Source: an uncultured delta proteobacterium (GTDB lineage: Bacteria; Desulfobacterota; Desulfobacteria; Desulfobacterales; B30-G6). Taken from it: a stretch of 64,000 nucleotides of DNA. The stretch is taken from positions 704,001-768,000 of the forward strand of contig CAWGLD010000001.1 of assembly GCA_963823335.1 (NCBI GenBank), given 5' to 3'. How positions within the stretch are numbered: position 1 is the stretch's first letter; each line of letters begins with the position of its first letter. Below are positions 1 through 64,000 of this stretch, piece after piece. Under the pieces are notes generated by a model. It was not told the DNA's origin. It was given only the letters and a program-made list of their open reading frames with translations, and did not search any database. The translations under genes were made by a program, and so were the position numbers.

Positions 1-117
1 TTCAAGGCTTTGATTTTTAATGAAATACCCAATATCGACGGTGTCATATCGCTTGACACGTCTTTGATTGTGGAAATCGTCAAAGACACGTGGGATTTTG
101 GAACAGCATGGGATTGA
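1..117 (+). CDS. 3' end of a probable Lrp/AsnC-family regulator (partial, runs off the window start)
   Basis: Frame 1 reads FKALIFNEIPNIDGVISLDTSLIVEIVKDTWDFGTAWD*, which resembles the end of an AsnC ligand-binding domain (I..I.GV...T.....K). Confidence 0.5.
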   Translation, partial: FKALIFNEIPNIDGVISLDTSLIVEIVKDTWDFGTAWD

Positions 118-136
118 TCGGGAGCGGAGCCCTCTT

Positions 137-760
137 TTAGATTCCCACAAACGGATTGGTGCGTTTCTCCCGACCGATGGTCGTGAGTCCCATATGCCCC
201 GGGTAAACCGTGACATCGTCATCGAGGGTAAAGAGCTTTTCCTGTATACTTGCCTTTAATACGCCAAAATCTCCCCCGGGAAAATCGGTCCTTCCAATGG
301 ATCCCGCAAAGAGGGTATCCCCGACGAATACGGCTTTGCCTGCATGCAGAGAAATGCCGCCAGGGGTGTGCCCCGGGGTATGGATCACCGTTAAGGCAAT
401 ATTGCCCACCTGCACCACATCGCCATGGGCAACTGTGCGGTCCGGGGGAGGTGAATTATCGGAAGACATGCCCCACGCCGCAGCCGTTGCCGACAGCTGA
501 GACAACATGGGCGCATCCAGTGAATGGATCAACAGCTCCGCCCCGGTTACCTCTTTCATGCGCTGGTTGGCACTCACATGATCAAAATGACCATGGGTGT
601 TGATAATTGTCTTTACCGTCAGGCCGGCCTCCGCCAAAACCATTAAAATTCTGTCGGCTTCGTCTCCGGGATCAATTACCGCCGCTGCCTTGGTTTCTTC
701 GCAGCCCACGATATAACAGTTTGCCATAATCGGTCCGACAGTCAGGTCCTTGATGATCAA
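137..760 (-). CDS. MBL-fold metallo-hydrolase (glyoxalase II-like)
   Basis: THGHFDH motif, HTPGHTPGG, GDTLF and PGH. Confidence 0.9.
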   Translation of the reverse strand: MIIKDLTVGPIMANCYIVGCEETKAAAVIDPGDEADRILMVLAEAGLTVKTIINTHGHFDHVSANQRMKEVTGAELLIHSLDAPMLSQLSATAAAWGMSSDNSPPPDRTVAHGDVVQVGNIALTVIHTPGHTPGGISLHAGKAVFVGDTLFAGSIGRTDFPGGDFGVLKASIQEKLFTLDDDVTVYPGHMGLTTIGREKRTNPFVGI

Positions 761-769
761 TGGTGCCTC

Positions 770-1456
770 CTATTGTCTTTGCTTCGCCTGTTCAATAAGA
801 TCGAGAATGCTCGCGATCTTGTCAGGGGGTCTGGCCTCTGTAAATGATTTGAATGCCGCTTCGGACATGTTGTTCTCCAGATAGGTCTGAACATCAAACG
901 TCTCCCACCAGCAATCCATGATCTTGAAACACGGCATGCCCCCCTCGCCGGTTGTCCTGCAGTAGCTGAAGGGAACCGGTCCGCCAAGCCGCGGGCAACG
1001 CCGTTCCAATGAGTCTTTGTCATCGACTGTTTTCATTTTCATGTCACCTTTTTCAATGGCGATCCGAAGAGAGTCCAGAATACCGTTGATGAATGGGCCG
1101 GATTCGTGGGTACCATATTTTTTCCCGATGTCGATGGCTTCATTAATGGAGACCTTGATGGGGATATCTTCACAATACAGCATCTCGAACACCGCAATCC
1201 GCAATATGTTTCTGTCGACATGCGGCATGCGATGAAGTTTCCAGTTGCTGGAAAAATGCTCGATGGTCGAATCGATCTCGCCCTTTGATTGTCTGACACC
1301 CTCCACCAGCTTTCGAAAAAAGGGAACAGCTTGCTTGGAGGGCGAAAAATTGCTGTAAAAATCATCCAGGCCCTGAACGGAGTCATCCTGAATCATATCC
1401 AGATAAAAAAGAGCCTGCATGGCGTGTTCTCTTGCTTTTCGCCGGTTCCCCGTCAT
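770..1456 (-). CDS. nusB: Transcription antitermination factor NusB with a C-terminal Cys-rich extension of about 90 aa
   Basis: RRKAREHAMQALF, DRNILR, INEAIDIGKKYG and FINGILD motifs; follows ribH. Confidence 0.92.
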   Translation of the reverse strand: MTGNRRKAREHAMQALFYLDMIQDDSVQGLDDFYSNFSPSKQAVPFFRKLVEGVRQSKGEIDSTIEHFSSNWKLHRMPHVDRNILRIAVFEMLYCEDIPIKVSINEAIDIGKKYGTHESGPFINGILDSLRIAIEKGDMKMKTVDDKDSLERRCPRLGGPVPFSYCRTTGEGGMPCFKIMDCWWETFDVQTYLENNMSEAAFKSFTEARPPDKIASILDLIEQAKQRQ

Positions 1457-1461
1457 GATGC

Positions 1462-1929
1462 TTAACCGATGGTCTCTAGAAGATTGGCCATCTCCACGGC
1501 CGCCATGGCAGCGCTGAAACCCTTGTTGCCGGCCTTGGTTCCCGCCCGCTCGATGGCCTGCTCGAGGGTATCGGCTGTAATTATACCGAAAATGACCGGA
1601 ATTTCCGATTCGATGCTGACCATGGCAATGCCCTTGGAAACCTCCGCGCTAACATAGTCGAAATGCGGTGTCGCTCCACGAATAACGGCCCCCAGACAGA
1701 TAACCGCATCATATTTCTTCTTCTGGGCCATCTTTTTGGCAATCAAGGGAATCTCAAAGGCGCCGGGCACCTTAACAACATCAATATCATCATCTTTGCC
1801 GCCACATCTCACCAGCGCATCCACGGCACCTCCGACGAGTCGCTCTGTAATGAAATCATTGAATCGACTCACCACAACAGCAAATTTTTTCCCTTCTGCA
1901 ATTAGATTGGCTTCAACAATTTTTGGCAT
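1462..1929 (-). CDS. ribH: 6,7-dimethyl-8-ribityllumazine synthase
   Basis: [22 protein letters not shown] and GTKAGNKG motifs. Confidence 0.97.
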
Positions 1930-1957
1930 TCTTCTCCTCCGGATTTATGGTATAACA

Positions 1958-2050
1958 AGGGTCCAAGTGTTTGTTTTCCAGCTTTTCTGCATAACGTTTA
2001 CCCTTTTATAACTTAAGTGTTTCACTCGAACCCTGGGACCCTGGAATCCT
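1958..2050 (-). pseudogene. Collapsed four-helix-bundle cassette remnant (ATG CAG AAA joined out of frame to codons for LENKHLDP) with 8-mer repeat arms
   Basis: CAAGTGTTTGTTTTC matches the 3' end of the four-helix-bundle fragment at 57981 (LENKHLNP), and the CCCTGGAATCC-type arm matches 58211-58245. Confidence 0.6.
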
Positions 2051-2053
2051 AAA

Positions 2054-3268
2054 TTAGGACTCACACATGCTCAAAATATGCCCCATTTTCAACTTCTTGC
2101 ATTCAAGGTAGCCCTTGTTGTGCTTGTTGGGTTCGATTTCGATGGGGATCTGTTCGGTGACACTGAGGCCGTAACCCTCGAGACCGACCATTTTCTTGGG
2201 GTTATTGGTCAAGAGACGCATCTTTTTCACACCAAGCGATACCAGGATTTGCGCCCCGATACCATATTCCCTGAGATCGTCCTTGAAACCAAGCTCCTGG
2301 TTGGCCTCAACAGTATCGAGCCCGTGGTTTTGCTGAAGTTCATAGGCCTTCAATTTGTTGACAAGGCCGATACCCCTTCCCTCCTGGCGCATGTAGACAA
2401 TGACACCGGTTCCTTCCGCCTCTATCATCGCCATGGCCATGTGAAGCTGATCAGCGCAATCACATCGCATGGATCCGAAAATATCGCCGGTCATGCATTC
2501 GGAGTGAACCCGAACCAGAATAGGTTGTTCTGAATCGATGGTTCCCTTTACCAGTGCAATATGCGTCAGGTCGTCGATATCGTTTTCAAAGGCCAGGATG
2601 TCGAAGTCGCCCCCAAAGGCCGTGGGGATGCGCGTCTGAACCGCCATCCTTACAAAACATTCCGTACGTGTCCGATACGCCACAAGATCCGCTATGGTGC
2701 AGATGCCGATCCCATGCAAATCACTGAACTTTTCAAGGGCCGGCATGCGGGCCATGGTACCATCTTCATCCATGATTTCACAAATCACCGCCGCCGGTTT
2801 CAAACCGGCCAGACGGGCCAGATCCACGGAACCTTCTGTCTGTCCGACCCTGACCATGACACCGCCATCTCTTGCTCTCAAAGGGAAAATATGACCTGGC
2901 CGCGCCAGATCGCCCGGTTTTGAATTGTCCGCCACTGCCGCACGGATGGTCGTGGCACGATCAGCCGCTGAAATCCCCGTTGTGACACCTGTCTTGGCTT
3001 CTATGGAAACTGTAAAACCGGTTTGAAAACGTGATGTGTTTTCATTGACCATCAAGGGTAGTTCAAGGACATCGCACTTGTCACTCGTCATGGGAAGACA
3101 AATCAGTCCCCGGCCGAATTTGGCCATAAAATTGATGGCCTCGGGAGTCACGGCTTCGGCGGCTATACAGAGATCACCTTCATTCTCTCTGTCTTCGTCA
3201 TCGACGAGAATGACCATCCCGCCGGCTTTAATCTTTTCAATTGCTTCTTCAGTACTCAAATGGGGCAT
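2054..3268 (-). CDS. ribBA: Bifunctional DHBP synthase / GTP cyclohydrolase II
   Basis: [33 protein letters not shown] and LLTNNPKK motifs. Confidence 0.97.
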
Positions 3269-3278
3269 TCTGAAACTC

Positions 3279-3950
3279 CTATAGTCCCGTATTAAGGAAA
3301 CCCGTCTTTGCCAGCAGACTCATGTCCAGGGCAGCTCCGCTGTTTCCCTTTGTCTTGTTTTGATAGTGTAACAAAAAACGTTCCACGTATTTGCCGATCA
3401 TATCGGTTTCGATGTTAACCTGTTCACCCACCTGTTTATAACCGATGGTAGTCAGTACGCCGGTGTGCGGAATAATGCTGACGTCGAAATGTGTATGTGT
3501 ACAGTGGTTCACGGTAAGACTGATGCCGTCCACCGCTATGGAGCCTTTTTGGATGATGTAGGGGCTCAGGGACGGCGGCACCTCAATGGTAATGACAAGT
3601 GCATTTCCACTCGGTTTCCTGCTCTTGATCATCCCGATACAATCCACATGGCCAGAGACAAAGTGACCGTCGAGCCTACCGGTCAGCATCAGCGCCCGCT
3701 CGATGTTGACACGCTCTCCGACCTTTGTTTTTTGAAATGTCGTTCTGTGAAGTGTTTCGGGAGACACGTCCGCCTGAAAACGCCGGCCTTCAACAGTGAC
3801 GGCTGTCAAACAGGCCCCGCTGATGGAGAGGCTGTCTCCGATTTTTGTGTCACCCAGGCTGAAGTCAGCATCAACGGTCAAACGTCTGCCAAGCCCGGAC
3901 GGACGAATTCCCACCACACTGCCCAAGCCTTCGATGATTCCTGTAAACAT
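3279..3950 (-). CDS. ribE: Riboflavin synthase (alpha chain)
   Basis: MFTGIIE N-terminus, GHFVSGHVD and KGSIAVDGISLTVN. Confidence 0.96.
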   Translation of the reverse strand: MFTGIIEGLGSVVGIRPSGLGRRLTVDADFSLGDTKIGDSLSISGACLTAVTVEGRRFQADVSPETLHRTTFQKTKVGERVNIERALMLTGRLDGHFVSGHVDCIGMIKSRKPSGNALVITIEVPPSLSPYIIQKGSIAVDGISLTVNHCTHTHFDVSIIPHTGVLTTIGYKQVGEQVNIETDMIGKYVERFLLHYQNKTKGNSGAALDMSLLAKTGFLNTGL

Positions 3951-3975
3951 TAAATCCTGCGTTTAAATTAGTTAA

Positions 3976-4123
3976 ACCCTGAGGCTGTAATCCAATACCA
4001 TTAACGTTAGCGATCCTGTCGTTTAAAAAGAAAATATCGAAAATTGAACAAGATATTTCGAACCGCAGAAGTAAAATAACTCACGTCGAATTTCGATATT
4101 TCTTGTTCGACATTCTGCGGTTC
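3976..4123. repeat. Dispersed imperfect-palindromic repeat (GAATATCGAA family); inverted copy at 44644-44795
   Basis: The reverse complement GAACCGCAGAATGTCGAACAAGAAATATCGAAATTCGA... aligns by eye with the 44644 copy, including the TAACGTTAATG tail. Confidence 0.8.
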
Positions 4124-4277
4124 ATTTTGAACCCGCTGTAAATCATCATGATGATTTACAGCCCTGTAATATATACACGATTAACCCGACAAGCAACCTA
4201 CAGACATCAATTTGTTCATGATAAGGGAAAAACAGAACGTATGCTGCATGTCAAATCTCGTCTGTTTTGAAGTCAGG

Positions 4278-5387
4278 TTACGATAATCCCATATACCCTG
4301 TTATCATAATATCGTCATCAAACCTTCGAACCGTTATCCCGTTGACCGGCCAAGCCCCCTGCATCAGCTCCGGTCCCTTGCCCCTGCATATGGGAACACC
4401 GTCGTTTCCTCCCAGCAGTTTGGGTGCATAGAAAAACATGATTTTATCCACAATACCGGCCGAAACAGACGATGCCATGATGCCACCCCCGCCTTCGATA
4501 AGCAAGCTGGTGATATGATTTCGCCCCAGCAGAGGCATCAACTGTGGCAGATCCACGCGGCCCTGGCTGACCGGCGCTTCCATCAGCCGGACGCCTGCTT
4601 TTTCCAAACGATCGCGTTTGTCTAGGGTGTCGTCAGTATGTTTGCCCGAGATTATCCACGTTTCAGCTTCGGACGTGGATTTTACAACGTTCGCCTCCTC
4701 TGAAATGGTGAGGTTTGTATCGAGAATTATTCTGATGGGGTTTTTGCCCGCCTTGTTTTGCAAGCGTGTTGTCAGACGCGGATTATCTTTCCGGACCGTC
4801 CCGATACCCACCAGAATGGCATCTGCCCTGTGCCGCAGACAGTGTACATACTGTCTTGCGGCCTCCCCGGTAACCCACCTACTATCACCGGTCCGGGTGG
4901 CAATCTGTCCATCCAGTGTTGCTGCGCATTTCAATGTCACAAAGGGCTGTTTTTTCTTCACGAATTTAACAAAAGCTTCATTCTGTCTTGCGGCTTCTGC
5001 CCTCAGAACCCCCGACACAACCGTAACACCCCTGGCAGCCAGATAGGCCATCCCGCCACCCTTGACATCTGGATTGGGATCTTCCATGGCCACCACAAGG
5101 CGATGTATACCGGCTTTCAGAATTTTTTCAGTACAGGGAGGGGTTCGACCGTGATGGTTGCAGGGTTCAAGGGTAACGTAGAGTGTCGCATTTTCAGCGT
5201 TGATGCCTGCATCATCGATGGCGTTGACTTCCGCGTGGGCTTTTCCAGCAGACATATGATAGCCCTTCCCGACAATGCTACCATCCTTGACAATGACCGC
5301 GCCCACCATGGGGTTTGGTGATGTTTCGCCTTGACCTTTTGACGCCAGATCAAGCGCCGTTTTCATGAAGTATTCGTCATCCTGCAT
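4278..5387 (-). CDS. ribD: Bifunctional deaminase/reductase RibD (ORF track extends to a GTG at 5435)
   Basis: SPNPMVGAV, HAEV, VTLEPCNHHGRTPPC and LIEGGG motifs. Confidence 0.96.
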   Translation of the reverse strand: MQDDEYFMKTALDLASKGQGETSPNPMVGAVIVKDGSIVGKGYHMSAGKAHAEVNAIDDAGINAENATLYVTLEPCNHHGRTPPCTEKILKAGIHRLVVAMEDPNPDVKGGGMAYLAARGVTVVSGVLRAEAARQNEAFVKFVKKKQPFVTLKCAATLDGQIATRTGDSRWVTGEAARQYVHCLRHRADAILVGIGTVRKDNPRLTTRLQNKAGKNPIRIILDTNLTISEEANVVKSTSEAETWIISGKHTDDTLDKRDRLEKAGVRLMEAPVSQGRVDLPQLMPLLGRNHITSLLIEGGGGIMASSVSAGIVDKIMFFYAPKLLGGNDGVPICRGKGPELMQGAWPVNGITVRRFDDDIMITGYMGLS

Positions 5388-5477
5388 GGCATCATCGTTC
5401 AGGGTCGGTTTTTTAAGGCCGGTCACTTCATACACACGGGGACGCGCCCGACCCGGGTATTTTGCAAACCTGCTGGG

Positions 5478-5933
5478 TTACTGTTTGCTGAGAATATTTT
5501 TTAGTTCCGCGACAAAGTCGTTTACGTCCTTGAATTCACGATATACCGATGCAAAACGAACATAGGCAATATCGTCAACCTCATGAAGAATATGCATGAT
5601 TTTTTCTCCCAGAACAGACGACGGTATTTCTTTCTCACCGGTTTCCCTGAGGTCCCGCTCAAGTTCGTCCACGTATTCTTCGATGAGATTCATGCTGATA
5701 TTCCGCTTTTCACAGGCTTTCTTGAGTCCGGAGCGTACCTTGCCACGATTGAAGACCTCTCTCCTCCCGTCCTTCTTGATGATCATTATGGGAATATCCT
5801 CTATGTGCTCATAGGTTGTAAACCGCCGATTGCACATCAGGCACTCTCTACGCCTGCGAATGACATTGCCATCCTTGCTCACTCTAGAATCAATGACCTT
5901 GTTGTCAATCTCGCCACAAAATGGACATTTCAT
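5478..5933 (-). CDS. nrdR: Transcriptional repressor NrdR
   Basis: MKCPFC, RRRREC, RFTTYE, ATP-cone region and [12 protein letters not shown]. Confidence 0.97.
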
Positions 5934-5966
5934 AATTTTCCCCTTTATGTGGTATACGTGAGGCTT

Positions 5967-6425
5967 TCAGATATCAAGTTTAACAATTCCGACACCCGCC
6001 TCTGTCAGCATCTCTTCAGACATGGTGTCTGCATAACCCGACAAATAATATATGAATTTAATACCAGCGTTGATAATCATTTTTGCACAGATGGAACAGG
6101 GCAAGTTGGTGCAGTAAAGAGAGGCATCCCGGATGGAAACTCCATGAAAGGCGGCCTGAATGATGGCATTCTGCTCTGCGTGAATCCCCCTGCACAACTC
6201 GTGTCGTTCTCCCGATGGGACCTTCAACTTCTCCCGGAGACATCCGGTTTCCTGACAATGACGAACGTTGGTCGGGGCACCGTTATAACCGGTAGAAAGC
6301 ATCCGTCTGTCCTTTACCACCACCGCACCCACCGAACGTCTCAAACAGGTTGAACGTTTGGCCACCAGTACGGCAATCTCCATGAAATAGGTTTCCCACG
6401 ACGGGCGTTCGGTAATTTCAGACAT
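5967..6425 (-). CDS. Cytidine/deoxycytidylate deaminase (dCMP deaminase-like)
   Basis: RPSW..YFM, RSTCLRR, TGYNG, HAEQNAI and PCSICAK. Confidence 0.92.
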
Positions 6426-6451
6426 AAGATATTATTTCCATCTTAAAATAA

Positions 6452-6675
6452 ATGTCATTAGCACTTCGCGCGGCATTATGCCCTGCGGGCGTCATTTACA
6501 CTGCGTGTGTTATTAACGCTGCGCGTGTCATTCATTGTTGCTATCAGCTATCAATTACCCTCCAACCCTTCAAGCCTCGGACCCTCAAACCTAACACCTG
6601 AAACAGTTAATGCTGCTGTCCGCTTAACTGTCAGCCACCCTCGAACCCCTGTATCACCCTCGAACCCTCGGATCC
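6452..6675. repeat. Composite intergenic repeat block (hairpin-studded GTCATT array plus CCCTCGAA 8-mer array)
   Basis: GTCATT units separated by mini-hairpins at 6452-6540; CCCTCGAA/CCCTCCAA units at 6556-6675. Confidence 0.75.
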
Positions 6676-7919
6676 TACGTTGTATATATCGGAAAAGCAG
6701 TACAGAGTTCCCTGGCCTGGTTGCTCACTTTCTGAATGACATCCTGGTTATCAATATTCCGGAACACGTCGAGTATCATCTTGGCAATCAGGGCCATCTC
6801 CGGTTCTTTCAATCCTCTGGTTGTGATAGCCGGTGTTCCGATGCGGACACCGCTGGTGATGGCCGGACCAAGGGTGTCAAAAGGGATGCTATTTTTATTG
6901 ACGGTAATTCCCGCCAGACAAAGTGCTGCCTCGGCATCTTTTCCAGTAATACCCAGGTTGCGCAGATCCACCAGCAGCATATGATTGTCCGTGCCACCGG
7001 ACACGAGATTGACCCCGCCGGCCATCAAGTGTTCCGACAATGCCCTGGCATTTTTAACGGTCTGTATCTGGCATGTTTTGAAATCGTCCGACAACGCTTC
7101 CTGGAAAGCCGCTGCTTTTGCTGCAATGACATGCATCAACGGCCCCCCCTGGATACCGGGGAATATTTCCTTGTTCAATCGCCGGCTATATTCCATTTTG
7201 GAGAGAATCAAACCCCCTCTCGGGCCCCGGAGCGTTTTGTGGGTCGTCGATGTCGTCACATCTGCATAGGGTATGGGGGAAGGGTGAACACCCGCGGCAA
7301 CCAGGCCGGCAATGTGAGCCATGTCCACCATCAGGTACGCACCAACAGAGGCTGCAATGTCGGCAAACTGTTTGAAGTCGATGATGCGGGGATAGGCACT
7401 GGCTCCGGCAACGATCATTTTCGGCTGATGTTGTTCAGCCAGCGCCTTCAAGTGGTCATAGTCGATGATGCCTGTATCCGGATGTACGCCGTAATGAACA
7501 AAATGAAAAAGACGACCCGAAAAACTGACAGGGCTTCCATGGGTCAAGTGGCCCCCATGAGACAGGTCCATGCCCAGGATGGTATCCCCCATCTTCAGCA
7601 ATGCAAAGTAAACCGCCATGTTGGCCTGTGAACCCGAGTGCGGCTGCACATTGACATAGGATGCCTGGAAAAGCTTTTTGGCGCGTTCTATGGCCAGCGT
7701 TTCCGCCAGGTCTACGAACTCGCAGCCACCATAATAGCGCTTGTCAGGATATCCTTCCGCATATTTGTTGGTCAGGACACTTCCCTGTATGGCCATGACC
7801 GAACGACTGACGATATTTTCCGATGCAATCAGTTCCAGGTTGAACTGCTGACGGTTCAGTTCTTTTTCAAGAGCCGCCGCCAATTCAGGATCCGATGCTC
7901 TTATCATTTGAATATCCAA
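6675..7919 (-). CDS. glyA: Serine hydroxymethyltransferase (likely TTG start at 7919; GTG alternative at 7928)
   Basis: [36 protein letters not shown] and SGVRIGTPA. Confidence 0.98.
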
Positions 7920-7967
7920 CGAATACACCCCCTTAAATAACTTAAAACATGACGTCTCATCTGCCCC

Positions 7968-8432
7968 CTACTTGCCGACGCAACGAGTGAAATCAATCCG
8001 GTCAAATTTGTCCAGGCGATTTTGATGCCGCCCTCCGTCAAATTCCGTTTTGAGCCATGCTTTCACGATCTCTTTGGCCAGCACGTCACCAATAACCCGA
8101 CCGCCCAGGACAAGGATGTTGGCATCGTTATGCTGACGGCTCATGACTGCGGCAAAAATATCACCGCAAAGTGCCGCCCTGACACCCGGAAAACGATTGG
8201 CTACCATGGACATACCAAGACCGGTACCGCACATCAGAAGACCCCGTTTCTGTTTACCGGAGGAGATGGCTGACGCTACCTTGATACCAAAATCGGGATA
8301 ATCCACGGAATCGGTCCCCAGGGCGCCGACATCTTCAACCGCAAAGCCCAGGCTCTCAAGATAAGATTTGATGGTTTCCTTCATCTGGTAGGCCGCGTGA
8401 TCACTGCCGATGACAATGGTTTCCTGTTCCAT
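7968..8432 (-). CDS. rpiB: Ribose-5-phosphate isomerase B
   Basis: GSDHA, DYPD, CGTGLGMS, HNDANIL and GGRH..R. Confidence 0.96.
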   Translation of the reverse strand: MEQETIVIGSDHAAYQMKETIKSYLESLGFAVEDVGALGTDSVDYPDFGIKVASAISSGKQKRGLLMCGTGLGMSMVANRFPGVRAALCGDIFAAVMSRQHNDANILVLGGRVIGDVLAKEIVKAWLKTEFDGGRHQNRLDKFDRIDFTRCVGK

Positions 8433-8448
8433 TAAAATCCTTTCCTTA

Positions 8449-8490
8449 ATAAAATCGTATTTACGATTTTATCTGACGTGACTGCGTCAC
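8449..8490 (-). repeat. Double-hairpin motif, copy 1 (upstream of the rpiB RBS)
   Basis: Sense strand reads GTGAC-GCA-GTCAC GTCAG ATAAAATCG-TAAATA-CGATTTTAT, then TAAGGAAAGGA. Confidence 0.8.
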
Positions 8491-8779
8491 TTATTTCTTT
8501 TTACATTTCCGTAAAACATATATCGATAAGGGATATCTGACCTTAACCGCCAGGTATTCTTTATCGATATTCATTGATTACCGCAAGCAAAAAAAGGGTG
8601 GCCAGACGACTTCTCATCAGGGGAAACAGACACCATCACCCGGAAATTTCAAAAATCTGCTCGGTCCCGACACAAGTAATTTCAACCTGAAACGGTCGTT
8701 ATTTACGACCAAGGGTGAAACAGGACAAGTCAGATTATGCTGACTGGAGGTTGTCTCCGCCAGGGTCGGTTGGTTTATC

Positions 8780-10021
8780 TCAGGATGGATATTTCTTGAA
8801 TATCAGTGTGGCGTTGGTTCCACCGAAACCAAAAGAATTCGACATGGCGAGAGCGATATCCTGCTTCCTGGCCACATTCGGCACATAATCCAGATCGCAC
8901 TCTTCGGCTACATTCTCATAATTGATGGTCGGTGGAAGGATGCCGTCATGAATGGCCAGCGTCGTAAAAACTGCTTCAACGCCCCCGGCGGCCCCCAGCA
9001 GGTGCCCGGTCATGGACTTGGTGGAACTTACCGGTATAGCGTGAGCTTTCTCCTTGAACACAGCCTTGATGGCTCTTGTTTCGTAAAGATCATTCAGGGG
9101 GGTCGAAGTGCCGTGTGCATTGATATAGTCGATATCTTGATAGGAAAGGTCTGCATCGGACAGCGCGGCATTGATGCATCTGATCGCCCCCCCGCCGTCC
9201 GGAGGTGGTGAGGTAATATGGTAAGCGTCTCCACTCATCCCATACCCTGCCATCTCGGCGTAGATGTGAGCGCCTCTTTCGAGTGCATTTTCCAGTGTTT
9301 CCAGGATGACGATCCCACCCCCTTCTCCGACGACAAAACCGTCCCGATCTCGATCAAATGGTCTTGATGCTTTCTGTGGATCGTCATTTCGCGTCGACAG
9401 GGCTTTCATGGCATTGAACCCGGCGATACAGGTGGGTGTAATCGTCGACTCAACACCGCCGGCAATCATGGCATCGGCGGCACCCCTCTTGATAAGCTTG
9501 AAGGCATCGCCAATGGCATGCGACCCGGCAGCACAGGCAGTGGCCACCGAGACATTCGGTCCTTTGGTCCCGAAGTGAATCGATATCATCCCTGGAGCCA
9601 TGTTGCCGATCATCATGGGAATAAAAAAGGGCGTCACCCGGTTGGGCCCCTTGCTGTCGACAACCCGGGTGATATCCTCCAGGATGGACAGCCCACCCAG
9701 ACCGCAACCGGTCACGACACCCACGCGGTCTTCATTGCGTTCGTCGATCTGTAACCCCGATGCGTCCATTGCCATTCGCGTTGCAGCAATCGCATAGGCA
9801 ATGAACAGCGAGGTCCGTCGAGCTTCCTTCAGGGGCAGAAAATCCTGCGGATGAAAATCTTTTACCTCTCCAGCTATCTGCGTGGCAAACCTTGACGCAT
9901 CAAATCGTGTAATCGCACCGATGCCGGATCTTCCGGCGCACACCCCTTCCCAGGATGCCTTGACACCGATGCCCACAGGCGTAACCAGACCCAATCCCGT
10001 AATGACAACTCGTCTACTCAA
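8780..10021 (-). CDS. fabF: Beta-ketoacyl-ACP synthase II
   Basis: TACAAG, INAHGTST, STKSMTGHLLGA and SNSFGFGGTN. Confidence 0.97.
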   Translation of the reverse strand: MSRRVVITGLGLVTPVGIGVKASWEGVCAGRSGIGAITRFDASRFATQIAGEVKDFHPQDFLPLKEARRTSLFIAYAIAATRMAMDASGLQIDERNEDRVGVVTGCGLGGLSILEDITRVVDSKGPNRVTPFFIPMMIGNMAPGMISIHFGTKGPNVSVATACAAGSHAIGDAFKLIKRGAADAMIAGGVESTITPTCIAGFNAMKALSTRNDDPQKASRPFDRDRDGFVVGEGGGIVILETLENALERGAHIYAEMAGYGMSGDAYHITSPPPDGGGAIRCINAALSDADLSYQDIDYINAHGTSTPLNDLYETRAIKAVFKEKAHAIPVSSTKSMTGHLLGAAGGVEAVFTTLAIHDGILPPTINYENVAEECDLDYVPNVARKQDIALAMSNSFGFGGTNATLIFKKYPS

Positions 10022-10067
10022 GCAAACTCCTTCAACAGTTGAATATCTCTAACTTCACCCTGCGAAA

Positions 10068-10295
10068 TTAGCGGGCATTAATAAAGTCGATGGCATCTTT
10101 GACCGATTCAAGCTTTTCCGCGTCTTCATCGGAGATATCGATATCGAATTCTTCTTCCATGGTCATGATCAGTTCCACCAGATCCAGTGAATCCGCCCCC
10201 AGATCATCGACAAACGATGCTTCAGGTATGACTTCCGCCAAATCGACACTCAACTTCTCTGCAATAATTTTTTTAACTTTATCTTCGATTGACAT
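10068..10295 (-). CDS. acpP: Acyl carrier protein
   Basis: [12 protein letters not shown] phosphopantetheine motif; AAGGAG SD. Confidence 0.97.
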
Positions 10296-10392
10296 TGAAT
10301 GCATCTCCTTTTATTCCGTCCAGCATAACCGGACCACGTCTAATAATTTTTAAAGATTGATTTTCTCTTAACCTTAAGCGATAAGCGGTTCA

Positions 10393-10451
10393 CGCCCTCA
10401 AACCCTCCAAACCTCAGACCCTCCTACCCTGCTTTTTTTACCCCTGGACCC
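10393..10451. repeat. CCCTCAAA-type 8-mer array (G-rich on the sense strand) after the fabG stop
   Basis: CCCTCAAACCCTCCAAACCTCAGACCCTCCTACCC. Confidence 0.65.
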
Positions 10452-10455
10452 ATCT

Positions 10456-11202
10456 TTACGTATACATCCCCCCACTGACATGCAGTACCTGGCCGGTAAT
10501 ATAGGCCGCCTCGTCAGAGGCAAGAAACTTGATGGCTGCCGCGACCTCCGACAACTTTCCTGCCCTTCCCATGGGAATGAATGCCAGCATGGCTTCTTTT
10601 GCCTTTTCCTGAAGCGATGCGGTCATATCGGTCTCCAGATAACCGGGGGCCACGGCATTCACTGTGATTCCTCTGGTGGCCATTTCTTTGGCAACAGATT
10701 TGGTAAGCCCGATGATGCCGGCCTTTGATGCAGCATAGTTGGCCTGGCCCGGGTTTCCCATGGCGCCTACAACAGACGTGACATTGACAATCCTGCCGTA
10801 GCGCTTTCGTATCATGAGACGGATCACCGGTTTGATACAGTTGAAGGTGCCTTTCAGGTTGGTTTCCAGAACATCGTCCCAGTCTGATTCTTTCATCATT
10901 GCAATCAGGCCATCACGTGCTATGCCCGCATTGTTAACCAGAATGTCTATTTTTTGGGATGTTGCGGCAATCCGTTTGAACCAGGCACTGACCATGTTAA
11001 AGGAGCTGATATCGACACGCTCTGCGTCCCAGCTCCCGCCGGCGGCGGCAATCAGTTCCCCGGTCTCCTGGGCTCCTGTTTCCGATGCATGGTAATTAAA
11101 ATAAATATGGGTGCCGGGGTCTGCAAAGGTCTGGCAGATTACCCGCCCGAGACCCCGCGAGCCTCCCGTGACAACCACAATGCGTTTTTCATCCTGTGTC
11201 AT
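10456..11202 (-). CDS. fabG: 3-oxoacyl-ACP reductase
   Basis: TGGSRGLG, NNAGI and YAASKAG motifs; ATGA overlap with the upstream gene. Confidence 0.95.
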   Translation of the reverse strand: MTQDEKRIVVVTGGSRGLGRVICQTFADPGTHIYFNYHASETGAQETGELIAAAGGSWDAERVDISSFNMVSAWFKRIAATSQKIDILVNNAGIARDGLIAMMKESDWDDVLETNLKGTFNCIKPVIRLMIRKRYGRIVNVTSVVGAMGNPGQANYAASKAGIIGLTKSVAKEMATRGITVNAVAPGYLETDMTASLQEKAKEAMLAFIPMGRAGKLSEVAAAIKFLASDEAAYITGQVLHVSGGMYT

Positions 11203-12875
11203 GAAGCCCCCTGGAACAAGCAACCTGCAACAATATCCATTTCCGTGATGACCTTGTCATAACCGAGCATCAGCGCTGCATAATCCAGGTCCTGTAGGTA
11301 GGTCGCCATCTCTTCCGGGCTGAAAACCCCTGTTCCCAACAGTATCAAGGGAATATTTTTTGCTGTAAGCTGTGCTACTTCGTTGGCAAATATTCTGGAT
11401 ATGGCCCGGAATTTTTCCGCGTCAGGATGTCCGTCTTTCATCAAGCCGGCCGCCTTTCTTGCCAGGCTTGCACCTACTTCCACGTGGGTCATCAAGTCTG
11501 CCAGGCCGAACATGACATATTGCTGGCGGGTTAACCGGTTGTCATGAACCCGATTGATGGTTTCGTTCAGCAGTCTGGTGCAGTATCCCAGCAGGGCACC
11601 CCCGCCGTTCTTGAAAGAAGTCTCGAGGGCTGCCATTTCCGAACTGAGGCGGTTATAAAAGTCGCCCTTTGTCTTACGCGATATTTTCCATCGGTAGGTA
11701 CCGATGATATTTTGCTGAATCTCGCTGGTGCCTTCGTAAATGCAGGTAATTTTGACATCCCGCTTTATTTTTTCGACTTCGAATTCAGAAATATACCCAT
11801 ATCCGCCAAGCGCCTGCATGGCGTCGTCTGCAGCCCTGTTTGCCGCTTCGGTGGTGAACAGCTTGGCAATGGAGCCCTCCACCTGGATGTCTTTCTCGCC
11901 ATCACGGTCAACTTCTAGAACCATCTCCTCGATATAGGCAGCGGCGGCTTCGAGTCTTACCACGTGAGGTACCACCAGCTTGTGGGTATAGCCCTGCTTT
12001 TCAGACAAGGGAGAACCAAACTGGATCCGTTCTTTGGCATACTGGATTACGATATCCATGGCAGCCTCGGCAGCCCCCAGTGCCATGGATGCCACCATGA
12101 GACGCGTGTAGCCGAATACCTTGTTGGCCTGTTTCAATCCCTTGCCGGGAATGCCGCCCACCAGGTTTTCCAGCGGCACGAACACGTCCCGAAAAGACAA
12201 GGGAGACGTATTCGAGGCACGGATGCCATGCTTTTCTTCACCCTTGCCCTGGTCAAATCCCTGGGTTCCTTTTTCCACGATAAAAAAGGAAGGCCCCTCC
12301 GGTGTCTTTGCCAAAAGGGTGATAAAATCCGCATATCCTCCGGTGGAGATAAACTGTTTTGTTCCGTTAATCCTGTAGCCGGTAATCCGTCCGTCATCGT
12401 CGGAGACAGGTTCGGCTTTGGTCTTGAGGGCCGCCAGGTTGCTGCCGGCGCCTGCTTCGGTCACTGCGTAGGCCACCAGGGACGTCCCTTCCGCGATGGT
12501 GCCGAGCCATTTCTCTTTCTGCGCCTCGGTGCCCCCGACGATTATGGGATCTGCACCCAGTTGGATCGCGAAAAAAGCGGTCCCCACGCCCAGGCATATC
12601 TTGGCCATTTCCCGGGTGACCTCACAACAGTCTCTGGCACCGCCTCCCATTCCGCCATAGGCTTCCGGGATAAAAATGAGCTGGAGCCCGATATCGGGTC
12701 CCAGCATCTGGCGGATCGTCTCTTCCGGGAAGACTTCATCCCTGTCGAAAGATAGAATCGATTCCTTTGACAGTAGCTTTTTTTTCAAAGACCTGACGGT
12801 ATCGATGACCATCTGCCTCAATTCAGGGTCGATTCCATAAAAAGCGCTTTCCGTCTCAGTGGGATGTGTTGGCAT
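11199..12875 (-). CDS. Acyl-CoA dehydrogenase with a C-terminal extension
   Basis: AVTEAGAGS, GTKQFIS, KHGIRAS, ERIQFG, QALGGYGY and IYEGTSEIQ. Confidence 0.92.
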   Translation of the reverse strand: MPTHPTETESAFYGIDPELRQMVIDTVRSLKKKLLSKESILSFDRDEVFPEETIRQMLGPDIGLQLIFIPEAYGGMGGGARDCCEVTREMAKICLGVGTAFFAIQLGADPIIVGGTEAQKEKWLGTIAEGTSLVAYAVTEAGAGSNLAALKTKAEPVSDDDGRITGYRINGTKQFISTGGYADFITLLAKTPEGPSFFIVEKGTQGFDQGKGEEKHGIRASNTSPLSFRDVFVPLENLVGGIPGKGLKQANKVFGYTRLMVASMALGAAEAAMDIVIQYAKERIQFGSPLSEKQGYTHKLVVPHVVRLEAAAAYIEEMVLEVDRDGEKDIQVEGSIAKLFTTEAANRAADDAMQALGGYGYISEFEVEKIKRDVKITCIYEGTSEIQQNIIGTYRWKISRKTKGDFYNRLSSEMAALETSFKNGGGALLGYCTRLLNETINRVHDNRLTRQQYVMFGLADLMTHVEVGASLARKAAGLMKDGHPDAEKFRAISRIFANEVAQLTAKNIPLILLGTGVFSPEEMATYLQDLDYAALMLGYDKVITEMDIVAGCLFQGAS

Positions 12876-12934
12876 TCAGTTACCTTTAAGATAGTTACCG
12901 GTTCGCGACAACGGTTGTACCAAATCCAGGGGGA

Positions 12935-13114
12935 CTATTCTTCAGTCTCGATAACGGTCCTGCCTTTGTAAGTTCCACAACTCGGGCATGCGTGGTGGGG
13001 CTGGACAGCCTCACCACACTGGGGGCAGGATGCCAGGTTCGGGGCGGTCAGTTTTTGATGCGTCCGTCGTTTGTCACGTTTTGACTTGGATGTCTTCCTT
13101 TTTGGAACAGGCAT
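12935..13114 (-). CDS. rpmF: 50S ribosomal protein L32 (59 aa, zinc-ribbon form; absent from the ORF track)
   Basis: Manual translation MPVPKRKTSKSKRDKRRTHQKLTAPNLASCPQCGEAVQPHHACPSCGTYKGRTVIETEE; AGGAG SD. Confidence 0.96.
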   Translation of the reverse strand: MPVPKRKTSKSKRDKRRTHQKLTAPNLASCPQCGEAVQPHHACPSCGTYKGRTVIETEE

Positions 13115-13489
13115 AAGTAATCTCCTAACTGCTTGTATTTAATATAAAATAATCACTTTCCATGCTTAACGAGAGCGTGGATCCTCTAGTAATTGAATTC
13201 ATTCTAATTGTCAAGGATTTTCCCTGATTATTTATGTTGTCCTCTTGTGCTGTGTTCCTATATGTGCTACTGAGGTCATCCATAAAATGAACGCCCCTGC
13301 AATATTTGCATAACCAACTGTTTATATTGTTATATTTTTTTATGGACGGCGATATGACAGCAAATTTAGCCACACAAGCTTTTTTTTTAAGAAAGTTGGT
13401 TCATAGGGACCGCAAAAATCGCGACAGGCCGAAAAAGAAAATAAATTGACTAATTGCTACACCAGAAAACAAGTAATAAAGGTAACAAA

Positions 13490-14902
13490 ATGGATATGAT
13501 CATCACCCGATTTCCACCAAGCCCCACCGGCTATCTGCATGTGGGCGGCGCCCGGACCGCCCTGTTCAACTGGCTTTACGCCCGGCACATGAAAGGCAAG
13601 TTTGTTCTCCGGATCGAAGATACCGATGCGGCCCGTTCGACCCAGGCTTCTGTGGATGCTATATTCGAAGCGTTGGAATGGTTGGGGATCGACTGGGATG
13701 AAGGCCCCTTTTATCAATCCCGGCGCTATCCCATCTATCAGGAGTACATCGACAAGCTCATCCAAACCGGCAATGCCTATTACTGCACCTGTAGCCCCGA
13801 GCAGCTCGAATCCATGCGGGCAAAAGCAATGGCCACCGGTGAAAAACCCAAATATGACGGGACCTGCAGGGGTAAAAGCCTGCCAAAGTCAGAAAATGCT
13901 GTGGTGCGTTTCAAGGCGCCCCTGACCGGTACGACCCTGCTGGAAGATGTCATCAAGGGGAATATCACATTTCAGAACGATGAACTGGATGATTTCATCA
14001 TTGCACGAAGCGACGGATCCCCGACATACAACTTTGTCGTGGTTGTCGACGATATCACCATGCAGATCAACACCATCATACGGGGTGACGATCACGTGAT
14101 GAACACACCCAAGCAGATGCTGCTTTACCAGGCCTTGGGGGCGCAACTTCCGGTATTTGGGCACGTACCCATGGTCCTTGGAAAAGATCGCTCCCGTCTC
14201 AGCAAGCGGCATGGCGCCACATCCGTCACCGCCTATCGTGACATGGGCTTTCTGCCGGAAGCGGTTGTGAATTACCTGGTACGCCTGGGCTGGTCCTACG
14301 GTGACCAGGAATTTTTTACCAAGGACGAGCTCATCGAAAAATTCAGCCTGAAAAACATCGGGCGTGCCGCCGGTATATTCGACCAGGAAAAGCTTACCGC
14401 TCTCAATGCCGATCACATCCAGGCCACACCACCTGAAACGCTTGCCAAACTGCTGGTTCCCTTTCTGAAGAACATCGGCCTGCATGCCGAATCGGACGAG
14501 TGTCTTGTCAAGGTTGTCAAGACACTGGTTCAGCGGAGTAAGACACTGGAGGAAATGGCCACGGCGGCGGTCTTCTATTTTGCCGAGACCATCGAATACG
14601 AGGAAAAAGCCGCCAAAAAATTTTTAAAGCCTGCTGCCAGGCAACCCCTGCAGCTTCTCATGGATGCCCTGGGCACCATCGAGACATTTACCGAAGAAAA
14701 CCTGGAAAACGCCTTTAAATCCGTTATGGACAAGACCGGTCTGAAACTCGGCAAGATTGCCCAGCCGGTGCGCGTGGCCCTGACCGGCAAGACAGCCAGC
14801 CCCGGTATCTTTGAAATAACCGAAATTATCGGCAAGGAAAAGGTAATTTATCGTCTGAAACAGGCTGTCACATATATTGAGCAGATAACGGAAAAAGAAT
14901 AG
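13490..14902 (+). CDS. gltX: Glutamate--tRNA ligase
   Basis: RFPPSPTGYLHVGG, LRIEDTD, IRGDDH and LSKRHG. Confidence 0.98.
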   Translation: MDMIITRFPPSPTGYLHVGGARTALFNWLYARHMKGKFVLRIEDTDAARSTQASVDAIFEALEWLGIDWDEGPFYQSRRYPIYQEYIDKLIQTGNAYYCTCSPEQLESMRAKAMATGEKPKYDGTCRGKSLPKSENAVVRFKAPLTGTTLLEDVIKGNITFQNDELDDFIIARSDGSPTYNFVVVVDDITMQINTIIRGDDHVMNTPKQMLLYQALGAQLPVFGHVPMVLGKDRSRLSKRHGATSVTAYRDMGFLPEAVVNYLVRLGWSYGDQEFFTKDELIEKFSLKNIGRAAGIFDQEKLTALNADHIQATPPETLAKLLVPFLKNIGLHAESDECLVKVVKTLVQRSKTLEEMATAAVFYFAETIEYEEKAAKKFLKPAARQPLQLLMDALGTIETFTEENLENAFKSVMDKTGLKLGKIAQPVRVALTGKTASPGIFEITEIIGKEKVIYRLKQAVTYIEQITEKE

Positions 14903-14950
14903 GTTCGGGTTTGTTGAGTTCATTGAGTTTATTGTGTTTCTTGTGTTTGC
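14903..14950. repeat. GT-rich 9-mer array after the gltX stop
   Basis: GTTGAGTTCATTGAGTTTATTGTGTTTCTTGTGTTT; same family as 21838 and 23590. Confidence 0.65.
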
Positions 14951-15077
14951 CTATCTAAAAGTTTATGCTTGACTTATTACCCGATTGTTTTGTATCAGAC
15001 CACAAGATTTCGATATGAAACGTAACTGCTGTTGACAGTAGAATAAAAATTCATATCACCTACAGACAATAAAAATA

Positions 15078-15118
15078 GCGGCAAAGCCGCGTCATATAAA
15101 TTTGTGAAACAAATTTAT
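15078..15118 (+). repeat. Double-hairpin motif, copy 2 (abuts the tRNA-Gln 5' end)
   Basis: GCGGC-AAA-GCCGC GTCAT ATAAATTTGT-GAA-ACAAATTTAT, immediately followed by TGGGGGA. Confidence 0.8.
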
Positions 15119-15192
15119 TGGGGGATCGTCTAGTGGTAGGACGACGGGTTCTGGCCCCGTTAACCCAGGTTCGAACCCTGGTCCCCCAGCCA
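15119..15192 (+). tRNA. tRNA-Gln (anticodon CTG)
   Basis: Acceptor stem TGGGGGA/TCCCCCA, anticodon arm ACGGG-TTCTGGC-CCCGT, T arm CCAGG-TTCGAAC-CCTGG, encoded CCA. Confidence 0.96.
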
Positions 15193-15201
15193 AACAATAA
15201 C

Positions 15202-15241
15202 AAGGGGTTATGGTTCAATGCCATAACCCCTTATTTTTTTT
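15202..15241 (+). terminator. Rho-independent terminator after tRNA-Gln
   Basis: AAGGGGTTATGG-TTCAATG-CCATAACCCCTT followed by a T-tract. Confidence 0.85.
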
Positions 15242-15467
15242 GCTAACCTAAAATCATTTTTATAATTATCATCCACGGCCTGTCACACCGGAAGCCGCAA
15301 GCGCCAGTCTCATCGCTCTTGTTATTATTACATCAGGGACTTAGATGCTATTCTGAGTCTCTGGTTCTTTTTTTCTTTTCAGACTCTGCCCTCCGTTTTC
15401 CGTCCACTGACCTTCTGATCTTCTTAACTTCTGCGCTTAGGCCTCTGTATAAGTGATTGCTAAATTA

Positions 15468-15634
15468 TTGAACCGCAACAGCGAGCGCATTCCCCGTAGC
15501 CTGCTGCGGGGTTAGCGAGCGAATCTAAATTAGACAGAACTCCTTACGGTCGATGCGCAGCGCTGCCGTACGGCAGAACATTCCTCGTAGGTTCTGCCGT
15601 TCGGCAGTGCTTCGCATGCTGCGAGGTTCTTCAA
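15468..15634. mobile_element. MITE/REP-like element, copy 1 (TTGAA...TTCAA ends)
   Basis: Near-identical reverse complement at 46086-46228; internal hairpins of the CCCCGCAGCAAGCTACGGGG type and CTGCCGTACGGCAG. Confidence 0.8.
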
Positions 15635-15790
15635 TTTTCCTATGACATGATACTGCCATAAAACAGCGGTGGTGGTAAAAATGAAATTATCGAAAAAACA
15701 TTGACTCACAAACATCGGTTTGAAATAGTTGTTTTTGGAAAAAGCAAATCCCTCTCTTTTTATAATAACTATAAAAAAAAGGAGCCGCTT

Positions 15791-17674
15791 TTGAAAAACA
15801 TATTACACAAAACTCCCTTCTCTTTTCTTCCGGAAAAGGCAATTGAAGATCTTCTAAGCCACTTTTCCCCTGAAACAATAAAAAAAGACACCATACTTCT
15901 GACACAGGAAATATCACCGGTTGAAAAATTTATCGTTCTTTCCCAGGGATCTGCCCAGTATTTTTTTGAACAAAACAATGAAAAAACCCTTCAGGGACGA
16001 TTAGGTGAAGGAGACAATTTCGGGGGCATCTCAATCCTGCTGAATGATGCTGTGGCCATAAGAACATTGAAAGTACTTGAAGATTCTGTTTTTTTTAATT
16101 TGGATGCCGACATTTTTTTAAAGACCTGCACAGAATTTGAAGAATTTAAAACCTTTTTTACCAATGTTTTTGGAAATTTGATGCTGAATAAATCCTACGC
16201 CGGTATTGTTGCACGACAGATAAAGGACAAGGAATTTAATCTGCCTTTTTTTAACCAGCCCATTTCAGCAATTTTCAGACCAAATATCGTCACCCTTCCG
16301 CATGATGCAACCATTCATGAAGCCGCTCAAAAAATGGCAAAAAACAGTTCAGGTTCAATATTTATAAAGGACGAAAAAGGAAAAGTTAATGCCATATTGA
16401 CAGATGCCGATCTGAGAAACAGCGCCATAGCAAAAGGGCTGGACATTGAACATCCTGCTGCCGCCATTGCATCCTCCCCCGTTTTTTCAGTCCCTGCCGA
16501 TTCCCAGGTTTTTGAAGCATTTGTCACAATGATCAGCGTGGACAAGAAATATCTGGCGGTCTCCAGCAAAGCCAACAATATTATCGGCACAATTTCCGAT
16601 AAGGATTTGATCGCCGCGCAGGCAGATTCTACAAATCTTCTTATAAAAACAATTAAATCAGTCAAGAACGCCAGTCAGCTCGAGAACATGCACTCGAGAA
16701 TGGCGCTGATGCTTCTGGACCCCATCCGAAACGGTGCAAACCCTGAATATATCACCCGGTTGATCACAACAATTTCCGATGCTATTCTGGACAAGGTCAT
16801 TGAACTCAGCATTGCAAAACTGGGTAAGCCACCATGTAAATTTGCCTTCATGATCATGGGATCAGAGGGTCGTGAAGAGCAAACCCTTGTATCTGACCAG
16901 GACAATGGCATTGTTTATGAAGACCTTGAAAATGATAAAGACAAGGCATCTGCAGAAGAATATTTCAGTAAACTCGCCGAACTGGTGTGTAGCCAGCTCG
17001 ATGCTGCCGGATACAAGTTTTGCACCGGCGAATGCATGGCCAAAAACCCTAAATGGTGTCAGTCGCTGACAAACTGGAAAAGATATTTTCACAACTGGAT
17101 CTATAACGGGTCGCCCGAAGATCTTCTTCATTCAAGTATTTTTGTCGATTTCAAAGGGGTTTGGGGAGATTTGGGCCTCACAGACAAACTGAAAGAATTT
17201 CTGCTGGCTTCCGTTGGAAAACAACCCGGGTTTTTAAGATATCTAACTGAAAACGCATTGTATTTTAAGCCACCCATGGGCTTGTTCGGAAAGCTGGTTG
17301 TTGAATCCGAAGGGGAACATAAGGACTCTTTCAATGTCAAATCGGCTATGCAGCCAATTGTTGACTTTGCACGGATCTATTCATTGAAACACGGTATCGT
17401 TCAAACCAATACCCTCACAAGGCTTTTCCGGCTGTATACAAAACGTGTATTAACCAATGAACAGTATATCGATCTGGTACAATCCTACAAATATGTGATG
17501 CATTTAAGGTTCTTAAGGCAGATTACCACCATTGTCGATGAAGAAAAGGAGCCGGACAATTATATCAATCCGAATAACCTTTCTTACCTTGATAAGGCCA
17601 TGCTAAAAGAGCTGTTTAAAAAAATTAAGCAGTTTCAACAGAAATTGAAAGCCGAATTTGTTGGAACGACCTAG
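15791..17674 (+). CDS. cNMP-binding / CBS / DUF294 nucleotidyltransferase-like signalling protein
   Basis: GDNFGG cNMP-like region, CBS pair, GSEGREEQTLVSDQDNG nucleotidyltransferase motif; TTG start at 15791 after AGGAG. Confidence 0.88.
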   Translation: MKNILHKTPFSFLPEKAIEDLLSHFSPETIKKDTILLTQEISPVEKFIVLSQGSAQYFFEQNNEKTLQGRLGEGDNFGGISILLNDAVAIRTLKVLEDSVFFNLDADIFLKTCTEFEEFKTFFTNVFGNLMLNKSYAGIVARQIKDKEFNLPFFNQPISAIFRPNIVTLPHDATIHEAAQKMAKNSSGSIFIKDEKGKVNAILTDADLRNSAIAKGLDIEHPAAAIASSPVFSVPADSQVFEAFVTMISVDKKYLAVSSKANNIIGTISDKDLIAAQADSTNLLIKTIKSVKNASQLENMHSRMALMLLDPIRNGANPEYITRLITTISDAILDKVIELSIAKLGKPPCKFAFMIMGSEGREEQTLVSDQDNGIVYEDLENDKDKASAEEYFSKLAELVCSQLDAAGYKFCTGECMAKNPKWCQSLTNWKRYFHNWIYNGSPEDLLHSSIFVDFKGVWGDLGLTDKLKEFLLASVGKQPGFLRYLTENALYFKPPMGLFGKLVVESEGEHKDSFNVKSAMQPIVDFARIYSLKHGIVQTNTLTRLFRLYTKRVLTNEQYIDLVQSYKYVMHLRFLRQITTIVDEEKEPDNYINPNNLSYLDKAMLKELFKKIKQFQQKLKAEFVGTT

Positions 17675-17686
17675 TAGAGAGAACTT

Positions 17687-18187
17687 ATGGAAAATAACCA
17701 AACACTGAATGATAAGAGAATACTTGTTGTTGATGATGAGCCCGATATCCTTGAAACGCTGGAAGAGCTTTTAGAGGACATGTATATGGTTGACCCGGCA
17801 TCCTCATTTGAGGCTGCCGTTTCCTGTCTCAAAAACAATACCTATGATGTAGCCATATTAGACATCATGGGAGTCAGGGGGTATGATCTTCTGGAGGCCA
17901 CGCATACTTTGGGAATTCCAACCTTGATGCTGACGGCACACGCACTCACCCCGGATAACCTGAAAAAATCAATTGAACTGGGTGCCGATGCTTATATACC
18001 CAAGGATAAAATGGTGGATATCTCCTTGTATGTAGAAGATGTTTTAATCTCTCGACAAGACAAAAGAAAAAACAATTTCAAATGGTATACCAGGTTGAGA
18101 CCGCTTTTTGATGAATTCTTCGGGGAAGGATGGAAGGACCCGGAAAAGCGGTTCTGGGACGAGTTTGATAAAAAACACATAGCGTAG
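17687..18187 (+). CDS. Stand-alone response regulator receiver protein
   Basis: ILVVDDEPD, ILDIMG, MLTAHA and AYIPK. Confidence 0.9.
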   Translation: MENNQTLNDKRILVVDDEPDILETLEELLEDMYMVDPASSFEAAVSCLKNNTYDVAILDIMGVRGYDLLEATHTLGIPTLMLTAHALTPDNLKKSIELGADAYIPKDKMVDISLYVEDVLISRQDKRKNNFKWYTRLRPLFDEFFGEGWKDPEKRFWDEFDKKHIA

Positions 18188-18293
18188 TGAAACCTCATCT
18201 CGGCCAAACCATTTTTCAGCAGAACCCCGAGTCTCTCTGATGGATTTCCCTAAATCACAGGCAACGACAGATTTCTATATGGAGGAAAGATAC

Positions 18294-18749
18294 GTGGAGC
18301 CAGAAAAAGTCATAGCAGGAAAATACGTTCTCATCGTCGATGATGAGCAGGATATCCTGGATACCCTTGTTGATATGCTGGACATGTGCAGACTCGATAC
18401 AGCCGCCTCCTTCAGTAAAGCAGAAAAGTTGTTGAAGGAAAATCCGTACGATATTGCCGTTCTTGATATCATGGGGGTGGATGGATACGAACTATTGAAA
18501 ATTGCGAACGGTCAGAATATTCCGGCGGTCATGCTCACCGCTAAGGCCCAAACAAATGACAGCCTGAATCGATTGGCTGAGGAAGGTGCAGCATATTATG
18601 CCCCCAAGGATATGATGCATGAACTTGACATTTTTCTTGCAGATGTTTTTCAGGCTATTGCTGAAGGAAAAAGCTCATGGGAAAAAATGTTAGAGCGTGT
18701 ATGCATTTCTATGACGATGACGTCCATGGAACAACGTGGGGGGGGGTAG
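18294..18749 (+). CDS. Stand-alone response regulator receiver protein, paralog of the preceding gene; C-terminus possibly frameshifted
   Basis: LIVDDEQD, VLDIMG, MLTA and YAPK; GGAGG SD before a GTG at 18294; ends in a G9 tract. Confidence 0.85.
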   Translation: MEPEKVIAGKYVLIVDDEQDILDTLVDMLDMCRLDTAASFSKAEKLLKENPYDIAVLDIMGVDGYELLKIANGQNIPAVMLTAKAQTNDSLNRLAEEGAAYYAPKDMMHELDIFLADVFQAIAEGKSSWEKMLERVCISMTMTSMEQRGGG

Positions 18750-18816
18750 CGGAAGGACTTTATAAGGCCATAAGCATACTTCGTCTGCATTTTTTTGGAG
18801 GGGATCAGGAGCAAAT

Positions 18817-20967
18817 ATGCTGAAAACATGGTTTGTTCGATTTGCATATGCTGGATGCAAGGATGGTGATACACCTGAGTTACGACTGCAAAAAGCCATC
18901 TTGGTGGTTATTCCGACGGCCATAAGTATCAGCTGTATATTCTGGTCATTGGCCTATTATTTTTTTCATAAACCCCTATCTGCATCCATTCCCGGTGGTT
19001 ACGCTATTTTTTCAACTTTGAGCATTGCAATATTCTTTCGTACAAAAAACTACACCATCTTTAGATTCAGCCAGATTTTCCTTATTCTGTGGTTACCTTT
19101 TTTATTGCAGGCCAGCCTCGGGGGATTTCGATACGGCAGTGCAGTCCAGGTTTGGGCCATGCTGGCCCCTATTAGTGCGTTAATGTTTCACGGGGTGCGT
19201 CCTGCAAATTACTGGCTTCTGGCGTACCTTGGCATGACAGTTGTTTCCGGCTTACTTGAATCCACCTTTTCTATGCATGTTACACCGTTATCTGAAACCT
19301 TCATTGATGCGTTTTTTGTGTTAAACATTTGCATCGCTTTTTCCATCGTATTTATGAGTGTGCAATATTACGTGACAGAAAATTCCCGGATCCTCAGGGT
19401 GATCAGGGATCAGGCTAAAAAATTGATGGAAATGGATCAGATCAAGAATCGTTTTTTTGCCAATATCTCTCATGAATTTAGAACACCCCTGGCCTTGACT
19501 CTGGGGCCATTGGAAGATGCATTAAATGGTGAGTATGGCAATTTAGGTGAAAAACTCACGCATCAGTTGCAGGTCATGTTACGCAACAGTCGCCGATTGC
19601 TGCGCTTGATCAACCAGTTACTCGATATCAGCAAACTTGAATCCGGGGAAATGCAGCTCAAGTTGAACAATCATGATATCCGCCATTATTTAAAAACTGT
19701 GCACCAGTCTTTTATTCCCTTTGCGGAAAGAAAACGAATTAGTTTTGAATTTGATAGCAAAGGCGGTACGTTGAATGCCCAGTACGATAAGGAAAAAATG
19801 GATAAAGTGATCAATAACCTGTTATCCAATGCGTTTAAGTTCACACCCCAAGGTGGACACATCAAGTTGTCGGTAAAGGATGTCCGTCAGGATGAGCTGG
19901 ACTATACAGAGATCACTGTTAAAGATAATGGTGCCGGTATTTCCAGCGAGAATATCGACAAAGTGTTTGATCGTTTTTATCAGGTTGATGGCTCTTCAAC
20001 ACGAGAGCATGAAGGAACCGGTATTGGGCTTTCGCTGGTCAAGGAACTTGTGGAACTGCATCACGGAACTCTCGAGCTAAAGAGTGAGCCCGGATTTGGC
20101 AGTGAGTTCAAAATATTACTTCCACATGTACAGAATATCAAGGAGTTAGATACGCGTATTGAAAAAGATCCTGACTATCAGGGCAACACCCATGTTGAAC
20201 TGGCCAGTATTGATTCAGCACCTGATTTTATTGTGTCGTCACAAACACAGGTGCTGAATCAATCGAACAGTTTCCCACGGGTATTGGTCGTTGATGATAA
20301 TAAAGACATTCGCCAGTATGTCAGTAATTGTCTTTTAACTTCTTACCAGGTGTTCACTGCTTGTGATGGCAGCCAGGGTCTGCAGCAAGTAAAACAGCAC
20401 CACCCTGATCTGATCATTAGTGACATCATGATGCCTGGAATGGATGGTTATGAATTTTGTCGAAATTTGAAAGACAACAGCGACACTCGGCATATTCCAC
20501 TTATATTTCTAACCGCCAAAGCCTCCAATGAAATGCTGATCGAGGGTCTCAACCTGGGAGCAGATGACTATTTGGTGAAACCTTTTAACTCAAAAGAACT
20601 ACTGGCAAGAGTGAACAATCTTATTACCTTGAAACAACAGGAAAAGGCACTCATAGAACTCAACAGTGCATTGGAAAAGCAGGGCATAGATTATGTCATG
20701 CGTTCAAGAATAGGGATACACCAGGACTACGTCACCGTCGGTAATTTTGGCTCGAGGAATTTGATGGAATATACAGCTGTAGGGCGCGGTGTCAATCTTG
20801 CCAGTCGTCTGGAAAGTTCCTGTACGCCCGGCAATCTCAAGGTCAGTCAGACGATTTATTCACTGGCCCGGGATCAATTCCCTTTCGGCCCATTACAAGA
20901 AGAGCAATTCAGGGGCTTTAATCGGAAAATTAGCGTCAGCGAATTGAATCCGATCTCTTATTTGTGA
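18817..20967 (+). CDS. Membrane hybrid sensor kinase (TM-HisKA-HATPase-REC) ending in a partial class III nucleotidyl cyclase domain
   Basis: FFANISHEFRTPL, NLLSNAFKFT, DNGAG, GTGIGL, SDIMMPGMDG, then RIGIH..GNFGS..YTAVG..VNLASRLES. Confidence 0.88.
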   Translation: MLKTWFVRFAYAGCKDGDTPELRLQKAILVVIPTAISISCIFWSLAYYFFHKPLSASIPGGYAIFSTLSIAIFFRTKNYTIFRFSQIFLILWLPFLLQASLGGFRYGSAVQVWAMLAPISALMFHGVRPANYWLLAYLGMTVVSGLLESTFSMHVTPLSETFIDAFFVLNICIAFSIVFMSVQYYVTENSRILRVIRDQAKKLMEMDQIKNRFFANISHEFRTPLALTLGPLEDALNGEYGNLGEKLTHQLQVMLRNSRRLLRLINQLLDISKLESGEMQLKLNNHDIRHYLKTVHQSFIPFAERKRISFEFDSKGGTLNAQYDKEKMDKVINNLLSNAFKFTPQGGHIKLSVKDVRQDELDYTEITVKDNGAGISSENIDKVFDRFYQVDGSSTREHEGTGIGLSLVKELVELHHGTLELKSEPGFGSEFKILLPHVQNIKELDTRIEKDPDYQGNTHVELASIDSAPDFIVSSQTQVLNQSNSFPRVLVVDDNKDIRQYVSNCLLTSYQVFTACDGSQGLQQVKQHHPDLIISDIMMPGMDGYEFCRNLKDNSDTRHIPLIFLTAKASNEMLIEGLNLGADDYLVKPFNSKELLARVNNLITLKQQEKALIELNSALEKQGIDYVMRSRIGIHQDYVTVGNFGSRNLMEYTAVGRGVNLASRLESSCTPGNLKVSQTIYSLARDQFPFGPLQEEQFRGFNRKISVSELNPISYL

Positions 20968-21079
20968 CATTTTATTACATTGAAATCATCTTTCATTTCT
21001 ACTATACATAAAATCGATTAACACTCTTATGACAAGCGACGTTGTCGCCCATACGAACAGCAAGCAGGAGACGGTACAG

Positions 21080-21742
21080 ATGAAGAAATGGCGTTGCACG
21101 GTCTGTGGTTATATCCACGACGGGGATGAACCCCCTGAAAAATGCCCGGTTTGCGGTGCAGACAAAAGCCTGTTCGAAGAAATCATAGAAGAAGCACCCG
21201 CAGAACAACCGGATTCAAAAACAGCGCAAGAGAAAACAACCCAGGCACCCGCTGCGCCCGAAAGTATGGATCCAGAGCCCGAACCCAAAACCGTTTTCGA
21301 CCGGCTTTTCCGATTCAAGATTCAGATGATGCTCAAACACCACGCCCATCCTGTCTCCGTCCATATCCCCAATGGAGTCTTGCCCGTCTCCTTTGTCTTG
21401 ATGATCCTCAGCACCCTGACCGGCGCCACCTCCCTGGCAACGGCTGCCCATATCAATATGGTCTTCGTGGTCCTGACACTCCCTTTTGTTTTGTTCTCAG
21501 GTTATATCGAATGGCAACACCGTTACAAGGGTCTGCGCTCGTCCCGTTTCATCACAAAAATCATCTGTGCCGGCATCGTGACCGTCACGTCCGTGCTTCT
21601 GGTGCTCTGGTGGGTTTCCGACCCTGGTATCCTGCAGACAGCCTCTCTGGCGCGTATGGCCTTTCTCTTCATCGGCCTGATCATGCTGACGGCGGCGGCG
21701 ATCGCCGGATGGATCGGCGGGAAGCTGGTGTTTAAAGATTAG
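21080..21742 (+). CDS. Rubredoxin-like domain fused to a DUF2231-like membrane domain
   Basis: [12 protein letters not shown]...[14 protein letters not shown] and several hydrophobic helices; AGGAG SD. Confidence 0.82.
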
Positions 21743-21771
21743 AATCAACGCCTGAACCGTTGATTCTAATC
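21738..21771. terminator. Hairpin, possible terminator
   Basis: ATTAGAATCAACG-CCTGAAC-CGTTGATTCTAAT inverted repeat; no clear T-tract. Confidence 0.45.
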
Positions 21772-21877
21772 AGGGTTCGAGGGTGATACAAGGGTGATAA
21801 GAGGGTTGGAGGGTGGCTGACAGCCGTGAGCGAAAGCAACCCAACGAACCCAATAAACGCAACAAACACAACAAACT
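21772..21877. repeat. G-rich 8-mer arm followed by a C/A-rich 9-mer arm
   Basis: AGGGTTCGAGGGTGATACAAGGG... then AACCCAACGAACCCAATAAACGCAACAAACACAACAAAC. Confidence 0.7.
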
Positions 21878-21890
21878 ATAGGCTATCCGT

Positions 21891-23579
21891 ATGTATGAAC
21901 TCACCGAGTCTCAAAAAGCCAGACACGCTATCCGCGAATTCAAGACCATTACGGATGCCCTGGCCTTGAGGGGATTCTATCGGCCATCGGGCAAGTTTGG
22001 CAAGGCCCTTGAAAGCTGTCTTAAAAACCTGAGCCCTGAAATCTACGGCTCCATGAACGATCCCCGGGTCGTGGAGTTAAAGGGTCTGGAATATGTCATC
22101 GATCGATTGCCACGCGGTATCGAAGCGTGTACGAAAATTATTCTGACCGAGGAAAATCCACCCCAAAACAGTGCCTTCGAGAGAATCGAACCCCTGAAAC
22201 GACGCAGAACATCCTATCGGGTCAGCAGCCGTGAGGTCTGCATGGTCATTTCGCGAGGAATAAGCGAAATTTATGATATCCTGACGCACATGACATTTCT
22301 TTTTTCCGAGGCCAAAAAGATTCACACCCGCATGAAAGACGACTCGGACGATATCTCCATGGAGTGGAGCGCGCTCAAGCATACCGTCGAGCATCTTGAC
22401 GAACTCAACGACATGCAACTGGATCAGGCCCTCTGGAATCTCAGCATCATCCTGGGCAGATCTTATCGGGAAACCAAAGACACCTTTACTTATCTTGAAG
22501 ACAACAAACAACGCTCCGGCAGTAACAACGGGCTGTTCTCATTGATCTTCCACCTCGGAAAACTCATCGAGGATGAAAGCATCTCCCGGGAAAACGCCCT
22601 GGTGATTTACCTGCAGCCATCCCTGATGAATATCATCGGCCAGCAGCGATACGGAAGAATGTGGGCCGAGGACATAAAGGCCAAGCTGCTGTCCATGGAT
22701 CTCCTGAAACGACCTGTCCACATTATCAGCGCCAACCTGCACAGTACGGTCAATCTGTTATACGGTTTTGCCGCCATCGACAAAAACAAAACCATGTCCA
22801 TGGAAGACGACCTGTACCGGTTCATCCAACAGATTCGAACCATCAGCGAAGAAATCAACGTCTATGGTGAGACACATGGGTTGACCACGGTGCGTGATCG
22901 TTCCGGGACCCATATCGATTGTCAGATCATCGATTCCGCACAATTCAAATCACTCCCTTTTCACCCGGAGATCTCCATCGCCTTGCCCGATTCCGACCAG
23001 GAACACCCGGTCATTATCGTTATAGATTACGCATTTGGGGCCCAGGCTTTCGAACTCATGGAAAATCTGCTCAAACCGCTCAAAGATGGTGACACAAATG
23101 TCCACTTGAATATCCAATCCATCTCCATCATGGGAAAAGCCGGCATCCTCTCCGGGAAAAAAGGGGACATCATGCTGGCCACGGCCCATGTATTCGAGGG
23201 CACTTCGGACAACTACATTTTTGAGAACGATTTGCATGCACCTGCGTTTGACCCCACCGTGGATGTGTACACGGGTCCCATGGTGACGGTGTTGGGAACC
23301 TCTCTCCAGAACCGGGACGTACTGCACAAATTTCTGGAAGACTGGAAAACGGTCGGATTGGAGATGGAAGGTGGACACTACCAGCGGGCCATCAGCGCTG
23401 CCATCATCAAAGGTAACATCTCCAAGGATATCACCCTGCGTTATGCATATTATGGCTCTGACAATCCATTGATGACTGGTCATACGTTGGCCGCCGGCGC
23501 CATGGGAGAAGAAGGCGTCAAGCCGACCTATATGATCACCAAGGTGTTGCTGGAAAAAATATTTTATTCCGCCAAGTAG
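21891..23579 (+). CDS. Conserved hypothetical protein (DUF6909-like) with a nucleoside-phosphorylase-like C-terminus
   Basis: 562 aa ORF with SIMGKAG, TVLGTSLQN, GLEMEGGHY and YYGSDNP motifs. Confidence 0.7.
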   Translation: MYELTESQKARHAIREFKTITDALALRGFYRPSGKFGKALESCLKNLSPEIYGSMNDPRVVELKGLEYVIDRLPRGIEACTKIILTEENPPQNSAFERIEPLKRRRTSYRVSSREVCMVISRGISEIYDILTHMTFLFSEAKKIHTRMKDDSDDISMEWSALKHTVEHLDELNDMQLDQALWNLSIILGRSYRETKDTFTYLEDNKQRSGSNNGLFSLIFHLGKLIEDESISRENALVIYLQPSLMNIIGQQRYGRMWAEDIKAKLLSMDLLKRPVHIISANLHSTVNLLYGFAAIDKNKTMSMEDDLYRFIQQIRTISEEINVYGETHGLTTVRDRSGTHIDCQIIDSAQFKSLPFHPEISIALPDSDQEHPVIIVIDYAFGAQAFELMENLLKPLKDGDTNVHLNIQSISIMGKAGILSGKKGDIMLATAHVFEGTSDNYIFENDLHAPAFDPTVDVYTGPMVTVLGTSLQNRDVLHKFLEDWKTVGLEMEGGHYQRAISAAIIKGNISKDITLRYAYYGSDNPLMTGHTLAAGAMGEEGVKPTYMITKVLLEKIFYSAK

Positions 23580-23584
23580 GCCGA

Positions 23585-23672
23585 TGTTCTATGTTCATTG
23601 AGTTTCTTGGGTTTTTTGAGTTGTATCTGGTTGTGAGCGTATAGCAAAAGAAATACAAACCCAATGAACTCA
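23585..23672. repeat. Inverted 9-mer arrays between convergent genes
   Basis: GTTCATTGAGTTTCTTGGG...ACCCAATGAACTCAA. Confidence 0.6.
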
Positions 23673-25331
23673 AAGAACCGATTTCCGCATTTCTTTCAAT
23701 GTATTGATCAGCCCGTTCGTTGACGAATCATGTGTTGCGACCCGCTGATTGTCCTGCAGCTCCGGCAGAATTTTATTGGCCAGTTGCTTACCGAGCGCCA
23801 CCCCCCACTGATCAAAACTGAAGATGTTCCAGATAATGCCCTGGACGAATATTTTATGCTCGTACAGGGCGATCAACTGTCCCAGAACACGCGGTGTCAA
23901 CTGCTTGAACAAGATCGAGTTGGTGGGTTGGTTTCCTTTAAAAACTTTATGCGGGACGCATCGCTTGAGGTCTTCTTCGTCTTTTCCCGCGGCTCTCATT
24001 TCCGCGGCCACCACCTCTTCGGTTTTACCGTTCATGAGGGCCTCTGTCTGAGCAAAAAAATTGGACAAAAGGATCGCATGATGATCACCCACAGGATTAT
24101 GCGTGATGGCGGGTGCCAGGAAATCCGAAGGCACCAGCCGGGTTCCCTGGTGAATCAGCTGGTAAAAAGCATGCTGGCCGTTGGTGCCTGGTTCTCCCCA
24201 TACGATGGGTCCTGTCCGGCAGGTGACCGCCCTGCCGTTTCTGTCGATGGACTTGCCATTGCTTTCCATGTTAGCCTGTTGAAGATAGGCCGGAAACCGA
24301 TGCATGTACTGGTCATAGGGTAGAACGGCTTCGGTTTCGGCACCAAAGAAGTTATTGTACCAGAGATGAACCAATGCCAGGACAACCGGAAGATTGACCT
24401 CAAACCGGGCCGTTCGGAAATGCCGGTCCATGTCATAACCTCCCTCCAGCAAGGCTTGATAGTTTTCAAAACCGATACTGCAGGCGATGGACAGCCCGAT
24501 GGCTGACCAGAGCGAATACCTGCCGCCGACCCAGTCCCAGAAACGAAACATGTTGTCCGGGTGAATACCGAATTTTTCGATTGCCGGCTGGTTGGTGGAA
24601 ATCGCCACAAAGTGTCTGGCGATATGCGCTTTATCCCCGGCCCGAGACAGAAACCACTTCCTGGCCGACTCGGCATTGGTCATGGTCTCCTGGGTGGTAA
24701 ACGTTTTTGAAGCGATCAGGAACAAGGTGGTTTCCGGATCCAAACCTTTCAAGGTCTCTGTGATGTGGGTGCCATCGACATTGGAAATAAAATGAACCGA
24801 CAGGCCCGGTCTGGCATACGGCTTCAGACACTCGGTCACCATCCGGGGACCCAGATCCGAACCACCGATCCCTATATTCACGATGTCCGCGATTTTTTTT
24901 CCGGAATACCCCCGCCAATCGCCGGTGTTGACGCTGATTGAAAAGGCACGCATCTGTGCCAGAACGGCATTCACGTCCGGCATGACATCCTGGCCATCGA
25001 CCATCATGGGACGATTGCCCCTGTTCCTCAGGGCCACATGAAGCACGGCCCTGCTTTCGGTTTCATTGATGCTGTCACCCTGAAACATTTTTTCGATGGC
25101 ATCCGCCAGGTGAACCTCTTCTGCAAGCTGGAAGAGCAGGCCCAGGGTCTTTTCCGTTATGCGGTTTTTGGAATAGTCCACGAGAATGTCCTTGAATCGA
25201 ATGGAGAATTTTTCAAATCGCCGGGGGTCCGAATGGAAGAGGTCTATCATGTGGGTGTCTTTAATTTCTTCAAAATGGGACGCCAGCGCCTGCCAGCTCA
25301 TTGTTCGGGTGGGGTCTGTTTTTTCCAGCAT
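23670..25331 (-). CDS. pgi: Glucose-6-phosphate isomerase
   Basis: [41 protein letters not shown] and [15 protein letters not shown]. Confidence 0.97.
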
Positions 25332-25513
25332 TGCAACACCTGTCCAGGTTGATGGAGATATCAGTATTTTGTTGACGGGCTCAAGAGATTTCCTGTACAT
25401 TACTGTACATTATATGGTTGTAATCCCCCTTGAGGGGATACTTGTCATAAAGATGTTCCGAATAAGGCCCTCGATACAGGAGTATCCGGAGCATATCACT
25501 CCGACAATTAAAT

Positions 25514-26089
25514 ATGATGGATCATTATTTCATGAAATACGGCCAGATACTTATGGGTACCCTATTCTGTCTTCTTGTTCAACAGAATATCCATGCTCAA
25601 ACCCTCTATACATGGAAAGACGCCACGGGCACGATCCATATTTCCAAACACAAACCCCCGGCAGACCAGCCCTTGACAGACCAGCGGCACTATACGACCA
25701 GACTTGCTTCCAAACCGGAAATCAAAACGTCGGCGCCTGCCGAGACAGGCGCTGACACTGTTCTAACAGCAGCCAGACAGGCAAAGCTGGCCAGAGAACA
25801 GGCAGAGAGAGCCAGACGCATTGCTGAAGAGGCCATTCAAGAGGCCACTCAGGTAAGAACGGAAACCGACGCCTTTCTTGAACCCTGGCGAAACAAAACA
25901 CGGATTAGAAAAAACATGCAGCTACAGATCGAAAGCCGCATTCAAAAAGCCAACCAGTCCATTGCCAAAGCAGGCTATCTCATTGATGCCGCCAACGAGG
26001 CCGAACAAATAGCGCAAGCCGCCGAAAATGAAGCCCGAAAAACCCAGGATCATTTTTTTAAAGCCTACAGAGACATCATTACAAATTAG
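25514..26089 (+). CDS. Exported DUF4124-like protein with a coiled-coil C-terminus
   Basis: Signal-like N-terminus, LYTWKDATGTIHISKHKPP, Ala/Glu-rich helices. Confidence 0.7.
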   Translation: MMDHYFMKYGQILMGTLFCLLVQQNIHAQTLYTWKDATGTIHISKHKPPADQPLTDQRHYTTRLASKPEIKTSAPAETGADTVLTAARQAKLAREQAERARRIAEEAIQEATQVRTETDAFLEPWRNKTRIRKNMQLQIESRIQKANQSIAKAGYLIDAANEAEQIAQAAENEARKTQDHFFKAYRDIITN

Positions 26090-26231
26090 TGTCCGTCCAG
26101 AAATGAGGATTTTTGCGTGAGATCAAGGCGGACGACAGATTTAAGCCGGAGTAATCGCGTTCAATTTTGAGGAGTTAAATCATGGCGTCCAACGCCGATA
26201 TCGCGGAAAAAAACCATGTGTGGATGGGCAC
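26089..26231. mobile_element. MITE-like element with imperfect terminal inverted repeats
   Basis: GTGTCCGTCCA...TGGATGGGCAC ends; internal TCAAGGCG...CAACGC core shared with 62209-62333. Confidence 0.6.
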
Positions 26232-26251
26232 AAAATAGGGAACCACGCAAC

Positions 26252-27988
26252 ATGCAAAAGCACATTTTACCGAAAAACCAGGAAAAAGATACCTCTGTCA
26301 TGGAAAAACCCGAAGCACCACCACCCAACTTCATCCGTAATATCATCGAAGATGATTTCAAAACCAATAAATTCGGCCAGAGAGTAGCGACTCGCTTCCC
26401 ACCAGAACCCAACGGCTATCTGCATATCGGCCATGCCAAGTCCATCTGTCTGAACTTCGGCCTGGCCACCGAAAATAACGGCACATGCAATTTACGATTT
26501 GATGACACCAATCCATCCAAGGAGAACGTCGAATATGTCGACGCCATCCAACAGGATGTGCGCTGGCTTGGCTTCGATTGGGGGAAAAGACGCTTTTTTG
26601 CCTCGGACTATTTCGAACAGCTGTATGCCTATGCCTGCCAGCTCATCCAAAAAGGGAAGGCCTATGTGGACAGCCTGAGTGCCGACGAGACAAAGACCTA
26701 TCGCGGCACACTGACCGAAGTGGGTCAGGAAAGCCCTTATCGCACGCGATCCATCCAAGAAAATCTCGATCTGTTTCAGAGAATGCGCAACGGCGAGTTC
26801 GAAGACGGCGCACATGTTCTGCGCGCTAAAATCGACATGACCCATCCAAATCTCCTGATGCGGGATCCCACACTATATCGAATAAGAAAGATATCTCACC
26901 ACAGGACCGGGGATGCGTGGTGCATATACCCCATGTACGATTTTACCCACTGTCTTTCAGACTCTCTTGAAGGAATCACACATTCCATATGTACCCTCGA
27001 GTTCGAGAACAACCGCCAGTTGTACGATTGGATTCTGGATGCGCTCGAGGTCTATCACCCGCAGCAGATTGAATTCGCACGCCTGAATCTAAGCTATACT
27101 GTCTTGAGTAAGCGACGGCTGATCCAGCTCGTGGAAGAAAAGCATGTCTCAGGATGGGATGATCCGAGACTGTTGACCATTTCCGGTTTGAAAAGACGGG
27201 GGTACACACCCGAAGCCATTCGGAATTTCTGTGAACGCATCGGTGTCGCCCGAAGAGACAGTATGGTGGATATGGCCCTTTTGGAGTACACCATCCGGGA
27301 AGACCTCAATAAGAGAGCCCCACGGGTGATGGGTGTTCTCAATCCTTTGCGGGTGATCATCGACAACTACCCGGAAGGACAGGTGGAAGAAGTCGAGGCG
27401 GAAAACAACCCGGAGGACGCCGGCATGGGTTCGCGTAAGCTGCCCTTCTCCCGGGAGCTGTTCATCGAAAAAGAAGATTTCATGGAAGAGCCACCCAAAA
27501 AATTCTTTCGTTTGGCACCGGGTCGTGAAGTCCGGCTCAAGCATGCCTATTACATTACCTGCCATCATGTGGAAAAGGATACGGCCACCGGAGAAATCCA
27601 GACACTCCACTGTTCCTACGATCCGGCAACACGCGGCGGCTGGTCCGACGACGGCCGAAGGGTCAAGGGAACGCTTCACTGGGTATCTGCTCCGCATGCT
27701 CTGAAAGCAGAGGTCAGACTTTACGAACACCTCTTCAGCAAAGAAAATCCCAATGACCTCAAAGAGGGGCAGAACTTCAAAAATATTTTGAACCCGAAGT
27801 CACTGACGGTGTTGAGCGAGTGCTATGTGGAACCGGGCCTGGCGGCGGCGAAACCCGGGTCCCATTATCAATTTCTGCGGCAGGGATATTTTTGTGTCGA
27901 TACGGTGGACACCACGGAAACCCACCCTGTTTTCAATCGCATTGTAACATTGCGGGATACCTGGGCGAAGATACAGAAGAAGGGTTAA
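26252..27988 (+). CDS. glnS: Glutamine--tRNA ligase (start at 26252 or 26300)
   Basis: [46 protein letters not shown] and GWDDPR. Confidence 0.97.
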
Positions 27989-28225
27989 AGGGGTGCAGGG
28001 TTAAGGGTTTTAAGGGTAAGCTCACTGACTAACGCTGATAGCGGCCTTGTAGTTTTACACCTCCCAGGCATACTCGACGCTTTCAGCTGATGGCGCCCCC
28101 CCTCTCACACCCTCAAAACCTTGTATGCTGGGAAACGTGGATGCTTGGAGGCGGGGATGCCGCTGTCTGCTCACAGCTGTCGGCCACCCTCCAACCCTTG
28201 CATCCCCCTCGAACCCTAGACCCTT
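27982..28225. repeat. GGG-rich 8-mer arrays after the stops of convergent glnS and amrB
   Basis: GGGTTAAAGGGGTGCAGGGTTAAGGGTTTTAAGGG on +; CCCTCCAACCCTTGCATCCCCCTCGAACCCTAGACCC before the amrB stop. Confidence 0.7.
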
Positions 28226-28228
28226 CTA

Positions 28229-29086
28229 TTAAAATACGATACCGACATACCCCACAAAACTGTCTCCCGGACGCTTGTCGTAACTGGTGGCATAAGCAGT
28301 TTGTGTTGCCGTGGCCGCTCCCAGGGCTTTACCTGCAGCCATGGCTGCAGCAGCCGCTCCGGAACAGCACGCGTTCTGATTCGTCAGGGCTTCCTCAATT
28401 ACCCCTGAGGGATTCATGGTCAGCATGGCTTCGATGATCCTGCGATCATTCTCATTCCGGACCCACTTCACGGCTGACGTGCCCGTCCCCTCTGGAATAA
28501 ACCCGTAATCAAAACCGTAGTGCGTTAGATCCGTGGATCCGATAACCCTGGCACAAATACCAAGATCAGATGATATTTCTGCTGCAGCTTTGCCGATCTC
28601 CAGAGATGTCTTCTTGGGTGGCAATCCCATGGGGACAATCTTGGCCTTCGGGAAAAAATATTTAATGAAAGGCAATTGCAGTTCGATGGTGTTGTCTTTG
28701 GTGTGGTTATGGGCTGTTTCCATGCGGAATGGAAATCTTTCGGTCAGGCGTCGGGCAAGTTCCGTTTCAATGGCAAGATCACCAAAGGGTGTTTCCCAAG
28801 CCCCTTCCATCATGATGTAGTTGGGCGAAGAAGGGTGGAGATGCATGCCGAATAAAATGAACACATCGGGCGGCGTGCCTGTTTTGAGTGCCTGAATCAC
28901 ATGGCAGGCGATTGCCCCTGAAAAATACCAGCCGGCGTGTGGCACGATACCGCCAACCCATGGACCGCTTGGAATTTCAAGCGCTTTTAAACCCAAAAAC
29001 TGCTTGATTTCGCGCTCACAGGCTTCGGGAATGTCTGGATACCAGCTTCCAGCAAACGAGGCTCTGCGCACAGTCATGTTACCCAC
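28229..29086 (-). CDS. amrB: AmmeMemoRadiSam system protein B (MEMO1 family)
   Basis: AGSWYP, IVPHAGW.FSG, WETPFG, IELQLPF, STDLTHYG and SFVGY. Confidence 0.9.
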   Translation of the reverse strand: MGNMTVRRASFAGSWYPDIPEACEREIKQFLGLKALEIPSGPWVGGIVPHAGWYFSGAIACHVIQALKTGTPPDVFILFGMHLHPSSPNYIMMEGAWETPFGDLAIETELARRLTERFPFRMETAHNHTKDNTIELQLPFIKYFFPKAKIVPMGLPPKKTSLEIGKAAAEISSDLGICARVIGSTDLTHYGFDYGFIPEGTGTSAVKWVRNENDRRIIEAMLTMNPSGVIEEALTNQNACCSGAAAAAMAAGKALGAATATQTAYATSYDKRPGDSFVGYVGIVF

Positions 29087-29087
29087 C

Positions 29088-29873
29088 TCATTCTTTTTGT
29101 TTCTTTTCGACCTGTTGTTTCAACCATTCCAACCAGGGGGCCATGCCCTCCTCGGTCTTGGATGACATTTCAAATATAGGCATGTCAGGATGAATCTGCC
29201 GAATATTTTTTAGCGCCTCGGCCGTGTCGTAATCCAGGTACGGCAGAAGATCGATTTTGTTCAGAATCGCTGCATCACATTCCCGGAACATGAGAGGGTA
29301 TTTTAAAGGTTTGTCCTCTCCTTCTGTTACGCTGAGAATGACAACACGGGCGTCTTCACCGATGTCGAATTCGGCCGGACAGACAAGATTCCCAACATTT
29401 TCAACTATTAACAGTTGTACGCCATGTAGATCGATACCCCCGAGGGCCTTTTCAATGACGTGTGCGGCCAGATGGCAGTCACCACCGAATTCATCGGTGT
29501 TGACCTGCACCACCGGCGCACCGGATACGGCCAGCCGATCTGCATCGTTGGTGGTGCAGATGTCCCCGACGATCACGGCGCATCCAATTTCGGGCATGAT
29601 CCGGGCAAGCGTTTTTTCCAGGGTCGTGGTTTTTCCTGATCCGGGCGAACTCATCAGATTAAGAACAAAAATGCCATGATCGGCAAAAAGCCGCCGGTTC
29701 TGTGCTGCCATCTGGTCGTTCACATCCAGGACCCGCCGGACGACCTTGATTTCACGTGTGCCGGATTTGACTGTATGGACAGCTGTTTCATGGGTGTCGT
29801 GGGTATGGGGTTGGGCCCCTTTTTGAAATTCCTTGTGGTGGCTGGCCACCTGCATTTTTCTAAACTGATACAT
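29088..29873 (-). CDS. hypB: Hydrogenase nickel-incorporation GTPase HypB
   Basis: His-rich N-terminus, SSPGSGKTT, CHL, ENVGNLVCPAEF, EGEDKPLKYP and NKIDL. Confidence 0.95.
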   Translation of the reverse strand: MYQFRKMQVASHHKEFQKGAQPHTHDTHETAVHTVKSGTREIKVVRRVLDVNDQMAAQNRRLFADHGIFVLNLMSSPGSGKTTTLEKTLARIMPEIGCAVIVGDICTTNDADRLAVSGAPVVQVNTDEFGGDCHLAAHVIEKALGGIDLHGVQLLIVENVGNLVCPAEFDIGEDARVVILSVTEGEDKPLKYPLMFRECDAAILNKIDLLPYLDYDTAEALKNIRQIHPDMPIFEMSSKTEEGMAPWLEWLKQQVEKKQKE

Positions 29874-29975
29874 TCTGTCGGTCCCTTAATTGTAAAATAT
29901 ATTTAATGGTCTTTTTCGTGATTTCGATCTTTCGTGATTTCGTGGTAAAATTCTTTTTCCTTTATTGTCTCCGGG

Positions 29976-30332
29976 TCACGTTTCCTCGTCAGCGATTTCT
30001 ATGGATTCGATATTCAATTCCCGTCCGGAAATGATGTCGAGCTGCCCGCTGCTGCACTGCTGGCACTGAAACACCGGTTCCTCAATTGTCCACTCGGCAT
30101 TGCATTCCTTGCAACGCGCCCGCACTGGAATCTCTTCGATGTGAAGCACAGCACCCGATAACAAGCTGTCTTTTGCAGCGATTTCAAAACAAAACCGCAG
30201 ACTGTCCGAAACAATTGCCGCCATTTTCCCCACCTTGAGATTCACTTTCTCAACCTGGATGGGGGTCTCACTGCGGGGGATCGAGGCAGATGCAATTTCG
30301 ATGATCTGTAAGGCAATACCCATTTCGTGCAT
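29976..30332 (-). CDS. hypA: Hydrogenase maturation nickel metallochaperone HypA
   Basis: MHEMGIA N-terminus, two CxxC motifs and GRELNIESIE. Confidence 0.95.
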   Translation of the reverse strand: MHEMGIALQIIEIASASIPRSETPIQVEKVNLKVGKMAAIVSDSLRFCFEIAAKDSLLSGAVLHIEEIPVRARCKECNAEWTIEEPVFQCQQCSSGQLDIISGRELNIESIEIADEET

Positions 30333-30407
30333 CGGGTTGGTTTCCAATCTATAGTTTAATGTGTTGTAAGACTCGCCCAACCATCAACAGCAGGAATCAT
30401 TCGACCA

Positions 30408-30546
30408 AAGGGTACAAGGGTCCGAGGGTAATCAAGGGTTCAAGGGAAGGTCTCCCTATGGTCGATCTATTATGATATGTCACTCAGAAAATAGCTGTTA
30501 GCTCATAGCGTAACCTAAAACCTAAAACGTAACACCTAAAACCAGA
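30408..30546. repeat. Repeat arms between sucD and hypA
   Basis: Sense strand: GT-rich TTTAGGT 7-mers after the sucD stop, then C-rich CCCTTGAA 8-mers towards hypA. Confidence 0.65.
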
Positions 30547-30551
30547 TACTT

Positions 30552-31424
30552 CTAAACAAAGACTTCTTTACAGAGCTCTCCTAGACGACCCAGGTTTTCA
30601 CACACATGAATCCCGCCGGCTTTCATGGCGGCAACCTTGCCCTGAGCGGTACCGCTCTTTCCGCTGATGATGGCCCCGGCATGTCCCATTCGTCGGCCGG
30701 GAGGTGCCGTGAGACCGGCTATGAAGCCCACCACCGGTTTGGACATACGGGCTTGAATAAATGCGCTGGCCTCTTCCTCGGCCGTACCTCCGATCTCGCC
30801 CACCATGACGATTCCCTGGGTCGCGTCGTCCGCTTCGAAGGCCTCCAGGCAGTCGATAAAATTGGTCCCGTTGACAGGGTCTCCTCCGATGCCAAGACAG
30901 GTCGACTGTCCGATACCCTGACCGGTCAACTGATGCACCACTTCATACGTCAACGTGCCTGATCGGGATACAACGCCGATGGGACCACCGGGTTTATGAA
31001 TCGGGGCCGGCATGATACCGATCTTGCATTCTCCCGGGGTAATGATTCCGGGACAGTTCGGACCGATGAGACGGGATGCTTTGTCCCGAAGATAGTTCTT
31101 GACCTTCATCATGTCCAGAACCGGAATCCCTTCCGTGATGGCAACGATGATCCGTATCTGTGCGTCGGCCGCCTCCATGATGGCGTCTGCTGCAAAAGGC
31201 GGCGGCACAAAAATCATGCTGCAGTCGGCACCGGTCTCCTTGACAGCGGTGGCCACCGTGTTGAACACAGGCACCGCATCCATCTTCTGCCCACCTTTTC
31301 CGGGCGTGACACCGGCCACCACCTGAGTACCGTAAGCCACACATTGCCGGGTGTGAAACTGCCCTTCTTTACCCGTGATACCTTGAACCAGAACGCGTGT
31401 ATTTTTATCGACGAATATACTCAC
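30552..31424 (-). CDS. sucD: Succinate--CoA ligase alpha subunit
   Basis: [28 protein letters not shown] and RRMGHAGA. Confidence 0.98.
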
Positions 31425-31497
31425 GATGCCTTCCTTACTATGTTATATCGATTGTTAGAAATTCGAAATCCAAATATCGAAATCCAAAACAAATAGA

Positions 31498-32658
31498 TTA
31501 AGCCACCAGTTCCGCCACCTTTTGAGCGGCATCCTTCAAATCAACAGCGGTAATGAGATTCAAGCCCGACTCAGCCAGAATCCTGCGGCCTTCCGTGACA
31601 TTCGTGCCTTCCATGCGAACGACCACCGGTACGTTGATACCGGTCGTTTTAGCGGCCTGAACAACCCCTTCCGCAAGAACGTCACAGCGCAGGATACCAC
31701 CAAAAATATTGATCAGGATCCCCTTGACGTTCTTGTCGCTTAAAATAATCCGGAATCCGTTTTCCACCATTTCCGCACTGGCGCCGCCCCCCACATCCAG
31801 AAAATTGGCCGGCTCGGCACCGGCAAGCTTGATGATATCCATGGTTGCCATGGCCAGACCTGCGCCGTTCACCATGTTACCCACATTACCGTCCAGGTTG
31901 ATGTAGTTGAGGTTGTATTTGGAGGCTTCCACCTCGAGGGGGTCTTCCTCGTTCAGATCCCGAAGTTCCAATATCTGCTTGTGTCGGAAGAGGGCGTTGT
32001 CATCGATGTTGACCTTGGCATCCAGGGCCACCAGGCGTTCGTCCCGGGTAATGACCAGTGGATTGATTTCCACCAGGGAGCAGTCGTAGGCAATGAACAG
32101 CTTGTAGAGGTTGCTCACCAATTGCTGAAAGGGCTTGATGACCGATGCAGGCAGGTTCAGGCCAAAAGCCGCTTCCCGGCAGTGATAGGGATGAATACCC
32201 ACCAGGGGATCGATACTGACCTTGATGATTTTCTCCGGGGTCTCCTCCGCAACCTTCTCGATATCCATTCCCCCGGCCTCACTGGCCATGATCACGATTT
32301 TTGCAGTGGCCCGATCCGGAACCATACCCAGGTAGAGTTCTTTTTCAATGTCGAGGCCCTGTTCCACCAGTACGTTTTGAACCCGTTGCCCCCCGGGACC
32401 TGTCTGGTGGGTCACCAGGTTCATGCCGATCATATCGCCCGCCAGAGATGCAACCGCTTCTTTGGAAGGCGCCAGCTTGACGCCGCCACCCTTACCCCTT
32501 CCGCCGGCATGAATCTGGGCCTTGACGACCACCGGATATGCTCCCAGGGTCTCCGCCACCTGGACAGCATCTGCCGCATCTGCCGCAATACCGCCTTCCG
32601 GAACCGGAATACCCGCCTGACTGAAAAGTGCTTTTGCCTGATATTCATGAATTTTCAT
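31498..32658 (-). CDS. sucC: Succinate--CoA ligase beta subunit
   Basis: MKIHEYQAK, KAQIHAGGRGKGGG, NGAGLAMATMD and NIFGGI. Confidence 0.98.
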   Translation of the reverse strand: MKIHEYQAKALFSQAGIPVPEGGIAADAADAVQVAETLGAYPVVVKAQIHAGGRGKGGGVKLAPSKEAVASLAGDMIGMNLVTHQTGPGGQRVQNVLVEQGLDIEKELYLGMVPDRATAKIVIMASEAGGMDIEKVAEETPEKIIKVSIDPLVGIHPYHCREAAFGLNLPASVIKPFQQLVSNLYKLFIAYDCSLVEINPLVITRDERLVALDAKVNIDDNALFRHKQILELRDLNEEDPLEVEASKYNLNYINLDGNVGNMVNGAGLAMATMDIIKLAGAEPANFLDVGGGASAEMVENGFRIILSDKNVKGILINIFGGILRCDVLAEGVVQAAKTTGINVPVVVRMEGTNVTEGRRILAESGLNLITAVDLKDAAQKVAELVA

Positions 32659-32663
32659 GGTGC

Positions 32664-34676
32664 TTATCCAATCACCAGCAGAACATCGTTTTTGGCTACC
32701 GAATCACCGCTGGCATAATTAATGGCCTTGATGGCGCCGCTCACAGGTGCCGGAAGTGCATTTTCCATCTTCATCGCCTCAAGAACCACCACTGTTTCAC
32801 CCTCATTGACGCTGTCACCGACCTTCTTCAGATAGTTCACGATCATGCCGGGCATCGGCGATTTCAGCGCTGTACCCTCTACTGCCACGGGTGCCGGCTC
32901 AGGAGCCTTTTCCACTGCCGCTGCCGGCGCTGCCGGTTTGGGTGCGGCCGGTTTTGCCGCACCCGGCGCCATGGACTGCATATACGCGCCTGGCATCTGC
33001 GCCGGCATCTGCTGGATATAATTGATAACCGGAGATTCGCCTAACGCGTCAACACCCACCTCAAAATACTCGTCATCCACGAAAACATTGAATTTCCGCA
33101 GGTCATCGCTTTTTTCAGGTGCCGGTTTGGATGGTTTCTCGAATAGCAGGCCCTGCTTGGCTTTTTTAACCAGTTCTTCTTCGGCCTTGGCCTGCGCGAG
33201 GGTCCTGGGTTTGACATCCTCGGGCGGCTCTTCCTTGCCATATTTCCATTTCAGGAATTTTTTCCCGGTCACCGGATAGAGCGCATAAATGATCTCATCA
33301 TCAAGATCAACGGCCAGACCTTTGACATCTTCTTTTGCCTGGGGAAGTTCCGGTGGCAGCACCTCGGCCGGCCGGCAGGTAATGGGTGATTCGCCCCTTG
33401 AATACCCTTTCAACGCCTTTTTCTGGACTTCGGCATTGATGGGCACGGCTGTTTTTCCATAGAGCCCGTAGCAGAGGTCTTTGACCTGGTCGGTAATCAT
33501 TTTGTATCGTTCGTTTTTATCATCGAATAGAACATTGTTCACCGTCTGGATACCGACAATCTGGCTGGTGGGAGTCACGAGGGGTATCTGCCCCAGGTCT
33601 TTGCGGACGCGTGGCAGTTCCTTGTACACCTCATCGATTCGATCCAGGGCATCCATCTGTCGCAACTGATTGACCAGATTGGACAGCATCCCGCCCGGAG
33701 TCTGGTGCAGCAGGACATTGATGTCGGTGATCGCCACCTTGGAATCGTCCAGGAGGTGCTTGTATTTGGGCAGAATCTCTTTTTCCAGGATTTCGTTTAT
33801 ACCGGCCAGCTGTTTGATGTCAAATCCCGTGTCCCGGCTCGTACCTATCAGGGTCATGACCAGTGGCTCGATGGCGGCATGCGATGTGCGGTAGGCGTAT
33901 GGGGCCATACAGGTGTCGATGATGTCTACACCGGCTTCGATGGCCTTCAAGTGACTCATGGAGGACATGCCGGATGTAAAATGGCTGTGCAGATGAATGG
34001 GGGGCTTGACCGATGCTTTGAGAGCCTTGACGATCTCATAGGCGTCATAGGGGGCGATCAGGCCGGCCATGTCTTTGATACAGATGCTGTCGGCTCCCAT
34101 TGCCTCCAGGTCTTTGGCCTTTTGAACATAGTAGTCGAGGTTGTATACGTCACCACCCATACGGGGCTCCGTCATGGTGTAGCAGATACACCCTTGAAAA
34201 TGCTTACCGCATTCCTTTATTACGGGAACGACGGTTTCAAAATTGCGGTAATCGTTCAGGGCATCGAAGGTCCTGAAGATATCCATACCGTTTGCAGCGC
34301 TCCTCTCCACAAAAGCCCGGGCCAGATCATCCGCATAATTCCGGTATCCCACCAGATTCTGAGCACGCAGCAGCATGGAAAACGGTGTTTTCTTCATGTA
34401 GCGTTTCAGGGTGCGGATTCTTTCCCAGGGGTCCTCATTCAAAAACCGATGCATGGTGTCAAAGGTTGCCCCGCCCCAGGTTTCAACAGCCCAGAATCCT
34501 ACTTCGTCCATCATCTCGGCCACCGGGATCATGTCTTCGGTCCTTCCGCGGGTGGCAAAAAGGGATTGATGACCGTCGCGTAGCGTCAGGTCCTCTATCT
34601 TGACAGGATTTTCTGCCGCCGGCCTGTCTTTGTTGTAATCCATCGTTGTCATCTTGACTTGATTGTGATCGGTCAT
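32664..34676 (-). CDS. Pyruvate/oxaloacetate carboxyltransferase (5S-like) fused to a biotin carrier domain
   Basis: LRDGHQSL.ATR, WGGATFD, CIKDMAG, HLHSH, PGGMLSNL, PLVTPTSQIVG, Pro/Ala linker and EAMKMEN. Confidence 0.93.
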   Translation of the reverse strand: MTDHNQVKMTTMDYNKDRPAAENPVKIEDLTLRDGHQSLFATRGRTEDMIPVAEMMDEVGFWAVETWGGATFDTMHRFLNEDPWERIRTLKRYMKKTPFSMLLRAQNLVGYRNYADDLARAFVERSAANGMDIFRTFDALNDYRNFETVVPVIKECGKHFQGCICYTMTEPRMGGDVYNLDYYVQKAKDLEAMGADSICIKDMAGLIAPYDAYEIVKALKASVKPPIHLHSHFTSGMSSMSHLKAIEAGVDIIDTCMAPYAYRTSHAAIEPLVMTLIGTSRDTGFDIKQLAGINEILEKEILPKYKHLLDDSKVAITDINVLLHQTPGGMLSNLVNQLRQMDALDRIDEVYKELPRVRKDLGQIPLVTPTSQIVGIQTVNNVLFDDKNERYKMITDQVKDLCYGLYGKTAVPINAEVQKKALKGYSRGESPITCRPAEVLPPELPQAKEDVKGLAVDLDDEIIYALYPVTGKKFLKWKYGKEEPPEDVKPRTLAQAKAEEELVKKAKQGLLFEKPSKPAPEKSDDLRKFNVFVDDEYFEVGVDALGESPVINYIQQMPAQMPGAYMQSMAPGAAKPAAPKPAAPAAAVEKAPEPAPVAVEGTALKSPMPGMIVNYLKKVGDSVNEGETVVVLEAMKMENALPAPVSGAIKAINYASGDSVAKNDVLLVIG

Positions 34677-34697
34677 TTTACACGTTCTCCTCTCAAG

Positions 34698-34740
34698 AGA
34701 AAATCACCTGAAGTGATTTTATGTGATGCGGCTCGGCCGC
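34698..34740 (-). repeat. Double-hairpin motif, copy 3
   Basis: Sense strand GCGGC-CGA-GCCGC ATCAC ATAAAATCAC-TTCAG-GTGATTTTCT, then CTTGAGAGGAG. Confidence 0.75.
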
Positions 34741-34747
34741 TTTTGTA

Positions 34748-34975
34748 TTATCGAATCTTGACACCATGAAACGCTTTGAGCTGCATCATGCTACGCAGTT
34801 GCATCTGTGTCTGGCGCCCGCTCAATCCCCACATACTCACCTGTGGATACGCCGCAGCCTGAGGCCCCCGGGCACCTGCCTGGGCCTGCATGACCATGGC
34901 GCCGGCAATCTCTTCTTCCTCTTTGATATAGGCAAGCACAGCCGATGCCGCCGCGATTTTCTTTTTATTCTTCAT
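34748..34975 (-). CDS. Small carboxyltransferase-associated subunit (epsilon-like)
   Basis: IAAASAVLAYI...SMWGLSGR; lies between two carboxyltransferase genes. Confidence 0.75.
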   Translation of the reverse strand: MKNKKKIAAASAVLAYIKEEEEIAGAMVMQAQAGARGPQAAAYPQVSMWGLSGRQTQMQLRSMMQLKAFHGVKIR

Positions 34976-34994
34976 TGTTCCTCATCTTTCTTGA

Positions 34995-35040
34995 GCGGCA
35001 ACGCCGCGACACATAAATTTGTCCGCTAGGTCAAACTTAT
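34995..35040 (+). repeat. Double-hairpin motif, copy 4 (inverted relative to the operon)
   Basis: GCGGC-AAC-GCCGC GACAC ATAAATTTGTCC-GCTA-GGTCAAACTTAT. Confidence 0.65.
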
Positions 35041-36590
35041 ACGGGTATGTTCCCGTGTTTCTTGGGCGGTCTGAGTTCTCGCTTGTTGCACATGATTTCG
35101 AGTGCTTCGATCAAGCGGGGTCTTGTTTCACTGGGAACGATAACTGCATCGATAAAGCCCCTGTTGGCGGCGCGATATGGATTTGAAAAAAGCGCTTCAT
35201 AGGCCGCGATCTTCTCTTCACGCTTTGCTTTTGGATTGTCAGATTGCTGGATCTCCTTGCGATGAATGATATTGGCCGCACCGGCAGCCCCCATCACCGC
35301 AATTTCCGCCGTCGGCCAGGCAAAGGCCATGTCGGCACCTAAATCTTTGGAACACATGGCCAGGTATGACCCGCCGTAATCTTTGCGTGTCACCAGCAGC
35401 AGTTTGGGCACCGTCGCCTCTGAGTAACACCAGAGAAGCTTGGCACCGTGACGGATAATCCCTCCCCACTCCTGATGACTGCCGGGCAGGTAGCCCGGTA
35501 CATCGGCGATGGTCAGCATGGGGATATTGAAAGCATCACAGAACCGAATAAACCGCGTGGCCTTGTCCGAAGCATTGATGTCCAGGCAACCTGCCAGTTC
35601 GCGTGGCTGATTGGCGATGATCCCGATGCTTCTGTTGTTGAGCCGGGCAAAACCCACGATAATATTCTTTGCAAAATACTGGTGGGGTTCAAAAAACTCG
35701 CCCTTGTCGACGATGGAGCGGATAACCGCTTTCATGTCGTAGGACTTGCTGGGGCTGTCCGGAATAATGGTATCAAGCTCCCGGTCTTTCCGGGAAGGAT
35801 CGTCACCCATATTTACCTGAGGCGCATCCTCCATGTTGTTGGAAGGCAGATAAGACAGAAGTTTCTTGATTTCACCAATGGCATCTTCATCGCTGTCACA
35901 GGCAAACTGGGCCACGCCACTTTTTGCGTTATGGGTCATGGCACCACCCAGATCCTCGAAGGTGATTTCTTCTCCGGTCACCGACTTGATCACTTCCGGA
36001 CCGGTGATGAACATATACCCGCTGTTTTTGACCATGAAAATCCAATCCGTCATGGCAGGAGAATAGACGGCTCCGCCGGCGGTGGGCCCCATAATGGCTG
36101 AAATCTGGGGGATGACACCGGAGGCCAGGGAGTTTCGGTAAAAGATCTGGCCGTAGCCGGAAAGGGCATCCACACCCTCCTGAATCCTGGCACCGCCAGA
36201 GTCATTGAGCCCCACAAAGGGTACACCGGCTTTGAGCGCCAGGTCCATGACCTTGCAGATTTTTTTGGCGTGCATCTCTCCGAGGCTGCCGGCCCGGGCA
36301 GTAAAGTCCTGTGAAAACGCAAAAACAGGGCGCCCATCCACCAGGCCATGTCCTGTGATAACACCGTCGGAAGGTATCTCCACCTCCGGCATACCGAAAT
36401 TGACACATCGATGGGTGACGAACATGTCGATTTCACGGAATGTTCCCGGGTCAAACAACAGGTCAAGCCGTTTCCTTGCCGTCAACTTGCCCTTTTCCTG
36501 TTGCTTGGCCACAGCTTTCTGGCCGCCCATTTCCAGGATCCTTGTTTCCCGCGCCTTGAGATCCTTTATTTTATCTTCAACGGTACCCAT
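35037..36590 (-). CDS. Acyl-CoA carboxyltransferase beta subunit (methylmalonyl-CoA 12S / PccB-like)
   Basis: DSGGARIQEG, AGGAVYSPA, FIRFCDAFNIP, HGAKLL and KKHGNIPV. Confidence 0.95.
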   Translation of the reverse strand: MGTVEDKIKDLKARETRILEMGGQKAVAKQQEKGKLTARKRLDLLFDPGTFREIDMFVTHRCVNFGMPEVEIPSDGVITGHGLVDGRPVFAFSQDFTARAGSLGEMHAKKICKVMDLALKAGVPFVGLNDSGGARIQEGVDALSGYGQIFYRNSLASGVIPQISAIMGPTAGGAVYSPAMTDWIFMVKNSGYMFITGPEVIKSVTGEEITFEDLGGAMTHNAKSGVAQFACDSDEDAIGEIKKLLSYLPSNNMEDAPQVNMGDDPSRKDRELDTIIPDSPSKSYDMKAVIRSIVDKGEFFEPHQYFAKNIIVGFARLNNRSIGIIANQPRELAGCLDINASDKATRFIRFCDAFNIPMLTIADVPGYLPGSHQEWGGIIRHGAKLLWCYSEATVPKLLLVTRKDYGGSYLAMCSKDLGADMAFAWPTAEIAVMGAAGAANIIHRKEIQQSDNPKAKREEKIAAYEALFSNPYRAANRGFIDAVIVPSETRPRLIEALEIMCNKRELRPPKKHGNIPV

Positions 36591-36608
36591 ATCTTGTTCC
36601 TTTCCTTA

Positions 36609-36649
36609 ATAAATTCGTTGCACGAATTTATATGTCGCGACCTTGTCGC
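36609..36649 (-). repeat. Double-hairpin motif, copy 5
   Basis: Sense strand GCGAC-AAG-GTCGC GACAT ATAAATTCGT-GCA-ACGAATTTAT, then TAAGGAAAGGA. Confidence 0.8.
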
Positions 36650-36785
36650 TTTAATAATAGAATTTTTAAGCCCTTGAGGCGAGTTCGCAAAGCGCCAGGG
36701 GATTATTCATTTCGCGTTTGCTGATCCCAGAAAGTTGCGTAATTAAGCTCAAATACTAAATACTCTCCTGGAAAAAGTTATCATT

Positions 36786-37805
36786 CTAAACCGTTTCTTT
36801 ATTGTCAAGCGAAAAAAGCAGTTCATCCGCCGCCGCCTTGGGGGCCATTTCGCCGGCCGCCACATGACGGGTAATTTCCCCAAGACGTGATGCGATTTCA
36901 GGATGTTTATAAAATCGCGACTTGAGACCTTCTTCCACCAGGGACCACATCCAGTCCACATCCTGCCTGCGCCGTTTACGATCCAGCTCACCGCTGTTGA
37001 CAACTATTTCCCGGTGCTCCAGAACAGCGGACCAGATTGCCTTTATACCTTCATCCTCCGGGTTCAGTGAACTGCAGGTCAATGCTCTGGGTGTCCAGGC
37101 AGGTGAGGCCGGCATCAGATAATGTAAGGCGGCTTCAATCTGTTTCCTGGCCATGTTCGCTTTTTCGACATTGTCACCGTCTGCTTTGTTGATGGCAATG
37201 GCATCGGCAACTTCCAGGACGCCTTTCTTGATACCCTGAAGTTCGTCCCCGGCACCGGCTATCATCAGCAGGAGAAAAAAATCGACCATAGATGCAACGG
37301 TGGTTTCAGACTGGCCCACACCCACGGTTTCGACGATCATGACATCGTAGCCGGCAGCCTCGCAAACCAGCATGGTCTCTCTGGTTTTTCTGGCCACGCC
37401 TCCTAGGGTACCCCCTGAAGGGGAAGGACGGATAAAAGCATTTTCGGTCGTGGACAATTTTTCCATACGTGTCTTGTCTGCCAGGACACTGCCACCGCTG
37501 CGCTGACTGCTTGGATCGACAGCCAGGACCGCCACCAGATGCCCCTGGTTGACCAGACAGGTCCCCAGGGTTTCGATAAACGTGCTCTTTCCGGCACCCG
37601 GGACACCGCTGATACCAAGCCGGACGGCATTTCCTGTATATGGCAGCAAGGCATTGACCACCGCCCGGGCAAGCTGCTGATGTTCATAACGGGCACTTTC
37701 GATAAGCGTAATGGTTTTGGCCAGAATCCGCTTGTCCCTCTGTCGCACGCCCCGGGTGTAATAGGATGGGTCCTTGAGACCGCTATTATCATTGCTTTTT
37801 AGCAT
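36786..37805 (-). CDS. meaB: Methylmalonyl-CoA mutase-associated GTPase MeaB
   Basis: GVPGAGKST, AVDPSS, DKTRM, ETVGVGQSE, GDELQGIKKG and NKAD. Confidence 0.95.
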   Translation of the reverse strand: MLKSNDNSGLKDPSYYTRGVRQRDKRILAKTITLIESARYEHQQLARAVVNALLPYTGNAVRLGISGVPGAGKSTFIETLGTCLVNQGHLVAVLAVDPSSQRSGGSVLADKTRMEKLSTTENAFIRPSPSGGTLGGVARKTRETMLVCEAAGYDVMIVETVGVGQSETTVASMVDFFLLLMIAGAGDELQGIKKGVLEVADAIAINKADGDNVEKANMARKQIEAALHYLMPASPAWTPRALTCSSLNPEDEGIKAIWSAVLEHREIVVNSGELDRKRRRQDVDWMWSLVEEGLKSRFYKHPEIASRLGEITRHVAAGEMAPKAAADELLFSLDNKETV

Positions 37806-37840
37806 ACTGCCGTGCTTTATCTTTCTATAAAATAACATCC

Positions 37841-37919
37841 ATCACGAAAACACGAAACCTTGAAAACACGAAAAATTTATAGTCTTTTTCGTGTTTTCGT
37901 CCTTTCGTGTTTTCGTGAT
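37841..37919. repeat. ATCACGAAAACACGAAA...TTTCGTGTTTTCGTGAT hairpin repeat (family A)
   Basis: Perfect 17-bp outer inverted repeat plus a second inner pair. Confidence 0.85.
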
Positions 37920-37956
37920 AAAAAAATTTACTTTTTCCCTATGAATTCGGGTGATG

Positions 37957-40080
37957 TCATTTTTCAAGTACATTCAATATCTTGTTGGCCGACTCCGTTA
38001 CCACCGTTCCAGGGCCGAAAATCCCTACGGCACCGGCATCATAGAGGAAATCGTAATCACCCGGGGGTATCACACCCCCCACCACCACGCGGATGTCCTG
38101 GCCCCCTTTTTTCTTGAGCTCTGATATGAGCTGGGGCACCAGGGTCTTGTGCCCGGCCGCCAGACTGGAAACACCCACCACATGGACATCGTTTTCCACG
38201 GCCATCTTTGCCGCCTCTTGGGGTGTTTGAAACATGGGACTGATGTCCACGTCGAACCCCAGGTCGGCAAAGGCCGTGGCGATGACCTTGATACCCCTGT
38301 CATGACCATCCTGTCCCATTTTTGTCACCAGAATTCTGGGACGTCGGCCTTCCCGTTCCATGAAATCATCGGTCCGTTTCCTGACGGATGCAAAGATTTC
38401 ACTGTCACCGTACTCCGATGCATAGACCCCGGAGATACACTGGGTGGTTGCAACAAACCGGCCGAAAACAGATTCCATGGCATCGGATATTTCACCCACC
38501 GTTGCACGCGCCCGAACAGCGGAAATACAGGCTTCCAGAAGATTCCCATCTGCTTCGGCCGCACCCTTGATATGGGCAAGCGCCTGCTGGACGGCTTTGT
38601 TGTCTCTGGCGTTCTTGATCTGTTTCAGTCTTTGAATCTGCTCGTCACGAACCGACTCCGAAACCGCCAGAACTTCGTCAAGGGGCTCTTCCTCGATCCG
38701 ATGTTTGTTTACCCCCACGATAACATCCAGACCCTGATCGATGCGCGCCTGCTTGCGCGCGGCGGATTCTTCGATACGCATTTTCGGCATACCGGTCTCG
38801 ATGGCTTTGGCCATCCCTCCCAGCGCCTCCACCTCCTGGATGATTTTGCGCGCCTCTTCGATGATACCACCCGTGAGGGCTTCGATATAATAGGAACCGC
38901 CAAGGGGGTCCACCACATGACAGACCTGGGATTCTTCCTGGATGATAATCTGGGTGTTTCTTGATATTCTGGCCGAAAAATCGGTGGGTAAGCCAACCGC
39001 CTCATCAAATGAGTTGGTATGCAGGGACTGGGTGCCACCCAGCACTGCGGCCAGGGCTTCCAGTGTGGTCCGGATAATATTGTTGTAAGGGTCCTGTTCG
39101 GTCAGACTCCATCCGGATGTCTGCACGTGGGTGCGCAGCATGGATGATTTCGGGTTTTTGGGATTGAAGGTGCTGATAAGTTCGTGCCACAGAAACCGGG
39201 CCGCCCGCAGCATGGCGATCTCCATAAAAAAGTTCATACCCACCCCAAAGAAAAAGGAGAGCCGCGGTGCAAAGGTATCGATATCGAGACCGGCAGCCAG
39301 GGCGGCTTTGACATATTCCAGGCCGTCCGCCAGGGTAAAAGCCGTCTGGAGAACCGAATTGGCACCGGCTTCCATCATGTGGTAACCGCTGATACTGACC
39401 GTGTTGTACTTGGGCATGTGCTGGGAGCAATAGCCGATGATATCGGATACGATCCGCATGGAGGGCTTGGGCGGATAGATGTAGGTGTTGCGGGTCAGGT
39501 ATTCCTTTAAAATATCATTCTGGATCGTACCGGCCAGCTGTTCCTGCTTTATGCCCTGTTCTTCCGCCGCAACGATGTATCCCGCCAGGATGGGCAGGAC
39601 AGCACCGTTCATGGTCATGGACACCGTCATCTGATCCAGGGGTATCTGGTCGAAGAGGACCTTCATATCCTCGACCGAATCGATGGCCACGCCGGCCTTC
39701 CCCACATCACCCACAACCCTCGGGTGATCGGAATCGTAGCCCCGGTGGGTTGCCAGGTCAAAGGCAACGGAAAGTCCTTTTTGACCGGCAGCGATGTTCC
39801 GCCGGTAAAACGCATTGGAGTCCTTGGCCGTCGAAAACCCCGCGTATTGTCGTATGGTCCATGGCCGCCCCGCATACATGGTTGCCATGGGGCCCCGGAC
39901 ATAGGGTGCAAACCCGGGCAGGTTGTTGACATGCGCCAGGTCTTCCAGGTCCTCGGCCGTATACAGGGGCTTGACCCGAATGCCCTCCGGCGTATCCCAG
40001 TTGAGATCGTCGACTGATTTGCCCCTCAGCTGCTTGGCTGCCAGTTCTTCCCATTGTTTCATATTCGGTTTTTCCGACAT
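37957..40080 (-). CDS. scpA: Methylmalonyl-CoA mutase (B12-dependent)
   Basis: [39 protein letters not shown] and [11 protein letters not shown]12-binding motif. Confidence 0.98.
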
Positions 40081-40097
40081 TCTGTCTCCCTCCAGTA

Positions 40098-40138
40098 ATA
40101 AAATCGTTACACGATTTTATGAAACGCGACATGATCGC
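40098..40138 (-). repeat. Double-hairpin motif, copy 6
   Basis: Sense strand GCGAT-CAT-GTCGC GTTTC ATAAAATCGT-GTA-ACGATTTTAT, then TACTGGAGGGAG. Confidence 0.8.
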
Positions 40139-40216
40139 TATTGAAAAGGCGTAAAACCGCAAGCCGCTCAAAGCTTACAGCCCACCCTCCAAACCTGCTC
40201 TACCACCCCTCCAACC

Positions 40217-40621
40217 CTATGATCTTTCACATAACTCCACCAGCACACCATGGGTGGCTTTGGGATGCAGAAAAGCAATTTTGGCACCGCCTGCCCCTAT
40301 CCGGGGTGTTTCATCGATGAGGCGAACCCCCTTTTCCTTCAGCTCCGCCAGGGCTTCTTCGATATTGTCCACCCGAAATGCAACGTGCTGGATCCCTTCA
40401 CCCCTTTTTTCAATGTATTTGGCCACCGGTCCGTCCGGCGCCGTGGATTCCAGAAGCTCCACCTCGCTTTCGCTGACAGGGAAAAAGGCTGTGGTCACTT
40501 TCTGCTCGGTCACGGTTTCAGACCCCTCAAACGGCAGGCCTAAAATGTCCTTCCAGAATTTTTTACCCTGTTCGATACTGTTTACAGCGATGCCGAGATG
40601 GTCGATCTTTAAAATTTTCAT
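40217..40621 (-). CDS. mce: Methylmalonyl-CoA epimerase
   Basis: [21 protein letters not shown] and [14 protein letters not shown]. Confidence 0.95.
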
Positions 40622-40706
40622 TACGCATGCTCCTATCTTCTATTATCTATCATACATTCTTTGTTCGATGCCCTTATTGTCTCCATCAATCTTTTATGAA
40701 AATTTT

Positions 40707-40840
40707 GTCATTTGCTCCTGTGGAGCGATATTAGCTCCTGGCGGAGCGTCATTAGACTTCGTCGTCATTCATTCCTTCGGAATGTCATTAGCTTCTTCGA
40801 AGCGATATTTCGCTGCGCTGTAATTTGCTCCTTCGGAGCG
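40707..40840. repeat. Hairpin-studded repeat arm downstream of the four-helix-bundle pseudogene
   Basis: GTCATT/GATATT/GTAATT units alternating with GCTCC-N3-GGAGC-type mini-hairpins. Confidence 0.8.
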
Positions 40841-41215
40841 TTATTTATTGTTTTTTGACAACCGATTGATTGAGCTAATGTAATTATTCAGTTTTACACC
40901 AAGCATGTCTATATCTCTCAACAGACTTTGGAAATCGGTGTCGTTGATTAATTTTCGTTTGTTACCCTTTTGTCAACCAGGTTCTTGGTCTCGAACAAAG
41001 ATCCTCTGGCAAAGTAGCTGAATTGTCTTGTTTCCTTGAAATGAAATCTGCCGAATCCTTCACTGATATTGGCTGCAATACGGAATCAGCAGCTCTTATT
41101 AACTGCTTGCCGATCGTACGCTTTTGAAAAATAATCCCATTCTTCAACAAGCCCCCATATATTTTCGCCCAATTTCCATGGACAGTTGATATATTTCCAG
41201 ATCCTCAAGTTTCAA
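40841..41215 (-). pseudogene. Four-helix-bundle (23S IVP / Avd-like) gene with 5 frameshifts
   Basis: Removing 6 extra nt gives MKLEDLEIYQLSMEIGENIWGLVEEWDYFQKRTIGKQLIRAADSIAANISEGFGRFHFKETRQFSYFARGSLFETKTWLTK..., collinear with 52919-53284. Confidence 0.85.
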
Positions 41216-41242
41216 AAAATCTCCCGTTACCGATTTAACCCA

Positions 41243-41412
41243 CAATGAATGATCGACGAAGTCAAATATCGCTCCGCAGGAGCTAATTACTATCAATTAC
41301 AGCGAAGTTAAATATCGCTCCGCAGGAGCTAATTACCACAAATTACAGCGAAGCTAAATGACACGCCGTTAGGCGTTAATGTCGCTCCGAAGGAGCTAAT
41401 GACAATGAATGA
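41243..41412. repeat. Hairpin-studded repeat arm upstream of the pseudogene, inverted relative to 40707-40840
   Basis: AAATATCGCTCCGCAGGAGCTAATTAC occurs exactly at 41264 and 41310; CTAATGAC units. Confidence 0.8.
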
Positions 41413-41477
41413 CCTTGATTTTCAATGTCCCTTCGTTGGGCCTAAGTATCATCAATTTCAATGAGGCTGTTGATATC

Positions 41478-42653
41478 CTATCGATATCCGTCCATCACCC
41501 GCTTAAAGCCCGGCATGGCCTTGACGATGGTGTCATCCGCCACGCAGAAGGCGATTCGGAAATGACCAGGCCCCATAAAGCCGCTACCTGGGACAACCAG
41601 GATCAGCTCCTCCTGCAGAGCTCTCACGAAGGCCACATCATCGGGGATGGGTGCTTTGGGAAAAAGATAAAATGCGCCGGGAGGTGTGATAAAATCATAG
41701 CCGCATTCCCGCAGGCCATCACACAACAGGTCCCGTTTACGCTTGTACAGGGACACATCCACACTCATCCCCTGCATTTCCGCCACCACCCGCTGCATCA
41801 GTGCCGGAGCGTTGACAAACCCGATAATGCGATTGGTCAGGGCCATGGCATTCATCAGGTCAGCTCTGTAGTCAGCCTGGGGATTGATTATGGTAAAGCC
41901 GATCCGTTCGCCGGGGATGGAGATGTCTTTTGAATAGGATGTTGCCATAATGCTGTTGCTGTAGCTGTCAAATATACAGGGTACGTGGGCATCATCGTAG
42001 ATTATTTTTCGATACGGCTCGTCCGCCACCAGGTAAATCGTTCTCTTAAACTGTGCGCTCTTTTCCTTCAAGAGCAGACCCAGGGCATCCAGACTGTCCT
42101 TGGAATAGACCTGCCCGGTGGGGTTGTTGGGTGAATTGATCAGAACAACTTTGGTCTTTTCGGTGACAGCGGTTGTCATGGCCTCCAGGTCCAGTGAAAA
42201 ATCGTCGCGGGTGGGCACGGTTTTAAAGACACCACCGTGGTTGTCGGTATAAAAATGGTATTCCACGAAACAGGGCTTTGGAGAAAGAACTTCATCACCC
42301 GGATCCAGTACTGCCTTGAGGATGATGTTCAAGGCACCGGCAGCACCGCAGGTCATGACCACATCATTTGCCGTAACGGAAACTCCCTGATCCCGCGAGA
42401 TATATTCAGCGATCTTTTCTCTGACATGGGGATAGCCTGCCTGGGGCATGTACCCATGCCCGCCGGTTTCCTTTACAATGTTTCTGAGGATCTGATCGAA
42501 TTTTTCCGGGGGTTCCAGGTTTGGATTTCCCAGACTGAAATCAAACACTTTTTCAGCTCCGTGTTCCGCTTTGAGGCGGGCGCCCTCCTCAAACATTTTT
42601 CGAATCCAGGATGACCTGGTCATAAACGCTTCGATTTTTTTGGAAATGGTCAT
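41478..42653 (-). CDS. PLP-dependent aminotransferase class I/II (aspartate aminotransferase-like)
   Basis: DFSLGNP, INSPNNPTG, DEPY and SYSKDISIPGERIG. Confidence 0.93.
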   Translation of the reverse strand: MTISKKIEAFMTRSSWIRKMFEEGARLKAEHGAEKVFDFSLGNPNLEPPEKFDQILRNIVKETGGHGYMPQAGYPHVREKIAEYISRDQGVSVTANDVVMTCGAAGALNIILKAVLDPGDEVLSPKPCFVEYHFYTDNHGGVFKTVPTRDDFSLDLEAMTTAVTEKTKVVLINSPNNPTGQVYSKDSLDALGLLLKEKSAQFKRTIYLVADEPYRKIIYDDAHVPCIFDSYSNSIMATSYSKDISIPGERIGFTIINPQADYRADLMNAMALTNRIIGFVNAPALMQRVVAEMQGMSVDVSLYKRKRDLLCDGLRECGYDFITPPGAFYLFPKAPIPDDVAFVRALQEELILVVPGSGFMGPGHFRIAFCVADDTIVKAMPGFKRVMDGYR

Positions 42654-42666
42654 TTACTTTACCTCC

Positions 42667-42707
42667 ATAAATTCGCTGCGCGACTTTATTTGACGCGACG
42701 GTGTCGC
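42667..42707 (-). repeat. Double-hairpin motif, copy 7
   Basis: Sense strand GCGAC-ACC-GTCGC GTCAA ATAAAGTCGC-GCA-GCGAATTTAT, then GGAGGT. Confidence 0.8.
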
Positions 42708-42764
42708 TTATTTATTATAAATTCCGGGCCCATAAACCAAGTCAAGGTAAGACGCTAAGACTGA

Positions 42765-42948
42765 TGGATGATCCCTGAACGCCTGTGAAACTGTTTGAGT
42801 TCTTTAGTGCCTGTTATGCAGAACAGCATGATACTTATCGTATGGATTGAAATATAGCTGCTCAAACCGAAACTGTCTTTAAATTTTGGCTTTGTTCGGC
42901 ATTACAGACACTTTAGAACGAGTTTTTCACAGTCGAGCAGGGATTATC
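42765..42948. mobile_element. MITE-like element with long imperfect inverted ends; related one-ended copy at 48741-48872
   Basis: Left end TGGATGATCCCTGAACGCCTGTGAAA versus right-end reverse complement TGGATAATCCCTGCTCGACTGTGAAA. Confidence 0.7.
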
Positions 42949-43005
42949 CAAGCGGTCGCAATATTCCCCTTCTTTTCGTTTATAGTTCCGTAAATATTTG
43001 GACTA

Positions 43006-43224
43006 TTATGCTGGTACCACTGCCGTCACTTCCGGAATCTTATCTTTCAAAACCTTCTCGATGCCGTTTCGCAGGGTCATCTGCGACATGGGACACCCGG
43101 CACATGCACCCTGAAGCCTCACTTTGACAACCCCCCCGTCGATGCTCACCAGTTCTACATTCCCCCCATCCCTCATGAGCATGGGTCTGATCTCGTCCAG
43201 TACTTTTTCGACTTTTTCCTTCAT
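43006..43224 (-). CDS. NifU/NfuA C-terminal-domain Fe-S scaffold protein
   Basis: [14 protein letters not shown] and [15 protein letters not shown]. Confidence 0.93.
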
Positions 43225-43329
43225 GACAACCCCCTTCAATAGCTAAAGACACAAATCACAATACACAAACTCCAAATTAATGCCGCCCCTCAGTTGTGTC
43301 TCGCTCAAAATCAAAGAACAAGACCTTTT

Positions 43330-43401
43330 ATCACGAAAACACGAAATCTCGAAATAGATCAAAAATATTTTCGTGCTTTCTAAATTTCGTGTTTTCGTGA
43401 T
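43330..43401. repeat. Family A hairpin repeat
   Basis: ATCACGAAAACACGAAAT...ATTTCGTGTTTTCGTGAT. Confidence 0.85.
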
Positions 43402-43465
43402 TGGGTATATTTTTTTCTTTTCAAAACAGAGAGACTATCTATCCAATACGATAGAATGTTATGTG

Positions 43466-44614
43466 TTATCCAGATTCTCTTTTGTCATAAAAATCTTTTT
43501 TAAAGGCTTCATACCTGTCCCCCTGGATTGCCACACGGATCTGCTTCACCAGGTCCAGATAATAATGAAGATTGTGGAGCGTGTTCAATCGGTATGCCAA
43601 CAGTTCCCGGGCCTGATATAAGTGCCGCAGGTATGCTCTGGAATAATGCGTACAGGTGTAACACGCGCATCCATCGTCAACAGGATTTGTATCGTACTTA
43701 AACCGGGAATTGCAAATGTTAATTGTGCCCGAATGGGTGAAAAGCTGCCCGTTCCTGGCATTTCTGGTGGGTATGACACAGTCGAACATATCCGCTCCCA
43801 TGCCCACCAGCTCCACGATATCCTCAGGTGTCCCCACCCCCATGATATACCTCGGCAGGTGGTCCGGGAGACGCGGAATCGTCCAGGCGGACATCTCGCG
43901 CATAAGATCCTTGGGTTCCCCGACACTCAATCCACCCACGGCATAACCTGGAAATCCGATTTCCATCAGGTCCGCCAGTGATTTTTGGCGCAGATCTTTG
44001 TACATGCCGCCCTGAACGATACCGAACAATGCACCTCCGGTTTTGTTTTCGTTCCAGGCGGTCTTACAGCGCCTGGCCCAGCGGGTCGTAAGCTCAAGGG
44101 CCTCTAAGGTCTCGCCCCTGTCTGCAGGATAGCGGGTGCACTGATCCAGGCACATGATAATATCCGAATCAAGGCAGAACTGAACCTGCATGGATTTTTC
44201 AGGGGAAAGCAGGTGGCGGGAACCATCGAGATGCGACTGAAACGCGTAGCCCTCCTCTGTTATCTTGGCCAGCTTGGCCAGGGAAAAAAGCTGAAAGCCA
44301 CCGCTGTCGGTCAAAATAGGTCCTTGCCAATGCATGAAGCGGTGGAGCCCTGAAAAAAGATCGATAATGTCACAACCCGGTCTGAGATAGAGGTGGTAGG
44401 TATTGCCCAGAATGATTTGTGCGCCACAGGCAGACAACTCCTCCGGTGTTACCGACTTGACCGACCCCAGGGTACCCACCGGCATGAAGATGGGTGTTTC
44501 GATGTTACCATGGGACGTTTGGATGATGCCTGTTCTGGCGCTGGTTTCTGATGAGCTATGTATGCGTTTAAAAGAAAACATAAGCCGGTTTGCTTCCCAT
44601 CTGTTTTTACTCAT
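43466..44614 (-). CDS. tgt: tRNA-guanine transglycosylase
   Basis: TPIFMPVGT, LGNTYHL, LTDSGGFQ, GLSVGE, DMFDCVIPTR and Zn motif CACYTC...HNL. Confidence 0.97.
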   Translation of the reverse strand: MSKNRWEANRLMFSFKRIHSSSETSARTGIIQTSHGNIETPIFMPVGTLGSVKSVTPEELSACGAQIILGNTYHLYLRPGCDIIDLFSGLHRFMHWQGPILTDSGGFQLFSLAKLAKITEEGYAFQSHLDGSRHLLSPEKSMQVQFCLDSDIIMCLDQCTRYPADRGETLEALELTTRWARRCKTAWNENKTGGALFGIVQGGMYKDLRQKSLADLMEIGFPGYAVGGLSVGEPKDLMREMSAWTIPRLPDHLPRYIMGVGTPEDIVELVGMGADMFDCVIPTRNARNGQLFTHSGTINICNSRFKYDTNPVDDGCACYTCTHYSRAYLRHLYQARELLAYRLNTLHNLHYYLDLVKQIRVAIQGDRYEAFKKDFYDKRESG

Positions 44615-44643
44615 TGTTATTACTTAAGAATTTTGTTCAAAAC

Positions 44644-44838
44644 GAACCGCAGAATGTCGAACAAGGAATATCGAATTTCGAAGTGTTTTCTATTACTTCT
44701 GCAGTTCAAAATTTCTTGTTCGATATTCGATATTTCCTTTAAATTGATAAGATCATTAACGTTAATGCAATTGGGCAAAAGCCAGATCTAAGGGCTTACC
44801 CCTCGAACCCTTGTATCACCCTTCAACCCTCAAACCCT
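44644..44838. repeat. GAATATCGAA-family repeat (inverted copy of 3976-4123) followed by a CCCTCGAA array
   Basis: See 3976-4123; CCCCTCGAACCCTTGTATCACCCTTCAACCCTCAAACCC at 44799-44837. Confidence 0.8.
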
Positions 44839-44840
44839 TT

Positions 44841-45896
44841 CTATTGAATCAACATCGCATCCCCATAGCTGTAAAATCGATACTTCTCCTGGATGGCGGT
44901 TTGATAGGCGGCAAGGATATTGTTTCTTCCCGCAAAGGCCGATACCAGCATGAGCAGGGTCGATTTTGGCAGATGGAAATTGGTTATCATGGCATCGATG
45001 GCCCTAAACCGGTAGCCAGGATAAATAAACAGATCACATGGCCCGGTCATGGATCTCATGTTGCCGTCATCATCACTGGCAAACTCCAGGGTTCGAACAG
45101 AGGTCGTCCCCACAGCCACCACCCGCCGACCCTCTTGCCTGGCACGGGAAATTGTTTCTGCGGTCTTTTTTGGAATCGAGAACCATTCTGAATGCATACG
45201 ATGGGCCCGGATATCTGCCACCCGGACAGGCAAAAAAGTCCCATGTCCCACATGCAAGGTAATCGGCGCCAGAGTAACGCCTTTGTCCCTGAGCCGGTTC
45301 ATGAGCGTTTCCGTAAAATGAAACCCGGCCGTAGGTGCGGCGACAGCACCTTTTTGAGACGCATAGACCGTCTGGTACGTTGTGCTGTCATCCCTTTCGC
45401 ATTGCGCCCCCTCCCGTTTGATATACGGCGGCAGGGGTGTCTGACCGATCCTGTCCAGTACCGACTCAAAATCACCCTCACACGAAAAAGACAGCGTGTA
45501 AATGTCGTCCCTCCTGTCCACTACCTGCGCCGTCACCCCTTGCGAAAAATACAACCGGGTGCCGATTCGGGTCCGTTTGGATGATTTCAACAGGCAGTCA
45601 AACTGATTCCCATCGGCGGAAGACCGCATGCCTGAAGCATAGTTCACTATCAGCGCTTCTACACGCCCGCCACTTTCTTTTTTGCCCACGATTCGACCGG
45701 GGATCACCCGGGTATTGTTTACCACCAGCACGTCAGACGGTTCCAGAAACGTTTCCAGTTCATGAAATTCCCGATGGGAAAGACTTCCGGTGCTGCGATC
45801 CATCACCAGGAGTCTGGAATGATCTCTTTGCTGCAGGGGTTGCTGTGCAATCAAGTGTTCAGGCAGGTGATAGTGATAATCTTCTATGGAAAACAT
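44841..45896 (-). CDS. queA: S-adenosylmethionine:tRNA ribosyltransferase-isomerase
   Basis: LPEHLIAQ, PLPPYI, YQTVYA, AAPTAG, TNFHLPKSTL and YRFYSYGDAMLI. Confidence 0.97.
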   Translation of the reverse strand: MFSIEDYHYHLPEHLIAQQPLQQRDHSRLLVMDRSTGSLSHREFHELETFLEPSDVLVVNNTRVIPGRIVGKKESGGRVEALIVNYASGMRSSADGNQFDCLLKSSKRTRIGTRLYFSQGVTAQVVDRRDDIYTLSFSCEGDFESVLDRIGQTPLPPYIKREGAQCERDDSTTYQTVYASQKGAVAAPTAGFHFTETLMNRLRDKGVTLAPITLHVGHGTFLPVRVADIRAHRMHSEWFSIPKKTAETISRARQEGRRVVAVGTTSVRTLEFASDDDGNMRSMTGPCDLFIYPGYRFRAIDAMITNFHLPKSTLLMLVSAFAGRNNILAAYQTAIQEKYRFYSYGDAMLIQ

Positions 45897-45974
45897 GGGT
45901 CGTTTATCGTGTTTAGTGTTTCGTGTTTGGTCCGCTGTATGTCAAGCCTGGTTGTTTTCTGATAATAGTAACTC

Positions 45975-46073
45975 ATCACGAAAGCACGCACGAAGTATCC
46001 GTAAAGGATAAATCTGGAAAACACGAACTTTGATTTAGTTTTTCGTGCTTTCGTCCTTTCGTGTTTTCGTGAT
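45975..46073. repeat. Family A hairpin repeat with an inserted mini-hairpin
   Basis: ATCACGAAAGCACG[CACGAAGTATCCGTAAAGGAT]...TTTCGTGTTTTCGTGAT. Confidence 0.8.
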
Positions 46074-46085
46074 GAACGTTCTTAT

Positions 46086-46228
46086 TTGAAGAACCTCGCA
46101 GCAAGCTACGAGGAATGTTCTGCCGTACGGCAGTGCTGCGCATCGACCGTAAGGAATTCTGTCTAATTTAGATTCGCTCGCTAACCCCGCAGCAAGCTAC
46201 GGGGAATGCGCTCGCTGTTGCGGTTCAA
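46086..46228. mobile_element. MITE/REP-like element, copy 2
   Basis: Reverse complement of 15468-15634, 24 nt shorter. Confidence 0.8.
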
Positions 46229-46230
46229 TG

Positions 46231-46416
46231 TTAGCGCTTTCCGATATATACCAAAAAGAGACCCAGACCCATAAGAATCAGGCCGGTACGTCGCAACTGC
46301 AGGTCCGGCATTTCAATTACCTTTCGAACCCAGACCTTCATCTTGTCCGGAAATGCAAAATAGGGGATTCCTTCAACAATCATGACCATGCCCAGAACGC
46401 ACAGGAAAAATTCCAT
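46231..46416 (-). CDS. DUF2065 small membrane protein
   Basis: MEFFLCVLGMVMIVEGIPYFAFP...LRRTG; GAGGAG SD. Confidence 0.85.
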   Translation of the reverse strand: MEFFLCVLGMVMIVEGIPYFAFPDKMKVWVRKVIEMPDLQLRRTGLILMGLGLFLVYIGKR

Positions 46417-46544
46417 TCTCCTCCTCTTTGACACCTTGATTGATCTGTCTCGTGGGCTCTATAGAGCGTTAAACAGGACACTGTCAAACAACCGCTCGAA
46501 CTTGTAAACTTTTTTTATATCGTCTATGCATTGTTATTGTCAAA

Positions 46545-46585
46545 ATAAAATCGTGGTACGATTTTATCTGGCGCGGCTACGCCGC
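46545..46585 (-). repeat. Double-hairpin motif, copy 8 (followed by a TTGACA -35-like box)
   Basis: Minus strand GCGGC-GTA-GCCGC GCCAG ATAAAATCGT-ACC-ACGATTTTAT TTTGACA. Confidence 0.8.
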
Positions 46586-46674
46586 TATGACTCTAATTAC
46601 ATGATTTACATAAATTGCTTAGAGTGTCTATTCTTTACAATACTGGGTATTGATGATAAATTAGTTGGATTCTC

Positions 46675-46887
46675 ATGGAGCGATTGATGAAATCAGACAG
46701 ACTGGATAAAATAGCCGTTCAGATTTTCAAAATGGACGAAGCGCCAACGGATTTTACATACTGGCAAGCGCGGCCCTATGAAGAGCGCCTGGCTGCGTTG
46801 GAATCCATCCGAAACGATTACATAAAGTGGGCATATGATATTCAACCAGGATTTCAGAGAGTTTATCGAATCGTTAAACAAGCATAA
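46675..46887 (+). CDS. Small hypothetical protein, probable partner of the nucleotidyltransferase remnant
   Basis: DFTYWQARPYEERLAALESIR...FQRVYRIVK; overlaps the start of the remnant. Confidence 0.65.
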   Translation: MERLMKSDRLDKIAVQIFKMDEAPTDFTYWQARPYEERLAALESIRNDYIKWAYDIQPGFQRVYRIVKQA

Positions 46888-47024
46888 CGTCCGATTATGC
46901 TTCACGAGAAGAGATTGATATAGAGGGATTAAAAGTCAACCTAATCGATCTTAACCACTTGAAAATAAATAAAATAGCAACCGGCCGGCACCAGGACCTG
47001 GCTGACCTGGAAAACCTAACATAG
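46835..47024 (+). pseudogene. Internally deleted nucleotidyltransferase-family gene
   Basis: MIFNQDFREFIESLNKHNVR joined out of frame to YASREEIDIEGLKVNLIDLNHLKINKIATGRHQDLADLENLT*. Confidence 0.7.
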
Positions 47025-47035
47025 AAGTTCTTCTC

Positions 47036-47100
47036 ATCACGAAAACATGAATCAATTTTTAATCCTTTTTCGTGTTTTCGTCCTTTTGTGTTTTCGTGAT
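47036..47100. repeat. Family A hairpin repeat
   Basis: ATCACGAAAACATGAA...TTGTGTTTTCGTGAT. Confidence 0.8.
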
Positions 47101-47124
47101 AAAAATTATAAAACAGGATAAGAT

Positions 47125-48561
47125 ATGCATTTTGAACCCGTTATCGGGCTGGAAGTCCACGCCCAGCTGAAAACCAACACCAAGATATTCTGCAGTTGCT
47201 CCACCGAATTCGGTGCCCTCCCCAACACCCACATCTGCCCTGTATGTCTCGGCATGCCGGGCGTTCTGCCGGTTCTCAACAAAAAGGTCGTGGACTTTAC
47301 CCTGCGCATGGCAGTGGCCACCCATTGCGCCATCGACCGGGTCAGCCGCTTTGCCAGGAAAAACTATTTTTACCCGGACCTTCCCAAAGGATACCAGATT
47401 TCCCAGTACGAGCTTCCCATTGCCCAGCACGGGTTTGTCCACATCCAGATGGACGACATCCGCAAACGGATCGGCATCACACGCATTCACATGGAGGAAG
47501 ATGCCGGAAAACTGATTCACGACCCCCACAGACCCGTCAGCAAAGTCGATTTCAACCGCACCGGTGTGCCCCTGATGGAAATCGTCAGCGAACCGGATCT
47601 TCGATCCCCCCGGGAAGCCGGCGCCTACCTGAGACAACTGCGCTCCATTGTCCGCTATCTCGAAGTCAGCGACGGGAATCTGGAAGAGGGCAGTTTCCGC
47701 TGTGATGCCAATGTCTCCATCATGCCGCAGGGCTCTGCGGAATTTGGAACGCGTGCTGAAATCAAGAATCTAAACTCTTTCAAGCACGTGGAAAAAGCGC
47801 TTCAATACGAAATCGAGCGTCAGAAAGAACTTCTGCTGGACAATGGCAAGGTCGTCCAGGAGACCCGGCTCTGGGATGCCGACAAGGGCAGGACCTTTTC
47901 CATGCGCGGCAAGGAAGATGCCCACGATTACCGTTATTTTCCAGACCCTGACCTGCTGCCCCTGGTCATCGATGAAGACTGGATCGAGACCGTCAGGCGC
48001 GCCCTTCCCGAGCTTCCCGATGAAAAGCAGGATCGCTTCAGGACGACCTATGGGCTCTCGGACTACGATGCAGACCTGTTGACCACCAGCCGCGAGATGG
48101 CCGACTATTTTGAAGCCTGCCTGGCACTTTTCGATCAGCCCAAGCAGGTCAGCAACTGGGTCACAGGCCCCCTGCTGGGGCTTTTGAATGCGCAGGCAAC
48201 AGATATTTCCAGCACCCCCATATCCCCACCGATGCTGGCAGAGCTGCTGCAGCTCATCGATGAAGGCACCATCAGCACCACCATTGCCAGAACTGTTTTC
48301 GAAGAGATGGCGACCTCGGGAAAACCCGCCCGGCAGATCGTGGCGGACAAAGGCCTGGTGCAGGTCACGGATACCGGGGCCATCGAAACGGTGGTCCGGA
48401 ACGTGCTGTCCCGGTCTGAAAAGGAAGTGGCGGCCTACAGGAACGGCAAGACCAAGCTCATGGGATTCTTTGTGGGCCAGGTCATGCGGGAAACCAAAGG
48501 CAAGGCCAACCCCAAGATCGTGAACGAGATATTACGGGAAAAGCTGGGGGGTAAGAAGTAA
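47125..48561 (+). CDS. gatB: Asp/Glu-tRNA amidotransferase subunit B
   Basis: [35 protein letters not shown] and YRYFPDPDL. Confidence 0.98.
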
Positions 48562-48740
48562 AAGCGATTGAATCACGAAAACACGAAAAAAAACCTTAAA
48601 AAATCGGAGAGATTCCTCTCTGTTGTTTGAAATACTCCGAAGAAAGTTCTTCGATATCATTTGAAATCTTTATATTATTTTTCAATTATGATAATGATTT
48701 TCGGAACTATCTACAAAAAGAAGCGCCCTCTCGCGACGGC

Positions 48741-48872
48741 TGGACAATCCCTGTTCGACGGTGAAAAACGCGTTCTAAAGTGCTTGTAATACCGAACAGA
48801 GCCTCAATTTAAAGACAATTAGTGCGTTAAGCAGGCATATTTCAATTCATGCGATACTTATCATGCGGTTAG
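48741..48872. mobile_element. One-ended copy of the 42765-42948 MITE-like element
   Basis: TGGACAATCCCTGTTCGACGGTGAAAAACGCGTTCTAAAGTG... aligns with the reverse complement of 42815-42948. Confidence 0.7.
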
Positions 48873-48896
48873 ACAATACCAACGGAAAGATGCCAA

Positions 48897-48983
48897 ATGA
48901 AACATGATTATAAAAGAGTACTAGTGACGGGAGGCGCCGGGTTTCTTGGATCACATCTTTGTGAAAGGTAGCTGAAAGACGGG
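48897..48983 (+). pseudogene. N-terminal fragment of an NAD-dependent epimerase/dehydratase (UDP-glucuronate decarboxylase-like)
   Basis: [28 protein letters not shown], with no continuation. Confidence 0.75.
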
Positions 48984-49091
48984 ATGTTTGCACTCTTCAG
49001 TATTGTCTGGTTTCGTTTTTTTGACTAAAACCTGAACCGAGCGATTTTTCCCGAAGAGATGGGCCGAGATCTTGATGGAGGAGGGTTCGTA

Positions 49092-49127
49092 AAATAAAGA
49101 GCCCGCCAAAAGGCGGGCTCTTTATTT
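49092..49127. terminator. Bidirectional Rho-independent terminator
   Basis: AAATAAAAGAGCCCGCC-AAAA-GGCGGGCTCTTTATTT. Confidence 0.85.
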
Positions 49128-49161
49128 GTTTTACAACACTTCCGAGTCGAAATAAAAAGGA

Positions 49162-50436
49162 CTAGAAGTCGATCTGGATCTTGTGATAGGCTCTGCTAAA
49201 GGCATCCGGGTCATCATATGTGCCACCATTGCCATCGTCCCATTCACCATCTTTATACTTTCCGTATGCAGCGCCAATCGAGTATTTTACATTGTCAGCC
49301 AGCTTGTAGGTCACGCCTAAATTGCCTATCATACCTTCCGCACCGTCCCATTCGCCGTCGTCTGCATTGGACGACATGTACTCGAGGGCACCGTACAACG
49401 ACAGGGCATCGTTAACAGAGTAGTCGGCATAAATCGCAACCAGTGTGGTAGCATAGTATTCAGCGTTTCCGCCGCCAAATCCATCCCAGTCCATGACCCA
49501 GAAACCCGGACCAAAGTCCTCGCCAGAACCGTAACCGACCCCAGCATCCTTATCCCAGCTGGTGTAAGCCACCATGCCGCCGATCTTTACTGCATCCATG
49601 GTCACCCAAACATTAGCATATAAGCCGTAAAGGTCGGCCGAATCCTCGCCACCTGGGGTGTCAGGAATTCCTGCACCTGCATCTTCATTCCATTCAAAAT
49701 CAATGCGCTGATAGACGCCCTCAGCTTCAAAACCGACTGAGCCAAAAGTACCCATGGCCGCCACAATGCCGCCCATGACCTTGTTATCCGGGTCTTCAAA
49801 TTCGAAACCACCATCTATAGCACCGCCGCTCACGTCACCGTTATACCCATAAATCCCCAGAAACTGCAGGGTGACATCCCCTGCCTTGGTGACCAGATAG
49901 GCATAATAGAAATCGGAGTCGTCTTTTTCAGCATCCCAATCACCACTGGCATTGGGTCCAAGCTCCCCTCTTTTCTCGAGAATAACACCCCATTTGCCAA
50001 AACCTGCCGTACCGTCGAGACGCACCCGGTACAACCCATTGGCATTATCGCCAAAGGCGGTTCCAAAGGCACCACCGGTCATGAGACCGAATGCCGTGCT
50101 CATTCCGTTGTCGAACGTGTATTGTCCCCAGGCCCTTTTGAAAGCGATATTATCGTCACCGGTTTTGGTATCTGAATCCGTGGGGGATTGATTAAAGTTT
50201 TCATCATGGATTTCCCAGTTCAGACGGATCAGGGTTTTATCGGAAGGATTAATGTTCAAGGTGCTGTCAAACTCCATGTCGTAGTACATGTAGTTTTCGG
50301 AGTCATCTGATATGCTGCCGCTGTTGTCAATCCAGGAACCTCTTGTGTTGATCATACCGGAATAGTCGTATTCAACGGCATAGGCTGCGCCGGCAAAAAA
50401 CAGCACGGCTAGTGTAACTATAAAAAGTTTTTTCAT
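49162..50436 (-). CDS. Outer-membrane porin-like beta-barrel protein
   Basis: Signal peptide ending AYA, Gly/Asp/aromatic-rich sequence, C-terminal Phe, strong AGGAGG SD and own terminator. Confidence 0.75.
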   Translation of the reverse strand: MKKLFIVTLAVLFFAGAAYAVEYDYSGMINTRGSWIDNSGSISDDSENYMYYDMEFDSTLNINPSDKTLIRLNWEIHDENFNQSPTDSDTKTGDDNIAFKRAWGQYTFDNGMSTAFGLMTGGAFGTAFGDNANGLYRVRLDGTAGFGKWGVILEKRGELGPNASGDWDAEKDDSDFYYAYLVTKAGDVTLQFLGIYGYNGDVSGGAIDGGFEFEDPDNKVMGGIVAAMGTFGSVGFEAEGVYQRIDFEWNEDAGAGIPDTPGGEDSADLYGLYANVWVTMDAVKIGGMVAYTSWDKDAGVGYGSGEDFGPGFWVMDWDGFGGGNAEYYATTLVAIYADYSVNDALSLYGALEYMSSNADDGEWDGAEGMIGNLGVTYKLADNVKYSIGAAYGKYKDGEWDDGNGGTYDDPDAFSRAYHKIQIDF

Positions 50437-50601
50437 CTTAAAATCTCCTCCTAAAGAGTTTTAATAAAGTGATAGTCATTTTTTTCATACAACATTTGTT
50501 GCACAAACTACTTCATGGAACACTTACGATTGCCTTTCATTACCTCCTTTCCGTTTGCAAGTTAAACATAATTAAACATAACAATGAAACAAATTGCGAC
50601 A

Positions 50602-50630
50602 TTTATAACAATTAATAAACTAAAAGTCAA
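50602..50630 (-). promoter_or_regulatory. Sigma70-like promoter for the porin gene
   Basis: TTGACT-N17-TATAAA on the minus strand. Confidence 0.55.
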
Positions 50631-51048
50631 GATATTAGGCATCTTAGCAGGCTTTTGCCCCAAAAGTGCCAGATGTGGTATATGTTTTATGGGCACTCAT
50701 ACCAAAGAAAGTGTTTTGGCAAAATCTGAATACACCTGTATTACCCGATTTTCAGCATATGTATCCGTTCTTCTCTTTAATGTCCAGAAAAAAATATGGG
50801 AATCTCCCGGGGTGATAATATAGTTAAAACCAGCCTGGATATGCAGGCAGTAAAAAAACCTCTTATCACGAAATCACGAAAGGTCGAAACCACGAAAAAA
50901 CCACTGAACCGTAATGTCAAAATGGAGATGTCAAACCAAATGAAGAAATGATCCGGTTAGTGCTTTCAAAGACCGCCCCGGCGTGCTAAAAAGGTATCAC
51001 CATCGGAAAAGTTATAGAAAAAACATATGACAAGGGAGTAACATAACG

Positions 51049-52857
51049 GTGAAAAAACAGATTCTGATTTCAATCGTGTTCATGGGTCTTCTGACAATGG
51101 GTTCGGCCCTGGTTGCCACGGGCCCTGCATCGGCAGAGACCCGGTCCGGCATCCTCATTATTCCGTTCAACATTCATGCCCAAGAAGTGCAGTCCTTTCT
51201 CATACCGGCCATCACGGACATGCTCTACACGCGCCTGTCCGCTGAAAACCGGACCGTATCCGTGGAAAAGATGCCTGCGGGGACGGAACCGGTCTCGGTC
51301 GAGGACGCCATCGCCATGGGGCAGCAGCAAAACGTGGATTATGTGCTCTTCGGCAGCGTCACCATGCTGGGGTCCATGATCAGCACGGATGCGCAACTTG
51401 TCGGTGTTGCCCAGGAAAAGCCCCTGCTGACATTCAACGAGGTGGGGCAGGACCAGGGTGACATCATTGCCCACATGGAACATTTGACAACCCGCATCAA
51501 TGAAACCGTTTTTGGTGTGGCCAAAGGCGTGGTATTATCACCCGCATCCGATCCGGCTGCAGACGATATTCACACCCACCCGGAAAAACTGGTGATACCC
51601 GGCATAACGCCTGAGACACCACCGGCTCTTGCACCATCGACTGCCCCTGCAAAATCGACTGCACCCACAACATCGACCGCACCAGCAACGATGACCGCTC
51701 CAACAGCATCAGCTGCGCCCACAACAACGGCTCCCGCTGCTCCCATCGTGCTTGTGGCACCCCAAACAGACGAGGATGAAAGTTCCCTGTCATACTGGAA
51801 AAGCGAAAGTTTTCCGGCGACTATCGAGGGCCTCTCCATCGCAGATGTCGACGGGGATGGTTCCAACGAGGTCGTTTTTGTCAGCTACGACCAGATCTTT
51901 ATCTACAGGTATCAGAACGAAAGCCTTAATGAAATCAAGATCTTAAGTAATAAATCCTTTCACCGTCTCATGTTTGTGGACACGGCCGACATCAACCAGA
52001 ACGGCACGCCTGAAATTTTTGTGACGGATTATATCTCCAGCAATCAGCGCCTGAAATCCATCGTACTGGAGTGGAATGGCAGGGATTTTGCTGTCCTCGA
52101 TGAACTCACTAACTGGTATCTGCGCGTCCTTAAGACACCCGCATCCGGGACTCTTTTGCTGGGCCAGAAGCGCGGCACGGGTTCAAGTTCTACCTTTACT
52201 AACCGCCCTCAGGAAGCATTGTTTGATCTGGATATCCATGAAATGAAATGGCAGGACGGGCGATATGAAGCCGCAGGCAAATTTGCTGGGCCAAAAGAGA
52301 TGACGCTGTTTGACTTTACCCAGGGCGATGCGTCCAACAATGGTCAAACCGAAACCGTGGCTTTTTTAAGAAACGACTTTTTCAGAATATATGACCAGGC
52401 CGGGGAATCCACCTGGGAGAGCGGTCAAATCTATGGTGGAAGTCGTCTCTTTTTCGAAGCACCGAATATGGATCGCACCGGCTCCGTCGCTCAGGGCGTC
52501 TCCCGCTCCGCCAAGAGTGTCAAATACTACCTTCCCCAGCGGATCCACGTAAGCGATATCGACGGGGACGGTTTGAACGAAATTATCGTCGTTAAAAACT
52601 ATGATGGCGAGGGGGGTATTTTTTCACGTATGAAGGCGTTCAAGGAGGGACGTATCGACTGCTTTTCCTATGACGATGTCGGCGTCCAACGCAAGTGGCA
52701 GACACGTAACATCGCCGGGTATATCAGTGATTATGTCATCGGCGACCTGGACAACGACGGCATAAACGAAATCGTACTTTCCACGGTGGCAAAAAATAAG
52801 TCGGTCTTTAATAAGGGTAAGAGTTATATAATGTCCTGTAAAGCGGTTAAGGAATGA
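51049..52857 (+). CDS. Exported FG-GAP/VCBS-repeat protein with a Pro/Ala/Thr linker
   Basis: Signal peptide; DVDGDGSNE, DINQNGTPE, DIDGDGLNE and DLDNDGINE loops. Confidence 0.85.
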   Translation: MKKQILISIVFMGLLTMGSALVATGPASAETRSGILIIPFNIHAQEVQSFLIPAITDMLYTRLSAENRTVSVEKMPAGTEPVSVEDAIAMGQQQNVDYVLFGSVTMLGSMISTDAQLVGVAQEKPLLTFNEVGQDQGDIIAHMEHLTTRINETVFGVAKGVVLSPASDPAADDIHTHPEKLVIPGITPETPPALAPSTAPAKSTAPTTSTAPATMTAPTASAAPTTTAPAAPIVLVAPQTDEDESSLSYWKSESFPATIEGLSIADVDGDGSNEVVFVSYDQIFIYRYQNESLNEIKILSNKSFHRLMFVDTADINQNGTPEIFVTDYISSNQRLKSIVLEWNGRDFAVLDELTNWYLRVLKTPASGTLLLGQKRGTGSSSTFTNRPQEALFDLDIHEMKWQDGRYEAAGKFAGPKEMTLFDFTQGDASNNGQTETVAFLRNDFFRIYDQAGESTWESGQIYGGSRLFFEAPNMDRTGSVAQGVSRSAKSVKYYLPQRIHVSDIDGDGLNEIIVVKNYDGEGGIFSRMKAFKEGRIDCFSYDDVGVQRKWQTRNIAGYISDYVIGDLDNDGINEIVLSTVAKNKSVFNKGKSYIMSCKAVKE

Positions 52858-52910
52858 TTTTGGTGGTTGGTGTTTAGTATTTAGTGGTTAGGTGGGTTTG
52901 TTTGTGTGGG
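52858..52910. repeat. GT-rich 5' arm of the four-helix-bundle cassette
   Basis: GGTGTTTAGTATTTAGTG is complementary to CACTAAATACAAAACACC at about 53307-53324 (1 mismatch). Confidence 0.75.
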
Positions 52911-52918
52911 GAATATAG

Positions 52919-53284
52919 ATGGCATTCATTTGCTTTGAAGATCTTCGGGTTTTCCAACTGGCTGAAAAGCTTTGTGACGATATATGGGAAATCGTTCGAG
53001 AATGGAATTATTTTGAAAAGAACACTGTCGGCAGACAACCTGTGAAGGCGGCAGACAGTATCGGAGCCAATATCGCTGAAGGCCCTGGAAGGGGATACCC
53101 TAACGATAATAAACGGTTTATTAAAATTGCTCGCGGTTCCTTGAATGAGACAAAGTTCTGGCTTCGCAGAGCATCCAAAAGAGGTTTATTGGACGAAACC
53201 CAAAGTGATTGCCTGGCAAAAACCCTTGATGAATTAGCACCGACATTGAACGCATTTTTAAGTTCTATCGGTCGGAACGCCTGA
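52919..53284 (+). CDS. Four-helix-bundle protein (23S rRNA IVP / Avd-like)
   Basis: FEDLRVFQLA, Q..KAADSIGANIAEG.GR and IARGSLNETKFWL. Confidence 0.9.
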   Translation: MAFICFEDLRVFQLAEKLCDDIWEIVREWNYFEKNTVGRQPVKAADSIGANIAEGPGRGYPNDNKRFIKIARGSLNETKFWLRRASKRGLLDETQSDCLAKTLDELAPTLNAFLSSIGRNA

Positions 53285-53291
53285 AAACGCT

Positions 53292-53358
53292 TTAACCAGC
53301 TACAAAACACTAAATACAAAACACCAAACACATATATTATTTTTTGTGTTTTCGTGAT
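53292..53358. repeat. CA-rich 3' arm of the cassette plus a family A half-site
   Basis: CAAAACACTAAATACAAAACACCAAACAC; TTTGTGTTTTCGTGAT. Confidence 0.75.
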
Positions 53359-53373
53359 GAAAGATCTTTTCTT

Positions 53374-55224
53374 TTACACTATTCTCTTAAAGGCTTTTTC
53401 AAAAAACACCTTATCCAATTTGATCCAGGTAGGTCTTCCGTGGGGACAGTTGGAAGGGTTTTCGCAGGCATCCAGCTGTTCCAGCATGACCTTGATTTCC
53501 GTATCCGTCAGACGCTGATTGGCTCGGATAGCGCCATGGCAGGCCATGAGTTTGATGCCGTCGTCGATCGCTTTTTCAGCGGTGTCTGCAGAGCCGTCTT
53601 CGATCCACGTCTCCACCATCTCCACCACCAGGGTCTTGACTTCGTGATCTCCCAGAACAGCCGGCACGGACTTGATGGCAAAGGTGTCGCCCCCGAAGGG
53701 CTCGATCTCGAAACCCAGGGTTGCAAGTTCGGGGAGAAATTTTGACAGAACGTTTGCCTCCCGGTAGTTGAGATCGACAATTTCGGGTATCAGCAACCCT
53801 TGTGACTCGGTTTTCACCTTTCGGGATTGTTTCAACTTTTCGTAGAGAATCCGTTCATGCGCGGCATGCTGGTCGAGCAGAATGAGGTCCTGGTTGGACT
53901 CACACACAATGTAGATATCCTGATATTGACCGATGACCTTCAAGTCACTGAACCGTGTCTGGTCCCAGAGGTGTGTCTGGGCCGGCAACTGCTTTGAGAA
54001 CCCGTTACCGCCGGCAGGCTTTATGGCGGTAGTGTGTGGTCCCCGCCTATCTGAAAGTGTTCGTATGGGCGCTGAACTTGATGGAAACAACGCTGTTTTC
54101 ACCGACGGCGCCAAGGTCTCTGTTGCTTCGTGCTGCAAAGAAGCGGCCCAGGCGCTTTTCCCATGATATTCCCTTGGCTTTTCCTTGATGAAGAGCATCT
54201 TTTCCTGGGGAAATCGCCGGCCCCATCTTTGGGCGTCGACCTGCTGCAATGCCTGGGCGACGGCAGACCGGACTGTGTCGTGAACCTGTTTCTGGTCACT
54301 GAATCTCACTTCATTTTTTGCCGGATGAACATTGACGTCCACTTTGTCGAACGGCACCCGGATAAACAGCACCGCCAGGGGAAACTGGCCCTTGACAAGC
54401 CGGCCGGTATACCCCTCAAACAGCGCATGCTGGACCACGCGGTCCCTGGCAGCCCTGCCATTGACATAGATGTGCATACTGCGGGATGTTTTGCGTGTGA
54501 TGGACGGAGAAGAAAGCCACCCTTCCAGCTGCAGATACCCGTCGTCATGCTGAACGGCGATGAGCCCCTCTTTCAGCTCCGCCCCCAGCACATGAATCAC
54601 CCGATCCGCTGGATTGGGTACAGCCACCCAGTTTTTCAGCAATTTATTGTTGTGAACCAGTTTGAATTGAACCTCGGGTCTCCCCAGGGCCATGGCAGCA
54701 ACCACGTCGGCGATGTGACCCATTTCGGTCTGGATACCTTTTAAGAACTTTCTTCTGGCAGGCGTGTTGAAAAAAAGCTGCCCCACGCTTACCTGGGTAC
54801 CCACCGGCGCACCGACTTCCGTCACCTTTTGAATTTTGCCGCCCGCCATAAGAAGTTCGAGGCCGGTGTCTGCGTCTCTATGCCGGGTAACCAGAGAAAA
54901 TCGGGAAACGGAAGCAATACTGGGCAGGGCTTCCCCCCTGAAGCCCAGGGTCCGGATGGAAAACAGATCTTCGTTTTTATAAATCTTGCTGGTGGCATAG
55001 CGCTCAATCGAGAGCAGGGCGTCGTCCGGGGGCATGCCCGTCCCGTTGTCCGACACCCGGATCAGGGAGCGCCCCCCTTTTTCGATCTCCACAAGAATCT
55101 GACTGCTCTCCGCATCCAGGGAGTTCTCCAGAAGTTCCTTGACCACGGAGGCGGGTCGTTCCACCACCTCACCGGCGGCAATCTTGTTGGATAATATTTC
55201 GGGTAGAATTCTTATGGCAGACAT
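53374..55224 (-). CDS. mutL: DNA mismatch repair endonuclease MutL
   Basis: IAAGEVVERPASVVKEL, GFRGEALPSI, DVNVHPAK, DQHAAHER and CPHGRP. Confidence 0.98.
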   Translation of the reverse strand: MSAIRILPEILSNKIAAGEVVERPASVVKELLENSLDAESSQILVEIEKGGRSLIRVSDNGTGMPPDDALLSIERYATSKIYKNEDLFSIRTLGFRGEALPSIASVSRFSLVTRHRDADTGLELLMAGGKIQKVTEVGAPVGTQVSVGQLFFNTPARRKFLKGIQTEMGHIADVVAAMALGRPEVQFKLVHNNKLLKNWVAVPNPADRVIHVLGAELKEGLIAVQHDDGYLQLEGWLSSPSITRKTSRSMHIYVNGRAARDRVVQHALFEGYTGRLVKGQFPLAVLFIRVPFDKVDVNVHPAKNEVRFSDQKQVHDTVRSAVAQALQQVDAQRWGRRFPQEKMLFIKEKPREYHGKSAWAASLQHEATETLAPSVKTALFPSSSAPIRTLSDRRGPHTTAIKPAGGNGFSKQLPAQTHLWDQTRFSDLKVIGQYQDIYIVCESNQDLILLDQHAAHERILYEKLKQSRKVKTESQGLLIPEIVDLNYREANVLSKFLPELATLGFEIEPFGGDTFAIKSVPAVLGDHEVKTLVVEMVETWIEDGSADTAEKAIDDGIKLMACHGAIRANQRLTDTEIKVMLEQLDACENPSNCPHGRPTWIKLDKVFFEKAFKRIV

Positions 55225-55428
55225 TGGGTGTTTTGTGTTTCGTGTTTGTATTTGTGTTTCGTGTTTGGTGTTTCGTGTTTCGTGATTGGTGTTTTGTTTC
55301 GTGTTTCGTGATTGGATAATGGAGATTCAGGTGTTAGGGGCAATACCATTATAATTAACCTGAACACAAATAGCCAACGCCATCATGCCCTACCCAACAA
55401 AACACAAAATACCAAACACAAAACACTA
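55225..55428. repeat. Empty cassette: inverted GTGTTTC 7-mer arrays between the small gene stop and the mutL start
   Basis: About 12 imperfect GTGTTT(C/T/G) units at 55227-55311; complementary CAAAACAC units at 55396-55428. Confidence 0.85.
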
Positions 55429-55608
55429 ATTTTTTTCTGTCTTAAAAAAATTATTCAAATATTCGACTTCCACGGGAGACAGATTAAATCTGAGGGCTGC
55501 AGCTTCGATCATTTGTGGATGCTTTTTCGATGGATCGGTCTGTCGCTCTCCCGAAATCCATTTCACGGCTTTGCGGATCATTTCGCCATCCGGCTGAATA
55601 GTGGTCAT
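55426..55608 (-). CDS. Small conserved hypothetical protein
   Basis: MTTIQPDGEMIRKAVKWIS...AALRFNLSP; GAGGT SD. Confidence 0.75.
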   Translation of the reverse strand: MTTIQPDGEMIRKAVKWISGERQTDPSKKHPQMIEAAALRFNLSPVEVEYLNNFFKTEKN

Positions 55609-55663
55609 GGGGGTACCTCATTTGTTTTGCAATATGATATGAATGTATTCTTTTGTATCGTGA

Positions 55664-55730
55664 TGAAATTCGAAGCACGAATATCGAAATCCTAAACAAA
55701 TTCAAATATCAAATGAACCAATGTCCAAAA
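55664..55730. repeat. GAAATTCGAA..ATATCGAAATCC repeat arm; shorter copy at 31457-31495
   Basis: GAAATTCGAAGCACGAATATCGAAATCCTAAACAAAT versus GAAATTCGAAATCCAAATATCGAAATCCAAAACAAAT. Confidence 0.7.
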
Positions 55731-55742
55731 CCGTAGACAATT

Positions 55743-55765
55743 GTAGTTCAGGGCTTCAGCCCTGC
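55743..55765 (+). repeat. GTAG-type REP downstream of the RAYT gene
   Basis: GTAG-TT-CAGGGCT-TC-AGCCCTG-C. Confidence 0.88.
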
Positions 55766-55773
55766 ATAAACAA

Positions 55774-56352
55774 TTATGCCAACTTTCCATCCAGCTCAAA
55801 AGATCCTGACAATTGATAATCCAGATAGTGCATCACAATCTTTTTCCTGACTGGATTGTTGAAAATGTATTTCACCGTTTCCAACAAATCTTCATCTTTT
55901 CGCAATACATGGTCATAAAAGCTTGGTTGCCAGAGTTTTGCTTTATCTGCAGGGCTGAAGCCCTGCACTACATCACCCGGATCACCCTTTTTCTCGTAGC
56001 CCAGGGCTTCAGCCCTGCTATCCAGATGCGTGACTTTTACCTTGTTAGAACGGCTATAATGATAGCCGGCACTTTGTTTGAAAGATGATACGAATTTCTT
56101 TAAGTCGGCATCCTGCTCCATCCCTTCTGCAAGAAAGTGAACATGATCCGGCATAAAACAGTACGCCCAAACCTTAAAATGAAATGCTATAGCTTTTTCA
56201 GCAAGCAACTCAATGTATTGTTTAGCAATCTCTCTATTATGAAATACTGGATTCTTATTTTGGGTGCAAATGGTAATAAAATAACGGTAATGTCCTGTAT
56301 AATCAAATCCCTTTAATCTTGGTCGCCGTTTGAATTTCCTCTTGATAACCAT
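55774..56352 (-). mobile_element. REP-associated tyrosine transposase (RAYT, HUH Y1 family)
   Basis: RLKGFDY, YFITICT, MPDHVH (HUH), LWQPSFYDHVLR and KYIFNNP; adjacent GTAG REPs. Confidence 0.92.
55949..56018. repeat. Inverted REP pair inside the RAYT ORF
   Basis: GTAGTGCAGGGCTTCAGCCCTGC on - (55949-55971) and GTAGCCCAGGGCTTCAGCCCTGC on + (55996-56018). Confidence 0.9.
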
Positions 56353-56421
56353 ATCATGCTGTGGATGTTGAGACTTTCATAAAGAACCGCTAAACATCTC
56401 CTCTATAAAAATCAGATCTCA

Positions 56422-57882
56422 TTATAACAACGGTTTTTTTAAATGAAAATCCGTTGCCTGCTCAAAACTGTAGCCCACCTTCAGCAGCATGCCCTCGTTA
56501 AAATGCTTGCCCAGTATCTGAAGACCGATGGGCAATCCATCGCTGGAAAAACCACATGGAACCGCCATGCCCGGAATGCCGGCCAGATTCGCTGAAAGCG
56601 TAAATATATCAGACAGGTACATCTTCAAAGGATCTTCGACATTCTCGCCGATCTTGAATGCAGGTGTCGGTGCCACCGGGGAGAGGATGACATCGCATTG
56701 TTCAAATGCCCGTTTGTAGTCTTGGATAATCAACGTGCGAACCTGGGAAGCTTTCCCGTAGTAGGCATCATAGTATCCGGCAGACAGGCAGTAGGTGCCG
56801 ATGATAATACGCCTCTGAACCTCCGACCCAAACCCGGTTGTCCGTGTCGCCCGGTACATTTCCATCAGGGTGTCCTGTTCCCTGTTCCGGTATCCGTATT
56901 TGACACCGTCATATCTGGCCAGGTTCGAACTGGCCTCACAGGGTGCAATCACGTAGTAGACGGCCACCACATGTTCGGTGTTGGGTAATGAAACCTCTAT
57001 ACACTGCGCCCCGCGGCTCTCAACGACACCAACTGCCTCTTTTACAACGGTTGCGACATCTGATCCGAGCCCTTTCAACGCCGTTACCTCTTTGGGGATC
57101 CCGACAGTTACACCCGTGAGATCCTCCGTGAGAAAGGAAGTAAAATCAGGTACATTCTCGGGAACCGAGGTGGAATCCGCGACATCATGTCCAGAAATCG
57201 TATTCAGCATCATGGCGCAGTCCGTTACGCTTTTCGTCAGAGGACCGATCTGGTCGAGAGACGACGCAAAGGCCACGAGCCCGAACCGGGACACCCGGCC
57301 ATAGGTGGGTTTCATTCCCACAATACCGCAGTGAGAAGCCGGCTGTCTGATGGAACCGCCCGTGTCGGACCCCAGGGCACCCAGGCACATGTCGGCCGCA
57401 ACCGCAGCCGCGGAACCGCCGCTGGACCCACCTGGAATACGGCTTAGATCCCATGGGTTCCGGGTAATCTTGATGCTGGAGTGTTCGGTGGACGACCCCA
57501 TGGCAAATTCATCCATGTTCATTTTGCCGATGATGACGGCATGCTCGGACGTGAGCTTTTTTATTACAGTCGCGTCATAGGGCGGGATAAAATTCTCCAG
57601 AATCCGTGACCCGCAGGTGGTTTTGATACCTTTGGTGCAGATAAGATCCTTGATTCCGATGGGAATGCCTGTCAAGGGACCCATTTCTCCTTTCCCTATC
57701 TGTCGGTCAGCCAAATCGGCCGCCTGGATCGCATCTGTTTCCGTCACCGTAATAAACGCATCCACCCGGCTCTCTACCGCTTCGATCCGCTCTAAAACCG
57801 CCTGTGTCAATTCCCGGGATGAAATTTCCCCTGCTTTGAGCAGTTTGTGGGCCGCTTGAATGGTCAGTTCGTGCAATTTCAT
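56422..57882 (-). CDS. gatA: Asp/Glu-tRNA amidotransferase subunit A
   Basis: [37 protein letters not shown] and SSNLARYDG. Confidence 0.98.
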
Positions 57883-57980
57883 ATCGTACCTGTAAATGAT
57901 CTTTGCAATTTAACTTAGAAGAAATTAAATTAGGATCTTTTCCCAACTAGTTGGGAGAAAGGGTTCAAGGGGTCCAGGAT

Positions 57981-58187
57981 TCATGGATTCAAGTGTTTGT
58001 TTTCAAGGGATTTGATCATCGCTTTTAGCATTCTCTCTACATCCCCGAGCTCCTCTCTCAATTCCTGAAGCTTTTCCTTCTTCATATAATCCAAATCACC
58101 GGATATCATCGTCTGCGTTTCCAATTCATAGACTGATCCATATGCAATATCAAGAAACCTCACATACTCTGAGGTTGTTTTTCTCCT
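57981..58187 (-). pseudogene. C-terminal half of a four-helix-bundle gene in a repeat-flanked cassette between gatC and gatA
   Basis: RKTTSEYVRFLDIAYGSVYELETQ...VERMLKAMIKSLENKHLNP*; the N-terminal half is missing; inverted 8-mer arms at 57960-57992 and 58211-58245. Confidence 0.85.
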
Positions 58188-58275
58188 AGCTGATGCCTCA
58201 CTTCATCTCGCTCGAACCCTTGACCCCTGGAATCCTGGAATCCTTAATTTGGATCAACTCTGTTGGCGATGATCC

Positions 58276-58560
58276 TTAAATGATTTTCGGCACCACAAAA
58301 CTGCCATCCTCGGATTCAGGGGCATTGGACATGCAGAGATCTCGGTCCGCCTGCTCAGACAAGTGGTCCTCACGAAAAGCATTGGTCAGGGAAATAGCAT
58401 GGGTTGTAGCGCTAACACCCTGGGTGTCGACACGCTTGAGGGAATCCACATGATCTAAAATCTCACCGATCTGACCGGCAAATTTTTCAATGGCCTCTTC
58501 GGACAATTGCAGACGCGCAAGATTGGCAACGTGTACGACGTCCTCCTTGGTAATTTTCAT
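58276..58560 (-). CDS. gatC: Asp/Glu-tRNA amidotransferase subunit C
   Basis: ITKEDVVHVANLARL, FRED and NAP...FVVPKII. Confidence 0.96.
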   Translation of the reverse strand: MKITKEDVVHVANLARLQLSEEAIEKFAGQIGEILDHVDSLKRVDTQGVSATTHAISLTNAFREDHLSEQADRDLCMSNAPESEDGSFVVPKII

Positions 58561-58592
58561 ATAGCACCGTATTAATGGTTATAGGATATCCC

Positions 58593-58712
58593 ATCACGAA
58601 AACACGAAAGTTTGAAAACACGAAAAAGACCGGAAATAATTTGATTGTGTAATACCGGATCCATCGGATAATTATCGATTTTCAACCATTCGTGTTTTCG
58701 TGCTTTCGTGAT
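58593..58712. repeat. Family A hairpin repeat with a larger loop
   Basis: ATCACGAAAACACGAAAG...TTCGTGCTTTCGTGAT. Confidence 0.8.
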
Positions 58713-58742
58713 AAATTTTTCCGCTTTTGGTTATTAATAGGC

Positions 58743-59462
58743 TTAGTGCCGTACGATAATCCCCTCGAATTGATCCTTAATCAGTTCCTGGCGCACCTGT
58801 TCAGCCTCGGCTTTTGTGCGGTACGGACCTACCCTGACACGATACCAGGTTCCCTTATCGGGTATCTCGGCTTTTGTAATGAATCCGGCATATCCCAATT
58901 GAGTCAATTTTTTCACCAGCTCTTCTGCGGAGACGTCATCCTTGGCGGAGGCCACCTGAACAGCCAAAGAACCCGGCGGTAAGGGATCGGCTTCTGGCAA
59001 GCCCGGTGAATCCTTCTTTTCTTCCTGGATGCCCTTTGATTTGGAGACACGTTTTTGCGATGTCAATGAAGACTGAGGTGGGGTCTCGGGTGGCGTTTTG
59101 GGGGCCGCTTCGGGAAGCGTCTTTTTCTCGATGAGTTGGATCTGTTCATCTTTTCCTTTTTCCTTCAAGGCCTCGTAGAATTCAAGGGAACCCTTGGCGC
59201 CGGTCTTGGCAGAATCGGTTTCCATGGCTCTTTTTTCCTGTTTGAGCATCGATTCTTTCAGTGCCAGAAGCTCTTTCTGAAGTGCTTGAATATCAAAATT
59301 CACCGGAGCCGTGCCACGACCAACCAAGACCCCCAGCACAAACATCCATCCGGAAATCAGGACCAGCAGGCAGAGACCCAGGAAGAATCCTTTTCCTGTC
59401 AACTGCAGCAAGTATTTCTTTCTGCTTTTCGCAGTAGCGTTTTTTTCTGTCATTTTTTTCAT
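58743..59462 (-). CDS. SPOR-domain cell division protein (FtsN-like)
   Basis: N-terminal TM helix (FVLGVLVGRG), linker, AVQVAS...WYRVRVGPY; follows argS. Confidence 0.88.
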   Translation of the reverse strand: MKKMTEKNATAKSRKKYLLQLTGKGFFLGLCLLVLISGWMFVLGVLVGRGTAPVNFDIQALQKELLALKESMLKQEKRAMETDSAKTGAKGSLEFYEALKEKGKDEQIQLIEKKTLPEAAPKTPPETPPQSSLTSQKRVSKSKGIQEEKKDSPGLPEADPLPPGSLAVQVASAKDDVSAEELVKKLTQLGYAGFITKAEIPDKGTWYRVRVGPYRTKAEAEQVRQELIKDQFEGIIVRH

Positions 59463-61127
59463 CTACATCTTTTCCGGTGCGGATACACCCAGAAGGTTTA
59501 ATCCGTTTCGAATAATTCTTTGAACTTCCAGTACAAGGGAAAGTCGCGCCTGGGTCACCACGGAGTCTTCGGCCAGAACACGGTGCTTATTGTAATAGGA
59601 ATGGAAGGTGGATGCAAGACCCATCAAATAGTAAGTGATCCGGTGAGGTTCTCTGAAAACAGCGCTTTTTTCAACCACCGCCGGATATTGATCCATGACC
59701 TTTATCAGGTTGATTTCTTCAGGTTCCACAATCTGTTTCATGGTAAGATCATCCCATGTGTCACTGTCGATCCCCTGTTCTCTGCCCTTTCTCAAAATAC
59801 TCGAAATTCGTGCATGTACATACTGAACATAGTAGACCGGGTTGTCATTGGTTTTCTTTTTTGCCAGCTCCAGGTCAAAATCCAGCGGGCTTTCATAGTG
59901 TCTTGTGAGAAAAATGAATCTTGCCGCATCTCTCCCGACTTCGTCCACAACATCTTTCAGGGTAATGAATTCGCCTGCCCGTGTCGACATGGCTACCGGC
60001 TCGCCATCCCGCAGCAGGTTGACCAGCTGAACAAGAATGACCTCGAACTGATCCCGCCGATACCCCAGTGCCTCGATGGAAGCCGTCATTCGAGGAATGT
60101 ATCCATGGTGGTCCGCTCCCCAGACATCGATAACCCTTTCAAAACCGCGCCGGTACTTGTCCAGGTGGTAGGCCACGTCCGATGCAAAATAAGTTTTCTG
60201 GCCATTTTTCCGAACCACCACACGGTCTTTTTCATCTTGATACTGAGACGTTTTGAACCAGACAGCACCATCTTTTTTATAAACAATGTCTCGCGCTTCC
60301 AGTTCTTGTATCACCGTATCGACACAGCCCGAGTCATACAGGCTCTGTTCGCTGAACCATTCATCAAATGTCACCCCGAAGGTTTCAAGGTCCTGACGAA
60401 TACCCTTGATGATAATACCGGCAGCTGTCCTGGCACAAAATGCAATCATTTCCTGATCCGGTTTGTCGTTCAGTTTTTCGCCATGCTCTTCTTTAAGAAG
60501 CTCTGCAATGTCCTTGATATACTCCCCCTGGTAACATTCATCGGGAAACAGGACCTCTTTTCCTACAAGCGCCTGGTATCGTAACAAAACAGAGCGCCCA
60601 AGGGTTTCAATCTGTCTTCCGGCGTCATTGATATAATATTCCTTCTGAACATCGTACCCGCAGAAAGACAGAATATTTCCGACACTGTCACCCACTGCCG
60701 CACCCCTGCCATGACCGACGTGCAGAGGACCTGTGGGGTTCGAACTCACAAACTCAATCTGAATCTTCTCGCCTTTTCCGATATCCGAAGCCCCATAACG
60801 ATCTTTCTGGTCATGGATATGACGGAGCACCCCGTGCCAGGCATTGATATTGACAAAAAAGTTGATAAACCCCGGCCCGGCGATTTCGGTCCTCTCGACC
60901 ATGTTTTCAGGGTCTTCCATATGGTCGAGAATCTGCTCGGCTATCTTTCTGGGTGACCTCTTCTGGGCCGAGGCCATAACCATGGCGATATTTGCCGAGA
61001 AATCACCATGCCTTTCATTTTTTGGGATTTCGATCTCCACTTCCGGCAGCTCCTGGGCCGAAAAAACGCCTCCCGCAACAGCCCGATTTACGGCTTCGGT
61101 GATAAGTGTGTTAATCTTCTGTTTCAT
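59463..61127 (-). CDS. argS: Arginine--tRNA ligase
   Basis: [40 protein letters not shown] and [12 protein letters not shown]. Confidence 0.98.
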
Positions 61128-61148
61128 AATCCATAGCCTTATGCGTTA

Positions 61149-61169
61149 ATAAATCGTTGCCGATTTTAT
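61149..61169 (-). repeat. Partial double-hairpin motif (second hairpin only) upstream of argS
   Basis: Minus strand ATAAAATCG-GCAA-CGATTTAT. Confidence 0.5.
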
Positions 61170-61427
61170 TTTCGTGGATTGATTTTATGCGATCCTAAAC
61201 AAATAACAATGAAAATGTCGACGTGAAGGGAATAATGGCTTTTCTTTAACAAGTCAAGGGGCTTTGATTCGGTCTTGACTCGATACCGGGAATATCCTAT
61301 ATAGGATTCACTAATAATTACAGGTTGAAGCCTGTTCATAAAAAGACTGTTCACAAATACAAGGCCACGGACACAACGGCATTTGGAAGATGCCAAAGCA
61401 TTCGTGGCTTTTTTATTGGAGGTACCG

Positions 61428-62210
61428 ATGAAACAAAGAGCCATAATCCTGCTGCTGATACTGACAGGCTTGATATCATTGCCAATTCCCGGCCAGGCCC
61501 ATTTCGGCATGATCATCCCATCCGACACCATGATCATGCAGGAGGACAACCGGACCGTCCGGATACAGATTTCCTTCTCCCACCCGTTTGACGGCATCGG
61601 TATGGAAATGGCCAAACCCAGACAGTGCAGTGTGATAGCCAATGGAAACAGGGTGGACCTGCTGGGTTCGTTGAAACATGAACCGGTCATGGGCCACACC
61701 GCCTGGTCTTTCGACTATAAAATAACCAGACCCGGTGTCTATGTATTCCTGGTGGAACCGGAGCCCTACTGGGAACCCGCTGAAGACGCCTTTATCGTCC
61801 ACTACACCAAGGCGGTGGTAACGGCCTTTGGAGACGACGAAGGCTGGGATCGGGAGATCGGATTGAAAACAGAAATTCTTCCTTTGTCCAAGCCCTATGG
61901 TCTGTATGCCGGCAATCTCTTCCAGGGAATCGTCAAGTTGAACGGCAAGCCCGTGCCCTTTGCGGAAGTGGAAGTTGAATATTACAACAAAGACCTGCGG
62001 CTGACAGCCCCAACCGATTATATGATTGCCCAGACCATCAAAGCCGATAAAAACGGTGTTTTTTCCTATGCCGCACCCGTTGCCGGCTGGTGGGGTTTCG
62101 CTGCCTTGAACAAGGCTGATTTTCAATTAAAACACGAGGGGCAAGGCAAGGATGTTGAATTGGGCGCCGTGATATGGGTGAAATTTCATGATCTGAAATT
62201 TAAATATTGA
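61428..62210 (+). CDS. DUF4198 periplasmic protein (Ni/Co uptake-associated)
   Basis: Signal peptide followed by [28 protein letters not shown] and GWWGFAAL. Confidence 0.85.
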
Positions 62211-62333
62211 CGCTTTCGTAAAAAGCCCAACTTCTGCGTTGTGCTGCATTTCGTAATCATTCAACGTACGATACGTACGCCTCATGATTACAAAACTTGC
62301 ACGCCTTGAATTTGAACTTTTTACGAAACCGTC
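62209..62333. mobile_element. MITE-like element with 17-bp terminal inverted repeats
   Basis: GACGCTTTCGTAAAAAG...CTTTTTACGAAACCGTC; central CGTACG-ATA-CGTACG. Confidence 0.75.
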
Positions 62334-62357
62334 TAATTCTGATTTTTTTCGCGTTCA

Positions 62358-63014
62358 TCAACACCAGGAACTCAATTTCTTCAATTCATCAATCTCTTTT
62401 TGGGGCAGGAGAGAGACCTTGCCCAGGGATCGGGCGATGGCGGTGACCCTGGCCACATGCTCGACAGTTTCCAGGCGGCAGAAAGCTTCTTGCATGTTTT
62501 TTCCCAATGTCACACTACCGTGCCGCGCCAGGATAAGAACATTGTGTCCTTCCTGAACCGGTTGTTTCATGGCCTGCACGACATCTTCTGAGGTGGGTGT
62601 GGCATACCCGCAATCTGCGATAGCGCCCAGCGTCAGAACTACTTCGGGCAGGATCACCTCCGCGAGAGATACCCCGGCCACGGAGAGAGCCACGGCATAA
62701 GGCGGGTGGGCATGAATCACGGCCTGAATATCCGGCCTATTCTGATACACAAAGGTGTGCATACGGATTTCACTCGATGGTTTGATCCTTGTTTCACCTA
62801 CTGTTTGACCGGTTTTCATATTGTAAAGCAACAAATCCGCTGCATCGAGCATACCCTTGTGGCAGCCACTCGGAGTTACCAGAATGTGATCTTGATCTAC
62901 CCGCGCCGAAAGGTTACCGCTGGCTCCCGATACCAAGCCCTGTGCATACACCAATCCGCCATATACAGCGACTTCTTCCCGAATTTCTTTTTCCGTTTTC
63001 ACTTGAACTTCCAT
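62358..63014 (-). CDS. Class II aldolase/adducin family protein
   Basis: GNLSAR, VTPSG, KPSSEIRMH, VIHAHPP and LARHG. Confidence 0.92.
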   Translation of the reverse strand: MEVQVKTEKEIREEVAVYGGLVYAQGLVSGASGNLSARVDQDHILVTPSGCHKGMLDAADLLLYNMKTGQTVGETRIKPSSEIRMHTFVYQNRPDIQAVIHAHPPYAVALSVAGVSLAEVILPEVVLTLGAIADCGYATPTSEDVVQAMKQPVQEGHNVLILARHGSVTLGKNMQEAFCRLETVEHVARVTAIARSLGKVSLLPQKEIDELKKLSSWC

Positions 63015-63041
63015 TGGGGACGGGTATTCATTATCGTCCCA

Positions 63042-63476
63042 TTAAAACGGAATACTGGCGCCAAACACCACAAAGGCCACCTGATCGCCAGAAGCCGTCA
63101 GTACCACCTGGCCTGTTTCCTCTGAAATAGCCATGGTCCACCCCAGACCGTCGTGAAACTTTTCATAACCGTCTTCGGCGCCCTGCAAAATAAGTTTGCC
63201 GTCAACGATCTCCTGGCGCTCGATGATCGTTGGCGGCATCGTATCGTCAGCAGCAGCTGGGCGGATTGTTTTTTTAGTGAAATCGATTTTCAAAAACTGG
63301 TGAAATTCAACACTTTCAAGGGTCACCTCACGGCAGGTGCCGTCGGGCACACATTCGACCATCCGGATGACCGATATCAATAAAGGCCGCGTACCGTCGA
63401 AATCTCCGGCCCCGGCAAATGACACTGAAATTATTGAGCATACTATTGTGCAGACGATCAAGATATATCTTTTCAT
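63042..63476 (-). CDS. Exported hypothetical protein
   Basis: Signal peptide; GGAGGT SD; LILQGAEDG...GWTM. Confidence 0.75.
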   Translation of the reverse strand: MKRYILIVCTIVCSIISVSFAGAGDFDGTRPLLISVIRMVECVPDGTCREVTLESVEFHQFLKIDFTKKTIRPAAADDTMPPTIIERQEIVDGKLILQGAEDGYEKFHDGLGWTMAISEETGQVVLTASGDQVAFVVFGASIPF

Positions 63477-63505
63477 CGTAACCTCCGGTCAAAGAAACCC
63501 ACTCT

Positions 63506-64000
63506 TTATTTAACAGTGTAGCCCTTGCCCTCAAGGCAGGCGGCATAAGCTCGGTTGTAAGTATTGCGCTGCTGCATATACTGGTTGGCCTGCTGCTGTT
63601 CCCACTGCTTGCGCTGCTGGTCGGCTTGACTGTTCTGCTTTGAGCTGCGCATGCCACCTATGGCACCACCGCTAATTCCGCCGATGGCCAACCCTCTCTT
63701 GGCGCCTTTACGGCCCCCGGTAATCCCGCCGAGCAAAGCCCCGCCCACACCACCGACCACGCCTCCCCCGACAACACCACCGGCTACGCTCTCTTCACCC
63801 TTGGCCGGAGGTGGGGAAGAAGCCGTAGGTACTTGCATGGGATCAAAGCCCGTCTGGGTCTTGGCCCAGCTGTAACACTCGAATTTGTCCTTTTCCACCT
63901 GCTCGCTACTCTGCCCTTTGGCCGGATAGACAATGATTTCCTGAGCCTGGACATGTGAAACTAAAAAAGCCGCAAAGATCAGGACAGCAAATGCCCATTT
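63506..64000 (-). CDS. Glycine-zipper exported protein (5' end lies outside the window)
   Basis: Frame is open to position 64000 (KWAFAVLIFAAFLVSHVQAQEIIVYPAKGQS); Gly-zipper region and CLEGKGYTVK. Confidence 0.8.
   Translation of the reverse strand, partial: KWAFAVLIFAAFLVSHVQAQEIIVYPAKGQSSEQVEKDKFECYSWAKTQTGFDPMQVPTASSPPPAKGEESVAGGVVGGGVVGGVGGALLGGITGGRKGAKRGLAIGGISGGAIGGMRSSKQNSQADQQRKQWEQQQANQYMQQRNTYNRAYAACLEGKGYTVK

Follow-up and report, generated by a model that had tools for sequence, protein, structure and literature searches.

A two-hairpin repeat at gene borders in an uncultured member of the Desulfobacterales

Copies of the repeat in the window

The window, meaning the whole stretch of 64,000 nt analyzed here (G000:C1:704001-768000), belongs to a genome of 4.37 Mb in 11 contigs. 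The Pfam-confirmed neighbours of the repeat within it are rpiB (Pfam LacAB_rpiB), a methylmalonyl-CoA epimerase-like glyoxalase protein, methylmalonyl-CoA mutase, MeaB and a carboxyltransferase, together with a carboxylase/biotin-carrier protein, an aminotransferase, a DUF2065 protein and ArgRS. The repeat is a unit of about 47 nt (41-47 nt) composed of an A-rich 5' tail, a first hairpin (hp1), a 5-nt linker and a second hairpin (hp2), and the strand on which hp1 comes first reads GCGRC-N3-GYCGC, a 5-nt linker, then ATAAAWTCGY-N3-RCGAWTTTAT. The first hairpin is G+C-rich, with 5 bp and a 3-nt loop; the second is A+T-rich, with 10 bp and a 3-nt loop, one pair more than had been drawn in the preliminary description. 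Copies and candidate copies are listed below by position within the window, with the strand that carries hp1 first.

8449-8490, minus strand: full copy on the start side of a gene, with the hp1 variant GTGAC/GTCAC and a fold z of -5.1
15078-15118, plus strand: full copy; the end of hp2 is the base preceding mature tRNA-Gln (15119-15189)
21008-21048, minus strand: degenerate copy with hp1 intact and hp2 decayed (nhmmer 13.5 bits, E 0.33)
34698-34740, minus strand: full start-side copy before the 5S-like carboxylase/biotin-carrier gene (32664-34676)
34995-35040, plus strand: inverted stop-side copy with an imperfect, longer hp2 stem
36609-36649, minus strand: full start-side copy, 1 nt upstream of the SD of the 12S-like carboxyltransferase gene
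40098-40138, minus strand: full start-side copy, 4 nt upstream of the GGAGGG SD of the methylmalonyl-CoA mutase gene (37957-40080)
42667-42707, minus strand: full start-side copy adjoining the GGAGG SD of the aminotransferase gene (41478-42653)
46545-46585, minus strand: full copy in which hp2 is followed by 2 nt and then TTGACA, a -35-like box
61149-61175, strand unassigned: palindrome resembling hp2, imperfect and without hp1, about 22 nt upstream of where argS begins

Nine copies had been listed in the preliminary description, and the eight full ones are all found in the window sequence. The ninth, the palindrome at 61149, is missing from the nhmmer matches in the window at E<10, and its membership of the family is doubtful. 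When the window is searched with an HMM built from 80 strict genomic copies (nhmmer), the nine matches comprise the eight full copies and the degenerate one at 21008, which was absent from that list and in which the hp1 pattern is matched at 21036-21048. The hp1 pattern GCGRCNNNGYCGC has 7 matches in the window, where 100 shuffles average 0.16 and none reaches 7.

The placement of the copies against their genes is close. In five window copies (8449, 34698, 36609, 40098 and 42667) hp2 ends 0-6 nt ahead of an SD, and at 8449 it stops 1 nt short of the AAGGAAAGG SD of rpiB (gene 7968-8432). The final 4 nt of the inverted copy at 34995 overlap the stop codon that closes the 12S-like carboxyltransferase gene (35037-36590, minus strand). 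Copy 46545 lies about 128 nt upstream of the DUF2065 gene (46231-46416), and the TTGACA beside it is probably part of a promoter. The minimum-energy fold consists of the two hairpins in seven of nine window stretches, with z from -2.8 to -5.1; the weakest folds are those of 42667 (z -0.95) and 34995 (z -0.79).

Metatranscriptome contigs from two runs span copies 34698, 34995 and 42667 and their flanking genes; as assembled contigs they make presence visible, not ends or levels, and DNA carry-over is possible. One RNA-library contig covers 42208-42711, including copy 42667, and one departs from the window exactly at the outer edge of hp1. Contig joints near repeats with short sides (20-35 nt) were left out.

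Paired stems and placement at gene borders

Across the genome, nhmmer gives 286 non-overlapping matches at E<10, 149 of which are near-full at a score of at least 20 bits. The hp1 sequence is near-fixed save for one covarying pair, and 157 of the 173 exact hp1 palindromes in the genome fall within motif matches, so that hp1 is seldom found solo; solo hp2 units number 34. The hp2 loop measures 3 nt in 131 of the 149 copies. The linker is often GTC-, with at least 52 of 149 linkers beginning in this way and GTT, GCC and GAC forms also present. The A-rich tail covers the 6 nt 5' of hp1, with A at position -1 in 93-94% of copies and at positions -2 to -6 in 44-69%, and a T directly follows hp2 in about 75%; both features are equal in the two gene contexts described below.

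The stems covary. In 28 diverse copies, 97.4% of cells are paired compared with 90.0% in shuffles, both-sided changes are seen at 7 pairs, the covariation score is unmatched in 500 shuffles (0), and sliding the partners lowers pairing to 29-47%. Over the 149 copies, pair 4 is AT in 96, GC in 47 and unpaired in 6, pair 11 is AT in 98 and TA in 41, and pair 15 is TA in 83 and CG in 44; the four variable pairs toggle between two Watson-Crick states with few mismatches. As 14 of the 16 Watson-Crick combinations of these four pairs are present and linkage is weak, the variants are not merely a few subfamilies. That the half-sites change in concert points to a hairpin rather than a duplex operator. 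The covarying, paired stems of the preliminary description are thus confirmed by the 28-copy and 149-copy pairing tests and by orthologous double changes, while its view that structure rather than sequence is conserved applies to the covarying stems but not to hp1, which is almost invariant in sequence. Mismatches of the G:T and A:C kinds stand at 17:8 in start-side and 22:21 in stop-side copies (p 0.21); this asymmetry by transcribed strand is not significant, and these data therefore do not decide between RNA and single-stranded DNA as the selected form.

With gene coordinates and starts taken from our own crude ORF calls (4167 genes), 144 of the 149 near-full copies are intergenic. In 122 of these 144 it is hp2 rather than hp1 that faces the nearer gene (p 5e-18), and the bias in position suspected from the window holds genome-wide: a gene border is reached within 18 nt of the hp2 end in 106 of the 144, and within 18 nt of the hp1 side in 8, compared with 29 +/- 4 copies when placement is random in the same gaps. 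The two contexts are equal in number, with 72 copies facing a co-oriented gene that starts downstream and 72 facing an opposite-strand gene that ends at hp2. Distances peak at 13-17 or 0-2 nt to starts, the former corresponding to an SD plus spacer, and at -4 to stops. With cut-offs of at most 35 nt to a co-oriented start and at most 10 nt to a stop codon belonging to an opposite-strand gene, 45 of the 149 copies are start-side and 64 are stop-side. The earlier statement that copies lie mostly 5' of ribosome-binding sites accordingly holds for the window, where 5 of 8 copies fit it, and fails for the family at large, and the co-orientation with the downstream gene that was reported with it proves to be an effect of the window, given the 64 of 149 copies on stop codons of opposite-strand genes.

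The end of hp2 is flush with several kinds of functional border, namely the SD, the opposite-strand stop codon, the tRNA 5' end and the -35-like box. The TAA within ATAAA serves as the stop codon in 33 of the 64 stop-side copies, and in most of the remainder the stop codon touches the element. Mature tRNA-Gln and tRNA-Lys begin 0-1 nt beyond hp2; tRNA-Ser and tRNA-Met follow it at a distance of about 50 nt, with a -35-like box in between. About 13 copies have a -35-like box within 16 nt after hp2, and those left over from the start-side, stop-side and -35 groups fit no clear class. Solo hp2 units follow the same border rule, which is repeated in 400 kb of the congener G005 and in the genome G015 from a different family. 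Singletons dominate, with 5 neighbouring pairs at 400 nt or less among the 149 copies.

Two further ideas can be set aside. Random in-frame truncation of ORFs as the source of the -4 class is rejected because stops lie deeper in the element in only 5 of 64 copies. A promoter in or 5' of hp1 is likewise rejected, since the upstream side holds the A-rich tail only and no fixed -35-like hexamer. In 12 of 52 tandem-gene contexts, 34 nt or less remain between hp1 in its opposite-strand reading (hp1') and the next start; read-through is required there, which excludes an obligatory terminator. The base-exact flush position of the hp2 end is not accounted for by the reading preferred below.

Relatives, orthologous loci and replication strand

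A covariance-model search of 31 related genomes finds the motif in 18, including all nine congeners, all four genomes of the sister genus and single genomes of three further families (143, 63 and 5 matches); it was not found by this model in the other 13, nor in any of 120 other genomes of the phylum. Around the mutase gene, it is present solely in the closest named relative (89% protein identity), and in G015 the copies occupy different places. The pattern matched 0 viral contigs, and a phage as vector is rejected on this ground.

Within the genus, by comparison, many sites are shared. The orthology sample consisted of 50 copies from about 1.2 Mb of five contigs in the congeners G001, G004, G005 and G007, of which 40 could be anchored in the genome studied here. 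By alignments read by eye, about 31 of these 40 sites carry the motif, 3 hold decayed remains and 6 are without it. The flanking coding DNA of shared sites is 80-97% identical between species, and the remaining intergenic DNA is unalignable and rich in other repeats. At motif-less sites the DNA 5' of the SD is unalignable or occupied by other repeats, and no target sequence could be defined from the motif-less orthologous sites in congeners.

Copy 42667 is kept in all four congeners. Copies 34698 and 36609 are kept in G001, G004 and G007, the former with its hp2 variant AATCAC/GTGATT replaced by different stem variants and the latter with both bases of the tenth hp2 pair replaced, T-A having become C-G or the reverse. 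In G004 and G007, copy 34995 is kept (it is partial in G001) and copy 15078 stands at the same place. The ortholog of copy 8449 in G007 has GCGAC/GTCGC, and the corresponding site in G004 is without a copy. The site of copy 40098 is empty in G004, G005 and G007 and degenerate in G001.

Divergence at orthologous sites follows the structure of the unit. In 23 orthologous pairs that could be cleanly parsed, with three loci of the present genome counted against more than one relative, the two hp1 arms differ at 1/115 and 5/115 positions (1-4%) and the two hp2 arms at 28/230 and 19/230, so that stem arms overall diverge by 1-12%; loops differ at 17/69 and 26/70 (25-37%), the linker at 23/112 and the upstream flank at 80/276. 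Double changes that swap one Watson-Crick pair for a different one number 11 and represent at least 9 distinct events in 5 loci, where about 1 would be expected by chance on a rough estimate; single pair breaks number 13 and changes to G-T 8. One such compensated change is ATAAAATCG/CGATTTTAT compared with ATTGGATCG/CGATCCGAT. The stems are kept paired at individual orthologous loci, and this maintenance locus by locus is unlike a dead relic of transposition.

The orientation of the motif follows the replication strand in this genome. The leading strand was taken to be the G-rich strand from GC skew, dnaA being on another contig, and this assignment is backed by the 59% of genes that lie on the G-rich strand. 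Among the 138 scorable copies, the motif top strand coincides with the G-rich strand in 104 (p 2e-9), and on the window's contig the split is 9:24 to the left and 26:9 to the right of the skew switch. Because the bias is present in start-side (58/71) and stop-side (44/63) copies alike, gene orientation does not explain it. Other genomes agree weakly, in small samples: 9/14 in G015, 14/25 in G005, 7/10 in G004 and 6/7 in G007, or 36/56 for the four pooled. IS608-type elements are described in PMC3333891 as acting on the lagging-strand template; as leading-strand sequence is the lagging-strand template, the motif is biased toward the same strand that those elements use. A literature search, covering its sources in part, found no paper on REP strand bias.

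Interpretation and comparison with known families

The reading that we prefer, and for which we see about equal chances of being right or wrong, is that of a REP-class repeat that spread through single-stranded DNA and has persisted as a hairpin module transcribed at the borders of mRNAs. Of the three options put forward in the preliminary description, a targeted REP-like element fits best. The unit could have spread as a single-stranded hairpin element at replication forks in the manner of IS200/IS605, as proposed for REPs, and copies would then be retained where transcribed hairpins are useful at mRNA borders. On the opposite strand, a transcript would present the stop codon, hp2', hp1' and a short U-rich tail, and could gain a 3' protector or a weak terminator. 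In the sense reading there would be no termination, and a hairpin just 5' of the SD might serve as a 5' or intercistronic stabilizer or insulator. The easily melted A+T hairpin would face the ribosome and the G+C clamp would point away from it in both orientations, and the fixed polarity could be rationalized if an orientation that places a hairpin and U-rich tail were tolerated only behind genes. The REP between malE and malF is an intercistronic mRNA-stabilizing hairpin. A role in RNA stability or processing is possible, and the terminator reading is weak.

The evidence has to be weighed against four other accounts. It is conceivable, if unlikely, that the motif is a purely selfish miniature mobile element of no use to the host, in which case the border position would reflect the choice of insertion site (for example A/T-rich or TAA-like targets) and purging. 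The patchy occurrence (18 of 31 relatives against 0 of 120 further genomes from the phylum), the different copy sites in G015, the gains and losses among congeners (of 40 sites, 6 are empty and 3 decayed) and the replication-strand bias would all be in keeping with such an element, as would the frequency with which a stop codon is supplied by the TAA of the motif or lies in contact with it. Neutral relics would nevertheless be expected to decay, whereas about 31 of 40 sites are common to species despite unalignable intergenic DNA, stems have been preserved 3 to 25 times better than have loops and flanks, and compensated variants such as ATTGGATCG/CGATCCGAT are specific to their loci. The strand bias, in both gene contexts, would also agree with a DNA-level hairpin on the lagging-strand template that a host protein, for example a Y1-HUH protein with a DnaA-C-type HTH, reads in replication, repair or chromosome organization, an account to which we give a low probability. 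The near-invariance of hp1, with 157 of 173 exact palindromes within the motif and orthologous arms differing by 1-4%, speaks in its favour, as do the several Y1_Tnp plus Bac_DnaA_C genes in the genome. The strict tie to SDs, stop codons and tRNA ends instead points to gene expression, and the bias is 75% rather than near-absolute and weak in the small samples from other genomes.

The Y1 genes themselves argue in the same direction. The genome has eight Y1_Tnp matches, four of them proteins of 316-347 aa, three with a sub-threshold match to the DnaA-C-type HTH (Bac_DnaA_C) and one with a different HTH match. The motif flanks none of the Y1_Tnp genes; one weak partial match (13.2 bits), near C4:395371, lies within 3 kb. 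The Y1 plus DnaA_C family is present in 26 of the 31 relatives, including 8 of the 13 that are motif-less. This occurrence in motif-less genomes and the lack of flanking copies weigh against the DNA-level account, and for the same two reasons a link to RAYTs is rejected.

A further account is a dedicated RNA processing signal: a sequence-specific endoribonuclease would recognize hp1/hp2, and its cuts would make mRNAs begin at the SD and tRNAs at their 5' end and would leave upstream messages ending in a hairpin. The spacing of hp2 from SDs (0-4 nt) and from the 5' ends of two mature tRNAs (0-1 nt), the fixed hp1 sequence, which suits recognition by a protein, and the many copies within operons are all consistent with it. 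We nonetheless hold it to be quite unlikely, as a nuclease gene linked to the motif was not found, at least 13 copies are 5' of -35-like boxes and thus outside any transcript to be punctuated, and 64 copies are oppositely oriented and placed on stop codons. In a bolder reading, which could be speculated upon but which we would assign only a slight chance, the module is gene-border punctuation: a dedicated host protein would read it, with the fixed hp1 as recognition hairpin, and would set the ends of messages and tRNAs by cutting or protecting exactly at the hp2 boundary, and the replication-strand polarity would mean that the same hairpins also act on the lagging-strand template. It is highly improbable that the motif is an operator in duplex DNA for a dimeric transcription factor or a riboswitch-like regulon leader. 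The 10-3-10 palindrome of hp2 near promoters and starts has the look of an operator, but its half-sites co-vary so as to keep pairs, as in a hairpin, 64 copies are on stop codons, the neighbouring genes are functionally unrelated, and a ligand pocket would call for a larger and less uniform element than this one, which has no Rfam match. With downstream genes unrelated and many copies on stop codons, a gene-specific leader or riboswitch is excluded.

The motif is of significance because the function and spread of REPs, abundant as these are, are still debated, and the two-hairpin family offers an unusually clean case in which compensatory evolution locus by locus argues for function in place and the replication-strand bias argues for an origin in single-stranded DNA. 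Should the hairpins set mRNA ends or translation efficiency, expression of central pathways would be shaped by them in uncultured sulfate reducers; in the window, the whole methylmalonyl-CoA operon is involved. The punctuation reading, if true, would give a bacterial counterpart of tRNA punctuation or of Cas6-style processing, derived from a domesticated REP. The hairpins might also find use as compact insulator parts.

Comparison with known families begins with Rfam, in which only tRNA reached the gathering score over the window and no relevant match was obtained for 34600-36800 at E up to 10; the view that this is not a known riboswitch stands, as Rfam holds no matching family. A two-hairpin family of the Desulfobacterales was likewise not described in the literature searched. 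Intrinsic terminators are similar in that, on the gene strand of stop-side copies, a hairpin runs from the stop codon into a T-rich tail, and a simple terminator scan flags the opposite-strand hp1 at 34728 and 42695. Unlike them, the motif has a tail-side stem of 5 bp and a tail of about 4-6 T-rich positions that is equal in start-side copies, and the 12 of 52 tandem contexts with 34 nt or less before the next start are too short to hold a new promoter. The IS200/IS605 elements and their gene-less derivatives (PATEs) share hairpins near both ends. For IS608 and ISDra2, PMC3333891 gives a biased orientation of the kind expected if they insert into the lagging-strand template, and in this genome the motif, too, is biased relative to replication. 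It departs from the IS200/IS605 group in its length of 41-47 nt, in that a transposase-bearing master copy was not found, and in having no fixed target tetranucleotide, only the A-rich 5' flank and the T after hp2.

The CGTC-tagged REPs, with which the motif was compared by text description, are closer in some respects, and hp2 in particular resembles them. According to PMC3733652, one of their ends carries an unpaired tag, CGTC (or TGTC/CCTC), the stem has 8-9 bp and opens with AT, the loop measures 4-5 nt and the tail is CCA-like; in PMC11893778, CGTC-type REPs are tied to SsnA GIY-YIG single-strand nucleases and include Ssn-related motifs/Neisseria NTS. The hp2 stem of 9-10 bp also starts with AT and has a small loop, and the last C of hp1 together with a GTC linker spells CGTC upstream of hp2 (in at least 52 of 149 copies). 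In contrast to the tagged family, however, this CGTC-like tag is variable and 2 nt off the stem, solo hp2 units are without it, and the motif has neither the CCA-like tail nor head-to-head dimers and possesses the extra hp1 clamp. The sole intact small GIY-YIG gene of the genome, at C2:43552-43902, has no motif copies within 5 kb; the SsnA-type single-domain GIY-YIG gene that goes with Ssn-related motifs is, by contrast, typically flanked by its repeat. Among relatives, a copy lies no more than about 1.5 kb away from 3 of 21 small-GIY-YIG loci, about background density, and the motif-rich congeners G005, G006 and G009 have a GIY-YIG match of UvrC size only. With no copies at the small gene of this genome and a UvrC-sized match alone in three motif-rich congeners, an Ssn/GIY-YIG link is unsupported, and among the Y1 and GIY-YIG candidates no mobilizing enzyme for the motif was identified.

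It is the REP, BIME and REPIN families as a whole that the motif resembles most. Like them it is a short, imperfect, extragenic palindrome with hundreds of copies and compensatory stem variation; many copies are at or near stop codons, as in REPs, and it is presumably transcribed, as REPs are. REPs in general are high-copy imperfect palindromes of 20-40 nt that are almost wholly extragenic. The generic REP traits are present throughout: a high-copy short palindrome, 144 of 149 copies extragenic, two hairpins that both fold, and compensatory stem changes both among copies and at orthologous loci. A single-stranded hairpin is the likely active form of REPs according to PMC3333891. The differences are in architecture and placement. 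The motif consists of two dissimilar hairpins in fixed polarity, and unlike BIME and REPIN dimers it is nearly always single, with the inverted-pair organization not seen. Its consensus has no GTAG tag and no Y1 gene is flanked by it, in contrast to GTAG-type REP/RAYT systems, in which REPs flank a single-copy RAYT (Y1) gene and the GTAG stands at the hairpin foot. For REPs between co-directional genes, PMC3733652 states that the distance to the downstream ORF varies, whereas a third of the motif copies are flush 5' of SDs and others are at tRNA 5' ends or -35 boxes. The obligatory hp1 clamp, the ORF-facing polarity and the flush placement are thus traits that the portions of PMC3733652 and PMC11893778 compared here do not attribute to REPs. 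On balance, the motif is best filed beside the REP elements, as a lineage-specific, interspersed repeat of the REP kind.

Small ORF and further repeats in the methylmalonyl-CoA operon

Besides the 41-nt motif, the two-hairpin repeat under study here, the methylmalonyl-CoA operon carries a small ORF and two repeats of other kinds, all on the minus strand of the window.

34748-34975, minus strand: ORF of 75 amino acids, between the carboxyltransferase and carboxylase/biotin-carrier genes
36669-36746, minus strand: second repeat of about 78 nt, distinct from the 41-nt motif
37829-37938, minus strand: hairpin repeat, about 100 nt long, located between the stop of the mutase gene and MeaB

The 75-amino-acid ORF is flanked on each side by one copy of the 41-nt motif, the two being in opposite orientations. 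It has no match in Pfam and may encode a small subunit belonging to the carboxylase complex.

The repeat of about 78 nt, which contains the hairpin CCCCTGGCGCTTTGCGAACTCGCCTCAAGGG, is located just upstream of the copy of the 41-nt motif that precedes the carboxyltransferase gene, and dozens of dispersed matches to it (82-94%) are present in the genomes of four congeners. The repeat of about 100 nt is made of CACGAAAACACGAAA-type words and likewise has numerous dispersed matches among congeners. Upstream of the mutase SD in three congeners (G004, G005, and G007), related TTTCGTGTTTTCGTG words are found in place of the 41-nt motif.

Miniature element and GC skew in the source genome

Copies of a miniature element, each about 95 nt long, occur throughout the source genome (for example at C8:106861-106960). 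The element begins with GGGGTTGTCAGAA, ends with TTATGACAAGCGG, and has TATA on either side; of its 49 left ends, 36 are followed by the right end 94-95 nt further on. Three to five copies of the element are located within the 41-nt motif, at the TATA that the motif's linker forms together with hp2, its A+T-rich second hairpin. The presence of these copies looks like a result of the TATA target and not of targeting of the motif.

On the 2-Mb contig C1 of the same genome, GC skew changes sign in an origin-like manner near 980 kb (around position 980000). The only full match to dnaA in this genome lies on another contig (C8:48960-49442).

Y1_Tnp and GIY-YIG genes

Y1-domain genes were identified within the window and, as a multicopy family, elsewhere in the source genome.

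Window 55774-56289, minus strand: Y1_Tnp (IS200-like) gene fragment, covering profile positions 5-84 (42.8 bits in the genome search)
C1:782459-783409, C2:73870-74820, C4:394753-395733, and C4:263291-264334: multicopy family of Y1-domain proteins, 316-347 amino acids

The called ORF of the fragment (126 amino acids) falls under the Pfam cutoff when scored alone, and the gene seems to be truncated or frameshifted. Proteins of the multicopy family have an IS200-like Y1 domain, accompanied in three of the four by a subthreshold match to a DnaA-C-type HTH, and 26 of 31 related genomes encode homologs. In the congener G004, a small GIY-YIG ORF directly adjoins the orthologue of the Y1+DnaA_C gene (L136, G004:C2:242129-243530); the equivalent position in the source genome showed no such ORF.

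Follow-up and report, generated by a model that had tools for sequence, protein, structure and literature searches.

In a 64-kb window of bacterial DNA (the whole stretch analysed; G000:C1:704001-768000, from a 4.37-Mb genome), an intact four-helix-bundle gene lies between two protein-coding genes and is bracketed by mutually inverted arrays of degenerate heptamers, an architecture that recurs around related genes in several phyla. The reading that we prefer, and to which we give a little less than an even chance, is that such a cassette could be a selfish, promoterless unit resembling an intervening sequence (IVS), located at the 3' ends of genes, moving rarely by recombination between its arms and encoding a protein that acts in cis.

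The focal cassette and its protein

The focal cassette (52858-53332) occupies the junction between a gene encoding an FG-GAP-repeat protein (51049-52857, forward strand), which lies upstream and on the same strand as the cassette gene, and mutL (53374-55224, reverse strand), which is convergent on the cassette. Its left arm with a short leader (52858-52918, forward strand) consists of G/T-rich degenerate heptamers with a core at 52860-52891, the onset being 2 nt past the stop codon of the FG-GAP-repeat gene. It is followed by an intact gene encoding 121 aa (52919-53284, forward strand) and by a right arm (53285-53332, forward strand) of C/A-rich heptamers with a core at 53302-53331, which is an inverted copy of the left arm; an older element with octamer arms has left its outer end stranded at positions 53340-53373. 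As the first-pass annotation had proposed, inverted arms bracket the gene: the two cores are mutually inverted with a local score of 39, the 541-nt fold of the locus has a z of -3.1 (none of 100 shuffled sequences folded equally well), and the arm duplex reaches -38.5 as compared to a shuffled mean of -28.1 (sd 3.9; best among 300 shuffles, -39.6). The stem pairs across the gene but is interrupted. The accompanying claim that the C/A-rich arm precedes a start codon does not apply to this locus; as the FG-GAP-repeat gene and mutL are convergent, no start codon lies beyond the right arm.

The assignment of the enclosed gene to the four-helix-bundle family was borne out by scores of 93.8 bits against PF05635 (curated cut-off, 33.8) and 87.3 bits against TIGR02436 (cut-off, 24). 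The predicted structure has four long helices (pLDDT 84) and matches XCC0516 (2GSC; TM 0.84) and also BT_0352 (2RLD), while the match to the DGR protein Avd (4DWL) is weaker (TM 0.73, identity 12%); all three share the sequence family and the fold of the focal protein. Unlike the gene for DGR Avd, the focal gene has no adjacent reverse transcriptase, template repeat or variable gene; its neighbours are the FG-GAP-repeat gene and mutL, and both RVT_1 matches lie far from the window. Prediction of a four-copy complex of the focal protein scored 0.33, with a method limited to four copies, the family being characteristically homopentameric. Net charge was positive for 117 of 120 homologues and just +1 for the focal protein.

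When compared to orthologues at the same site, the focal gene showed dN/dS values of 0.15-0.19. Among same-site pairs of family genes, dN/dS was 0.05-0.26 in the 11 unsaturated pairs of 21 (10 saturated pairs and 6 tgt pairs with a frame problem were omitted), and host genes likewise ranged from 0.05 to 0.26; dS was more scattered for family genes (0.27-1.68) than for host genes of the same genome pair (0.28-0.45). These low ratios indicate that the protein is kept functional while the cassette is resident, though copies often decay, and long residence is accompanied by purifying selection. We infer that selection at each site arises because a basic, oligomeric protein would act in cis on its own hairpin nucleic acid and would thereby favour the spread of the cassette. 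A fixed and selected family gene could equally serve the host.

A scan for promoters and terminators at the focal locus returned matches at chance level only, and the cassette would be read from the host transcript. No second copy of the focal cassette was found anywhere in its own genome, and no pair of terminal inverted repeats with a target duplication was found at the locus, in which respect it is unlike miniature transposable elements (MITEs) and mobile insertion cassettes. The closest related locus among named genomes is in a Desulfobacterales MAG (focal protein 87% identical).

The suggested likeness to rRNA intervening sequences was upheld. In the available portion of its description (PMC4990558), the IVS of Coxiella burnetii carries heptameric repeats and an S23p ORF, its ends pair into a 28-bp stem, and RNase III cuts it; the focal locus also has complementary heptamer termini around an S23p ORF. 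As far as the same portion describes them, ORF-bearing 23S rRNA IVSs (Coxiella burnetii, Leptospira; S23p) resemble the cassettes in their inverted arms of variable-copy tandem heptamers, their one four-helix-bundle ORF, the lack of a transposase, their patchy distribution and the frequent decay of the ORF (PMC4990558). Unlike these IVSs, the cassettes lie between protein genes, form many lineages per genome and have more broken stems. An Rfam search of the 64-kb window found no rRNA and a single tRNA, the focal flanks are protein genes, and none of 40 related loci tested was in rRNA. The focal cassette is built like an ORF-bearing IVS and is not one by location.

Inverted arms in related genomes and in the genome of the window

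The association of inverted arms with four-helix-bundle genes, also put forward by the first-pass annotation, was found to be general. Inverted arms (score of at least 24) were present at 72 of 78 loci from close kin (cyanobacteria, Acidobacteriota, Planctomycetota, Chloroflexota, Verrucomicrobiota and others) and at 26 of 29 loci from a phylum sample (98/107 loci, after 3 of 110 at contig edges were dropped); the figure was 4 of 78 for control ORFs, and 134 of 600 for cross-locus pairings. The kin loci include 57 pairs at a shared site and are therefore not independent observations. Of the 30 family genes examined in five distant genomes (out of 43 matches), 28 had inverted arms, and one distant genome carries seven family genes with at least five different perfect units. 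The arm period was 7 at 75 of the 78 close-kin loci. Arms matched their own partner better than foreign pairs did (median 0.37 vs 0.00), and arm unit similarity tracked protein identity above about 75%. The units are specific to a lineage and change in both arms together; slippage and template switching would keep the arms complementary.

In the genome of the window, arms (periodic arrays of 7-9-nt units, with families clustered from the data) numbered 447 in intergenic DNA (48 per 100 kb) as compared to 35 in coding DNA (1 per 100 kb), and 426 arms were found in 3191 intergenic gaps as compared to 0-4 in each of 5 dinucleotide shuffles. There are about ten times as many arms as gene remnants (447 vs 42), and heptamer arrays are known as genome-wide features from what is available of PMC4692102, both of which would fit an origin of the arms as simple sequence repeats made by the host, the gene merely landing inside them. 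This origin is, however, highly improbable and largely refuted, given that different genes in one genome carry different, self-matching units, that the unit follows protein identity, and that cargo-free pairs of a non-focal family retain the leader and trailer of the full cassette. Our own gene caller missed most family genes, and its count of 5 arm-flanked genes among 3578, all of them host genes between two cassettes, is thus no test of the association between arms and family genes.

Arms had been described as polarised, with the G/T-rich arm following a stop codon and the C/A-rich arm preceding a start codon on the transcribed strand. Polarity is indeed non-random within arm families, but its sign is family-specific: 146 of 211 gene-adjacent arms obey this rule and 65 do not, four families following it at 20:0, 19:1, 21:1 and 23:2 (the last being the focal family) and two reversing it (2:20 and 2:10). 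An inverted pair reads G/T-first on both strands, and the rule is therefore uninformative on transcription for paired arms; polarity was accordingly rejected as a transcription signal for such pairs, which are strand-symmetric and keep their order upon inversion. The order of the arms is a property of the element and is better described as G before C (106 of 125 stems).

Arms were present in 219 of the 1685 co-directional gaps of at least 60 nt, in 38 of the 271 convergent ones and in 32 of the 383 divergent ones; no preference for operons was found, co-directional junctions carrying arms no more commonly than convergent ones. Cassettes are placed at stop codons. In the genome of the window, 79 of 346 arms lay within 10 nt of a stop (47.8 expected), while arms within 10 nt of starts called by our own gene caller were not enriched (54 of 331 vs 60.2 expected). 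At the kin loci, the median position of the end of the left arm was -1 nt relative to the upstream stop (no more than 10 nt away in 41 of 69). A cassette may be tolerated because it is confined to, or rewrites, the stop-codon end of the gap.

The first-pass annotation had pictured an IVS-like stem in mRNA, and one alternative, which we consider unlikely, is that such a stem serves the host or is neutral to it, either joining stop and start codons or being processed by RNase III, with the protein regulating processing or coupling. Part of that picture, the geometry of co-directional junctions, was recovered: at the kin loci, the median distance from the right arm to the next called start is 5 nt (no more than 10 nt in 31 of 65), and the cassette usually spans the whole gap from stop to start, as in a Nostoc-group example. 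Long residence under purifying selection would also be in keeping with a role in mRNA, and translational roles for such repeats are proposed in the available text of PMC4679880 and PMC2670836. Several observations speak against the explanation by an mRNA stem. Convergent junctions are as frequent and include the focal site, starts are not enriched in the genome of the window, the sense strand shows no bias towards G-U wobble (155 G-U vs 182 A-C, 4 duplicate loci having been removed), uninterrupted pairing is short (median of 13 pairs per stem; 20 such pairs in 34 of 125 stems), and loss and replacement are frequent irrespective of the host gene. Of 22 listed sequencing runs, 4 were used, all as Logan contigs; the RNA runs yielded short pieces only, partly from relatives, that are uninformative on excision; in these contigs, no joint skipping the focal cassette occurs among the joints listed, which leave out 22 others. 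An RNase III gene is present in the genome, and cutting of the transcript by RNase III is possible, as a side effect rather than as the demonstrated basis of tolerance.

Recombination between arms, as required by our preferred reading, is indicated by a Nostoc-group site in an ABC-transporter operon, where two of five genomes have the interior of the cassette in the opposite orientation between the arms, with the ORF intact (L073, L079 and L120 compared to L082 and L089). Overall, 6 same-site pairs were inverted and 57 had the same orientation, the inverted pairs all representing this one site. The arms therefore recombine, and the Nostoc-group cassette is possibly an invertible element.

Arms of the same family also cluster locally. 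Within 10 kb, clustering was observed for the focal family (13 of 28 arms vs 5.1; p 0.008) and one other family (19 of 37 vs 8.4; p 0.002), with p 0.014 overall and 9 of 11 families without significant clustering; the MITE described below showed no local clustering within 10 kb. Under the selfish-cassette reading, rare spread at the DNA level would proceed by arm recombination, into nearby arms with the same unit and, via the flanks, between related genomes. Dense one-family arm clusters surround a single intact cassette at G000:C4:60000-140000 and C6:205000-208400.

Family loci and cargo-free arms in the window and in congeners

Four family loci had been reported in the window, as stages of one decay series. 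Three were confirmed as described, i.e., the intact gene at 52919-53284, the frameshifted gene at 40841-41215 and the C-terminal half at 57981-58187, while the locus at 1958 does not retain its start. The single series itself was rejected: the loci represent three unrelated lineages with different arms (the focal cassette; 40841; and the pair 57981/1958), and 57933-58275 is a MITE. The second lineage (40700-41410, reverse strand) has inverted arms of longer period around the frameshifted gene, which gives family matches in two frames; at this site the gene is intact in G004, G007 and G009, truncated in G005 and reduced to 65 nt in G001. At 57981-58187 (reverse strand) the C-terminal 64 residues are retained. 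The remnant of the octamer-armed lineage at 1955-2050 (reverse strand), in which no terminal repeats were seen, has an internal deletion, beyond which the left arm, some 13 codons of the N-terminus in decayed form and a few final codons remain; the ATG at 1992 aligns within the old reading frame, not at its start. Elsewhere in the genome, two adjoining divergent family genes with no detected arms lie at G000:C4:64095-64838.

Eleven sites had been listed as cargo-free arms, two of which (55225 and 45900) had an inverted score of at least 24 within the gap. The other nine fell short: the pairs at 23585 and 27982 are weak (inverted scores of 21 and 19, respectively), and the remaining seven sites hold lone arms or two arms from different families. 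Specifically, the focal family is represented by a cargo-free arm pair at 55225-55425 and a lone arm immediately before the queA start (45897-45931). A lone 9-mer arm directly follows the gltX stop (14903-14948, forward strand; kept in G001, G004 and G007), and a weak 9-mer pair lies in a convergent junction with its right arm overlapping the pgi stop (23585-23672). Octamer arms are found after glnS, overlapping its stop (27982-28228; congeners have different arm families there), after the fabG stop (10395-10452, lone), abutting the stop of an epimerase gene (40185-40216, short and weak) and after the queA stop (44799-44840, lone), in a gap where four congeners hold a four-helix-bundle cassette with other arms. 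Two stacked arms of different families share one gap at 21772-21880 and again at 30408-30543, and stacked remnants after glyA (6453-6674) comprise an 18-nt-period array and octamer arms. In addition to these sites, the reverse-polarity octamer family has a cargo-free pair at 37843-37919, in which the C/A-rich arm comes first; this family also occurs near 43330, 47040 and 58595. Separate palindromic repeats of 130-145 nt (46086-46230, 15464-15597 and 26086-26231) have many congener copies with 90-99% identity and often lie within arm cassettes.

The anticipated variation of orthologous junctions was observed across five congeners in which the window is syntenic, junctions being filled, empty or replaced. 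Across the six genomes, a family gene is found at six of the 43 window junctions, in one or more genomes in each case and never in all six. At the focal junction, G007 and G002 carry an orthologue; G004 carries a cargo-free octamer pair, which is the whole of the older element whose stranded end lies at 53340-53373 of the window; and G005 carries a GxxExxY-bearing form of that octamer element. The 55225 junction holds an intact four-helix-bundle gene (72% identical) in G009 and a fragment in G008. Decay, loss and replacement of cassettes are thus frequent, and the cargo-free arms would be deletion derivatives of the cassette. The C-termini of glyA, glnS and other host genes in congeners read into the arm, which supplies the stop codon. 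The last residues and the stop of the essential genes glnS (27982), glyA (6675) and pgi (23670) vary among congeners, as the arm supplies them. No clean high-identity pair of empty and filled sites pinpoints the insertion for cassettes without terminal repeats, and no near-identical copies of such a cassette were found at two sites in one genome.

Routes of spread and relation to known repeats

The third lineage in the window (57933-58275, reverse strand) combines terminal inverted repeats with octamer arms, retains the gene's C-terminal half, and represents the capture of one cassette lineage by MITE ends. Its 8-bp duplication (7/8 alike) includes the gatC stop, and its site is empty in all five congeners; the family numbers about 50 pieces in the genome, and 14 terminal-repeat elements with an 8-bp duplication were found. 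With terminal inverted repeats, target duplication, many copies and empty sites, this element moves as an ordinary MITE, and it and its approximately 50 relatives resemble MITEs and mobile insertion cassettes also in forming a deletion series. An 8-bp AT-rich duplication is a trait of the IS1595, IS6 or ISL3 type, and the subfamily would be moved by a DDE transposase in trans. No autonomous IS with these ends was found in the genome of the window, where matching ends were not seen at the two broken IS1595-family transposase genes (G000:C5:481160-482140 and C5:496765-497900), and an ISL3 transposase was found in 1 of 10 genus genomes, not the one studied here. Of 123 metagenomic ends of this type, 22 were paired, all at 105-524 nt and without a long ORF. 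The search for a parent IS was thus negative in the genome itself, in genus genomes and among metagenomic ends. Five near-identical terminal-repeat elements carry an intact divergent four-helix-bundle gene and hexamer arms (G000:C2:12833-13524, C4:31203-31895, C4:218226-218917, C4:341847-342538 and C7:100288-100873), and four of the five contain a nested palindromic insert.

Family genes are biased towards the sense orientation relative to co-directional neighbours, at 66:8 among kin and 25:3 in the genome of the window. This bias, together with insertion at stops, could point to retro-mobility, in which RNase III would release a hairpin RNA, its own Avd-like pentamer would bind it and a reverse transcriptase acting in trans would copy it, before insertion where translation ends, as a bacterial counterpart of a non-autonomous retroelement. 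The Avd fold agrees with this, the Avd pentamer binding the DGR RNA and being required by the reverse transcriptase in the available part of 10.1101/2023.10.23.563531. Most sites lack terminal repeats or duplications, the rRNA form is excised by RNase III (PMC4990558, available portion), and the genome of the window has, besides RNase III, two reverse transcriptase genes (G000:C1:97337-97966 and C7:233479-234141). We nevertheless regard retro-mobility as doubtful. Reverse transcriptase does not track the family (16 of 37 vs 5 of 23 genomes; p 0.10) and is absent from two single-contig genomes that carry 9 and 5 family copies, and the sense strand lacks a G-U bias. Moreover, the MITE, which moves as DNA, likewise has most of its copies in the sense orientation (15:3 among co-directional sites in the genome of the window), so that the sense bias needs no RNA step and could result from selection.

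REP and REPIN sequences with their RAYT are extragenic hairpins near gene 3' ends with non-autonomous derivatives, and the cassettes are alike in these respects; unlike REP/REPIN, they have as arms tandem arrays that share no terminal motif, and they enclose a gene that does not encode an HUH enzyme. A gene for a RAYT (REP-associated tyrosine transposase; 55774-56352), with a short palindrome, lies within a repeat arm (window 55640-56352). The cassettes could be non-autonomous passengers, either of a GxxExxY nuclease-fold protein, by homing-like cutting and repair, or of a RAYT/HUH transposase in REPIN-like fashion, but this appears very unlikely. GxxExxY co-occurs with the family (17 of 37 vs 1 of 23 genomes; p 0.0005) and occupies the focal junction of G005, yet it is absent from 20 of the 37 family-carrying genomes (E 1e-8), and the co-occurrence may mirror a shared way of life. 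Similarly, the RAYT occupies a junction that holds a four-helix-bundle gene in four congeners (G001, G004, G005 and G007), and the genome has 8 Y1 transposase matches; however, arm units differ by lineage with no shared terminal motif seen among them, and the RAYT has its own adjacent palindrome. No mobility enzyme for the cassettes was found, which counts against the selfish-cassette reading that we prefer. Random polarity, invariant junctions and a lack of association with the gene had been named beforehand as outcomes speaking against a mobile IVS-like element, and none of them was observed.

Polar heptamer repeats are already known. In the text available of PMC4692102, the Xanthomonas GGGAATC repeat and related Nostoc heptamers are G-rich in the sense direction after stops and antisense before starts and form 70-75 inverted pairs; their loci are reported as stable, and that text does not mention a four-helix-bundle protein. 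TAACTGA arrays of Beggiatoaceae and cyanobacteria, as partly described in PMC4679880, end about 1 nt before starts and are suspected of a mobile origin, and cyanobacterial STRR form hairpins (PMC2670836, in part). According to these portions, such repeats resemble the cassette arms in placing the G-rich strand after stops and its complement before starts, in forming inverted pairs, in overlapping stop codons and in lying inside operons, but they are not tied to a cargo gene (PMC4692102, PMC4679880, PMC2670836). In Fischerella muscicola PCC 7414 (L271), the TAACTGA unit forms the arms of a four-helix-bundle cassette. Repeat polarity (PMC4692102, PMC4679880) and the rRNA form (PMC4990558) are thus already on record in the parts consulted, while the main texts searched, with few subscription journals and no supplements, yielded no paper that links the family with repeat arms outside rRNA, and the accessible part of 10.1101/2021.01.26.428298 holds nothing on the cassette design. 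Our analyses add evidence on selection, inversion, stop-targeting and clustering, as well as negative results for the mRNA-stem and reverse-transcriptase models.

It is tempting, although we think it improbable, to extend retro-mobility across phyla: Avd-like cassettes would be non-autonomous retroelements whose protein packages its own hairpin RNA for a borrowed reverse transcriptase and insertion at stop codons, the polar heptamer repeats of cyanobacteria, Beggiatoaceae and others would be their decay products, 23S IVSs would be copies that landed in rRNA, and DGR Avd would have been recruited from them. Independently of the route, the cassettes come and go between related bacteria, and four-helix-bundle cassettes may be the source of bacterial polar repeat sequences. 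Three loose ends meet here, namely the function of S23p/four-helix-bundle proteins, the origin of 23S rRNA IVSs and the origin of polar heptamer repeats. Culturable cyanobacteria provide ready substrates for such work, among them a naturally inverted allele. If the selfish-cassette reading is true, polar repeats would be the footprints of a mobile unit that lacks a recognisable recombinase and rewrites the termini of essential genes.
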